Source of the DNA: Yuukianura sp. NJ FZ-2021
Taxonomy: Eukaryota
Length of the DNA stretch: 64,000 bases
Direction of reading: 5' to 3'
NCBI GenBank assembly: GCA_046563655.1
Contig: CM102284.1
Span: forward strand, 4,588,001-4,652,000
Below the pieces are notes generated by a model. It made no database searches and was not told the DNA's origin. It saw only the letters and a program-made list of their open reading frames with translations. Of this stretch, positions 1 through 64,000 are shown piece by piece; position 1 is the stretch's first letter; each line of letters starts with the position of its first letter. Made by a program: the position numbers and the translations under genes.

Positions 1-119
1 TTAAGTTAACTAAATTGACATTAAGTTGATCACTTTTTCAATCGTTCCTGGATACTAAAACTAATATGTGCTGTATTGGCTTGGTTGACTTTTTAATTTT
101 CCTTGCTCATGCTGCTCAG

Positions 120-477
120 TCCGGATCAAGTTCAGTCGACGGCTCTAGCCTCTCTCGGTGGAACCGTTTTGAGTTACATGACTGGAGTTGGTGGGGCCAG
201 CTCCACCTCTAGTATCCCATCGACTTCTGGTGCCGGAAGCACCCATAGTAGTGGTGGGGCTTCAGCAAGGGGCAGTAGCATTGGTGGCCCTTCTTCGTCA
301 ACTTCTAACAATAGTTCCGGCGGGGCACTGTCCCACCACCATTCTCAGCACCAGCACAACTTGATGGGAATTTTAGGCTCTTTGGCCTCGGCAGCATCCC
401 ACCAGGGGTCACTGTCCCACTTAAGTCAAATCCCAATTTCATCACCCCTTCCTGAACCGACTTATGTCAACCTATAG
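120..477 (+). CDS. Putative alternative terminal exon of pangolin/TCF (Ser/Gly/His-rich, ends PEPTYVNL)
   Basis: Open, coding-like, GC-richer frame after a pyrimidine tract and CAG (118-119). Same intron phase (2) as the RKKKC exon at 1068. Confidence 0.55.
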
Positions 478-1067
478 CCACTTGCCCGCTGCCCCACCTC
501 CATTTTATTTTCCCACGCGTCTGCCCCGTCTGGTTCCAGTCCCACTTGGTCCCACTTTTGAAAAGTCCTGGGGCAAGTGGGCTTCTTCAACGGATTCTAG
601 TCAATATTTTGTCAAAGTTTCCCGATTTGTCTTCCTTTTAAAGTCATCTTCCTTATCCTTGATGTTTGAAATCCTAATTTTTGTTTGAAAAGAGTCTGCC
701 ACTGCTGTGATAAATCACATCATTCGTAAATTTTAACGTATAAAACCTAAACCATTTGCCAAATTTGGAGTCCTCTAAATTTCCTGGAAGGTACGGCGAA
801 TTAAGATTTTTTCGGTATAGGTTCTCTCGTTTCTTGTTTTTGTTGTGCTCGAGATTTTTTCGGATGATCTTTCTTGAATAATTTTTCTGGACTTCTTTCT
901 TACATTTTAGTTCTGAGTTTACTAATTCTTCTAACACAATTGTTCAAAGCATGCGCATGCACGATTCAGTTTTAGGATAACGCTATAATCTATCGGAGAC
1001 TTAGCAATTTTAAGTATAAATGTAGAATGTTTAAAAATAGTATTTACGAAGTTGTTTGTATTTTCAG

Positions 1068-2064
1068 GCGGAAAAAGAAGTGTATTCGGTACATGGAGGG
1101 TGAAGGTGACGGTGGAACGGGCGGCGGTAGTCCCGATAACATAGGTTCGGTAGGAAGCGGCGGAGATCCTCTGTCACCAGATTCCAAAACTGGACTCGAT
1201 TCTGACATGGACTGTGGAAAGTCCTCCGATCTTGCAATGTCAAGTCCGAATTTTAGCCTCACGTCACCCGGTAATAAAATCTAGCAATATTTTGTTTTGC
1301 TTTTTAGCCAAGAAGTAAACTGTAACGAGTTTTATTTGAAATTAGGAATGTCGCTGGCGTCTCCAGGGATGTCACTAAATTCTCCTGGTATGTCGCTTCC
1401 CTCTCCAGCGATGACGTCACCTTGTCCCTCCGGCCTCCTGCAGTCGCCGGCGAGCTTAGCAAGTCCTGCCGTAAGTCTTCCTAGTCTCCAGTCACCGTTG
1501 ACACCGTGTCTCGACGACAGGCATGCCATATCCTCCGTTGGATCCTCAGCAAGTTCCTCCCACAAAAACACGTCCAACAGTCACCACCACCACTCCACAT
1601 CAAATCACATCTTCACCACAAATTCTTCTTCGTCGACCACGCCTTCCTCATCCTCCTCGACGTCACCACCAATGTCATCTCTCATCCTTGGACTTCACTC
1701 TACCTTTAACCCCAACTCCAGCAGTAACAGCAGTAGTCATCAAAAACAGCACGGTAGCAGCAATCCTTTCGGGCCATTCTTTGGAGCTAATGGAACATTT
1801 CCTGGACTGGCTGGACTGAGTCTCAGTTTCAAAGGCCCACATCGAAGTCCCGTGGGAGCCAATCCACATGACATCAACAATCCTCTTAGCGTCAATCAAC
1901 TGACGAATAACAACAATAATCACCACCATCACAACCACACGACTTCCAGTATTAAACGGAGTAGTGGCAATTCCAGTTCCAGTAGTCTTACTTCCAAGAC
2001 ATCCAAGACCACCGGCAGCAGCGCAGAGAATGGCAACACCCCTACCGTAATTGGAGTCTCCTGA
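1068..2064 (+). CDS. pan: TCF/LEF transcription factor (pangolin), last two coding exons (1068-1270, 1346-2064); rest of gene lies upstream of the window
   Basis: Exon starting after ttttcag reads (R)RKKKCIRYMEG, the end of the TCF C-clamp. Ser/Pro-rich tail with GANPHDINNPLSVNQLT, a motif I recall from arthropod TCFs. Canonical GT-AG intron 1271-1345 keeps frame. Confidence 0.85.
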
Positions 2065-2076
2065 CAATGAACGATT

Positions 2077-2097
2077 TCAAGGTCAGGATCAAGGTCA
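2077..2097 (+). promoter_or_regulatory. Two tandem TCAAGGTCA extended nuclear-receptor half-sites (FTZ-F1/ERR type)
   Basis: Exact TCAAGGTCA at 2077-2085 and 2089-2097, starting 13 nt after the pangolin stop codon. Confidence 0.35.
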
Positions 2098-4029
2098 TGG
2101 CCACCCCTCCCTTACTTCTGGGGGAGAACAGAAGCTCAAAATCAAGTCTTAGCTGTCTAACACAAGGGTTAAATGCATGACATGCGACAATATAGAAGTT
2201 CAGAAATTATTGACATTTAGAAATCTAAGTTTCATGACAGAAGTTTAAGAAAGCTATGCTAACTAAATTAGCAGAACTATTTAGACGAAAGCCGTTGATC
2301 TTTTCTCCAACCAAATCTGAATTTTCTTTGATTTTTATCTAGTTACCGAATGTTATTAGTGCGTGTCTCAAAACAGAAATTAACTTACTTTTAGAAGAAC
2401 TAATGGTTTGTGTTTTAGAAAATGTCGACGATCTCAAAATCTTGTAAACAGTGGTAGGCTTTCTACGAGAAGATTTTTACCAGAAATGTGCCAATTTTTT
2501 CTAAATTGCTGCTATCGTTTTTTAAACAACAAGTACGTTGCAAATTGCAAAGTGCCATCTTCACAAATATGAATTATCATCTTACAAAATCTATCATTAC
2601 AAAGAAGTGAGACAATCCAGTTAATTTTAATTCAATTTATTCTTTAACTTTGCTAAAACAAGAGTAATATCTACAAATATAATGCTAAATTTTTTTTTAA
2701 ATGAATCGGTTAGGCTGGGGTGTGTGCAATTTTGTATATCCTGGAAGACGAAATTTTTGTTCCTTACTTTATCCACGTTTAATCAGAGCAGTCAATTAAT
2801 GGCATAGAAATGACAATCTTAAAGATTCAATAGTTTTTTTTAGCTCATACTTTCCGAGCAATTCTGCAACTGTTTTAGAAGGTTCTTGTTATTTTTTTTA
2901 ATAACAAGTACCTTTAGTAAATCCATTCTTTCCTTATTCTATTTTTTACAAAATCATTCCTGTAATTTTAAACGTAGAGTTAAAGTTAGCTAAATTAGTT
3001 GGGCATAGTTAGTAAATAGATTACTGTTTAGAGCTATTACAAAGTACCTCTGTCACATGTTTTAGGAAAGAAAAGTTAACTGTGAAATGCAGCGTAGTTA
3101 ATTTTAATTTATGAGAGTTTTAGTTGTTAAACATTTCTCAGTAAAGTCGTTAATGGAAGTGGAGGTCGAAGAGGTCATCGTCAGCTAAGTGTAGGCTAGG
3201 TAAAAGGACTCGTTAAATTTTTAGTGAGTTGTTCGTGAATGTTCGTGTTAGGCATTGAAAAGAGGTACGAGACCCTGACAAATTGTTTACAAATTGTGAA
3301 TACAATTTTAAATTATTTAAATAATAACTTTTTAGAGTTAAACAAACTCGCACGAATAAAAACTTAAATGAAGTGGAAGCTTTTGTGTTGATTTTTACAC
3401 ATTTGCCGAGGTTTTTAAGCTGCGTTTGTTGCAAAGTTTTTCCACTAGGAAAATTACGCTGGATTTCGTTACGCAACGGTAGGGAAGCGAAGTGGTTTGC
3501 ATAAAATATGGTTATACGTTTTAAAATTAATTTGATTATGATAGAATTTTAAAATTCAATAAATAAACTTAACCATTTTATTGTTACAGGTTAGACGCCG
3601 CACAAAAATTTGATTTATTGCTACGTGGTATTTAAGTAGAAATTAGCTATACAAATGCTGGAGAACTTTTAAACGGCGTGAAGAAAGAACAAGAGAAAAA
3701 AAAATGATAATTTTCAAGAAAAATTTAACTTGCAGGAGTTTTTATTCCTGCAACTTATACGACATAAAAATTAAATTCTTTCTGACAACGTGTTTATGAG
3801 GAAATCAACTATTCAAAGCGAATAAAATTTTTTAACGGCAATAGCAATAGCAAGAGAAAAAATAATAATTTTTAATATTTAATTGTTCAGTAATAAAATG
3901 ACCTTTGAAATAAAAATAATAACAAGTGCCTCACGTTATTAACTTAAAAATTTTGTTGTTAATTGATTTAAACTTGAAGAGCAATAAATTTCATGAATTT
4001 GTTGAAAACCAATTTTGCACCCATGATTT

Positions 4030-5310
4030 TGGCAAAATTTTTGCGCTGAAGTATGCGAAATCCTGTTCTGGAACTTCAACCTGTTGATGAAGTTGAAGAA
4101 ATTGCGAGAAAGTTGAAATTTTCGGAAAATTGTGATTTGAGGAATTGCGAAGTGTCAGGAGTGAAATCGGACGATTTTAGATAGGGGATTATACAAAGCT
4201 AAAAGGGCTTCCCCCTTTGTGGACTTTTGTATGGGAAGGCCGCCAGCGGCAAAAAAAAATTGAAGAAGGAGAGGAGCCTTTGTGGATCGCCTAATCCCCG
4301 CATAGCTCCGGACAGTTTTTCAGACAGCCTCCAACCTTACAATGCAAAATCTCTTTCCAAAAATTGATCAAATTCAAAAACTTAAAAAATGCATATCTCA
4401 AGAATGGAATGTGTTATCAAACTAATCTCTTCACACCTAAACTCAGAATGATCTTAACAATATTTTAGCACAAAAAACCGAAATAAAGAATTAGGTTGAT
4501 TTTTTTTTATTCTCTTCGTAAAAATTTTGAGGAGGCGTTATTTGCAAAATTTTCGCAGTAAGTTATGCGAAAAGATGTTTTGCAAGTTGAGTCGAGCGAC
4601 GTAGTAGCAGAAACGTTGCAAGATTGATTTCTTTTTAAATTTTCTAAAACGGGACAAAATTATTAACTGCGCTTGTTTCGCAAGTTTGTAAAATCTTTTT
4701 CGGATAAGGATCGTCTTAGAAAGCAGAAAAGATATACGGTGTAAACGTTTTTTATTTCAAAATCTGAAAACATTTTAAATGTAAGATTGTTTGCAAATTT
4801 TTATGCGAAATTAAGTCTAAAGATATTTGCAAAGGAGATAGATGCGGGAGATGTACTATCGATGAATTTGAGTAGTAGAAATGTACTAGCCGTGGAAATG
4901 AGCGTGAGCTCCAAGCTCAAGTTTTTAAAGAGTCTTTTACATGGGAGGCCTTCGAGAAAGCAGAAAAGTTGACAGGGGATCGTACGAAGCGAAGAGGCGA
5001 GATAGGTTTTTTGCTCTTGTGTGCTTTTTGTATGGGAAGGCCACCGGAGGGAAAAAAGTTGAGGAAGGAGAGGAACCTTTCTTAGTCGCCTAATCCCCGC
5101 ATAGCTCCTGTCAGTTTTCAAGCAGAGCCACAAACAACCCCAACTTCACAATGGAAAATCCATTTCCAAAATTTGAAAAACTTGCAAAATTTATATCTCA
5201 GGAACGGAATGCAATAAATTGCTAATTCCTTCGCGAATAAATTCAGAATAACCCAAAGAATGTTCTGAACTGCAAAATCAATACAGGGTCGAAATTGTGA
5301 CATAGGTTTC
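4030..5310. repeat. Two diverged direct copies of a dispersed repeat (probable non-autonomous transposon relics)
   Basis: Identical blocks TTTTGTATGGGAAGGCC (4225, 5026) and TCGCCTAATCCCCGCATAGCTCC (4287, 5086), with weaker similarity extending about 200 bp on each side. Confidence 0.7.
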
Positions 5311-5577
5311 GACATTTTCGATTAATGTGGATTCAGTTTTTATTAAAAAGATCGTGTAGGTGCTTAAGCGCGAAAGTGGTGAAATTAAAATTGCAAAAGT
5401 TGTGTTTTTATTTTTCTTTCGAAAATCTAAATCTAAAAGAAAACATTACAATCAAATATTTAAATTCGTTTTTGCCTTGTTTAGTTTAGATTGATCGAAT
5501 ACGAAGTCAAGGTTAACTTATTGAAAATCAATTGGTTTAAACTTTCTAGATAGAACGAGTATAAGGCTACAACAGCG

Positions 5578-6729
5578 ATGGCGGAGAGCAGTTACGACAA
5601 CACCGGTAGCAACGAAGCACCTCCTTCCAAAGCAGCAGGACTAACGGTAATCGGTTTGTAGAACATACCAGTAATTGGAACTTAACGATCAACTTAGAGT
5701 AATAGTAGGTAATTGTGTGTTTATTCTTAAAACCTTTTACAGCCGAGATACCGATTTACACCGGAGGAAATCAGATGTCTAAAAGAATGTAACCGTGAAA
5801 GTTTCTACTACAGAAGTTTACCAATCGCTACAGCGTTTTCAACTGGAACTTATTATGCTGTTAGATATGGTATGCTTCCATTTGATTGCAATTTTGATCA
5901 TTTCACACAATTCGTTTTAAAACTAGTTTGTTAAATTCTTCAGGTTATCTTACTGCCAATACTAGGTTTGGTGCGGCCCCAAAAATGCTGTTTGCTGCGC
6001 TGACTGGATACTTTATTGGGAAGTTTAGCTACCAGCAGAAATGCATTGAAAAAATTATGCAACTACCAAATAGTCCGTTGGCGGATATGCTTAGGAAACA
6101 GAAAGCACAGAGAGGTGGTGCTGGTGGATTTGCTGGATTTACTGAAACGTAAGACTGAATATGCAACTCTGGAGAAACTCGGGAAGCAGACTTATAATCT
6201 GACTTATTTGCCTGTTTAGTCTATCTTTAGAACCGGGGTTTACCTCAGCTTCGGGCATTACTAGCGGTCCATCCATGTCCAGTGATGATTCGTATTCTGT
6301 GTCAAGTCAATTCAGCGATGTCAGTGATACGCGACCCCTTGCTGATTCTTACGACACTTCAGAATTCAGTGGATCTTACCGAGAAAATGAACTGCAAATG
6401 ACAGAGGACACGTTGCCACCAAAACCTCCGCAGTTTACTACTACCTATGACGAATTAAGGCGACAGAATCGAGAAGACTTCGACAGAAAGCATCATGCAT
6501 CTTCCTTGCAGGGCATATCTGATCACCCGTAAGTGAGATCCTTGTTTTTTCTTGATCAATATTCAATGTAATAAGAATACTCTTTCTTAATTACAGCCCG
6601 CGTCGAGAACGAGGCAGTTCATCTACCAGCTCACCTCCAAATAGTCAATGGTCACAATTTCCAACTGGGAATCCTGAAAACACCAAGCCGAACGTGTATG
6701 GAGATATGTGGGATGAAAAGTCACAATAG
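5578..6729 (+). CDS. OCIAD1: OCIA domain-containing protein 1 (asrij-like), 5 coding exons
   Basis: Spliced product contains FTPEEIRCLKECNRESFYYRSLP ... RFGAAPKMLFAALTGYFIGKFSYQQKCIEKIMQLPNSPLADMLRK, TTYDELRRQNRE and C-terminal NVYGDMWDE, all characteristic of OCIAD1. Confidence 0.9.
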
Positions 6730-6957
6730 GTTAAAAGAACTAAAAGCAAGTACTAGATTCAGATGGTTGGAGTTATGGACTTAATCTGTAGAGGCCTTAC
6801 ATAAGTAGTAAACGGTCATTGGAGACATGGATCACTTACAAAATGGATTTTAGTAAGCAGTAATTGAAATATTCTAATAGCAAGGCAATTATTTTTTTAA
6901 GTATGTTTCACCTTTGTGTAGTTTCTTCAGTTTTTCATCTTTTAGTGTTCATTCCTT

Positions 6958-8868
6958 TCACTGTCCGTCCGCAGTTGTACCTGGCATAGTATTTCTGTAA
7001 AAAGTTGTATTTCCTTCATCCTGTGCGACCTGCACCTCGTCCAGGTTTGGTTCCAGGGTTCCAAATAGTTCCGTCAATCCATGAGAGCTTGACTGTAAAT
7101 AGAACAATACATAATTAAAGGAACTGGGAAGAAGCAACGATATTTAGTATAATGTTTCCGCTCACCCGTTTGATGGCTTCACTAAGGCCCAGTATAGTTT
7201 CCTTGTTGCCAACCAGTTTGAAGTCCCTGGAAACTGGAACTTTGTTTGGATCCTGCACAATCAGATGCAGAGCAACAGCAGTCCAAATCATCTCCCACTC
7301 AGTGCTTCCCGATACTTCTTGAACAATGGATGGTTTGACCCATGGGTATATAAACTGATCAAGCATTAGTTCCTGATTTGCTCCAAAAATTAGTAAGTAG
7401 TCGTATCCTTCTTCATTCTCGTGAATGTCCACATTTCCTTCGCCAAGCAACGCATAGACTAAAATTCAATTCACAAATTAAATGCAATGCAAGAACTGAA
7501 GTGAATCTTTGATTTTCTCAACACTTAAGTTACCTGAAGATTTGATGTGAATTCCCGTAACAACTTTTAGGTAGAGTCGTACGTTGTTTCCTCGAAAAAG
7601 AACTTTGGGACGCTTCGGAGTCAAACGAACCCGAGCATCATCCATCTCGAACATGTCTCTGGACAACCCACTCGTGCTGGCATAACTTCCATCCGCAAAC
7701 ATTCGGCTGGGACCAATCCGGCTTTGGGCGCCAACGCTGGGTTCCAGCCGCGCAGCTCCACCGCTGAAATATCTTCGAAAGTTTTCACTTTGACGCGACC
7801 GAGGTCCACTGTCGAATTGACCTTGAAGTCTAACTGCTGCATGGTTCCAAACTTGTTGGCTTGCTTTCTTGAGAGCGCTTTGGAATTTAGCAGCCATTTC
7901 TGCATTGAAAAAATTTAGCATATGCTTGTCTCCCTCGTAGTTTGGTAAATCAGGCCTTCCATAAATTGGATTGAAGATGAACGAAGTGCAGCCCATCACC
8001 AGCGGACAATTATTTCGCGTAATCAATCGATTGAATTTGATGAGGCATCCTTCCTGGCTTCTTGTATTTTTCGTGAATGCCTTCACAAAGTATTGCTCTG
8101 TTCAAATGAAACGAAAAAGTTAGAAAATGCCGCAATTTGCCAACACAAAAATGAGTTTTTCCGAACCTGTAGTTGTGTTCAACACCATGACAACATGACA
8201 GACACAAGCGTCCATAATTTCTCCATTTTGAAGCCTTGCTACTGTGATCTCACATCCGAAGTAATCCGTGACAACACCTTCGCTCCGAACTTTCCAACGA
8301 ATCTCTTTAGGAATGTCGTCCAATCCGTGAGGTCTTGAAGGCGTAGGGTATGCCCGCTCCTGAGTACGAAAGCGTTGATAGTTTGGAAACTGACGCTGGT
8401 AATCAGAAGCGTTTAATCCGTATTGAGCATCAGGTTGACGCCGCCATGTTGGCCGACTCCGACTGCCAGCTTCAGTTGCATTGCTAAAGATGGATCTGAA
8501 TTCGTCCAGACGTCTACGTGGTGCTGGAAGCGTAGGGAAGCTCAGAATGGTGTCGCTGAATGATCTGTGACCAACGAGCTGAGGTGAGATTGCTGGTCGT
8601 TGCTGACGGGAGAATTCTTTGGCTTGTCTTCCAGCCTTCAACTCCGGGAAGCAAGTTGCACCACCTCCAGAAATCTCGGGCATTTGACATCCGAAGTCTC
8701 CCGATCCGTAGGTTTTCCCATCCCTAGTGTCGCTGGAGGACGTCGACGGCTTCAAATTGTCACCGCCTGTAATATCACAAACATATCGTAAGTATTTGAC
8801 TAAACTTATGCGTAGTAAAGCCAAAATGGGACTGTACCTTCATTTTTCGGAAACGACATTGTGTCCAT
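6958..8868 (-). CDS. Uncharacterised protein with two putative degenerate RanBP1/EVH1-like PH-fold domains, 5 coding exons
   Basis: ATG at 8868. Short GT-AG introns join ORFs 8120-8824, 7478-8086 and 7115-7450 in frame, stop TGA at 6958. Domain call rests on by-eye motif similarity only. Confidence 0.7.
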
Positions 8869-9222
8869 GATCAGAAATCCAAGAAACGATCCTTTTCGGA
8901 GAAAGACGAGGAGACCTGTTAGACAAACAATTCTGATATTGTTGACTTTTCATCAACTGCTTATTTTGTAAAGGCATCATCTTACCTCCGCAAATGTTTG
9001 TTGTCAAGTGTAGCCCTTAACTATTGAGGTAACCATAGAAACAAAATTGACTTTTTTTACATGCGGAAAATTAAAACTTTTATCTGAAAGTTACATATAA
9101 TAAAAATGGCTGCCCACATTCCTACTATCGCGGGCATTAATAAACTTAAAACTAACACGTAATCATAAAATAATAATATTTAAAAGGCTGGAAGAATTTG
9201 AGCAATTTGTTGCTTGATATTT

Positions 9223-11304
9223 TTAAAGTGCTGACACTGTCGAGTTTTCTTCAGTCAAAATGGGGACCACTCCCATTGCTTCGAAATCCGCAATTGTATT
9301 TCCGTTGAGCACAGGCTTTACTCGCTCCTTGGGTTCAAAAACCACTTTACGAATGAGCGTTGAGGACGTAGAAGTTACTTGCTTCTTCTTATCCGAATGG
9401 ACGTGAGTTGTATTGGACTCGTAATTTAGCGCCACCTGTAATGTAAACAAACTCAAACAAGGATCAATTCAGTTTGCTATCTAGATGTTTTAAAACTTAC
9501 ATCTCTGGCCACCTCCGTAAATAGACTTTGAAGATCCATATTATAAGCGTCTCTATCGAAAACTTTACATATAGACTGAATGAACCAGCTTCCTAGCTGC
9601 GGATTTCGCCAACTAAAGTGTCCTGTAAAAACAAAACGAGAAGAATCGTACAAATTGTTGCACATCTCGCAAAAAATTCTTCAGTTATGCAAAATTACCT
9701 AATGGGCATGAGAATGCAACTAAAAAGTCTGCACTGTTTGGAATCACGTAAGAAAAAGCCCCGGAATCAGTGACGTCTACTGTCTGTTCCATGACTGTTT
9801 GCCGTGGGGTCGCAAGTGTTGTGCCGCTATCAAAGCTCTTGCCTCTGCAAGCCTGGAAAAACACAAAATGAAATTATATACGAAAGTGATTTAGCTGGAA
9901 TTTAAAAATAAACTTACTTGAATTATGAATATCTTCGGCTTTCCGGCTAACGTGGGGCATTTGTTAGCTTCAAACGTTTCCCAAATCAAGTTTACTAAAA
10001 CGAAAAGGCAATGTCGTTCTTAGGATTTAACAAGAGATAATTTTTTCTGTATAATTAGCCATCGAACGATTCTTACCAGGAATTTGAGTTCCGTCACGTA
10101 CATACACGGTGTTCCGTTCACCTAAAACATTTAGAATAAAATATAATTCGGTTTCAGTCACAAAATATCAATATGATGATGTTCTCACAACTGATGTGAG
10201 AACAGCAGTAAATCACAGGAGCAGCAGGAGCTTATTCTCAACTTACCGTGTGTCATAATCGCAACGACCAGACAGTCCGCGTCTGAATGATCTTCGTCGC
10301 GTACTAAAAATAAACACAATCCTTGACTTCAAATAAAAACCAAGTCAGATTTTAGGTTAAAGGAATCTTTGGTTTTTAGAAAAAGACTCACACGTATATA
10401 AGATCCTCCATAAGTCAAGAGCGCTACAGGACTCGTATGGATGCACCTCAAAGTCAAGCTTCTCCAGCGTACTGGTCAAATCGTTTTTGTCCTTTGCTGA
10501 ACCGAGACGTGGAGTGAGTCCTAAATGAGGTATTGATGTGTTGTCCTGCAAAATTTACATTAGCAATTACACAGAGTTGCGTAATTTTAAAGGAATAGTT
10601 TTGATAGTCGAATTTTGAGTTGAGCAAACTTACCCAGTGATCAAAGTTGAAGATTACTGCTTTTCCTCTTCTCGGATGATTCATTTTGTAAAACGGATCA
10701 TCCTTCCTCACTGGCATGTACGCCGTTTCACGAGGACGTAAGTCGTCGTCGTCTTCTTGAATTCCCATTGATGCTGCCGTTGCGTTACTATCGGACGAAA
10801 TATTCCTAGCGGTCATCCAGGCATAACTAAATGCATGACACAAGAACCCATAACTAGACAGAAACAAATTACTCAATAGCCCCATTTGGCTTAGCTAGAC
10901 AAAATTTCAAACTTCAAATTGTCAAAATCTTTTTGAACTTACCAGGGAGGTGGAGAGCTTCCTCTATCAGAATCTGTGTCCGTGATTCTAAGTGTTCCGC
11001 TTGTTTTGCTAAAAAACTGCCCATCTTCTGCAGGGGAAGGGGTTGCTGTAATCGGAGAGGGATGATTTTCGGTAGGGTGAATACCCCCATCACCCGAACC
11101 CGGGATTCCACTATTTCCAATTCCTGCAATCCCGTTGACTCCTACTCCAATACTACGATTTGTGCAATTAGCTTTACAGCAACAGCAACAAGCATGCGGC
11201 TGAAGTTGACCTTGACCTTTCCCAACTAACCCCTGAAACTCAACCGCTCCTGGACTATTACTCGCCACGGTTTTTCTCTTTCCTTTCTTCTTGAAGCAAT
11301 TCAT
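9223..11304 (-). CDS. Caspase (effector-like catalytic domain, long low-complexity prodomain), about 9 exons
   Basis: YKMNHPRRGKAVIFN, RLGSAKD, DHSDADCLVVAIMTHG (catalytic His), CPTLAGKPKIFIIQ|ACRG (catalytic Cys, split by an intron), ADFLVAFS, SWRNPQLGSWFIQSIC. Confidence 0.95.
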
Positions 11305-12358
11305 CGTTCTTTTCAAAATTGAAAGGAAAACGTTGTGATTCTTCTAAAATATTTTCGTTTTGAAAAAAAAACACCACTACTTCGGGTATCCGACACCTTC
11401 AAAAGACTTTTTGAAACTGAATTGAAAAAGTGTATTTGTCACTATGAAATGAACTTCGTCTGTACACCCTCCAAGCTATTTCTTCCAACAAAACAGCCCA
11501 CTCACAAACACAAGACGGGAACACAGCCACAGATTCGTTTTGCTAACCTAAGAACCACAAAAAAAATTACCTAATCCTCCAAGTACCTAAATGTCTTCAC
11601 TACTAACCCGACGACCTTGAAAATCTTAACCTCGAATAACCCGTTGCCAATTTCCAGAGACTAAATCGCACTGTCACAACAAACAACTCAATTCGAACGT
11701 TAAGAGTCTAAACTACGTCAAAAAATGCCTCACTAGATTAATTCGTAGAATACACAAGAACTCTTCTAGAAAATGCTAATTACATAAATGAAAAACCACA
11801 AAAAGCAGCTACTACAAAAAAAGTACTACCGAATTGAACCTGTGAGAAGAAAAGATCTAACAGGATATAAAACCACATTACGGGGGATTCGGAGCATGGA
11901 AATCCAATAGTACTTTACGTAATAGTAGAAGCTAGCCAAATTTTAGTACTTTTGCTCATGCTTTCCTCTTCTGCAATAGGTGATATGAAAATTGGCAATG
12001 CCAATAATACTAAAGGTATAGCACCGACTAATGTTTTATCGAGCTGAAAAGTGAGCTGTGGTTGTTGCGTGTTCCTAAAAAATTGGATGTCACATGAATA
12101 ATTCCCACGCTCCCCGCCCTTTAGCCGGTGACGCATAACTCATTCTTATTGAAACGATTGCAATCCTAACGTTTTAGAAGTACCCGATGATTCTATTTCT
12201 AATAACAACCAACCTTAGCTTCCAACGTACCCACTTCCCAGACCAAGGTACTTACTAGAAAGTGAGCAAATTGGGAATTCAAAGAAAAACGGCACCTATC
12301 GTCTAACTGATCAAAGTAAAACTTACGGCTGCTCCTGGAATTTTAGTTACTCGATAAA

Positions 12359-14605
12359 TTACGAAGTTACTGTTTGATGACTTAGAGCAGAAGGCATTTG
12401 AAAATACGATGGAGGAAGGGGAACGCAATGAGTGGCCTTGAAGTCGGTCATCAACTTTTCAGCCTGAAAGTTGGTAAATATGACGAAGTCATAAAAACTG
12501 TAAATTGATAAAATGAACTTACAATTTTGATGATAAGGTTGCTCTTTTCTTGAGAAGATAAATCGCCAATGTTGGTTGGAATTTTTAGTTCTGAGTTGTC
12601 TCGGGTAGCAGGGTCAACAACATGTGGTTTTGCCAACCATTGAAACAGGGCCGTCTCAGCTTCCAAGTTTTCCGCGAGCTGTGGGTATCGTTGACGAATG
12701 ATGTCCGCTAATAAATAGTTTCCACGGTTATTAGATAGTACGCCTGGGGGATCAGCGATGATTTCATCTTCTGTACGACGAATCAACCGAATAGGACCGG
12801 TGTATCCTTCTAATTCCCGGCTAATTCGGAGGTTCAAATGATTCCGAATGGTCGATCGAACTGTGATTTCAAAGAACAAGTTAGCTGCCAGTATTTTGTG
12901 TAATTTTTACTAAAACCGTTTTACTCACCAATACTGGATAGAATCATTGGCATTCTTGGTAAAGCTAGGACGAGAACATCGTCAAATGTAGCATCCAAAA
13001 TCTAAAAAAAAACATAAAACAAGTCAACTGTAGCATGTAGCATTGTAGCAAATTACTTTCTGAGTCCTTTAAGGACTCACCAGTGCTTTAATCTTGGGGT
13101 GGGCAGACGCAAGGTGTGCTGCAGGAAAAGCTCCGATCGACCAACCAGACAGCACAATTTCTTCCTCTTTGAAACCAAGGACAGTTGTGGCATAGTCAAA
13201 CACGGCTTCCGCAGCATTTAGCTCTTGAGATGGGTACGAAGCTCCCTAGTAAAATTAAATCATTGAATTAACGTCTCCAGTTAATATTGCATATTGTGTT
13301 GCATTTTGCATTTAGTACTTTTAAAACTTAAAAGTAAAACATGAATATACATTCATTCAAACCGAATAGATTATTACCGAGGAACCAGCAAACCCAGGGT
13401 GGTTAAATCCGAGCACCGAATAGCCGCTGTCGAGTGGTGTTGATCCCATTCCAATCTCATAAAATCCAGCTAACATGAAATTACAGAATACCAATTGTTA
13501 ATTGTGAAATAAGAGTAGACTCGATGATTATTTTCTTCAAACTGAGCTCACCGTTTCCTTCAAAAGTTATCACAAGCGTCTTTCCTTTTTGGTTGATCTC
13601 ACTGTAGAATCAAAGAAAAAATAGATTTCATTAGACATGCAACGTTGAATTCCACAATGCAGCAATTATGAAATTACTTCACAGCAGTGAAACTCGAAAA
13701 ATTCATCGTCCTGATCCAGTTAATATACGCAGCAAACGAAATAATGCAATAATTCTAATTACTAAAGATACGTAAATGCTAAAGAAAAGATAAATAGGTG
13801 CTGGTTTTGCGTACCTTCTGCGATCAAAAAATATCGTATCAATTCCGTTCCCATCTGCAGTTGCAACTTTTGACCGAACTCCACCTAATTCGACGACCAG
13901 CTTCGCCCGGCCTTCCTAAAATAACAATAAAACTTTTGTTACAACACATAAAATGATATGGTTCACTGTATATAACAACTTACGTCAAGTGGTGTTTTTA
14001 GGAGCCGCGACAAAAACAACCCGGGATACAACAGTCGCACGCCAACTGTATGAGCGACAAGCCAGCCCAATCCCCAGCAAATTGTAGTCTCACCTCCCCG
14101 TGCATCTCGAGAAGTTGACGGAGATGTGATTGTACTAACTTTGGCTGACTTGTAACTGACTGGCCATGATTTGAACTCGAAATCGTAGCGACGAAGTAGC
14201 TCTGCATTTTCATTATTAAAGTTCTTCTGAGCCCGTGTTAAGATCTGTAGAAAGTTTTGATACGACGGAGAGACAGCTCTTCCAGCAGCCCGGATCATGT
14301 ATGCAGTAACAACGATAGCTCCAAGATAAAGAAAGTACTGCCATCGGCGCTGCCATATGCAGTAAACAACGCCGGTTGGCATGATGTAACTGACTCCGAA
14401 GTCTCCAATCGTTTCTACTATATTCCCGTCATAAAGTTGTTCCTGAAAAAATAAAAAGTTGATTCAGATTCAAAATACTACCTCAGGAACTTAAAACTTT
14501 ACCAAAATTACTATTTACCAATGTGTTGGAATTTGCTCGGTGATATATTCTATACAAGCGAGGAGCCATGATGCTCTGTATAAATGCCGAAATGACTCCA
14601 AACAT
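12359..14605 (-). CDS. ABHD16A: Phosphatidylserine lipase ABHD16A (BAT5)
   Basis: PRLYRIY N-terminus; TLVITFEGN|AGFYEIG; GYSVLGFNHPGFAGS; nucleophile motif GWSIG; ILDATFDD; IRRTEDEII; NRGNYLL; C-terminal ATHCVPLP. Confidence 0.93.
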
Positions 14606-15977
14606 TTTGTCAACTGGGCAATTTAGGTTGAACGACGAATTTAAATTAGTTCAAATCAAATCCTCCACTTCCGGTAGCAGGAACAGTCACCCCGGCAAGA
14701 ATGAAAATCGAAAATCGGATAGGATTGAATGAGGAATGATTTCTTCAACCTGGTAGTGGTACAGTTGAATTTCTTATACGAAGAGGCAGAAACGAAGATG
14801 TATTGCACGAGTAGACACCGAATGTTGTACACTTCTGCTCGGTGTCCTTTTTACCAGTTTCTTGCGGCCAAAGTCCTATGAAAACCGGGTCAGCTTTTTT
14901 CTTTTTACAATGAACTTCTACTTCACTTCGAAACTTCGATCGAAAAAACTAAAATATTTTCAACTTAACTTGAAACAGTGAAGCAAACAATACTACCCTT
15001 CGCCTATTCCTGATTAAAATCTAACTTCTAACACTTGAAAACCTAACTGAGATTTGGAATTTGGATGGTGATTTCTAGTTTACAGTAATTACTTCAGCAG
15101 CTAAGCATAACGAGATAACGAGATCAGAAGAATGACTTTAGTACACAGACACAAACAGTTGATTTTTTGCAGCAAACAAAACAACCCGAAAAAAAGTTGA
15201 GAGAATAGGAAAAGTCCTCGTCAAAAGTCATCAAAGTCATTACTCAAATTTCGCGCGCTTACCGCAAGACGCTACGTGATTCTGTTATAACTATGAAAAG
15301 AATCATACGTTTGTTTTAGTTATGTTAACATGTAAATAACCTTAAATCCCTAGTTAATTTTTATATATTTACTTGTAAAATATATTTCAATATATTTATA
15401 GTATAGTTTCTGACAAAACTACCCCTCTATAAATTATAGACTATAATCGACAGAATTCATTTCTTGATTTTGCAGGCTTGACATGACGCCACTCAACTAA
15501 ACAGAGAGACAAAAAATGTAAATGGTATAAATCGAATTTCAGATTTTTGGGAATTCTACTATTAGCTCAATTAGAGATGCGTTTGATATAGTAAAATCCC
15601 GCAGGTAGCCTTTGTTAATTGCCTTTTCCTAGAGCAAGATCTTTAGTAAATGTTTTATAAGCTGACGTACATTTGATTGTTAGGGAATCCAGTTTTTTAT
15701 TCTAGGTAAAAGGTAAACTAAACTGGTTTTTACTGCGAATTTATAATTTTTCCACTGGACTTCTGTGTGACTGTTTTGTTTTTTGTGTATTTGTTCGTTC
15801 AATTCAGTTTGAAGTTAAGGTTAAACCATGCGAGTTTTGAAAAGCGAAGCTAGTGGTGCTGCTTCACAAAAGACTAATGGTTCCATATTTTTTAAATAAA
15901 CGGGTTCCAATCTTAACTGAAAGTATCCCGGTTAATTTCGTAAGGTTAACTTAAATTACAAGAATTAGTTGTCCAAA

Positions 15978-16859
15978 ATGAGAGTGACCCTGTGTATACC
16001 TTTAAGAGCTGGAGCTTTGATTTCAGCGTCTTTGGATTCGGTAACATTTCTACAAACAAAAATGAAAGCGAACTGCAAAATATGTTTCAACACAACCTAA
16101 ATTTTCTTTTGAATTGTTCTAGGTCCTGTCCATTTTAGCCTCCTGTTTTAGCGTTTTTCTAATCATAAAAGCTGAATCGGAGCTAACTGAAGAAAATTCT
16201 ATAGAAACTGCATTCGACAATTCTGTACCGGCAGCTTGTCTAAAAGAAATTGTGAACGTATCAAGGCTAAATAGTATGCAATTTCTATCAAAAACATTTA
16301 AAGGAAAAGCAAATTGCCTAATTGTGCTAAATTTTGCTAAATCCTCTTGTAGCGCCTGTTGGAAATACAGTACTTCACGTCATTTTATATTTTAATCTGA
16401 TGTACTGGATCCAAAAAGTTGGACTTGGATTTCTTCTACTCTACGGAGTCATCAAGGTTAGTTAAATGCTAATTAAATGCTACACAAATATTTCTGGAAA
16501 CCAAACAAATCAAAATGTTTTGATTTGGTACGCAGAAACGGGAGACAGCAATTCGACTTTGGTTGTTCTACACCCTAATGCTGCTTATCCTGTCCGTCCT
16601 GTGCTTTCTATCCACCATTTTGCTTCAACTGCTTCATTGGAAGGCAATTCCAATCTACGTAGTTGCATTCGTAATTCGCGAATATTCGTTTTGGATCGTG
16701 TCATCCTATTTGAACCAATTATTGGACTCAGACTCCAAGTCTTTACCCATAACAACGTATGTACCATTTAGCCACGGCAGGGTCATGGAGATGGAAAGTA
16801 TCACTTCCGTTGACCTTACGTTAGGCGCGGAGTCATTTCCAAAGGAAAACTTAGTATAA
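15978..16859 (+). CDS. Small four-transmembrane protein (resembles LAPTM/DUF4728-type arthropod membrane proteins), 4 exons
   Basis: MRVTLCIPLRAGALISA start. In-frame splicing gives four hydrophobic segments including GFLLLYGVIK-KRETAIRLWL and YSFWIVSSY. Confidence 0.7.
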
Positions 16860-17161
16860 TACTAAATACTTGACTTCAGCAGTGCACTTAAAGACAAAAG
16901 CTCTCTCAGGTTAATAAGGTCAGGCTTAAAAATGTGTCAAACACCGCTTTTAAAAACCCAGGATCAATAAATTATTCGCCTTTCGAAGGAGGAAGAACCA
17001 ATTTTAACGAACAGAACCATCCACATCCAGAAGTTCGGAGTTTTCAAAAAGTGGAAAAAAAGTTTTAGAGAAGTTTCAAGAAGAAATGAAGTAAAGATTA
17101 TGTATTAACGTAACTTTAGTAATTAGTAATTAAAATTTGTCAGCTTACCCTAAAATTGATT

Positions 17162-20100
17162 TTATGCATACGATGCTCCTGGAATATATGGCATCCGGAA
17201 GGTGTTGGAGGAATCCTCTTCATAATTTTCCCACGTATCTGAGTCATCTTCATCTCCGTACCTCTGTACTTCCCGTTCCTGTTGTTTTACCGGAGGTACT
17301 GGAATATCCGGAACATCATCTTCTTCATATTGACTATCTGTACTATGTCGTCTCGGCCGTGGCGGTGGAGGCGGAGGAGGAGGAGGAGCGTGCGGTCGAG
17401 GAGACGAAGGCGGAACTGGTGAGAACGCTCTTAAATTTTTGGGACGCTGAATTTCCATGCTTCTGTGATGCGGTGTACTCTTGGCTTCGTCTAAAGTCTG
17501 GTCTGGAATGGAATGCATTTCAGCTGGAGAACTGCTCGGTCTTGAAATTTGTCTCAAGGGTGATGACCGCATATTGAAGTGGTTCTGTCTCACTGGGTCA
17601 ATTCTCAACGGAGCATGAACGATATGACTCAGATCACTGTAGACTTCGCTCTCTGAAGACGGGAAGTGATCTAATCTTGCCGGTGGGTGTGGTCGTATAC
17701 GCATCTGACTTCGGATTTCATCCGGACTGGCCTTGACAGGAGACAATTCAGGTCCATTGACCTGAAGAGATGTGATGTGACTGAATTCCGGACTTCGTTG
17801 TTTATTGTAACCTGGACGGTCGCTTGGTAAGGTAGGGTGAACCACAACTTCGCTTCTTGGAATGTTGATCTTCCTTCCAGTTCTAAAGACAGAGGCATAA
17901 ACAGGACTCGGTTGAGCTTCATCAACGTCCGAATTGGCATCTTCAGCACTTGAAGAAGTTCTGCCTCCTAAGTGGTGGTGGACGGCAAGGTGTTGGATAT
18001 TTTCCTGCCTGGATGGTGATGTCAAGGAACGTGGTGGCGCAGGAAATGTTTTCATGGGACTCGGACTGTCTGGAGTGGGCGGGGTAATATGTGACATTGG
18101 AATTTCTTCTGCGCCAATCCAAGAGATGTTTCGGCGTTCATCATGATCGACGTCCACTTTTCTTCGGAGATCCGAGTCTCTCCTGGGCAATTCCCGATTG
18201 GTACTTGTAGGACGCGTTTGACTTGGCCTTGCATTGGCGACATCGGAAATGTCAGTGACGCCTTCCAGTGGATGTAGAATGCCATCGCTGGCAACAAGTT
18301 TCAGTTGACCATTTGCATCTTGAATATAGGCTTGATTAATGTAAACGTTATTCAGAGAGTCTCTGGGCAGCGCTTCAATCCAATTACTTTCCTTCTTCGT
18401 TAGCTTACGCTTTTGTTTCCGAGCCTTCAGATCTTGCCTTGTCAAACAGCACCAGCAGAGGACAACGATGAATAAGATCAAGACCAATCCCGCGATACAG
18501 CCAATGAGAGCCCAAAATACGTCGATCTGGAGGCATCCATCGGAAAGTCCATTGCAAGCAGTTTGTGTCGCTCTTGGTTCTGGTTCTTCGTCTACCATTG
18601 ACCCCATCTTAACTTCAATCAGGTCAAACGAAAGCGGTCCAGAATTTCCAGCTTCATCGACTCCCCGAATTCCACATAGTAAAATCAGCGGAGAAATGGG
18701 GAGAGATTCATTGAAGAATTCCGTTGTCAGGAACGATTTTGAAACAGTACACTGCTGCACTGCTCCTGCTGCAACTGGAAGGCAATTGTTCCCGCCAACT
18801 TCATCCAGTTTTGTACACAAGCTATTGTCCAGTATCCCATTGTCGGTGTCGTCGGTGCAACAAATGTCATAATGAGCAACAGTTCCAGTTGCATAGTTGG
18901 ATCCCGGGGCCGTAAATTCAAACGTGATGAAATGTTGAGTCGCACTATCCTTGATTTTTATGGTTGACTGTATTCTTGATGGTGGGGCAATGTCAGTCAA
19001 AGGGCTAAGCTTTTCTCCTGTACGAAACGATGCAAGCGTAGTGGTGTATGAAGCAGTTCCCACGTCGTTTAGCGTTTGTACTGAAGTAAAAGACGGACAG
19101 CACTTGGAAGCCATACTGTGGTCCAGCGCAGTCGCTTTGACGTAACTAACAGAAGCGATACTCTTGGCCTTTCCTTTGATTGTTTTCACGGTGACCACAC
19201 CAGTGTGGAAAGACGGAATGGAACTGAAATGGGTTACAAAAGCTGAATAGACGCCATCATCCGCAACCAAATCTGGATCCACTCCGTCGTCCTCTAAGTA
19301 AATGGTGTTTGTATTTTCAGTATTTTGATCTTCATGGACGATTTCCAATGTCACTTCAGCATTTGTCACTGGTTGTTCATGTTCTGTAGAAACCTGGACA
19401 ATAGTTACCATAAATTCAAATTATTTTTTAATCAAATTGAATCAGAATTTAGTTTGATTTGAACTAGTAATTGTTTTGTCGTTACCAAAACATAAACAGG
19501 AACACTCATCAACGTGGGAAGCACTTCAGACAACAGGCTCTTCCCAAACGAAGATTTGACTATTAAATTGCTCTCCGAATTTACAGTTTCACCAAAACCA
19601 ACGAGAGTATAGGTCAACCCAGAACCATTGACCCCTGCTCCGCCTATTTTGATTGTCCAATCACCGACCTAAAATTTCAATTGTTAACATTAGAGTATCA
19701 TACAGCAGACACAGTTTCTTCGGGTAAACTATAATTTCCCTTAGATTTCCATTATGTAATTCCGGCTACGTTACATTTCAACTTTTAGTTTAAATTATTT
19801 ACTTCTTCACCTCATATGGACAACCAGTGCTGCTTGAGGTGTCAAACTGTACCACGTAATTGTAATGAAACAATTTCCAATTTTGACAAAATTTTCCACT
19901 TGGTGAATACAATCTTGCAGTAGAATCAGCAGTATGCAGAGGTAGAAACAGCTGAAAGTTTTCTATGCCAGTGACGAAATGTTCCGGAGCAACCGTGAAA
20001 ATCGCTTCGTCTTCTCCAGTAAATGTGAAGTCAATTACCTGAACAAAGATTTTCCTTCGTTATACTTACTTGATGTGAATTGGGAATAATAAGATTCGAA

Positions 20101-22313
20101 ATAACCTTTTGCGTAAAGTGGTGGCGCTTGGAGCTGTTGGTTGCCAGTATCTCCGTAAAGTAGTTTACGAAAAGCGATGTCGATTGGGCAGAACAATTCA
20201 GCTGTCCCTGAAGACAAGATGGCAGAAACAGAACCTTGTTAGTATTCGGGACGCTGTTGAATTTCAGCCAATCACGTGATCCGTCGAAGGTTAGCACTGA
20301 AAACGTGTGGGGTGACTCGCTGATTTCTGGAAGCGTTTCTACCAAGTCCCCCGGGGGATTGCTGCTGATAAACATCAAGTGCCACTGGTCAGACTGATGT
20401 CCCTATTCAAAAGACAGCAAAAAATTAGCATCAGTGCAGTAAGAATTATGATTTGTGTTGTCTTACACTTAAAATTTGTAGAAACTTTAAAAATGGCTGC
20501 TTCTTCTTATATGGATTCTCCGGGAGGTCAACTTGATTTGATCTGCCCAATCCACGCGCTGAAATCTGCTCGCTGAGTCCAGGCGTTTCTAGTTCTGGAA
20601 TCTTAAACAAAACTTGAACTTTGTCTAGGTCAGAAACGACTCTCGTCACAAAATGTGTGTACGGTTGTGATTGCGACCCTTCGAAGCGCAATACGGCAAT
20701 TTTCGTTCGCGGTTTGACAAGCTGGAGGATTTGGGCCATCGCCTGCTTCACGTACTTTATCCGGTCCTGTTTGAAATAAAATTTCAAAGTTCAAATTCAC
20801 GTTTCCAAAAGTCTCATCCTTCCTAAACTTTCTCTTTAACAAAGCCCGATGTGATTTCTTACAAATTTCCGGATACTCGCATCATCTTCCAGAATAAATG
20901 CATATCCCTGGTTAAAGTTTCCATCTTGTCTCACGATAGAGATTTCCAGATTTCGCGGTTCAGAACTTCCCGGACGCTGTTTTCGAGTATTTGGGAACCA
21001 ATTGCTTTCTTCTCCGTCATTTTCATGATGCTTAAAGTCACGATGTCCAAGAACTACTTCGGAAATACTTCTCCGCTCACATAAGTTTTGTTGAATTTTG
21101 GTAGAAATTCCTATCCGAGCGGCGTCGTTGCACGTCATCTAAAAAATAGAATGTCACTGAGAAGTCACCGTAAGTACATTCTGATTTAATTAGGTAGGCT
21201 TTAGCCGTCCAATCTGCCGCAACCTTAACGGAAACTTCGAAAAACTGAAATGGAACTCTTTTTTTTTCAACTTGAAACGCCGAAAGTTGTAACTGTTAAA
21301 ACGGATTACCGTTAAAATGTCTAGTGTGAGCATAACTCCAACCGATTCATTCTTGAACAACTTCGAAGTCGTTTCTGCATGAAAATTGTCGCAAGGAGTT
21401 AGGACATCCACATCGGAGTCGAAGTTGAACTCGGACTTTGCTCTAGAGGTCACAAAAACGTCAAAAACAGTTTTTTCTCTGGAAAAAAAATGTAATTCGA
21501 ACCTGTTATACAAGGATTCGTCTCGAAAACTGGAACAAGCACTTTGAAATACTCGTCCTTGAATGGAGTAGCAAGTGGAATTGGAGTGATCTGAAATGAC
21601 GGCGACATCTTGGAATACTCCGTATCGAAATTTTGCCCATTCCGCTAGAAGGAATCTTCCTCTTCCTTCTGAATCAAAGTGGTCGTTTTGAAAGAAATCG
21701 ATTGGCACGTAAACAGCGTCAGATTCATTTTCACATCCCTTGTACTGATTTGTCCATGGTACTTTTCCTCTAGAGTAGCTTTGGTTTCCCGTGACCTTGA
21801 AATCTAAAACCAACACAATGCAAAATCAGAAAATATGAAACTTTTCAAGCATACTTCATTAAAATTGGTTTTTTCTCTCTTACCTGCATTCTCATATGAT
21901 TCGAAAATTGCCGCTGAAGAAACGTTTTCTAAAACTTCTCCGCAATTTGACAAGTCCCAAAACGACGGCAGAAGAATTTTCAGAGATCCGAACCTTGCTT
22001 TCCCTTGCGTGCTAGCAGCTAACTGGGCCGAAGTGTACTGGAATGCTTCCTGTAAACAATAAAAAAAAGTCAGTTACGTTTTTTCGAAATTGAAATTTTG
22101 ATTTTTAAGAATTTTATAAACTCAACATCGAAAACTCGCCGTAATGTTTTGGATGAGTTGTTGACATTGACTAGGATCCGTGTCAGGATGAAGGGCTATT
22201 AAGATGTTGTTGTAGACTCCATTGGACATTGTAATTCTGGAGCACTCGATAAATGAAGCAAGTCCAGCTCCAAGTATTATAAAAGCAAACACTAAGCTTC
22301 CTCGAACTGCCAT
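17162..22313 (-). CDS. CLCA-like (calcium-activated chloride channel regulator family) type I membrane protein with vWA-like and Ig/FnIII-like regions and a long Pro/Ser-rich tail
   Basis: Signal peptide, then NGVYNNILIALHP; VPWTNQYKGC; AEWAKFRYGVF (CLCA HEWAH position); QQNLCERRSISEVVLGHRDF; LEDDGVDPDLVADDGVYSAF; DIAPPSRI..FTAPG; TM helix FWALIGCIAGLVLILFIVVLCWCC. Confidence 0.88.
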
Positions 22314-23609
22314 GATTATGCTTACAAATTATTGTAAAACTCAATTGAAATGTTATAACACGCGCACTCTCCACTTCAGATTAAGACAATTGAAGTTTCA
22401 TTCTCGCATAAAAAGAAAACAGGAACCATCGTAGTTTGACTTCAAACCGAAAGTACTTCTCAGTTCGTGTAAACTAAAACATGGATCTGGAAATGTAAAC
22501 TTTAGCAGGAAAAGTTATGAAGGAAGAGAAATTAGCAAAACGGAAGTTGACGCAGAGGGAAACAAGTGATAGCTTCTGCGTCATCACCGTCGCGGTCGTC
22601 GGTCACTCTGCGGTTCTGAATTTCAAGTTTCCGTCAACACTTTGCACTTTATAGGTTGTTTGGTCAAGTGAGTTTTTACGACTCATGCAGAATCGTAAAT
22701 CATGAAATAAAATTATTCGTGTTCTTGAATTGGATCGTCATGTTTATGGAACTCAAAGTGAAACAGTAACCGAAATCCAGCACTATGTTATAGCAGTGGT
22801 TTAATGTTACAAAAGAAACAGTTTTGACTATGAGCACATCTTTAGTTTGTAAGTGCTGTTCCACTTTCACTACTTTCACTTAACAAATTCGCTTAAAAAG
22901 ACTTGACTTAAGAATAACACTAAAAAGAAAGTTCCGCAGAACCTTTCACTACCCGACAAACGGAAATGGCTTTTTGTTGATACAACTGTAATAATAAAGT
23001 ATTCGCTTTGATCAATTTCCTGAATACAAACTGCTACTGGCGGAATTGACTTGTCCAGAACTGGATAAATATTTATGAAAATTGAAAACCGTCAAGTGAA
23101 AATATGGCTATGGGTGGGAATGAATCTGCGTGCGAATTTAATCTATAAATTCTGTTCGCTTTGTAGATAGTCTGACCCATTATTCTGGGTTATCACGCTT
23201 ATCTTCAGCGGCACTACCCGGACACCTTTTGTTTCCCAATTTCATTATTCATCTCAAATTACTCATTGAGGACGATTCACTGCGCCAATATGCTAACGTT
23301 ATGATTCTTTTGCTAAAAGTTTTTAAGCAAAAGTTCTTCGACAAATTCGGGAGAGAAAAAGATTTGCAAAGAGGAGTTATTTCGAACTGACCAAGAAGTT
23401 ATACGAATGTTTGATAGTAAGTTAATGAAGATTGGGAAATTCGTTCTTTACATCTTAGGCGAGATATCTGCGAATAGAAAGAGGTACTGGCTAGTACATA
23501 CAGTCGACATGATTGACGGACACGACTTATTGTACTTTTCGGAATTAGGATTCACTGACCTTGGTAGGAAGCCGAATTCTGTATAAGTTGGTTGGTCGGT
23601 TGTCCGTTT

Positions 23610-24893
23610 TCACTGGTTATGGGCCAATACTTCAAGGCGCTGCTGGATTGAGATAATCATGCGACGAAGATAAAAGTCCTCGTATTCTTTCGGTAACTGT
23701 TTCAGTTGTGCAATGGATTTCTCCAGAGTCCGGAACCCCTGGTAGCAGAACAAAATAATAGTCAGTAGTAATCACAATCAGTCAAGCAGCAGGGAAACAC
23801 AGGACCGACATTTCACATTCGAAGATTGAAACTGAGAAGTTTAAAACTTACCAACTGAGCTGGAATCAAGTCACGATTACCGTACGTATCCTTGTTATCG
23901 TAGAGGCTCGGGCTCAAATTCTTCCAAAACACGTTCACAGAAATACTAAAGTTGAGAGCAACAACGTTGTGAAACCACAGTGCCGGTATATACAAAATGT
24001 CCCCTTCTTCCAGAATAGTTTCGAATCGCTGAACTGTTTCAAACTTCGGAAATGTTTTTAAATCCGGGTTGTCAATGTCCAAAATAAGAGATTTATCCCC
24101 ATCCAAGTACAGGTTGAGAGCTTCCCAAGGCGGAAATAGAACAACACGTTTGCGACCCCGAACTTGAACTAAAATGTTATCGCAGGTATCGTAGTGAGTC
24201 CACAGTTGTAGGTTGGGACTGGTTATCCGGAAAACTGATGAAAAGAATGATTTGGCTGGATACAGTTTTGGAATCTTCAGATCCGCAAACAGTTCCGGAA
24301 ACTGGACTGAAATATCGGCCACTTCCTTCCCCCTGAAAGACAATCCAATTAATGCAGTTGAATTAACACTCGTAAAACGTTTTTTCCTAAAAATAAATAT
24401 GAAAAACCAAAAACCAATGGCTCTGAGAGTGTTACCTCGGATCGAACCCAAGTGACCTCAAGTACAAGTAATCACGTTCTGCAGAATCCTCTTGCGACAT
24501 ATCCCGTGAACAGTGTTCAATTAAATCGCTGAATTCAATCGTATCATAAACGAAATTCTTTGAACGGAAATCCAGTTGCCGAGTTTTGCTGCGATGGATT
24601 TTTACCTTCTGGGATTTGTTGACAGACGTCAAATACTCCGGTGTCCAACGTTTGCAATCTCCAATATCAATTCCTCTTATGACAATTGGATGACGACTTT
24701 CGTTGAAAACGTTTAACACACGTTTGTGTACTGCAGAGCTTGGTGCGGTCGCTTCGTTATCGTTACTGTCCGAATCCAATCCCAAATCCGTAAGCATATC
24801 CGCCTCAGGTTCCGTTGAACTCGACTCCTCTTTGTAAAGACTAAAATTCGGTGGTACTTCAACCAATTCAACAGGTTGGACGTTGGATTTCAT
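23610..24893 (-). CDS. TYW5: tRNA wybutosine-synthesizing protein 5 (JmjC hydroxylase), 3 exons
   Basis: PIVIRGIDIGDC, LDFRSKNFVY, YLRSLGFDPR, FFSSVFRI, LWTHYD (Fe ligands), LYIPALWFHNV, YDNKDTYGNRDL, LPKEYEDFYLRRMI. Confidence 0.93.
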
Positions 24894-25686
24894 TGCAAAA
24901 ATTCAGCCCTCTAATCTTATTATTGTCTGAAGGAAAATTAATTCACCTGAAACTCAATTGATTCATTAATTGCTGACACTGACACCGATTAACTGAGGAT
25001 CTTCGATTAAAATTCAGTCCAGCGTGTTGTTTCTGTTTGTTAACAGTCAGCGAGTCTGCGAGTCAGCTGTTCCTTTTCTGTTTGCTCAAACAAGTCTGCC
25101 GAGTTTTCCGCCATACAAATAGGAAAGTACATGTTCGTACTTAAATTCCGATGAGAACGAACGTAACGTTCTGTCGATTTTTACCGCAATAAGCAATGTA
25201 CAATAAACACTGTATTATATTTAACTTTAATTGAATTTGTGACCTGCCAAATCATTGTAGTAATGCTTGTTTGAAATTAATAAAATCATAGAATATGTAG
25301 TGATTTATTCGACTGCAATGGAGAAAGAGGTGACATGCCATGGACAAGACTCTGGAAACTAGACATTACGGACTAGTGTAGGTTCCTACTACATCTTCTT
25401 TACGTAATCGGAAAACAATTAAACAGAACGCATTATTTTTCATCAGGAATCCAAGTGCTAGAGATAATAAACAAGAGAACGTAGAAACTCCTAACGTTCT
25501 ATTAGATAGAAGCAAATACTAATTGAATTTAAGTAATTTACCTGTAAATTATAAACTGCAATTCTGACCAGATCAAGCAAACAATAGCTTCGGTAACACA
25601 GTTAATTTGAACAGATACAATATTGTTTTCTTTAGAGGATATTGTAATATAATTAACTCTGGGAAGACCAATAGGCATTTATAGGC

Positions 25687-27085
25687 TTAGTCCAATTCTA
25701 TTCTCTGTCGCAAAACGGATGGGACTCCACAATGATTTTTGGCTTGTTTAGCCTTAGCAACTGCCAATTCAAAGTCCTTCATTGAGATTGCTCTGAGGGC
25801 CATTGGGCCATGAAGATGATCCTCCGACACTTCAACTTCATTATCTTCTGCCGATGTCCTGGAGAAGAAGTTCAACTTCTGAAACCAGCTACTGCTGGAG
25901 GAAGCTCCAGCAGTTCTATTAAAAACAAAACAAAACAAGTTGTATACGGGAAAAGTAGACAGTTTAATTAAAAATTAGAAGAGTACCCGTTAGTGTAGCC
26001 TGCTGTTCCTCCAGTTTTGGCTGAAGCAATCATTGCGTCACGACTAAGTGATAAATCAGCCAAGCAAGAAACTGCTGCTGCTCGCGCAACTTCCTTCAAA
26101 TCCGATCCGGAGAATCCCTCCGTCATTTCTGCCAACTTGTTCAAGTCAAAGTCACTTGCAAGTGTTTCATTTCGGAGTGTCAAGTTGAGGATGTGTTTCC
26201 GTTGGTTGACGTCTGGAACTGGAATATAAAATTTTGAGACCATTCTTCGCAAAATTGCTCCATCCATGTCCTTAGGACGATTAGTGGCTCCCATTACGAT
26301 GACTGTTTTCTTTGGATCTGTGATGAGACCATCCCAGAGCGACATGAACTGCGCCTTCATCATAGCCGTAACTTCATGATCTTGCGATGCTCGAAGACGC
26401 AACAGTGAATCAATTTCATCAATAAAGATGATACACGGTTGTATCTTCTCGGCTAAACTGAAGACGGCAGACGTTAGCTTTTGTGACTCTCCATACCACT
26501 TGTCTGTAAGGACGGAAACATCGAGATTGATGAACCAACATTTCGCTTCCTTTGCCATAGCTTTCGCGATCAAGGTTTTTCCAACTCCTGGAGCTCCGTA
26601 TATCAAAACTCCTACAAACGAACAAAAAACCATGTCAAAATGTTCAAATAGGCGTTTCCGAAGATGTAGTTCCGGTTCCGCAGCAACGTACCTTTCGGAG
26701 GTTGAATTAAACGTGAGAACTTGACCTTTTGGTGAGCTAGTATAGGATAGATGACTGTTTGCTTGAGTTGATCGATTACGTCGTCCAATCCAGCAACATC
26801 AGCCCAGGACACGTTGAGGTGTTGAGGATCAACAAGATGACTAGCAATCATGACTTCATACTCGTTGAGCCGAATGTCCTTGACCCCAAGTCGATTCATG
26901 ATTTCTTTAGCCTTGACCTGCGCTTTTTGCTTCTGTTGATAGGTAGGGTCAGCATGACGAAGAGCCCAGCGAACTAAGTAGAACGTCAAGAATCCAATTG
27001 CTCCAGCGCGAATAAGTGCAAAAACGATTTCTCGTTTCGCTGGTAATTCTCCTTGAACTTCAACCTTGGATAAGACACCCGTCAT
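25687..27085 (-). CDS. ATAD1: AAA ATPase ATAD1/Msp1 (outer mitochondrial membrane helix extractase), 3 exons
   Basis: N-terminal TM, LNEYEVMIASHLVDP, Walker A GAPGVGKT, pore loop KWYGE, Walker B IIFIDE, DHEVTAMMKAQFM, GATNRP, GFSGSDL. Confidence 0.95.
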
Positions 27086-27354
27086 TCTTGAATTTTCTTA
27101 GTTGTTAATTTTAAAGACTAATGGCATGGAATAATAACCTCGAACGGGCTACAATTCAATGACCTTTTATCTTAATCGTTCGAAATTTCTTTCGCAAGCC
27201 AAATCAGCTGCTGATGAAATGACAAGATAAAGGCTAACTTTAAAAGAATTTTACAGAAGAATTTTGAAAAAAAAATTAAGAGAGATATAAACTGGATTTA
27301 TTACAGTTTATATTTTATTAGTAAGTTAACTTAAATTCAATTGTCACGTGTTTC

Positions 27355-27675
27355 GGTTGAAGTAAACTTTGAGGCAGTCCGTTGTACCCCCCAAATTGCA
27401 TTGTATTGTACCCCCCCATTATAATCCGTGGCGGCAATTTCAAAAAAGCAACAAATCGCCCCCTCTATTGTTGGTTAGGTTAGGTTAGGTTAACATAACC
27501 TAACTAAGGACGGGGGGTACAGTTCATAAATCTATGCGCAACTGAACAAATCAACAGTAGAGGGGGCGATGTGTTGTTTTTTTGAATTTGCCGCCACGGA
27601 TTATAATGGGGGGGGGGGGTACAATACAATGCAATTTGGGGGGTACAACGGACTGCCTCAAAGTTTACTTCGACC
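27355..27675. mobile_element. MITE, 321 bp, about 125-bp TIRs, GG...CC termini, 8-bp TSD (MULE- or Merlin-type non-autonomous DNA transposon)
   Basis: Arms GGTTGAAGTAAACTTTGAGGCAGTCCGTTGTACCCCCC... and ...GGGGGGTACAACGGACTGCCTCAAAGTTTACTTCGACC. Direct repeat CGTGTTTC at 27347-27354 and 27676-27683. (TTAGG)n in the centre. Confidence 0.92.
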
Positions 27676-28950
27676 CGTGTTTCTTTGAGAAGGAATTGAG
27701 GCTGCGTACGCAAATGCGACACATTTCACTACCGTAATTTGACATAAGGAGTCACTATTATTATTGTTACCACCTAGTATGAAACTGTTTTCTGAAAAGT
27801 ACTGATGAGACAGCAATAGTAGGTAACAGGTGGTAACAAAAAAAAACACTTCAACTCAATGATTTGGTATTTTACGTTGTGCAGAGAATGAATGCAAATA
27901 CTTATCCTAATTCCGGAAATTGCTAAAAACACTGTCTACTTGCACGTCTTGAATATTCGCATTTCTCTGCACAACGTAGAAACCCAAATTACTGAAATGA
28001 AGTGCTTCTTTTTGTTAAAGGTTAGCTCTGTTTTGCTTTGTTTTCGAAGGCTTAAGTTCTGGAAAAAAAAGTCTGGAGAAAACTACTTGCCCATTGAAAC
28101 ACTACATGATTCTTTGAGCCTCAAAGTTTGAGGGTTAAAAAAACTCGTTAATTTAAACAGAAGAATTTGAATTTGAATTTTATTTGACCAAATGGTGCCA
28201 TGTTGACAGGTCATGGCGTCTTATACAGTATTGCTTATTCAATTTGCAACTCAGGAGTATTTACAATAGGGAGTAGTGTTGCGAACTTCAACCACGTTTT
28301 AAAAACCTCATAAATTCAGAACAGCGAAATGGCGAAATGGGTGGATGATATAGGACGGTTTTGCCGCCTTTACTTCTACATAGCTTTCTAAATTTTTCTA
28401 CATGAAGATCAATTATCAAATACCCACGTAAAAATTCGGTAAGTTGATTTTTCACTTGAAAAAGCGTTCATAAAACTATAGAATTGTGTTTTGGAAATTG
28501 AACTTTTACAAATTCATTCGGTTTTCGCTTTGGACTTGGACCGTGTTTCATTTGTACAGTTACCGTGACTGTTATTATAAAGGCAGAACGCAGGAGTGCA
28601 TTATTCGTTGTGTCTGCATTTGCCTGGTAATAAGGTGAACGGTTTTGAATCCTACTCACTCTTGGTACTAATTCGCTTTTAATTAGCAATTTAACTGTTC
28701 TTTGTAAGGAGTAGGAGACCCGGTTATTGAAATTCACTGGAACCTTCGACTGGTGTTGGAGGAAGAGCCGTTGGACAGAACTCAAACAGAAGTCAGGAAA
28801 TCCGTTCCTGGTTCTTACATTGGTAACACCAGTACCGTTTCGTAAAGGTCAGCTGTTCCAAAATCGTCATTACGAATAGTCATAAAATTTGTGAATGCAG
28901 TAGGATTTCTTGTCTGATTCACGTTTCTACTACATCTCGGTACTTCTTAG

Positions 28951-29873
<923 letters not shown>

Positions 29874-30275
29874 GACATCTCAAACGTCTGCCCAATTATT
29901 AATTTGAACTATAGTTTTTGGATTACCGTAAAGATTCAGCTTACTCTTGTTTCCCTGCTAATACTATGTAATTCTCTCTTTCTTTATATAACACATAAAT
30001 CTTAAAAAGATGTCTTATTTATAATTAATAGATTTGTACTTTTCGGTTTCTGGATTTCAAAACGGTACTCCCAGTTGCAGGGCTATTTAACTTTAAGAAT
30101 CCGTGTCTATTACTACCCCTTCTGAATTTATAAGTTCTCTTGAATAAAATTAGTTTAAGGACGATTCATGTGTTAACGTTTATTCTTTAACTCAAAGTTG
30201 CTTCATCTAACCCTGAACTAAACTTAACTTGTTAATTATAAACTTAGTAAGTTGTCTTCATTATTAGCGCTCATG

Positions 30276-31509
30276 TTATTGTGCTTCACGGTCGTTGTTA
30301 GTACTACTGGCCGTGGCCTTGAGCGGTTTGAACAGCCAATCAGCTCCCTGTCTAGGATTGTTCCAGTCATACTCCGCTTCATCCTGTTCAGCAGCTTCTC
30401 TGGACTTGCGGAGCTGAGCCAACTTTTGCATGAATTGCTTCATATCCACTGGACCTGGACCATGCTGGACAATTGCCTCTTCCAGTCGCGACAGTTGTGC
30501 CTTGTCCAACTTCGAAGCTGCAATGACCTTCGCAAATGCCTCAACCTCCTTGTCAGTAAGTCCGGATAACTTCGCAGAAGTCCTGAGTCTTTGAACGGTG
30601 GCGGCATCCACTTGGGGTGGAATAGGAATGGACGTAGCAGGAGGCGGAGCTTGTCGAGCACTCCGTCGAAATTCTTCCTCAACACATCTCTTTTCAAGGG
30701 ATTTCCGCATCCAGTCGGCGTATTCAGCAGAAGTATCTGGTTCTAGGTAAGCTCGGCGTAAACTGTTTATCTAAAAGATCAAATCAATATTGAAGTTTAA
30801 TAAATTCATTTGTATTGAATTAACACTTACGTCATTAAAGCCAAGTTCAAGTAATGCTGCTGCACGACGCACTCGATTGGCCTTTTCATCGGATAGCCCA
30901 GCACTCTTTGCCGCATTCTATAAAATATGTTAGAAGCACCAATTAAAAATTCTAAAGTCCAAAAATCCTTAGTTAATCAAAAACTAACCTTCAGTTTCTC
31001 CAGTTCAATCGGTGGCACAGTTTTAGCTTCCTTTAAGTCTGAAACCTTTGCTTTTTCTGCCGGATCTTGCTGGAACGGACTAATGGCTGCTATAAGGTGA
31101 TGCAAAATGCTGTCGACGAAATCAACACCTTCAGAAATATCGTGGTGCCATGAGCCAGCGTCATGTGATTCACTATCGGAAGAATGTTCATGTCCACTTG
31201 GATGTGAAATTGCTCCGATTAGTCCACTAAACTGGCCCAGGAACAGGATCAGCACTGAAATCACCAATAATTGTTACAATTAATAATTCTATAATACATT
31301 TTTCGGGGACAAAAGTTAAATAACGCCTACCGATTCGAAATGCTTTGGACACGAACATCTTCTTGTAAATTGGAATAACACAACAACCTTCTGGTCCACT
31401 TTCTTCCTGGATACTGACGGGGATAACCAACTCTTAGAAGTAAAAACTAACCTAATCAAATGCTAGGATTTTACTCCCAGTTACCTTGACCTTGGTTAAG
31501 GATAACCAT
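30276..31509 (-). CDS. Uncharacterised secreted protein with a duplicated helical repeat, 4 exons
   Basis: ATG at 31509. Spliced N-terminus MVILNQGQVLILFLGQFSGLIGA is signal-peptide-like. Short GT-AG introns join the ORFs in frame to stop at 30276. Confidence 0.7.
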
Positions 31510-31739
31510 GCTGAGCTTGGCGAGGTCACTTAACTTCAAGCCAACTTTACCGCGGCTGATTGTAGTCAATTCAAGTTTTTTTTACTATTAAAGTAATCTG
31601 AATAAGGCATACTCTCCGCTCTAGCGCAAACATAATCTTCTAATCCTAACCTTACACAATCTTTCAGAATTAATTTGTCTGTACCCTTTACTCTTGTACT
31701 TTGCCTTGGTCGCCTATTGGATCCTGCAACGTTGAGCTT

Positions 31740-34700
31740 TTAATCGGGATCGCTTTGTGATTCTTGATCGATTTCCATTTCGCATCCATCTTTCGCAGCA
31801 GTAGTCCCAGCACCACCGCGTTTATTGAGGTCGTGGCCTTCCTCTTCAGAATCAGAACACAAAAGTTCGAGAGGACTTGGCTCTGCATCTTCATCTTCCG
31901 TTTCCACTCCATCTAACGGCATATTATCCGCAATGTCCAACTTCTTGCCCAATTGTTTGGAAAGTAATGTCAAATACTTCTTGATTAGTGCTTTCCGATC
32001 CTATAAAGACAAATGGCGACGATAAGATCACCCAAAGCGGAAAACAGTGTAATCGTAAAGCGATTCAAAGTAGACGTACACTTCTTCCTTTGGTGACCAA
32101 AGAGTCCAGTATTTCAGTGATGATCTTCCGGATATCCTGAGCGCCCTTGCGTGAAGAAACAGTGAAGAATTTCAAAGAGTTAGCTAAGTACATTGCTTCA
32201 TTTGCATTTGATTCCAAGCAATCCTTGATATGCTCCAGACTATTCATGATATGATTCTCGTGAACAATCTATATAAAGTAAGAAATAAAAAGTTAACGAA
32301 AAGAGAATACATATCCGGTAGGGTCCGCGGCACTAATTTACTTGCAGCTTACGTAGCCATCTTCCAAACGAGAAAGAGCTTCAGGGCTTGTGCTGGCGGC
32401 AACAAATTTAGCCAGTTTCACCACATCTTCGTCTGGGTCTTCACTCAAATCTGTGTCGTCTTCATCTGTTGCTTGAGCCTCTGACAAGCGATTGACACTG
32501 CAAACACCAAATCCGATTGAAAAATGCAAAGACCCTTAGCACATACGAAAATAGTGACAGTATTCTTACTAAATTATAAAGGCTTCCAGAATCATTGCAG
32601 AATTCCCGATTTCAACCTTTGCAAACAGTTGAATAAAGTCCGTAATCGGCTTAGTTGCGGACGCATTTCCTGATACTACAAATGGGGGTGGATTATAGAA
32701 CATATTTAGAGTGATTTTTACTTGTGCAACAAAACCAACAAGGAACATGGCAGACACTTTTAAAGTAAGATTCAATACTTACCATTGGGAGCAATCCATA
32801 TTGACAAGAAATCTGCCAGGAACTTGGCACTTTTGATTTGTTTTGTCAACAACAACTTTCCAATTCCAGTAACTTTCAGGTCAACGTCTGTATGCCTCTG
32901 TAGGTTAAAAAACAGTAAGAAATTGCTTCAAAATTATCCATATCGTCGCTCAAGCAGATCGTAATCATGATTCAATGAAGACCAAGATTGAGTTTGTTTG
33001 GTACAGTATAGTTACCGGTTCCTTTTCCCCAAGCTTATTCAATAAAGCTACCACGCCTTCTTCCAGTTCCTCCGTTGAAACGTCATGATGATCAAATGGA
33101 TAGGGTAACCCAACTGAAGTAAACAAAATAGACGTTCAATTAAAAACACATTTAACTAACTATTAGACAAAAAAAAGAGTTACTTACTAATACTAAGCTC
33201 GCCTTCTTTTGGCAGGAAGAATGTCATCGAGTACATTATTATGAGATCGACTACTGAATGGAAACCAGCTACTTGAGCATCAAGAATATCGTACTGTAGC
33301 GCCTATATTCAAAACAAACAATATCACACCAGTTTTTCTTTGTTTCTGCATTGATAGAAATTAATATGATCCAGCTAAAATCGTTAAATTACTACTATTT
33401 TCAGTCTATATGTTCCGCTTAATACCTGAAGCGAAATTATCATCGCGTGCTTGGCTTGTTGTTTGTCCAGTAAAGCAAACTTGCAGTAAAGTGTAATCGT
33501 CTCAGATCTAACACGAGCATCGTCATCCTGAAAATATTTATCAAGTAAAACATCAACTCAATTCAAGTATATTTTTAAAGAAGCTAGTAAGAAACTAGAA
33601 TTCTTAGTTCACTCAATGCTTACCTCAAGACAAGGCATGATACGAGTTGAATACAGTGTTCGGATAAAAGGTGTGATCTTCTTCGTTATTCCTAAGAATC
33701 GAGATAAAATCATCAAGGCTTTTAAGATGGAATGTCCTGGTAGTAGGAAAGTTGGTTCACTTCCATCTTCAGATCTTATTGGAGACAATACAGGAACAGA
33801 AACATTCCTGACTGTACCAACATAAGTAGAGGAGGAAGTCGCGAGATCATTTCGTAATGAGGAAGATTCAACTGCGCGTAAAATGGATCGTTGTTCAGTT
33901 GAAGGAGTTGATGCTTCAATATTTTCCATTTCCTGCAGCTCCTTTATTTTCTTTTGCAAATCTTGTTGTTTAGCAATGCATGCATCCACTTGCTGTTGGA
34001 TTTCATTGCACACGAGATACTGATTACTCCGGGCTGCTGAATCTCTTTTGTCAACAAGACGATGACGCTCTGCGATTTGCCCAGCAATCTGAAATTCATG
34101 GAAAAATTAGATTATTCAATGTATGAAGATTTAATACTTTACTTCTACCTGCTCCTTCAATTGGGTTAGTCGGTCGCTAACTGCCATTTTCGGAGGATTT
34201 ACACGGATTGGTGTAGAAGCCATCAGGCAAGGCAAGCGATTTTGCAGTGGATTTTGGAATGATAATGGTGCACCTTGATTTTCTTCTGGATCGGGATGCG
34301 GTATTGGTGAAATCCTATCCGGAAAGGCTGGAGAATCGGCCAATGGCGTAGCTGGTTCACGGTTGCTTGTCGACGGTGTATGAACTGGGATGATGTTGGA
34401 AATAGTTCCATCTTCCATGACAGTAGTCGTATGTCCTTGTCCAGGTTTTGCAATCCCGCCACGAGTTGACTCAGATTCGACTTCGTTTATTCCGTCCAAC
34501 ATTTGGGAGAAGCCGAAGTTACTTCTTGGTGCACCTTTGTCTTCGTTTTCGATTGCGGTAGCACATAAACTACCCGCTTCTTGCACGATGGTATTTGCCT
34601 CTTCCTGTTGTGGTTGATTTCCGAGATTCACTGAATCCGCTGTACTTTCATCCAAATCTTGACTCCCTTCCTTGTCCTTAGCAGTAATATTATTATTGAT

Positions 34701-37235
34701 TGTGCAATCAAAAAATTCTATCAAAATTGACATGAGATAATCATTCAAAGATTCCTTCTCAACCAATTTTCCTGCCAGGTCGACAGCAACATTGATGATT
34801 ATGGCATCTTCAACGGCTGGTTCCAACAAAACGGTTCTCAAGAAATCGACCATTTCACCCCTGGAAAGTCAAAAGTCACTATCGTTCAAGTTATACAGGG
34901 TGTGGCAGCCAAAAGTGGACACCTTAAATTTGTTGTTAGGGGCAACCGACGAAAAAATGGTAAATAATGGGGGGAGAATTTAGCCAAATTCAAAAATTGT
35001 CAAAAGTCAAAACAATTTTTTACCGAAGCGCAAAAAATTTTTGCGCTTCGGTGCAAGTTTCCTCCCAGAGTTACGAAAATAAACAAAATATTTATAATTG
35101 AGGTGTCTACTTTTGGCTGCCACACCCTGTATAATACTCTCAAATAAATAAACTTGTACGTTAGAAGAACTCACCTAACACATTCTTCAAAATTAAGAAT
35201 ATCACATATTTTGAGCGCAATAGAGAAACAGAGACTGGACTCTTGAGCGAAGGAGCATGTACCATCGGCAAGTTTTGCTTTATCACTGCGATGGCGACTC
35301 AGGAGCCTGAAATAATAAAATACATAGTATCAGTTATTAAATATCTGACAATTACTGTATTCCGAAATGTCGAGTCGGCTACTTTTTCAAATAATCTGTA
35401 ACATCACTGGGTTCCGGCAATAGGAGATTAGCGCAGAACGGATTGCTCTTAAATTTGTTACAGAGAAGTAACCACAACTGCGACTTTTCCACTTTTAATT
35501 CATCCAAATGAACCAGCTTCTTCTCAGAAAGAAATCCCCAATCGATAGCTTGATATTCCTTGGAACTTCCCTCCCTACTCAAAATGACAAAATCGCTCAA
35601 TTATAGTGATTAGTCATTAGTAATCGTGTAATGGATTAACCCCAACGCCTAAAGGAACTTACGGGTACAACGCATCAATGACTAGGCGAGCAGTCTTTGC
35701 ATGATAAGCCAATTCCAGTTTCTCAAACAGTACCACCAGATCGTTGTGGCACTGATTCAGCCAAGCCGGTAGAACAGCATGCTCCATAACTTCTCGAACT
35801 CGTCCTAAAATGTGATTCCATTTACATGAACTTTTTTACTCTCTTAATGTCAACGGTTTTCATGTTATGGTGAACTAACCAGATGGCTTTGCTAGGCCGG
35901 ATCGAATTAATAGGAGTTTCTCGTCTTTATCTGCAATTCGATTCAAATCCAATTTTGAAATCTGTACGAAAGCCTCAGCCCGTACCATTTCCGAGGGGTC
36001 TTCGGATTTTTCAATGTACATTGACGTTTTGATGGAAGGGAATTTTGACATCAGAGCAACCGCAGCTCTGCGTGCTTCTGGACTTGGATCGCACTTCAAC
36101 GTGAATGTAAATGCTAAAAAAATGTAAGAAATAATTTGTGATACTCAAATTATTACACAGCATTGGATGGTGTTATACAAGTCGAGTTTCTTACATTCTC
36201 TAGCAGCCAAATTATCATTGAAAATTGGCAAGCAATTCAATGTTGCAATACGAACTGCTGCGACTTTGTCCTACGGTTTCAAAACACTTAAAATGTTTAC
36301 TTTTCAAAAATGAAACTTTGCAGATATTAGTAAAAGCTCCGTACCCGCATTCGTACAAGAACGACTTTTGTTAACAAATCCTCGTGGTACTGCTGAACGA
36401 GTGTGGAGTGTTGTGAGTGGGTCAGGATGTACCGCAACTGTTCCATTATTCGAATTCTTACGTTTGTGTTTTGATCATAATGACACTAGAGAAAATTGAT
36501 ACACAAAGAAATAAAAATGTGGTGGGATATAAGAACGTACTTATTCGTTTAAATCTTCAAACTCACCCGGAAAATGAATTGAAGAATGTGATATAAAATG
36601 GGAAACCGTCCATCCTTCTCGTCTTTTGCAGATGTGTACCCCTTTCCGACACTTACGACGGATGCTTTCATGAATTTTAGCACAGCATCGTGGAATTCAT
36701 TTTTGTCTCCTTTCATGAAAGGAAACGAAATTCGCCACAAGCAGGTGGAAATGAGCTTCTGGTAGTCATTGTCCTATGAAAAAAAATCGATGAACGAAGA
36801 AAAGTCTAAGTTATAACTAACTTTTCTTACTTTTTGTTTTATGTTAGTCGGTTTCTTGCAATAGACCTCCTCCAATTTCTGAATTTGATTTTGCATGTGC
36901 GTGGATTTCCGTGTGGACTGGACATCGTCGATAATTTTCAGTATCAACTGGAACTCAGGGGTGTTGTGGCAGGTAAACAGGTTATAGTCAGATGTCGCCG
37001 AAAACCCGACTTTATTCTTGGGCTGGCCCTTTAATGCCAAATTGACACTTTGCCTCTTCCTTGTCTTGTTCTTCGGTATATTTTTACTGGGCCTTGCTGG
37101 TGCTGTGATGTTGGCAGTAGAAACTACATCATCTTCACTATCAGCTGAATCAACGGGTACGGTGGCAGTGACATTGGTCTGCTTTGCGGTTTCGGCCGCC
37201 TTCTTTTGCTGGGCTTGACGACGTGTGAACGGCAT
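31740..37235 (-). CDS. Cap-G: Condensin I subunit CAP-G (NCAPG), many exons
   Basis: HEAT-repeat pattern VRIRIMEQL, VRMR-DKVAAVR, LKCDPSPEARRAAV, EDPSEMVRAEAF. Large acidic disordered insert, then C-terminal HEAT region (VRSETITLYCKFALLDK, GFHSVVDLIIMY). Acidic tail. Confidence 0.8.
34896..35129. mobile_element. Tc1/mariner-type MITE, 234 bp, inside a CAP-G intron
   Basis: TIRs CAGGGTGTGGCAGCCAAAAGTGGACACC / GGTGTCTACTTTTGGCTGCCACACCCTG flanked by TA on both sides. Confidence 0.92.
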
Positions 37236-38429
37236 GCTTCACCTTGTTTTAGTCCAAAAATAAAATGTCAAACGTAGAAACTAAAAGTAAAGCTTACAAC
37301 AACCTTACACGCTAAAAGATACGACCTACCTCCCCTCCCTCCGATGATCCGGCTTCCGGCAGCGACAAGGCGAACAAGTCTTGAAGATCTAGACGAAATT
37401 GAATTAGGTGACAAATTCAAATTCAAACAAAGTGTAAGTATCTTAATTGATAACTTACTGGCACTAGTCACACTTCTGCAGGGCTGACGTCTTCTCGGAA
37501 AATACAAAATCTAAAAAATTCGACGAGACATCGAGTTAAATGGAGTCAAACTCCGAACGCATTAATGGAGACTTTAGTTTGATCTTTCTGAAGCTTTCTG
37601 GATTAGTAGGTAGCGACCGCTATTATTGGCTACCTTTTTTTTACATAAACCGAAGGACAATGACCTTTAATTTTACAATTTTAAACACCAAAATGTAAGC
37701 CTTAAAGGAAGTTAATTACTTCAATCACGGATTTGTTTTGTTGCCGTTGTTGTATTGGAAGTTGTACTTCTACATACAGAAGGAAGACAAGTTCCCGCTA
37801 AAATCGCCCGTCCTGGCCCGCGTTTGTTGCATGTGTTTGTTTACAACTAACAAACAGAAAACTGAAAAATGGCACCTCTGATTAATGGCGATGTAGCTTC
37901 CGGATCTTACTTTGTTAATTACGTTTAATTATCTATTTTTCAAAAAATATGGATTAGATTAACTGAAATTTTAAGGTTTGGGAAAGTTGAACGCCAACTA
38001 AAAATAAATATTTTTCTTGCCAGATTTTCCGGTGTACGAGAGTTTTTTTTGTGATGACGATTTTCCTTCCATACATTTCTCTCATCTCATGTCCTATCTC
38101 TCGTAATGCAACATTTTTAACCAATCACAATCATGCATTAGCCGTGTATACAAACATGCAAAGTCTCTTCAAGGTTTTAGGCGGCGTAAAGCAAAACAAA
38201 GTGAAAATTCCAAATTACAAAACTTTTTTTTCCCAAAAACCTTGGCAAATTGAAAACACTTTTTCGTTTATGGCTCTCGAAGTTTACAAAAATTCGTAAT
38301 TTTGAATGTTTTGAATTGAAATCTAAAGCTTTGAACTCTGAATTTGTGGAAAAGCAATGCAGAACCTTTAATTGACCATTTTAAAATCAGTTTAGTTGCT
38401 AGAGATTATAAATTCTATATGAGGTTAAC

Positions 38430-40424
38430 TCATTGTGTGTAATTTCTGGGAGTCCTTGGTCTGGGTGGCACTTCAGGCAGAGGTGGCGGAGTGTCGGCGT
38501 CATTTTTTCGCGCCGTTTCCATTACATTGACGTAAGCGTCATAGCGCGGAGTAGAAGTGTTTATTAACGGTGTCCGTGCAGTCTTTTCTTCGAGGTCGAT
38601 TAACGGCGGTGTTCGCACGGTGTCTTCATCTTTTCCTGGGAGCAACGGTGTCCGCACGGTCATTTCACCCTCTTCTTGTATCACGTCTCCCCGCGACACT
38701 GGAGTCGACTTGCTACAGAAAATTGCACCAAAAATAATTTTGAGGTAATTTGTTTATCGTTTGGAACAATTTTTCATCGTACAGTCTAGGTGTAATTCTT
38801 GGCTTGTGCCGAAATGATTTCTGGACCAAACGACTCGCAACATCCGTCTTTCGTCTCAAAACTAACTGACCCTGGAATCAAAAAATACGTTTCGAAAATC
38901 GAAATTTCGGAAATTTCTAGCAAAATTTTGAACAACAGATCTCATACTTGGTCATCCGATTTTCTTCGTACAACGGTACTGTCGTCCTCTTCAGTACCTC
39001 TCCCGAGTTCTTCATCTGTTATTCGTTTTTGGACTTTCTCTTTTGCCAGTTCGTCTTTGGCTAAATAAGTATTCAAACTTCAAGTCATTGAATTTTCAAA
39101 AATCCAAAAGGTTTTCTTTTAAGATACGCGGATTTACTTAGATGATACTCATCGTAGATTGTGAGCGGGTCAATTCCGAAGAATTGGCACATTTCGTCAG
39201 GGCAAAGGGCATTGACCCAGAGTAGAGTAAAACCAAGGCTAAGGCAGACAATTGCATTGACCAGAACCAAGTAAAAGTCGATTCCAAAGTGTGTGTGTAA
39301 GATCACTTCTTCATGGACAAATTCATAAGGAACTTGAAGTTCCACAAAATTTCGAGTGAAGTACCACACGGAAAGTGCTAGAAATTGAAAAATTCCTGCC
39401 GCCATGAGGAAAATGGCGCCGTATCGAATGACCACTCCCAGAAGGACGCTGGCAATCAACCAGCATGGGAATGCTGTCCTGCAAAATTCAAACTACGTTC
39501 TAGAGCAATGGAAAAAATTTTAAGCGAAAATCTTTGTCAAAATTTGAAATTTTGTTTTCTTTCGTACCACATGAGAATGTGTGTGTAGTATCCTGCAAGG
39601 CGGTAGTGCCTGCCAAATCGTATTCCCTCCCCATCAAACGTAAAATATTCTGCAAGTTGCAGAATAGGGAGTGGCAAACCCTGGTAAACGGCTTCCCGAA
39701 AATCTCGGGCAATTTTGGCAGCGTAGTATCCAAACCCGAAGCGTCCTGTACAAGTATTTTCAAAAACCAAAAATTTCCTGAAAATTTTGAAATTTTGAAA
39801 ACATTCTAACCTTGTATTCCGACCCACGAGAAATGCTCATTGTAGTTGATATCTTCATTGAGCAAGTTGTCTTTAGAGTGAGTATAAGTAGGATCAGCTA
39901 AAGTTTTCAAAATGAAATCAAAAGCACACTTTCAAAATAACTCTGTATAGTTTAAGTTTTAATTAATTGTTAATTAGACCCCGGTTTTACCATTGTTAAG
40001 TGTAATGTTGATTCCTCTGAGTCCTATATGGAGTCCCAAATCAGCTTTGATTTCCTCTGAACTTCCACCCTTATACGGACTCGTAATTTTTACATGACCA
40101 ACCTCCCAATTGTATCCAAAATTACAAACTAAACGACATGAAAAACCAAACTGCATTGTTTAAAACATAGGTTTCAAAAATTTTGCAACTCATTTAAAAT
40201 TTACCAATAATAATTCCGCCAATGACTAGACTAATGACAACATGGAAGAAGAAAATCCACCTCCGCTTGCCACTGTAGGACGGTATTAAACTGAGAAGCG
40301 AAATCCCAAGTATCACAATGGCAAGTATTAGCCCTGCCGTAAGGACATCCACCGATGCTGGACTATGTTGTTCGTCATATTGCGTAGGGAATCCTTCTTG
40401 TCTATGGAAACTGAACCACACCAT
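38430..40424 (-). CDS. DUOXA: Dual oxidase maturation factor (DUOXA / moladietz-NIP)
   Basis: WFSFHRQEGFPTQY start; CNFGYNWEVG; IKADLGLHIGLRGINITL; INYNEHFSW; GRFGFGYYAAKIARDFREAVYQGLPLPILQLAEYF; GRHYRLAGYY; FFGIDPL. Confidence 0.93.
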
Positions 40425-41725
40425 TTTGACACTGGAAAGTCAGAATCTGAAATACACCGAAGACTCCGTGCTCAACGGAAGTCAAAGAAACCACTTCCGC
40501 CAGAGAAAGTACCATTTTGACCATCCACAAATACCTACCAAGTAGCACCTTATGGTTATGACTCACGCTAGGAATTTCAGGCTTAAACCACTTCAACTGC
40601 ATAAACACGAATCCTGGTTTAGGAAAAGGAATTCAGTCTCTTGAAAGTTGCAACCTAGAACAAAATTTTGAAGAACATTTAAAACTAAGTTTTGTTGGAA
40701 AAAATTACATATATCAATGAAAAAAAAAGAAAAAAAATGCTAAAACTTCATTGCTACAACGTGAACGCCATGTAAAAATTAAAAGTTTTCTTTCCCTGTG
40801 TTTACATTGCAAGATTCAAAGATGAGACCTTTAATATTTTATGCGGCGTGGAGACAAGCGAAAGAGAAACAATTAAAAAGATTTAGGAATTTTGAAGATT
40901 CTAACTCAATTTTCAATTTTGTTTTGACGAAACATCAGAATTTCTGAATTTCCGAATTTCGATAAAGAATGATTTTTTTGCAATAAGAAAGATTTACTTT
41001 CCAGGAATTTTTGACCGTAGAATACAATTTGGAAGTTTGGATTTCTGCATGAAGGGGGAGTACGTGCACTAATTAATTTCATATTTTAGAGTAAAGTGCT
41101 GTTGAAAATAACTGGAGTGGCATCGTGAAAGAATCATTAAACAATATTCAGTTAATCCTTGCTGCGGGATGTAGAGGTCTACAAGTTTTGCTTCCCAGCC
41201 AAATTGCATCGGCTTGATTGTTTTTTAAACAAGTTTTGAAAGTCAAATTTTTAAACAATTTTCCCTAACTTTCCCACCAAACGACGGCGGAAACGCTGAA
41301 TGCCATTTTTATTCGATGAATTTCAAATTTTTAACTTATGAAGATCATGCCAACAACAGTGGATGAGCGTCACGTCAAGAAATGCATCAAATTTTTTTTT
41401 TGCAAAAGTTGTTACTCCCTCCATCATCGTCATTTGGGAAGAGTAATTAAAACAAAAGAAATTATGGAAGTGGGAGTCATCAAGCGTTCTTGTTAAGCAC
41501 TCGGATTATGGAACGCACTTAACACATTACTTCCACTTACAATTCCAGTTTCCATTTCCACTTTGACAGAAACAACTTTCTCCAGTCCACAAATCCTAAA
41601 GTGTTATGATCTCAAAGCAATTCAAACCACCATTCGTTTATTGCATTTGCAATTCAAAAGTGACATAACTTGTTACACAAAAATGTGAGTCATGTGACCT
41701 TCTCAAGATATTGACCTTGATGACC

Positions 41726-44700
41726 TCAGAACCTATGTTCTGCCAGTTCTTGATTAGTAGTCAGAGAGAGACTGTTGGCCCGAGACTCTCGAAAACAACC
41801 GTTGATTGGATGCTGAACCGTGGCGACATTGGCAACGGATTTGAGTGCAGTTGATGTCACCGTGGCTACACCGCTCTGCATCATGGAAGTCGGAGTTGGT
41901 GCAGGCGCTTGCGTACTGACTCGCCGGCCGCCAAAAGATAACGACGTAGCCGTTCCACGCCTTCCTGACTTTCCAAATGACATGACCGAATTCCCTATTG
42001 AGGTCATTGTGGTCTAAAGTTTTGGAAAACAAAAAATTGGAGTTTAAATTAAGACAAATGAGAACTCCCGGGTAGGTCCTCATAAATTGCTCATCAGACG
42101 CGTCGTTTTCTCTTGCTCGCTTGCTACTTTTTGAAAATATCCCACATTTCAACATTGTTTTCAGACTCATTAATTTTATATGGATGACTGACTTTTGGAT
42201 TTTAGTCATAAGTTAGTTTGTGGGTTTCATAAAGTTTGGAACTGGAGCTTTTTCTGGAATACTTCCTTACCCTTTGAGTAGCTCTGTGGAAAAAGGACAG
42301 TGAGCCAGAAGACTCATCGAGTCGTCTCCGCCGAAATCGCTTTCTAAATCCTATTGTGAACTTGGAGAGCTGGAAATATAAAATTTTGAAAATTAGTTCA
42401 AAACTGACAATTTCCCTCTATCTTTTTTTCTAAAACTGAAGTAAAAGCAAGTAAAAGTAACTTTTCAGAATGAAAAAGCGAGTGATGCTAACTGGAGCAC
42501 ATCAGCGATTTGGTTTTGAACTTACACGCTGTTTGAACAGCTTTGTCGTAAGGGTGTACAAGATTGGATTGAGGGCAGAATTGACCGGAAGAACAAAAAT
42601 GGCTAACCAGCCATAAAATGTCGTTGGAACTGCCACTCCTGAAAGCAACAAAATACGTCAATCACGTCGCGTGTCAAAGAAACTATTATTGGTCAATCTC
42701 ACCGGCCATTGCAACACATTTGGAGAAAATGACTGGAGCCCAGCACGCAAAGTCCGTCACGACGACCAGACCGAATCGCATTGCCAGAATGCCATCTTGT
42801 CTTTGCTGATTCGTGCGCAGGGTGGTCGAGGAAGTTTGGATAATTCTGAGCATGCGCCAGTATGCATATGAAATGAACATGAACGCTAAGGAATTGAGAA
42901 CGACGAATAAGAGGAAGGAATATTCCCATCCAGGGTCAAATGGGTTGTGGATCTGGAGTGGGAGACAGAGTCCATTGCTCGTGTAGAAGTGACTGCCAAA
43001 GTACCCCTGTAGGATTGCCCAGAATGGGAGACAGGAGAAAGTAAGTGAAAGCACCCAGAGGACCCCTGTGATTCCAACTGCAGCGGGACAGAGTGAGTAG
43101 CGTTCTGCAAATGGCTGAACGATTGAGTAGTATCGGTCGAGTGTGATGAGCGTTAAGATTAGTACGGAGGCCTCTGAACTCAGAGCAGCCAACATCCCTA
43201 AAAACAGAAAAAGAAAGCGTGAAAGCAAAGGAAAAGTAGTGCTGGGACTGATTTATGACACCACTTTTTAAGCTGTTCCGTCTCGATTGAAATAGTGGGG
43301 GGTTGTAGGAGAGAGCCCTTAAGTGAGAGAGCACAAGGCTTTTCTAATCATAAATATGAAACAAAAGGGGGTTGGAAAAACAGAGGGAACTTCCGTGTTT
43401 TAACTTAACCTAGTCCATGTTGGGCTAAAAACTTGATTTTTCCCTACTATTGTAACAAAATGTTTCATTTGGAATATCAAAGCAAGAGCAATTGTAATTT
43501 TGCATTTTAGCTGCCTGAGTTTTTCAGAACCGAACCGGAAACTTTATTTTTGCAAACTCACCTGAAATTTTGCAAACTGCGGAATGCCTCCAAGCGTGCT
43601 GTTGTGCAAGGAAGTCTCCGCGGAACTTGACATCATGGACAGCAATAGAGAGGAGGAAGATGCCCATAAGGAGATCGGCAAGTGCCAAGTTTTTAATATA
43701 GAAAGAATGGATCCGGTTCTTTTCTCGAAATACCAAACGACTCGCTATCACGAATCCATTTCCAGCCACTCCAAGAACACCCATTATCCAGACACTGCAA
43801 ATTACAACAAGCGGGCTTCAGAAGTTCAGATGGAACCTCTTCCTGGAACTCCTTCCGAGCTCAAGTTGACCTTAAATGTCTTTATTGCACGTATTTAGTC
43901 CTCTGCTTTCCTTTTACTTTGAAAACTGCTATTACAAGACCATTGAAAATTGAATTCAGAGTACAACTCAGGTCATAATGTCAAAAAAATGCTTACGGGA
44001 AGCACCCGTTAAGAGAAATTTCGTTTCGTATTTTGTGAAAATTGCAGCATTTCCAAGAATCTAGGTCATACAATACAGTCTAGAGAATTTTCAAAAAAAT
44101 AAGTTTCAAGAAAATCAGATTCTAAAATTCTCCGTGCGTTGCGACTTCATTCAAAATAATCCCATTGTTTTTTAGTATACATTCTGACTCACATATAAAC
44201 TGGTTTTATGGGGAACAAAATGTCTTGTTTTTGGATTTTGAAAAACAAAAATTTAAATGTGTAATTTGTTGCAAAGCGCAGAATTTTCATGTTTTGGCAT
44301 CTTATGTGAATTACACCGTTAAGCTTTGCTTTGATTTTGGCCACTTGTGTTCAAAAATCGAAGGTTTTTGAATTTTTAGTGTTTCTGGCATGCGTACAAC
44401 GACACACGCAGCAGGGTGGATTTCATTGCAAAATTTTATGTCAAAATTTCAGCTTAAAAGTGTCTTACCAAATACGAAGTAAAATATTGTCCAGTAAATT
44501 TTCAACTGATGAAATTCCATCTCCTTTTGGCTCACAGTTTTGGACATGTGGTGCCCACCAGCACATCCAGAACTCATCAAAGTATCTAAAAGTTTAATTT
44601 TTTAGAAATTCACATCGGATTAGGTAGAAACCTCAAAAAGAAAAATCTAAAATTTAATTTTCTAAAAACTCCGCAAAAACGAAACACAAATCCCCTCATA

Positions 44701-47700
44701 ATCCCACAAAGTGAAAACTACTAACGAAAATTAATCACAGAATTCTAGAGACCTAAAATCCTAAATAAAAATCCTCTCACAGCCATAAATTTTCAAATCC
44801 CAAAATCTTTTTTTGTTTTTAGAGATTAGGGGCCGAAATGGTTGAAAGAGAAAGTCAACTTTCACTTTTCATTTACAAATCGGTTTTGTATTTATCATTA
44901 AACTGTGGTTTCCCTTGCCCGCACTGTGCCCAGAATACATTTGTATCTTTTCTTTCAAAATCCTAAAAAAGCTTTCCTACTTTTCTAGAATTCCAAAAAC
45001 GTTTCTAAAAAAAAGAGGAAGCTTTTGGAAAATGGATTAGAGAAAACAAAAGGTTTGTAAGAGGAAATGCGGAAATGGGCCAAAACAACACAGACTGAAA
45101 CGAGGAGACTCCTTTCGAATTTAGATTTATGCTCTTGCTCTGCATGTTGGACCATTTCGTAATGGATGTATTATATTATTTTATAAAGAAAGATTTAGAC
45201 ACGAGATTGAGAATCATAAATTACAAAATAGTTTAGGAAGAAGAGGACTTGGGATATCTCTTGTGCATTGGAAAAAAAGAAACGTAACCTAACCGAGTAA
45301 GTGGAAGATTTGCAGTTACCCGGGAAAGTTGATCTCAAAAAGTGAAAGTACTTACATGTGTTTTAGTTTCGTAAGATTCTGGAACATCACCCTCGCTCCT
45401 TCCAACTCTCCAAATCCATTTCGTACCAAGTTCCTGTAATTTATAGATAATCAACTCCAGTCTGCAAGAAAAAGCTTAAGAAAAGCCGACTTTCGCCAGA
45501 AATCTTTTTCACACTGACAAAACATTTCCAGTTTTGAAACATAACCAACCCAAAAACGAAAAATAAAATTTTGAGAAAGTAGAGTAGCTTTGTAAAGAGG
45601 TTTAAGGGATTGTACATAGTAGACGTGAAAATATTGGAATTTCATGTAGAGTGAATGGGAATTTGAATTTCCTGAGTTTTGAAAAATGAATTACTAGGAG
45701 CAAAATTCTGGAGATTTTGAAATAGTAGCATTTCAGAGTGGACTAGTAACCTAATAGTAGTGTTTTTGGTTAGCCAAAACTTGTGTCATTAAGAAACCAA
45801 AACTTGTAGTTGAGAAAGTAGAAGTTTGTAAAATTCAATTAGTGAAAAGGCGGAAGAAATGAAAGAGAAAGTTTCAGTTTTAATGACTTACAATGACTCT
45901 AAATTTTCCAGGGCCGAGAAAGTAGCGGTGTGGATTTCAGCTATTTGATTTCCGTTGAGGTTCCTGTTAGGAGAACAAAATAAAAGTTTCGGTTTACAAC
46001 ATAACCTTAACAAATCTTACCTTGAATTAGGCTTGGGTTGTGGCAAATTAGTTTAGGTTTAAAAAAAGACCAAGTAAACATAATCGCATTAGGTAGCCTT
46101 TGGGTTTTCCGAACAAAATTAAACTTGATTAGAGTAGTAGCCCTGGGGAAATGTTAGGTAGTTGAAGAATAGGATTTAGGATATAAAATTCGTTTTCTGA
46201 TGATCTGGATGATTAGAAAGGTGAATTTTTTTGCCATTATATAAGTAATATACGAACTTCGCGAAAAAAAAACGAAGCAGTAAACAACCGGGGAATCGAT
46301 CCCAGAACCGTAATAAGAAAAATTGCGACAGAAAACATTTGTTAGTCTACAGGAGTGCCGCGGAGTACCTGGACAGTTTTTCGAAAATTCGATTTCGAAA
46401 GAAGATTTGCAACAGGAAATAGGAAGCTGACAACGAAAATTCACTTCAGTTGAAGAAAAATTTCTTTTCTTCAAAACGCTTGTATAAGCAATCTACTTTC
46501 AGAAAGCACTACAGAAAAATTGACAGTAACGTTTAGGAAATTGGAAAACGTTATTCAAAAATGGTAAAAACAAACAAAATCAAGTAAAACTCGGCATATG
46601 TGAGAAATCATTGACTTTTGGAACCATATTTCGACTGTTTCAAAAAAATTGAAATGAAATCATTTTTTTGTAAAAAATGTTTCATGATAGAGAAACCACG
46701 GATGTATTTTCCCCTTGACTTATTTTTCTTGTTCGTTGTGATCCTTGTGAAAGTCCGTGACTTGACTGAAAGCGGTTGAGATTTACAATGGAATGGATCT
46801 TTTGTTGTCTATTTCGAAGCTTCCACAAAATCCAAAAGTAGAAAAAAGCTAGAATTTGGAGTTTAGGGAAGTGATGGATTTGGATTTTAGCCGCAATCAT
46901 ATCATACAACTCCCACTCCGAATTCGGTTTTCTCAAAAAGAATCATGCTATTTACTTGAAAAGGAAGTCATCAAGGCTCCAATGCCTCGAGACTGATGGA
47001 CACAAACAGTTCAATTCTTTCCTTCTAAAAATGACTTTTTGGAAATGATTTTTTTTAGAAATTGGAGAGGGAGGAGAAAGTCGGACAAATTGAAATATTT
47101 GGTTCAATGGGCTGAGGAAAACTTAGATTTTTGTGACTTACAGATTGACAAGTGAAGACAAATTGCAAAAACTTTCTTCTTCCAGAATTGTGATTCGATT
47201 GTATGACAGGTACCTGAAAAAATGAAAAAGCTCAGGTTCAGGACCTATTCTTTTCATTGTTTTGAAAAAAAAACTTTTGAAATCAAAAGTGAAAGTAACT
47301 TTCGTCGACAAATTGTTTGAAAATGCTTTTTGTTGACCTGGCCCTTATTGACATTCCGTTTCATATGTTTTCTGATTTGAATTTTGTTTTGTCACAAAAG
47401 GAAAAGTATAAAGTGAAAGCATTTCCACATCAAAGGTTTCAGTTTCATTAAAAAGAAGGTGGAATCCTTACAATTGACGAAGTGACACCAAGTCGGTAAA
47501 TAAGCAACTTCCAACCGTTTCAATCTTGTTCTTAGCAAGGTTCAACAGTTTCAAATTTTCCAGCCCAGTGAAGAACTGCTTCGATCCAACTTTGATGAGG
47601 TTAGAACTGAGTTGCCTAGTTTTTCAAATTTCAATTAAAATTCAGAAAAAAAAACACTTCGAAAACATGTCGTTCAGCCCCGACCTCAGTTCTGCAGGAA

Positions 47701-50700
47701 CGTAAAACGCTGTTTTCGGAAATCAGCAGAAGCTTTTTGCCTCTACGCAAAGGAGTTGACTTTAAACGCATCGGTAAACAACCATTTTACAACAACTGGC
47801 TTGAAAAATTTTCAATCAAAATGTAAAATTTTTAATTACAATTAGAATATATAGTACTGTTTTTTCCATTCCGACACCCGCTAAAGTTGGAGAATATCCC
47901 TCATTTTCTCTATTCCAGTTTGATGGATCGAGTGCCTTGCCTTTTACGACAAATCCATTTTCAGCTTTTCAAATAAATTAAATTTTTACAACAATTTCTG
48001 TTTTTTGGAGACAAGGCACTTTTCCGTGGTAAAAGCAAGTTCTTAGAACAAAAGTTTTTAAGCACTTCTAAACGTTTTAGTATTCTCTCTGTGAATTGGA
48101 AAACTTTTGTCGATGGCAGACGAATAGCAAAGTTTCAAACTCCACAAAATCAACGCTTTTTAAAGCCAAATAGGATTGAATTTTGGTTAATTCATGTTTT
48201 TCTAAGTTTTGGAATATTTGAGTAGAAATTATGAAACAGTTAATTTGAGAAAAATGTTGAAATTTTGATATGAACAGAGAAAATAACTAAAAATAAAACA
48301 AAACAGAAGAAAAGCACCACTCGAGAAGGTGAAAGCCTTACAAAATTTTGAGCCCCTTGAGATCGCGGAATGGATTGACCTCTGTCCCTGTGAGTTTGTT
48401 GTTTCGCAAATCCCTACAAATCAAATTCAGACAGCGTTTCAGAAAATCTGAACTTTCCCATCATTTCAGAATTCCGTCATGATTGTTACAGAAGCAAAGA
48501 GGAAAAGCCTTCAAGCAACAAAAACGCGGTGAAAGCCTACGCACCAAACAAGAAGTTGCACAAAATACACACAAAAGAGGCAAAAAATACGAACGGAGAA
48601 AGCATTTTTTTTTCTGTCTGAAAAAGATAGTGAACTTTTTTTTTAGCTTTTGGACAAACGTAAAAAAGAAGCTTTTTGACAGTTCAAAATATGGGATTTC
48701 GATTCCTAAAGCTCCTTTTAAGAAGGGAAATAAAGGTCAGGCGCAAATGAATTGTTGAGCGGAGGCTATTTATCACTTGGAAAGTGCGGGGAAAGCTAGG
48801 GTGAAAGGAGCGGGAAAGTTTGAATTTGAACTTACAGCTCTTGAAGGGAAAACAAGCCACGAAAAGAGAAGGGATTCACCCTCTCTAGTCCATTGTAACC
48901 GAGAAAAAGTTTCTCCAGTTTGGAATTTCCTATGAAAACGTTGTTTGGCAACACACGAAGGTGATTACTCGTCAAATGTCTAAAATAAACCAACATAAAT
49001 GTGGTTTTTAAAATTATGAAAAGCGAGTTTCTTGTTTTGTTTCAAGAAGTTTTCTGAAATTTCCAAAAGAGCATTAAAAACTTCGTTTTGACAGTATGTC
49101 ATAAAATGAGAATCTGAGAGTGACAAGCACTCTTTTGAAATTGAAATAAATTTAAATTTTAGTGAAAACGAATGTTATTTCAGCCGTGAGTTGGGGCTTT
49201 TTAAAGCAAATTTTTGAATTTTGAAAATTCAACTCACAGGATTTTGAGGTTTCTTAAACTTGCGAATGCTCCCGCTGGAATTTCTCGAATTGAACAGCTC
49301 GACAAAATTCTAGAATTTAAAACAAAAGAAAGAAAAAGTTTAGAACAAGAAAGCACTTTCAATGGATTAGTCAGAAATGGTTTTCCATTTCTAACGCCCA
49401 GAGGAGTATAGCTGCCAAATAGAGCTTTAGAAAACTCCTGTGACTTTCATTCACAAACTTTTTTTTTGGAAATCGAAAATATAAAATATGCATTCCATTT
49501 TTGCATTTATATTTTTCAAAAACGAAATCGTCAAATCAAATATTTACTTACAACGTTTCCAGATGAGTGAAATTCAATGTTGTCAAATCCCGAATGTCAA
49601 TGTGACTTCCGCTCAAATCTCTGCGGATGGGAAAAAAAAGTTTTTAAAAACTTCAAAAAAAAAAAAGCAAAGAAGAAGTTTTTTCCCTACATTATCCAAC
49701 ACGAAATGTCACAAACAAACTTTTCAATTTTGCGAATCTGTTACTTTTTTTTTGAAAACTAAACTCCATACAAAATATTACGTTTCGTATTATATTTATT
49801 CTTGACAAAAATTTAGATTCATAAGCTTTCCAGTTACGTACTCCATAAGTACTTTTGTACAATTCAGTGGTTGGGAGATTTAAATCAAAATTGAATAGAA
49901 TTCAATTCTATTCTATTCATCATATTCATAATGAATTCATTTTCAAAATTTCGAAAATCCTGAAAACAAATGAGAGGAAAATGAGTTGGAAAGCTGAAAA
50001 GAAGAAATTTAATCGAAACTGAAAATCTTTTTTTTTGTAGAATTTCTTTGCGCTTGACGAATTCATAAAGGAAGTGAAAGCAGACGAGACAGGCAGTGCG
50101 AAGCTGCTGACGCTTCAAATCTTCTGCTTTCACTTTCGCTTTTCAACGCGCTTGAAATCTCTTCTTCGTCACTGCCGTCAAGAAATCAGCTTTCACTTCC
50201 AGCGCCTGTGACTGCTTCACAAAGTGAAAACCTAACGTTAGAAAAAAGTGAAAACCATATTTGTTACGGCTTTTGAGTCGACAGGAATATTATGCATGGA
50301 GGGTGAATGAGTTCGTTGGAGAGAAAATGGCAGCCAGAGGCTGTGTTCCAGGACATTTCCTGGATGTCATCACACAAACAATACAAGTGATAATGGGATC
50401 TACTAAATGTCCTCACAAGTCATTGACATTCATCGTTCCCAGCAGGTCTTCCACACAACCTAGCTTAACCTAACGTCTTCCAGCGCAGCGGAACCCTACG
50501 AGGACTTTTCAGCCTCACACGTTTTTCTGGAGTGCTGACGGCTTTGAGCGCTCTGAAGACTATTACTGTCAACACGACTGCTGTGGTGGAGAGCGCATCA
50601 AATTTAAGAGGACGCTTACAGAATTTGGTCCAGTTAAGCCTGTTTTCCATAGTCTAGCTGAAACCTCACCATTAACTTAACGTAACCATTAGGATATAAA

Positions 50701-51856
50701 GGTACTAAAGTTAACTAAGCTAACAGCTGCTGTTTTTACACAATAAACGTTAGTTAGATCACTAGTCATGAGATACCTAGTGTCACCAGCGACATTATAA
50801 AATTGGATACTATAAATACATTCTAATTCGGATCAATTTTAGTCAACTTACAGAAATTCGACGTGTTTTGGAATCTGGGCCAAAAGGAGCGTCACATGCT
50901 GGAGGATATTTTGACAAAACAGTTTGTGCTCAAGACAAGTACAGTGCTGCAGCATGTCTTGGTCGTACTTAGCGTCGTAGTGAGGTTGACCTCTGAGGTC
51001 ACCGTAGAGGTCATCTGCACACAGAATGGAAGAAATAATTTGAAACCATTCAATGACATTTCCAGGTTCTAAGTTTCCCAAGTTTTGTAAATTCACTTAC
51101 ACTTGCAACTCGAATTTCCTTCTGAATCTGCATCCGGGCGTTTTTGATAAAACGAGTCCCAAAAATCTTTTTCATGAATGTTTTCTAAAGAAAAAAAAAT
51201 ACAAGAAAAACCAGCAAAATAATTAAGAAGCTCTGAAAAATTCATCCAAGCTGTTTCGGTTCTTTACGTTACAACTGCATAGAATTAAAAGTTATGTGCT
51301 CTCGGCATATCCTGCTGAATTCTTTTTGAGAAACAAGTCAGCTAATACGTCCTTTTTCAATCGAAAACAAAGTGAAAGTAACTTTTAATGGAGAAAATCA
51401 CTTTTCCTTTGTTGACTCAAAGGATCAACTTCCATTGACTGAGAGATGGCTTTCTCCCTAAATCCTCCCTTACTCAAAATCGTTCTTAAACATATAGGAG
51501 TAATCACTTCGTATTGAGAAAAGGAAAGGCTCTAAGGTTCCAAAAGGTGGCTAGAAGAGGCTAAAAGTTTAAGCTATTCCTTACGACAAATCGTTGGCGA
51601 CTCATCTGAGTCATCTCCTGGCCCACAGTCGGTCTTCCCATTGCAGATAAGTGACTGTGGGATGCACTTGGAAGGATTAATGGCACACTTAAAGTAGCCC
51701 ACAGAACAGCGTGGAAGGAACGACTTTGTCGGAACGGTCCCTTCACCTCTCAATTCCAACGCCGCCACTGACTGTTCGGATGATGGCAAAGTGTCAAGTC
51801 CCTTCGCATAGCTGTCCAGAACAACCAGAATCCAAATCCAACCAAGTGAAAGTCCT
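41726..51856 (-). CDS. Relaxin-family LRR GPCR (LGR type C; Lgr3/Lgr4/RXFP-like); 5' start not resolved
   Basis: LDLa module CSVGYFKC...[14 protein letters not shown]...DES..C at about 51585-51715; ten LRRs on phase-2 exons; hinge [19 protein letters not shown]; 7TM with [57 protein letters not shown]. Confidence 0.93.
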
Positions 51857-54029
51857 AAAAACAAGAAAGCTGTTAAAACAAATTCCCTCAAAACTCAAAA
51901 GTTTCAAAAAAAAACCTATTCTAAAATTTTTTACTCAAGCCTAACCTAACCAAAAAATGTAATGTGACCTTGATCTTCTATGTGGCGACTCAATGGGGGG
52001 TCAGCGAGGTCAGGGGTAGATTGTGGATTTGGAAGAGAAATTACCCGAGTTCCAATGATTTATTTTCCGCCGTGTTTTTTTCGGAGCCAAAAATAGAGAT
52101 TTGGCCACGGTTTTGGTAGATACAAAAACACTCGATTTTCACCAAACTTTCTACAGCTTTTTCCCACAACCAGTTTTCCCAGTTTTCCTACTAAAATTCC
52201 CTACGGTCGTCTCTGGAATTCAGAGAATGCTGACGGATCACTCCATATTCTTCTTGGGCTGTCGGGATGTTCATTCCGGACTTTACAGAGGATCCGGAAG
52301 CAAGTCATCAGAACAAAAGCAGCTTGAAAAGTCTATTTTGGTTTGAGGAATGGCGTCTCTCCGTCAATGATATTTCAGAATAGGAGCAAGGGAAGAATAG
52401 ATTTTGAGAAGGGGAATAAATCATGGACCAGGATATTGTTTCCGTGGGGGAGGCCAGGATGGACGAGGATCCTGGAATGGCATCAACATTCCCTGTGTAA
52501 TCTTCCCGTCTTTTGCAATAGACGTTTTAGGCAAAACTTTTTTTAGGATCTCTTCCTCATTGGAGTTGCATTTGGAGAAAGTGGGGGCAGGGGAAAGGCG
52601 GAAGCGATTCTGGGTTCTTTTATATCCACTTAAGTGCTGGAAGTTCCCAAAAAAATTATCTACAACCACCAGCATTTCAAATCACGCTTTTCGTCCAAGG
52701 GTTAATCACAAGTTAACTAAATTTTAGGGCAATTACCAACACGCAACATTCGAAACTTGTAATTTGTGATGTCGAATTCATTCCATTTGAGTTTGGAACA
52801 AACAACCCGATTTCATTATAAAATTGCTTTGTAAAAAAAACCGAGAAAACGCGAGAAAGTTCAGAAAACTTGGAAGTTGAATGTTTTTGGAATGGCGAGG
52901 TTATGCATCTTCCGCACCGCCACTCTGACACAGTGGTTTTTTGGTTTGGTTGGTATAGTCTAAAGAGCCACTCTGTGATTAATCTGTGCTTTTAATTTGA
53001 CCCTGATGAGTAATTTCAGAGATTTCACACCCATTTCATCTTTGCCAAGGTAGGATTTAGCCGTTTTCACTTTTAGGCGGGCTTTTTCACTTTCCACTGT
53101 AAAGGCATAATGGACGCCACGCTGAGCAAAGAGCCAGACACGCTTATGAACCAATTAATTTACTAATTTCATTTTAAAAATTTCTGAAAACCTAACGAAC
53201 ACAACTTGCATTTCAATGAGAAAAAGTAGGTTAGGTTTTTTGAAACACTTTTTTAAATTTTTACTCAAAAAGAGAAAAAAGCGACCTTGGACAGTGTGCT
53301 ATCGCACGAGTCTCAAAGTCAGTCCCATTGTCAGCAGTTTTTCTTTGAATTTTGTGAAAAGGAAGAGAAAGTTTTGTTACAATCTCCCGCCTCATCCTCC
53401 TACATCATAAGTTTTTTACACTAAAAACTTTTAATTTACTTGTCTTCACATTTACTACCAAAAACTACCCAAAGAGAAAGCAGTTCATTGTGGTACTAAT
53501 CAGATCGTCCATTAATTAAAGTGCTTGAATTTAAAATAAACTGCAATTAAATTCCCGCTCGTCGTGGTTTTTGGAAGAGAAAGTTCTCGAAAATTACTTT
53601 TTTGAAATTCTAGAACTATTTTCCTGGTTGAACAAAGAAATGTTGAGGGATATGACAATTCCTCAGAATGCGCAGAAACTTCATCTTCCCTCTTTTCATG
53701 TTTGAAGTGAAAGGTAAGGACTTTCCCCTTTGAAATTCAACCCCCTGGGAGCAATTGTTTCTTTTGCTAGTAGTATACAAGGAACACTTGAAGCGATTAC
53801 GGAATGAATCAGTAGTGAACTCGGATGTTAGTTAATGGAGCGATTACGTCGATTACTCCGATTACTCTGACGGTAATTTCCCATTTAAGTGGAAAGATTG
53901 ATTCTTTAGAGTCAGGTGAAATTGAAACGGAATTGTTTTTTTCTTGTGATAGTGAAAGTGATCAAGAGTCATTCCAAACCTACGCATTTTATCTTAATGT
54001 TTCATGACTTTTCTGGGTCAAAGTGAAAG
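43044..54029. promoter_or_regulatory. Cluster of AGTGAAAG motifs (Blimp-1/PRDM1- or IRF-like) across the LGR locus
   Basis: By-eye count of 13 exact copies on either strand: 43044, 44859, 45341, 47288, 47412, 50073, 50127, 50190, 51371, 51845, 53706, 53951, 54022. Confidence 0.45.
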
Positions 54030-56582
54030 CCGATTTTTTTAAAACCGTTACTTTCAATTGTAAATTTACGTTTTTAGAATTTAAAAATGCAATTTACTAA
54101 AAATATGTTTTGGGCGTCAGCTAAAACTTTGTCACCTCTAGAGTTTTTTTTTGACATCAAAAGAAAAGTTTTCTGGATCAAAGTGTCATTTTCAAAAGAA
54201 TGGAAAGTTAATTTTCAAATTTCTTTTGACTCTTTTTGAAAAATTAACTTTCACCGTGTGCATCAGCATCTACCTCGCGATTCAGCCTAGCAAATTGGCC
54301 ATGCTTGATGCTTCATTAATCAAAAATTGTGTTTCTTCTTTGAAACTGGTGAACCATGTCCAAATTGTTACAAGTTTCAATGACCCACATCCGAAATTGA
54401 GCATCAAATTCAATTACCTCCAGCCTCCTCCAAAATTTCTGTGGGTTTGATTTCTTTTGGGAAAATATGATCTACATTCTTTATTCTTGTGCTGAATTCT
54501 GATGCGTCATCATTATTTGAGGAATTGCGGTAGTTTGAGGATTGACTTACGGGAAAAAATGTGACATGACAAATGTTTTGGGTTTTTGTTGGAACTGAGT
54601 TTCTGAGAAATTGAATTGACAGAACGGTTTGTTGGCACAAATAAATGTCAACTTCTGAGTTCTGAAGGAAAAGCAAAAACTACAAGAAAAAAAATGAAAC
54701 TGGCGAAACAGACGGAGAAATCCATGGACCTGTTAAATGAAAGTTAACTTTCTGAAAGTTAAATGAAGTGAAAAAATTCAAAAAGAGATACAAAATGAAA
54801 CAAACTGAATACATAATCGTAACGAAAGTCGAGTAAGTTTTACAATTTTGATGTTCGACACTTTTGACGAAAGAAATTCGAACGAAGAAAGTCTTACCCC
54901 GTAATAAGTACGCATTTGTTGACATCTTGACTCAAAATGTTAGCAAGTTTGCTTTCATTGTTTCAAAATCTGTTTTCAAACATTAAACTTTTGAAAATTA
55001 TTGAACTAAAAATTTTCTGTGTTTCTGAAATTTTCAGACGCGAACCCTTGAGTTTTTGAAAAACCAATCCACACTAGGAATCTTTTATGAAGATGTTTGC
55101 GGTGAAAGTCGGGACAATTTGTTAAATCAGTCGATTTCAATTGTGCGTTTCTACTCTTCTTAAAATCTTTCAATTACTTGATTTTGAAATTCAAAAGTTG
55201 TTGTTCTTTTTAAAGATGCGTTCAAGATTTGTTTGGTTTTTGCTGTTGAATGTTTTCCTGTGATGTTAGGAATAAGTTGAAGTGTTTGAAAGTGTTGAAA
55301 GGAGAAAGTAGACTGGTTGAGATTCTCTGGACGCGTTTTCACCACTACTAAACTTTTCTATCTCCTAACTCTACTTCCAGCATGTGGATCCTCTGGAACC
55401 CCGGAATTGCAGAAATGCGGGCAGTATCTGGACGAGTGGAGGGAGGGAGGAGGATGATCTAAAAAAGAGACATCTTTATCCTATTTTCATTTTCAGAAGT
55501 GCATTTGGACCAAGTTGGAAGGGGTGGACATAGTCCAAGTACCCAGCAGCCCTGTCACCAACACTGATGATTACTATCAAAAGTTTAAGATTTCTTGACA
55601 CTTTTTGGCAAAGTTACTTGTTCCTATGTTCCAGCGTTCATGGAATTGTTGTCCACTTTTCTGGATCACCACGGGAGGGCCTTTGGGCCAGAGATTTTTG
55701 GAAATAGAGACATAAATTTAGGAAGACGTGAACTACCCATTAATTACTACACACTTATTCATCACACTACTAACGACTTTCTCAAAGTACCTACTGCTGC
55801 TGGGCTAACTACTAAAATCAACAAGTCTGGAAGTTACTTACGTTATGCACGGTTAATGCACAAACGCAGAGTTCAAATTCCCAAACTCAATTAAAACTTA
55901 TTTTCAAACTATAAATGCTGAATTAGCGAAAAGGCGTACCCAAACTTTTTCTTTTTTTGCCAACTAGAATGTCGATTTTTCACCTTTTCATTTTTTAACA
56001 CGTTTTAAGTCATCGTTATAATCGTTTTCCGCAAAAACAGTCCGAAGGGTATCCCTTTGCCATGTTTTTGCACTTTGGTCTTGGTGTTTTTGAGCCTTTT
56101 GGAAATGACAGGGGGGACCCTTCCCATAAAAAAAAAACTTTAACTTAAAACCCACTTAAAACTTTTCACACTGCTATTACTAATGATTTACTGTTTTTGA
56201 GATTTTACAAACTCTTGGATAATGAACTTCTTCGCATCCAAACAGATAACTTTTTAGGTCAACTTTTTCGAAATTTTTTTATTTTTCAGAAGTTCTGATG
56301 CTGCGCTTACTTAATCTTCAGTCAGCTGTTTAAACGAGTTTTCGCGTGAGCTGGTTTCAATTTTTAAACCAAACATGATTATCAGTCTAGCAGAAGGATT
56401 TTTGCGAACTTGATTCGTAATCTTGTTTATTTCACAGGACATTGAACGTGTTTGTTGGTGGATATGCGAAATTCGGGGTCAATTCCTCTTGCGATTAGTT
56501 TGCGTTCTGGATGTCTACTACGCTACACGAAATTCCATACTGTTGTCTTTCTTGAGTAACTAATCCCATTTCTCCATTTCAA

Positions 56583-59323
56583 ATGAAGACACTAATTATA
56601 TTTAACAATTTGAACGATATTGTTTACATCAACTGCTGCCCCAAATTTGTGCAACATGTAGAACGATTGGCAGCTACGCAGGGACTTGCTAGCTCAAAAC
56701 ATTCGAATCGACTTGGGGTAACTACAGATTCTTCAAATATTGGAAAAATTATTCCTACGATTCAGTAATAAATAACGATTTAATTTCGATTTCAGAAAGG
56801 AAAACGAGCCGTAGATCCCAATGTCATAATTCAGCTGTTCAGCCCTCTCGTTACCTCTCATCGTTTTATGAAAGAACAGTTTGGCAATCCCTACAATTCA
56901 GTACAATGTGAAGATGGAACTAACATTGTCTTTCAAGATGTAAGTGTTACAAAATGAATCATAAAACGCTGGAAAAATAAGATTGCTTTTTTTGTAGTAC
57001 ATGGGGTTTCTATTTCTAAAAATCGGAAGCGATGAAATTGCCTTTCTCAGGAGATGCCTCGGAGTTTGCCTGGTACGTTTCCTTCAATTAACACATCGAT
57101 TACGATTATAAATAGTTAAACATTTTCGTGACTCATCTTTTATTTCCAGGAGTTTGTGACATACATTTGTGGTCCAGACGTGGCAATGTAAGAATTACAA
57201 ATGTCTGAGTTGAACTGGAACTCATATGTTTTTCCATTTAGACTGAAATCGTCCGAGTACCATGCCGCTCTTCTTGATCAACTCCTGGGAAACTGGGGAA
57301 GACTCTATTTTTCTGATCAATCATTTTTAGTTGAAGCTGTTGAACAAATGAAAGTCAATGTACAATTAAGTTCTGCTCTAATCAAATCGTTGGAACATTC
57401 CGCCATGAAAGTCAGAAGCTACGGAACCGATCATGTTCATGCTATCCTGTTTTTAGAAACAAAACTGTTGAGCTGGTATTCCACACGGCGGGTAAGAGAC
57501 TTTTTTTGTGAATCTGGCTGCAATACTTCGGATATTTACAATTAATACATTAAAAACTCGTTCTTACAGTCGTTCCATCTAACAGCTGAAGATCTTATGT
57601 TCTTGATCACCCTTTGTCACAAATCGTGGCCACAACATGGTGCCTTTGCAGCCAATGGAAATCAGCGGAAGAAGTTGGAACGGAAAGATGCTTACCTTTG
57701 GGGTGCCAAAAACCTGGACACAGGGATAACCGAGGCTTTATTTTCTACATCGGAGGATGAAGCGTCGTCGCAGGACGACGATGACGATTCCTTTTGTTCT
57801 TCTCTAAGTCATTTCGATTCCGAGGAAGAGTTACCAGATAATCATCAGCATAGTCCTTCACATCATCACGTCGTAACAGATTTCAGTAAGTGTTCATTAC
57901 TGCTAGAATTGATTACAATTTAATTTCAATTTAATTTAAACTCCGATTCTCAGGTGTAATTAAACATTATTTCATCCTACTCAAGTCCGGAGTCAATTTT
58001 GTTCCTCACCGGGTTCACGTTGGACTTATTCAACCTGGTCTCTACTTGGTACTTGTCTGTGAGGTTCGAATTCGACACAAAAACTTCGAAAGTTTGTAAT
58101 CTGTTATTCATTTTATCGTAAGCATTTCTACTTTATCATTATAGTCAGCGGCCAGTTCTCTTACGACTCAAATTGCCGCTTCAATTCAACTGACCAACGA
58201 ATTTATGGAGAGCAAGCGAGAAATTGCAAGGGACAAGCATTACTACGATCTCCTCGAAGCATCTACAAAGAAAGTACTGGAACATCTCAAGAAACACAAA
58301 AACACCGTAGTACGATCAGATTTGGTTGGGCGTTGGGACCGATTTAAAACTGGATTTCAACAATACATGAAAAGCAAGGACTCAATCAATCTCCAACTGA
58401 GCCCTCTATCTGATATTTTTAGAGAAACGTTTAGATCGTACTTCAACGAAGCCGAAGTGGTAAAAGGAATTCCAGAATCTGTTTTGAAATCCATTTGGAG
58501 ACAAATCCAAGTGGATACAGCTGATTTTTGGGATTTCTTAAAAGTCAAGTCAATTAGAAATACTACACTGGGATCTCGTATACATCTGCCAATTAACAAG
58601 TATCTGGAAGAATTTCCTGGACTTGTTCATTTCATTTACATTGATCGAAATGAACATTGGGTCACTATGCCGGCTTTGGACTTTGGAAAAGACGACACAG
58701 TGCGACTTTCAAAGAAAAAGGTACAGATTAGCTCTCCAAGTTGATTGAAGTTTACTTAAAATGCGATTTTTTTTTACTTAATTTGCAGATCTGGAACATG
58801 GTGAAGTTTGCACGAGAGCATATGCAACAAGGCAATTTTTCCCTAATGTGGAAAGACAACGCTTTTAACTACGCTTACTTCCTGTGGTTTGAAGATGCCA
58901 TGGTACAGCATTATTCAACTATCAGCACTAATTAGAAAATTGAAAAATTATTTTGTTTTCTTATGCGAACTGATTGTGAACAGGGTCAAGCTATCAGACC
59001 CAAAGGTCAGTCCTCTCTCGCTTGGGATAATCTTCCCATCCCAGGCATCCTCTGTTCCGATTTTTACAAGTGAGTTACCAACTACCATTCTACTGAATTT
59101 TCAATTAACATCATCGTTAATAACACTGGCCTTACTCCTGTACAGGCAACTTATAGAAGAATGCTTTCCAACTCCTGCATCAGCTTCAAAAGTTCGTTGC
59201 CTTGAACTGTTTTGTATTCATCTAGGACTAGTCACATCTTCTTGTGTCCTTGAACATTCTAAACGTCTTGCCACTACAATCTACGAAGTTACTGGAACGA
59301 ATAATGCAGCAGACTTTTTGTGA
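56583..59323 (+). CDS. HPS1: Hermansky-Pudlak syndrome 1 protein (BLOC-3 subunit)
   Basis: MKTLIIFNNLNDIVY start; IIQLFSPLVTS; SFLVEAVEQ; KLLSWYS; YLEEFPGLVHFIYIDR; YAYFLWFED; CLELFCIHLGLV C-terminus. Confidence 0.9.
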
Positions 59324-59576
59324 TTTTTAAGATAACGAGCAACTTTTTAGAGTAAGATTAACAATGAGAAGGTTTGTGCATTTTACCTAAAATTGAACCA
59401 ACTTAATTTATTACAGCATAAGCTGTGCTTGTGATTTCGCAACATTTGATGATTCCATTTTATAAAGGAACTTAACCGATTAGTTTGAAAATAATTGTGT
59501 GCTCACTTCAAATAGTGAAGTCAGTTAATCTATTGGTCAGGCACTCAGGATGAGGAATGATGATGGTCAAGTGGAT

Positions 59577-60975
59577 TTAAACATTGGGCAGATGATTCCA
59601 GTCAATTGGTTTCTTCCCGTTTTTCTTCAGAATTTCATTACATTTTGAAAAGTGTTTGCACCCGAAGAATCCTCGGTGACAAGACAGAGGAGAAGGATGC
59701 ACCGTTTGAAGGACGTGATGCTTCTTCTAAAATCAAGAGTTTCAGTATCAAGGATAAGTCAAAGGTCAAACTAACAGTTGAACTTACCTTATCGACAATG
59801 GCACCCTTCTTCTGCGCATAAGCACCCCAGAGAAGGAATACAACTGAATTGAGATTCGAAGAAATCCATGCAATGGTTGCATCCGTTAACTTCTCCCATC
59901 CACGATCCTTGTGGGAATTCGGTTGTCCAGCGTTCACAGTCAGGACGGAATTCAAAAGCAGTACTCCTTGTGTTGCCCATCCAACAAGACATCCATGATT
60001 TGGTTTCTTGAAAGCAGCACCAATGTCGTTTTCCAATTCTATAAACCAAAATACTTCAACTTAACAATTATTGCCAGCTACTTATGTAGTAATTTAGTCT
60101 TCCTCAGCACTGTCTTACCTTTGTACATGTTCAGCAGGCTCGGAGGAGGAGCGACATTCAAGACACTGAAACACAGTCCATGGGCTTGTCCTGGACCGTG
60201 ATACGGGTCTTGTCCAAGGATAACTACTTTTATGTCGTGAATGGAACAGTGTCTGGTCCATTCCCAAACATGAGCCGAAGGCGGGTAAACGATTCCGTCA
60301 CGTCGACCATCCTCTACGAAATTGTTCAACTAAAAAAAGAGGTTGATTTAATTATTAGGAAAAACAAAAAAACTGCGGTAAGGCTGCACTTACTGCCTTG
60401 AAGTAATCCTTGTCAAATTCTTTCTCCAATGCTACGAACCAACTCAATCCAATGTTTTGGTCAATTATGTTCAAATCCTTGGACTTTGCAGCTAGTCGTA
60501 AGCGTTGAGCCTAAGAAGTTATGAAGCATCGTTTAACGTTGTTGCTTGATTGGGACGCCATTGCTAAAATGAATTAGTACCTCTGAAACAGAGTTACATT
60601 CGGAATCCGAAGTTTTCAATTTTTTTCTGGGCGTTTGCATGTTGTCATCTTGTTTGTCATCATCAGTAGCGTTGTGCTGTAGTTCCTTTTGGTTCGTATG
60701 CTTAAAAAGAAAAAAAATCGGTTAACACTAAAACTACAACTCAGCCAGCATCAACTGAATGATCTTACTTCATGTATTATGTCGAGTTCGAGATTGTCGC
60801 TTCCTTCAGTTGAAGCATTAGGTTTTTTTGAAGACATCGATTTTGAGAAGTAAGATAGAAGCGTACGCTGTTTTGCAGAACCAGTCGCAGCGATCCCAGG
60901 CAATGCACCCTTCAGTTTTCTAGCTCGTGAACACATTTTGCGTGACCTGCTGGTAATTAGCATATGAGAATACAT
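59577..60975 (-). CDS. UNG: Uracil-DNA glycosylase (family 1)
   Basis: [91 protein letters not shown] box QRTLLSYF. Confidence 0.97.
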
Positions 60976-61481
60976 TAGTAATACTAGTTAACTAGTTCAA
61001 TCATCCAATTTCCCATTACCTGTACAATCAGCCGGATCCTAATCAAAACTAGCCCAGGAAAAGTAAAGTGTTGATGTTGTCACCGTTGCCTTCGTTGTTA
61101 ATTAACGATTAATTGCGCTTGGCTTGAATTGAAGAACTCCGAATTTCCTATTTTCCTTCCGTTTAACTTTCAGTAAGGGCCGTGCAAATACCTTGGATGG
61201 TATAATCATGATTGCCGTATTATAATTTTTTTTCTGTAGTTGTAAACAACAACACATGCAAAACGAACGCGGCGGGCGCGGGACAAGGGGGCAAGGGCAG
61301 TTTTTTATTACATTTATATGGAATTAAAGTATTTTTCTGTGCAATTTAGCAATTTTCAATTCAATTTTAATTTTTCAATTCGAGTGGCACATCCTTAACG
61401 TAAGTCTTTAAACGTTATGGGAATGCTGTTGACAACAAAAACCGAATTATCAATAGTAGTCTAAGACACTGAAGAATAAGT

Positions 61482-63058
61482 TTAGCAGCAGTATTGCGAT
61501 GGAGAGCAAGGGTCAAAATCAAAATGGAGAAAGTTCTGTCAAAAGACATCAAAACGATTTTACAAAATTCCTTTTGAACAAATGAAATTGTGGGGAACTG
61601 ATAAACGATGAACTTACGATGAGGAGCAGCGCCCCCAACATTGTAGCCTTTTGACAAACGTCCCATTCTATTGGAAATCTTGCTCCAAAATTTTCAGTGT
61701 CCGAAAAAACTGGAATTTTGGCCAATTCGAACCAGGCTTCTTTGATTTGTCCAACCCTCTTTTGCTTCTCTTTCGGTTTCTTTTCAGTAACAATTGTGAA
61801 CTCGGATGCACAACAAACACGACATGGAAAGCAAAATGCACAAGAGGATCCTTTGACCTGAACGGTTTCAACGGTACTGGCAAAGGTCAAAGTGTAAATG
61901 GGTTTGCAGCAACAGAACTTTTGAGAAACACTGCCAACTTCTGTTCCGTCTTCCAAGTTAACCCGAACGCCCTAAAATTCAAAATTTTAAATTGCAAAAC
62001 TGAAAACCGTAGAAATTCAAATTCTTTTGAAGTTAACATTTGTCGTTCCCTTACGTTGCAAGCCATGTCTCCGCAGCATGCCACTCCACAGCAACAGCCA
62101 CAAGCGCAAGGTCGCGTCACGTTAAAAATTTTGCGTCCACTAGCATCCAGAACGTAGAATACAAATGGTCGACCGGTTTTCCAGCAGCAAATTTTGCAGT
62201 AGCTGTTGGTTTCGCAGAGCACAAAGAGGCGTTCCCCGTTTTGATCAAAAACGTCATACTTGAGAGCTTCATCGGAAGAAGGAATACCGACTGTGGAACC
62301 AAAACAAAATGGTTGACCTTTTGACCTGAGTTCAACTATTTCTTATACCAATTTTGTATTGACAGAACTTACTTTCCAGTGGACTGTTGTTAATTTTCAA
62401 GATGAAATGAGAAACGTTTTGCAGAATTAAGCCAAGGTCAACTGATGTCGGAGTTGGCATGAAGCTGACTTTCGGCTTATATTCGGCAAAACGGCCACTC
62501 GATTTTTTAAGATTAAAATATCATCTTATATCAACTCTTGGGTGTAGATTCTGAATCTGAAATCCGTTTTTGGCGGTCGCACCTCCTTCTTAGTAAGATT
62601 TATTAATTAAGATTCTAATTAACGATGTGAATTTCACATAAAGAATGAGAATTCCAAGTGTAACCAATGGATACCAAGAATTGTAGTTTGTTATACCCCC
62701 GCGCCGAAGGCGCGCGTTAGGTTTGGTTAGCATTTAACAGCAACAATTTCTAATCTCCATTGGTTACATAATAAAAAATCTCATTCTGTATGTAAAATCC
62801 TCATTAGAATCTTAATTAATGAATCTTACCAAGAAGGAGGTGTGACCGCCAAAAACGGATTTCAGATTCGGAATCTACACCCAAAAGTTGATATAAAACG
62901 ATATTTTAATCGTAAAAAATCGAGTGGCCGTTTTGCCGAATTTGTTCCCTGACTTTCTTATTCGCATTTTCCTGATTGTTATTTTGGACATCGGGCAACA
63001 CTGGAGGAGTGGTTGGATTCGCGTTCGCCACAACGGTCGGATTCTGCGGCTGCGCCAT
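61482..63058 (-). CDS. Phospholipid scramblase; first coding exon interrupted by a MITE
   Basis: MPTP..LGL N-terminal motif; KYDVFDQNGERLFVLCE; CC..GRPF; Cys-rich palmitoylation stretch CACGCCC; VGSVSQKF; FSDTENFGARFP.EWDVCQKATMLGALLLI(N)F. Confidence 0.88.
62474..62948. mobile_element. MITE, 475 bp, about 200-bp TIRs, GG...CC termini, 9-bp TSD (Mutator-like), inserted in coding sequence
   Basis: Arms ATTCGGCAAAACGGCCACTCGATTTTTT... and ...AAAAAATCGAGTGGCCGTTTTGCCGAAT. Direct repeat CTGACTTTC at 62465-62473 and 62949-62957. Confidence 0.93.
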
Positions 63059-63290
63059 TTCAAACAAGAAACTCCAATTTAGAAACAACTACGGAAAAGT
63101 AATTGTCAAGTCGTCACATCGTGCATGTATCGCATATCCGTCGTCACTGAACGCCCTTGCTTGTTGTGTTTGTCCAGTTGTTTGTTTTGTACACTGGAAA
63201 AAGCGTTGCTAAGATAAAATTATCAAAAAAGTTAAACTTTAGTGCTAAAGATCCATTTATTTCTAGAAGTTCAAGACCTATAAAGTTTAG

Positions 63291-64000
63291 TTACATTGGG
63301 CAATTATGGGCCCATCTTGGAAATGGCGTTACATCTTTGATATTTGATCGTCCTAGGAGTAGCTGAAGTAGTCTGTCAAAGCCTAATCCGAAACCTCCAG
63401 AAGGAACTCCACCGAATTCTCGAAGTTCAAAGTACCAGGCCATGGACTGCTTCAATTTTCCAGAAGGATCCAGTGCCATAACGTTTGAATCCAGTTGAAC
63501 CATGTCGTTCTCCCTTAGACTTCCTCCGCAGAGTTCACCTATGCGAGGCACAAGCAAATCCACAGCTGAAACCTGTAGTTCACAATCAATTAACTCAAAT
63601 CAACATGAATATTATGAGAACGTGCTACTAAATGTTAGTAAAACTAGCTTACCAATTCGGGATCATCGATGCAACGTCTCATGTAAAATGGCTTGATGTC
63701 ACGAGGCCAGTTTACGACAAAAATTGGAGTGTCATCGTTCAGTTTTTCCACAAGAAATAGCTCTTGCTCTCGGTTTAGCCCTTGCCCGTCCAGTATCCGT
63801 GTTCCCATGTTGTCCTCAATCTGCTTTCGGGCTTCATTGAACGTCATGATGGTAAAACGTTTCTTGAGTATTCGCTCCAGGAGGTTCTGTAAATCAGATA
63901 AGTGAAATTTTAAATATGGAAAATTAATCAGCTCAATTAGTTTGATTGCTGCGCACCTTCGTGTCCTTTTGGTCTTCACAGCAGTAGTTCCATTCGCTGC
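63291..64000 (-). CDS. NARS2: Mitochondrial asparaginyl-tRNA synthetase, 3' part (truncated by window edge)
   Basis: PIFVVNWPRDIKPFYM, DLLVPRIGELCGGSLRE, WYFELREFGGVPSGGFGLGFDR, NIKDVTPFPRW. Confidence 0.92.

Follow-up and report, generated by a model that had tools for sequence, protein, structure and literature searches.

The window analysed here, a stretch of 64,000 nucleotides of springtail DNA, carries on its minus strand a scramblase gene whose first exon is split by an insertion. The 5' part of exon 1 (62958 to 63058, minus strand), with a putative start ATG at 63058, codes for an N-terminal stretch of low complexity in which P, N, Q and T abound, and the 3' part past the insertion (62373 to 62464, minus strand; SFMPTPTSVDLGLILQNVSHFILKINNSPLE) contains the start of the conserved domain and an internal ATG at 62460. 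Exon 2 (62055 to 62290) and exon 3 (61618 to 61971), both on the minus strand, matched the Pfam Scramblase profile PF03803 in a profile search with 41.2 bits (E 1.6e-10, profile positions 44-104) and 52.7 bits (E 4.6e-14, profile positions 110-214), respectively. Both scores were above the curated cut-off of 25.4 bits, and the matches covered positions 44-214 of the 221 profile positions. Exon 4 (61482 to 61535, minus strand) includes the stop codon. The three introns of the gene itself are 82-83 nt long; their donors read GTAAGT or GTAAGG and their acceptors CAG or TAG. If the real start codon were the ATG at 62460 and not the putative one at 63058, the inserted element would lie in the 5' UTR.

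A full HMMER search recovered 120 proteins related to the scramblase at E <= 0.001, the best of which was only 42% identical, while a word-index search with exon 3 among longer proteins gave 0 of 56 candidates at E <= 0.001. When 10 of the 120 relatives were aligned, the insertion site fell where the protein is poorly conserved, adjoining the start of the conserved domain. A small in-frame scar at this site would probably be tolerated, leaving room for rescue. All four of the differences listed in exon 3 were synonymous, suggesting constraint on the scramblase gene, which appears to be maintained.

The insertion is a foldback-type MITE of 475 bp (62474 to 62948, minus strand), with bounds confirmed by the joint from 62464 to 62949 in contigs of the empty site and by the loose ends of other copies, which begin at 62474 and at 62947-62949. 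It is flanked by a 9-bp target-site duplication (TSD), CTGACTTTC (GAAAGTCAG on the gene strand), the two copies of which, at 62949 to 62957 upstream and 62465 to 62473 downstream in gene orientation (both minus strand), were 100% identical. An earlier sequence-only reading of this DNA had described a 475-bp element with terminal inverted repeats and a perfect 9-bp duplication splitting the first scramblase exon, and this description was confirmed. The MITE is non-coding, has a G+C content of 36% and is self-complementary nearly throughout, matching its own reverse complement with 81% over 474 nt (blastn). Its outer inverted arm on the upstream side in gene orientation (62803 to 62941, 139 nt) was 94% complementary to the 139-nt partner arm on the downstream side (62481 to 62619), and two more inner arm pairs were found inside these outer arms. 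Both ends of the element start with GG; four of the eight outermost bases differ (GGAACAAA vs GGCTTATA), and from TTCGGCAA inward the ends were identical across the 16 nt compared. Reading frames within the MITE were broken by many stops, the longest stop-to-stop frame overlapping it being 73 aa. No Rfam match at E <= 1 was obtained in 62200-63300, and Tandem Repeats Finder detected no tandem sub-repeat array in 62300-63100. The terminal inverted repeats, the TSD with its empty site and the small size without coding capacity are those of a MITE. A transcript of the TSD and element was predicted to fold as an almost unbroken hairpin of about 230 bp with an energy of -288.4 kcal/mol (z -32), which was matched by none of 100 shuffled sequences.

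When the element and one 9-mer were deleted in silico, an open CDS of 846 nt was restored that encodes an intact protein of 281 aa containing ...ANKKVSFMPTP.... Translation through the unspliced insertion ended at a stop within the inverted repeat (...NKKVREQIRQNGHSIFYD, that is, ...HSIFYD). Both outcomes agreed with what had been read from the sequence beforehand.

The insertion site was compared with DNA contigs from the runs X1 and X2, which represent one sample, and from X5, which carries another organism label and belongs to another study. Contigs from all three runs joined 62464 straight to 62949, skipping exactly 484 bases and retaining a single 9-mer whose 9 letters fit either side. 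One empty-site contig of X2, for example, was 154 nt long and consisted of 110 + 44 nt with nothing in between. Since one 9-mer was left without any footprint, these contigs indicate a never-occupied site and not an excision product, and the exact empty site in three DNA runs shows that a real transposition event produced the bounds and the duplication. The insertion is thus an unfixed, young allele, the exact empty form of which is present in other DNA data. The three runs carry two organism labels and come from two studies, and the exact empty site in their contigs supports the earlier alternative reading of a recent disrupting insertion.

The depth of the empty-site contig was 130.8 in X1, compared to approximately 186-188 in flank contigs, 115.6 in X2, compared to approximately 173-204 in the flanks, and 2.6 in X5. 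The empty-site contig stood at 0.6-0.7 of flank depth, where each contig has one depth figure and rare variants are dropped; an estimate of the filled-allele frequency from contig depth was rejected as unreliable on these grounds. Among the contigs listed, none bridged the flank into the element, as a filled junction would, in any run. The listed contigs of X1 (181.7/181.7), X2 (176.7/176.7) and X5 (2.6/2.6) all lacked 6 nt that the window has at 63018, indicating that the haplotype of the window may be rare or absent in these three runs. The metagenome X6 provided only one contig, of 151 nt and located in exon 3, which was uninformative on the insertion site.

Summed contig depth on the element was about 30-250 times the flank depth under both organism labels, although summed depth does not equal copy number. 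In X1 it reached approximately 5,300-46,700 on the element vs approximately 190 in the flanks, and in X5 it was 60-545 vs 2-4. Loose contig ends with differing flanks began at the element ends (62474 and 62947-62949), and among the contigs listed some were identical to this copy across 117-122 nt at a multi-copy depth of 302.8-1020.7. The excess of depth, the loose ends and the identical contigs at multi-copy depth suggest that the element belongs to a young multi-copy family. Within the 64-kb window no second copy was found: a 29-mer of one end, searched with up to 3 mismatches, matched itself alone, and apart from the element itself and its reverse complement, blastn with the element returned just one 24-nt match, at E 0.30. 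Two exact 22-mers from the arms gave 0 stretches each in metagenome contigs, a weak search because matching was exact and the family is probably species-specific. The 9-bp TSD points to a Mutator/Phantom-like or Merlin-like transposase, as a candidate superfamily only. Merlin elements generate duplications of 8-9 bp.

We consider it likely that the locus carries an insertion allele of recent origin, not yet fixed, of a foldback-type MITE from a multi-copy family, and that this allele, without removal of the element at the RNA level, is a null or a strong hypomorph. The insertion is probably disruptive, and the reference assembly would have chanced to catch the interrupted haplotype. Without RNA-level removal, the allele would be expected to yield a 50-codon upstream ORF and then the hairpin of about 230 bp, together with seven additional ATGs and two hexamers of the poly(A)-signal type. 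The hexamers on the gene strand were ATTAAA at 62910 and AATAAA at 62604; ATGs lay inside the element, and the seven precede 62460 on transcripts from the native promoter. Function could then be lost because the mRNA undergoes nonsense-mediated decay, because scanning is blocked or because the dsRNA is processed. The null or hypomorphic state is a prediction, and the element may yet be removed efficiently from the mRNA. The element is not an established intron.

A functional insertion allele, in which the springtail would remove the hairpin MITE from scramblase mRNA by an SOS-type or a GT/AG route, is on our analysis unlikely. Should the allele be rescued, we think that inverted-repeat-directed excision of the SOS type would be likelier than spliceosomal use of a weak GT..AG pair, because the transcript hairpin of about 230 bp makes SOS splicing a more plausible rescue than an Introner-like intron. 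By the SOS route, which taken alone we hold to be quite unlikely here, pairing of the arms would be recognised, the RNA cut near the repeat ends and the pieces joined by RTCB independently of the spliceosome, and enough of the products might be in frame to keep scramblase function. The near-continuous hairpin of the TSD and element is what such a process would act on; the element lies within exon 1, in a gene presumed to be transcribed, its inverted repeats can base-pair, and the site borders the low-complexity N-terminus and the conserved domain. However, a long hairpin RNA may be diced in insects, and SOS splicing has been demonstrated in C. elegans and human cells only, with no report in arthropods. 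In the account of Zhao et al. 2025 (PMC12779559), the inverted terminal repeats must pair and their pairing suffices, substrates include non-autonomous elements and unrelated inverted repeats, and exonic insertions are excised but intronic ones are not. The same account gives excision near the repeat ends at mostly non-GU-AG junctions, dependence on AKAP17A, CAAP1 and RTCB, factors common to nematode and human, and rescue of function only at poorly conserved sites. It also describes the process as imprecise, with many products out of frame, and recent exonic DNA-transposon insertions as rare in C. elegans, where they are seemingly purged despite SOS splicing (PMC12779559).

Initiation at the ATG at 62460 (MPTPTSV...), either normally or, in the insertion allele, on transcripts beginning within or downstream of the element, would leave the whole scramblase domain to be made, and we judge it improbable. 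This ATG is in frame and only 5 nt past the duplication, the sequence upstream of it is of low complexity and unaligned with relatives, and by our estimate an open upstream frame of about 47 codons arises by chance in roughly one case in ten. However, its Met lines up, in the 10 of 120 relatives aligned, with an M inside a conserved W/F-M-P motif that follows long Pro-rich N-termini, and is thus probably not a start codon. The indel inside the upstream ORF was 6 nt, in frame, compared to indels of 1 and 3 nt immediately before the ATG at 63058; this weakly fits a coding N-terminus. Transcripts made from the native promoter would have the hairpin and the seven ATGs ahead of 62460, and no support was seen for a promoter within the element.

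The sequence-only reading had proposed an Introner-like intron gain, with a GT donor in the upstream TSD copy and an AG at the element end. Both sites exist. The donor GT lies at 62953-62952 within the TSD copy, and the acceptor AG (62476 to 62477, minus strand; ...GAATATAAG|CC) lies 2 nt inside the element end; their use, from G 62953 to G 62476, would remove 478 nt, leave a net +6 nt in frame and add PK to the protein (NKK-PK-VSFMP). A nascent spliceosomal intron of this kind is nevertheless highly improbable, and the proposed intron gain is not favoured in view of weak sites, a competing CAG and a configuration that arises by chance in 5-32% of cases. Of 8 GT..AG pairs that restore the frame, the proposed one alone has a small net change (+6), and its donor is the best of the 8, matching 4/7 consensus positions where the others match 1-2. 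In the context AAA|GTCAGG ... ATAAG|CC, however, donor positions +3 and -1 are C and A, and the AAG acceptor sits behind a poor pyrimidine tract (0.58 across 19 nt). The weakness of this acceptor had been pointed out before and stands out against the CAG and TAG acceptors of the gene's real introns, which have GTAAG donors and 82-83 nt compared to the 478 nt proposed. Introners are expected to match ordinary introns in the strength of their splice signals, and the proposed pair fell short of this. The downstream TSD copy ends in a stronger CAG (G at 62465), 11 nt downstream of the proposed acceptor, which with the same donor would remove 489 nt and produce a -5 frameshift. Since the first 30 bases of the element contain no GT, the donor hangs on an accident of the target sequence.

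To judge the proposed pair against chance, in-frame, stop-free GT..AG pairs within 12 nt of the ends were counted in 17,890 simulated random insertions. Any in-frame pair was present in 5,686/17,890 insertions (31.8%), and a pair with a donor matching at least 4/7 consensus positions, equal to or better than the one proposed, in 955/17,890 (5.3%). The in-frame configuration is therefore within chance expectation, not beyond it as in Introners. The observed orientation, with the AG-bearing end downstream, was the one with more in-frame pairs (3,645/8,945 vs 2,041/8,945 in reverse), and the hairpin would draw both splice sites together. Introners with TSDs of 3-9 bp and terminal inverted repeats do exist, in some animals (copepods), as described in PMC9860276. 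The insertion here is not fixed, a point against this reading.

An assembly artefact, or a somatic event without a germline allele, has a negligible likelihood: although every listed contig crossing the site is of the empty form and the 6-nt variant of the window at 63018 is absent from the contigs listed, the perfect duplication of 9 bp at exact family ends is a signature of transposition and not of misassembly, and contigs drop rare variants, so that the filled form could be missed among those listed.

As it stands, the unfixed insertion allele is nothing out of the ordinary: a gene with a young MITE insertion polymorphism. It matters chiefly as a caution, since the gene is otherwise maintained but its allele in the reference is interrupted, so that annotation could wrongly label the scramblase a pseudogene or give it a spurious intron. 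Further value as a test case lies in filled and empty alleles that seemingly coexist in nature, an exceptionally long hairpin and a site that would probably tolerate small in-frame scars. If the insertion allele were functional, the locus would be a segregating snapshot of the first step from an exonic transposon to a tolerated intervening sequence in an animal. If arthropods excise exonic DNA transposons from mRNA, non-GU-AG junctions would indicate an SOS-type process, whereas junctions of the GU-AG kind would indicate an Introner-type one.

Introner elements were reportedly described as transposon-derived spliceosomal introns by Huff, Zilberman and Roy in 2016. The element in the scramblase gene resembles them, as described by Gozashti et al. 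2022 (PMC9860276), in being a non-autonomous element with terminal inverted repeats and a short TSD in coding sequence. Again as in Introners, the element end and the duplicated target each contribute one candidate splice site, and excision between them would preserve the reading frame. In that source, however, Introners are defined by many copies spliced as introns of unrelated genes, whereas here the candidate sites are weak, the configuration is within chance, the insertion is polymorphic and a single copy is known in gene context. The substrates of SOS splicing given by Zhao et al. 2025 (PMC12779559) are Tc1, Tc3 and Tc4 in C. elegans and HSMAR2 mariner reporters in human cells, with non-autonomous elements among them. 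The scramblase insertion shares with these a DNA transposon with pairing inverted repeats in a coding exon, at a poorly conserved protein position, and its hairpin is far longer than the 54-nt Tc1 repeats reported there. It differs in its arthropod host, a group in which the system is not known to have been described.

The maize elements Ds, dSpm and Mu are said to be removed from pre-mRNAs with the help of cryptic splice sites that their ends carry, as worked out by Wessler and others in the late 1980s. They reportedly share with the present case an exonic DNA element that may be imprecisely removed from the transcript, giving leaky alleles. The maize cases are RNA-based, with splice sites recurring in the element ends; here the element contains only one AG of this kind. 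Drosophila FB is a foldback element with tandem sub-repeats in its arms, and the arms found here have no such sub-repeats, a difference that holds for Tm1 as well. Tm1 of root-knot nematodes is, in the description of Gross and Williamson 2011 (PMC3169594), otherwise similar: it has a 9-bp TSD, consists almost entirely of long inverted arms and includes non-coding, MITE-like members. The outermost bases of its two ends, the 7-bp motifs A1 and A2, are unlike each other, as are the outermost bases of the scramblase element. According to the same source, Tm1 and MULE-type transposases generate TSDs of 8-10 bp, mostly of 9 bp (PMC3169594), the length found in the scramblase exon.

Exon 1 of the minus-strand scramblase gene is split by a 475-bp foldback element (62474-62948), and this insertion is polymorphic rather than fixed. 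The element lies between two perfect copies of the 9-mer GAAAGTCAG (gene strand), at 62949-62957 and 62465-62473. Its outer arms, 139 nt long, showed 94% complementarity and were accompanied by two inner arm pairs, and over 474 nt the element was 81% self-complementary. Both ends start with GG and 4 of the first 8 bases differ (GGAACAAA vs GGCTTATA); from TTCGGCAA inward no difference was found across the 16 nt shown. Read-through translation reached a stop within the upstream arm (...NKKVREQIRQNGHSIFYD*), while removal of the element plus one 9-mer gave an open CDS of 846 nt (281 aa). Since repeat search and translation verified the element, the perfect 9-bp duplication, the stop and the restored frame, all sequence statements of the earlier sequence-only reading were correct.

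When the contigs of four DNA sequencing runs were compared with positions 61300-63300, contigs in three runs were found to join 62464 to 62949, with exactly 484 bases missing and 9 letters fitting either side. The depth of these empty-site contigs was 130.8 in X1 and 115.6 in X2, two runs derived from one sample, and 2.6 in X5, a run whose organism label and study differ from those of X1 and X2. One X2 contig of 154 nt consisted of 110 + 44 nt with nothing between. The empty-site contigs carried a single 9-mer copy and no footprint, and have the look of a never-occupied site. The sequence-only reading had suggested looking for an empty allele and had offered a recent disrupting insertion as one of two explanations; the exact empty-site contigs of X1, X2 and X5 supply that allele and support this explanation.

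No contig bridging a filled junction was present among the contigs listed, beyond which there are 487 more entries, and as contigs drop rare variants, absence is not proven by this. Relative to the window, every contig listed for X1, X2 and X5 had a 6-nt in-frame deletion at position 63018. On these two grounds, these runs may contain the assembly's interrupted haplotype rarely or not at all. The 6 bases extra in the window (63018-63024) fall within a repeated GCGAAC/GCGAAT (Ala-Asn) stretch at the scramblase N-terminus. In the 5' UTR (63033-63154), two X1 haplotype contigs (depths 89 and 106.5) differed from each other and from the window, and intron 1 showed at least three variants (62319, 62342 and 62354); therefore, the sequenced material is heterozygous or pooled. 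The haplotype in the window may be a rare one, or the window may be a mosaic.

The scramblase gene follows next after an asparaginyl-tRNA-synthetase-like gene on the minus strand, of which the 3' part occupies the end of the window (Pfam tRNA-synt_2, E 3.6e-18; stop codon 63291). The four scramblase exons run from the putative start ATG at 63058 to 62373, 62290-62055 (Pfam Scramblase, E 1.6e-10), 61971-61618 (Pfam Scramblase, E 4.6e-14) and 61535-61482, and exons 2 and 3 together span positions 44-214 of 221 in the Pfam profile. The introns are 82-83 nt long; their donors read GTAAGT or GTAAGG and their acceptors CAG or TAG. An exon 3 query found 120 proteins at E <= 0.001 among 1.84 billion representative proteins, with a top identity of only 42%, and the gene is a divergent paralogue. 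The scramblase (61482-63058) was unusually divergent and cysteine-rich (e.g. CCCGVACCGDMACN and CAFCFPCRVCC), with altered motifs such as DLGLILQNV vs CPPGLEYL and INFLHFDFD vs IDFMYFE of relatives. In an alignment with 10 of the 120 relatives, the insertion site fell where the low-complexity N-terminus gives way to the conserved domain, and FMPTP of the window aligned with a conserved W-M-P motif. The only N-terminal contig difference among those listed was T to P. All four differences listed for exon 3 (a small sample, with 20 more beyond those listed) were synonymous, which suggests that the scramblase domain is under purifying selection and the gene functional in the population.

Summed contig depth, which is not a copy number, was approximately 5,300-46,700 over the element vs 190 over the flanks in X1, and 60-545 vs 2-4 in X5; many contigs matched the element under both organism labels. 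Loose contig ends with unrelated flanks started exactly at 62474 and at 62947-62949, and contigs that matched this copy without a difference along 117-122 nt had multi-copy depth (302.8-1020.7 among the contigs listed), both of which suggest a family of many copies that has been active recently. No second copy was found within the 64-kb window, nor any copy in metagenome contigs by two exact-word scans.

Other elements were also observed in the window. A 244-bp MITE at 34891-35134, whose 37-nt terminal inverted repeats (TATACAGGGTGTGGCAGCC...) show 95% complementarity and whose flanks appear to be TA, sits in an ordinary intron of a minus-strand gene (donor ...TTAG/GTGAGT near 35176, acceptor ...TTTCCAG/GG near 34861); without it the intron would be approximately 70 nt, the local norm, and the element is a typical, harmless MITE of an intron. 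A second foldback-like element (27355-27675) has arms of 63 nt (98% complementary) and 89 nt (84% complementary), poly-C/poly-G runs and, at its centre, a short (CCTAA)n run of approximately 3.5 units near 27470-27490, whose complement, TTAGG, is the telomeric repeat of arthropods. It lies upstream of an ATAD1/Msp1-like AAA ATPase gene (25968-27097) with 83-88% identity to proteins of the springtails Allacma fusca and Orchesella dallaii and of soil metagenomes, no closer protein being found among the matches; on this basis the window derives from a springtail-like hexapod. A further inverted-repeat element of 184 bp occupies 27834-28017.

The element in exon 1 belongs to a known kind, the foldback MITE with a 9-bp duplication, for which Foldback/Phantom-Mutator and Merlin are candidate superfamilies. 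Merlin elements also produce 8-9-bp duplications. With Foldback/Phantom-Mutator elements such as Tm1 (PMC3169594), the element shares the duplication of 9 bp, the foldback structure and outermost bases that differ between the ends, but it has no tandem sub-repeats.

The other explanation offered was Introner-like intron gain, in which the element would be spliced out as a transposon-derived intron. The proposed donor (G 62953) and acceptor (G 62476) exist as described, would remove 478 nt with a net in-frame +6, and were the best of 8 GT..AG pairs that would restore the frame. The donor AAA/GTCAGG matched 4/7 consensus positions, and the acceptor ATAAG/CC follows a poor pyrimidine tract, in agreement with the earlier judgement that it is weak. 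The candidate intron is long vs the 82-83 nt of the gene's own, and a competing CAG that closes the second 9-mer, 11 nt downstream, would shift the frame by -5 if paired with the same donor. Because the element's first 30 bases contain no GT, the donor would depend wholly on an accident of target sequence. In a simulation of 17,890 insertions of the element with a 9-bp duplication, covering both orientations and 13 long ORFs from the window, a GT..AG pair that kept the frame, was free of stops and lay no more than 12 nt from the ends arose in 31.8%, and in 5.3% the donor of such a pair equalled or exceeded the observed one in quality; the in-frame pair is thus no evidence of design or selection. 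Given the weak sites and this chance control, Introner-like gain is disfavoured and the intron is a candidate only.

For a disrupting insertion, the transcript, if left unprocessed, would contain an upstream ORF of 50 codons and then a hairpin, seven further ATGs ahead of the one in frame at 62460, and two hexamers, ATTAAA and AATAAA, from which we infer that the insertion allele would be a null or strong hypomorph. RNA of the duplication and element folded into a near-uninterrupted hairpin of approximately 230 bp at -288.4 kcal/mol, vs -102.3 +/- 5.8 kcal/mol for shuffled controls, of which 0/100 folded as well. The locus is of modest interest, chiefly because it offers a ready natural system in which to ask whether an arthropod removes exonic transposons at the RNA level. 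In SOS splicing, according to PMC12779559, exonic DNA transposons are cut out of C. elegans and human-cell mRNAs; the trigger is inverted-repeat pairing, the sites are mostly non-GU-AG and near the repeat ends, and function is restored only by in-frame products at poorly conserved sites. As described there, SOS splicing, a candidate route here, fits the anatomy of the element better than an Introner does.
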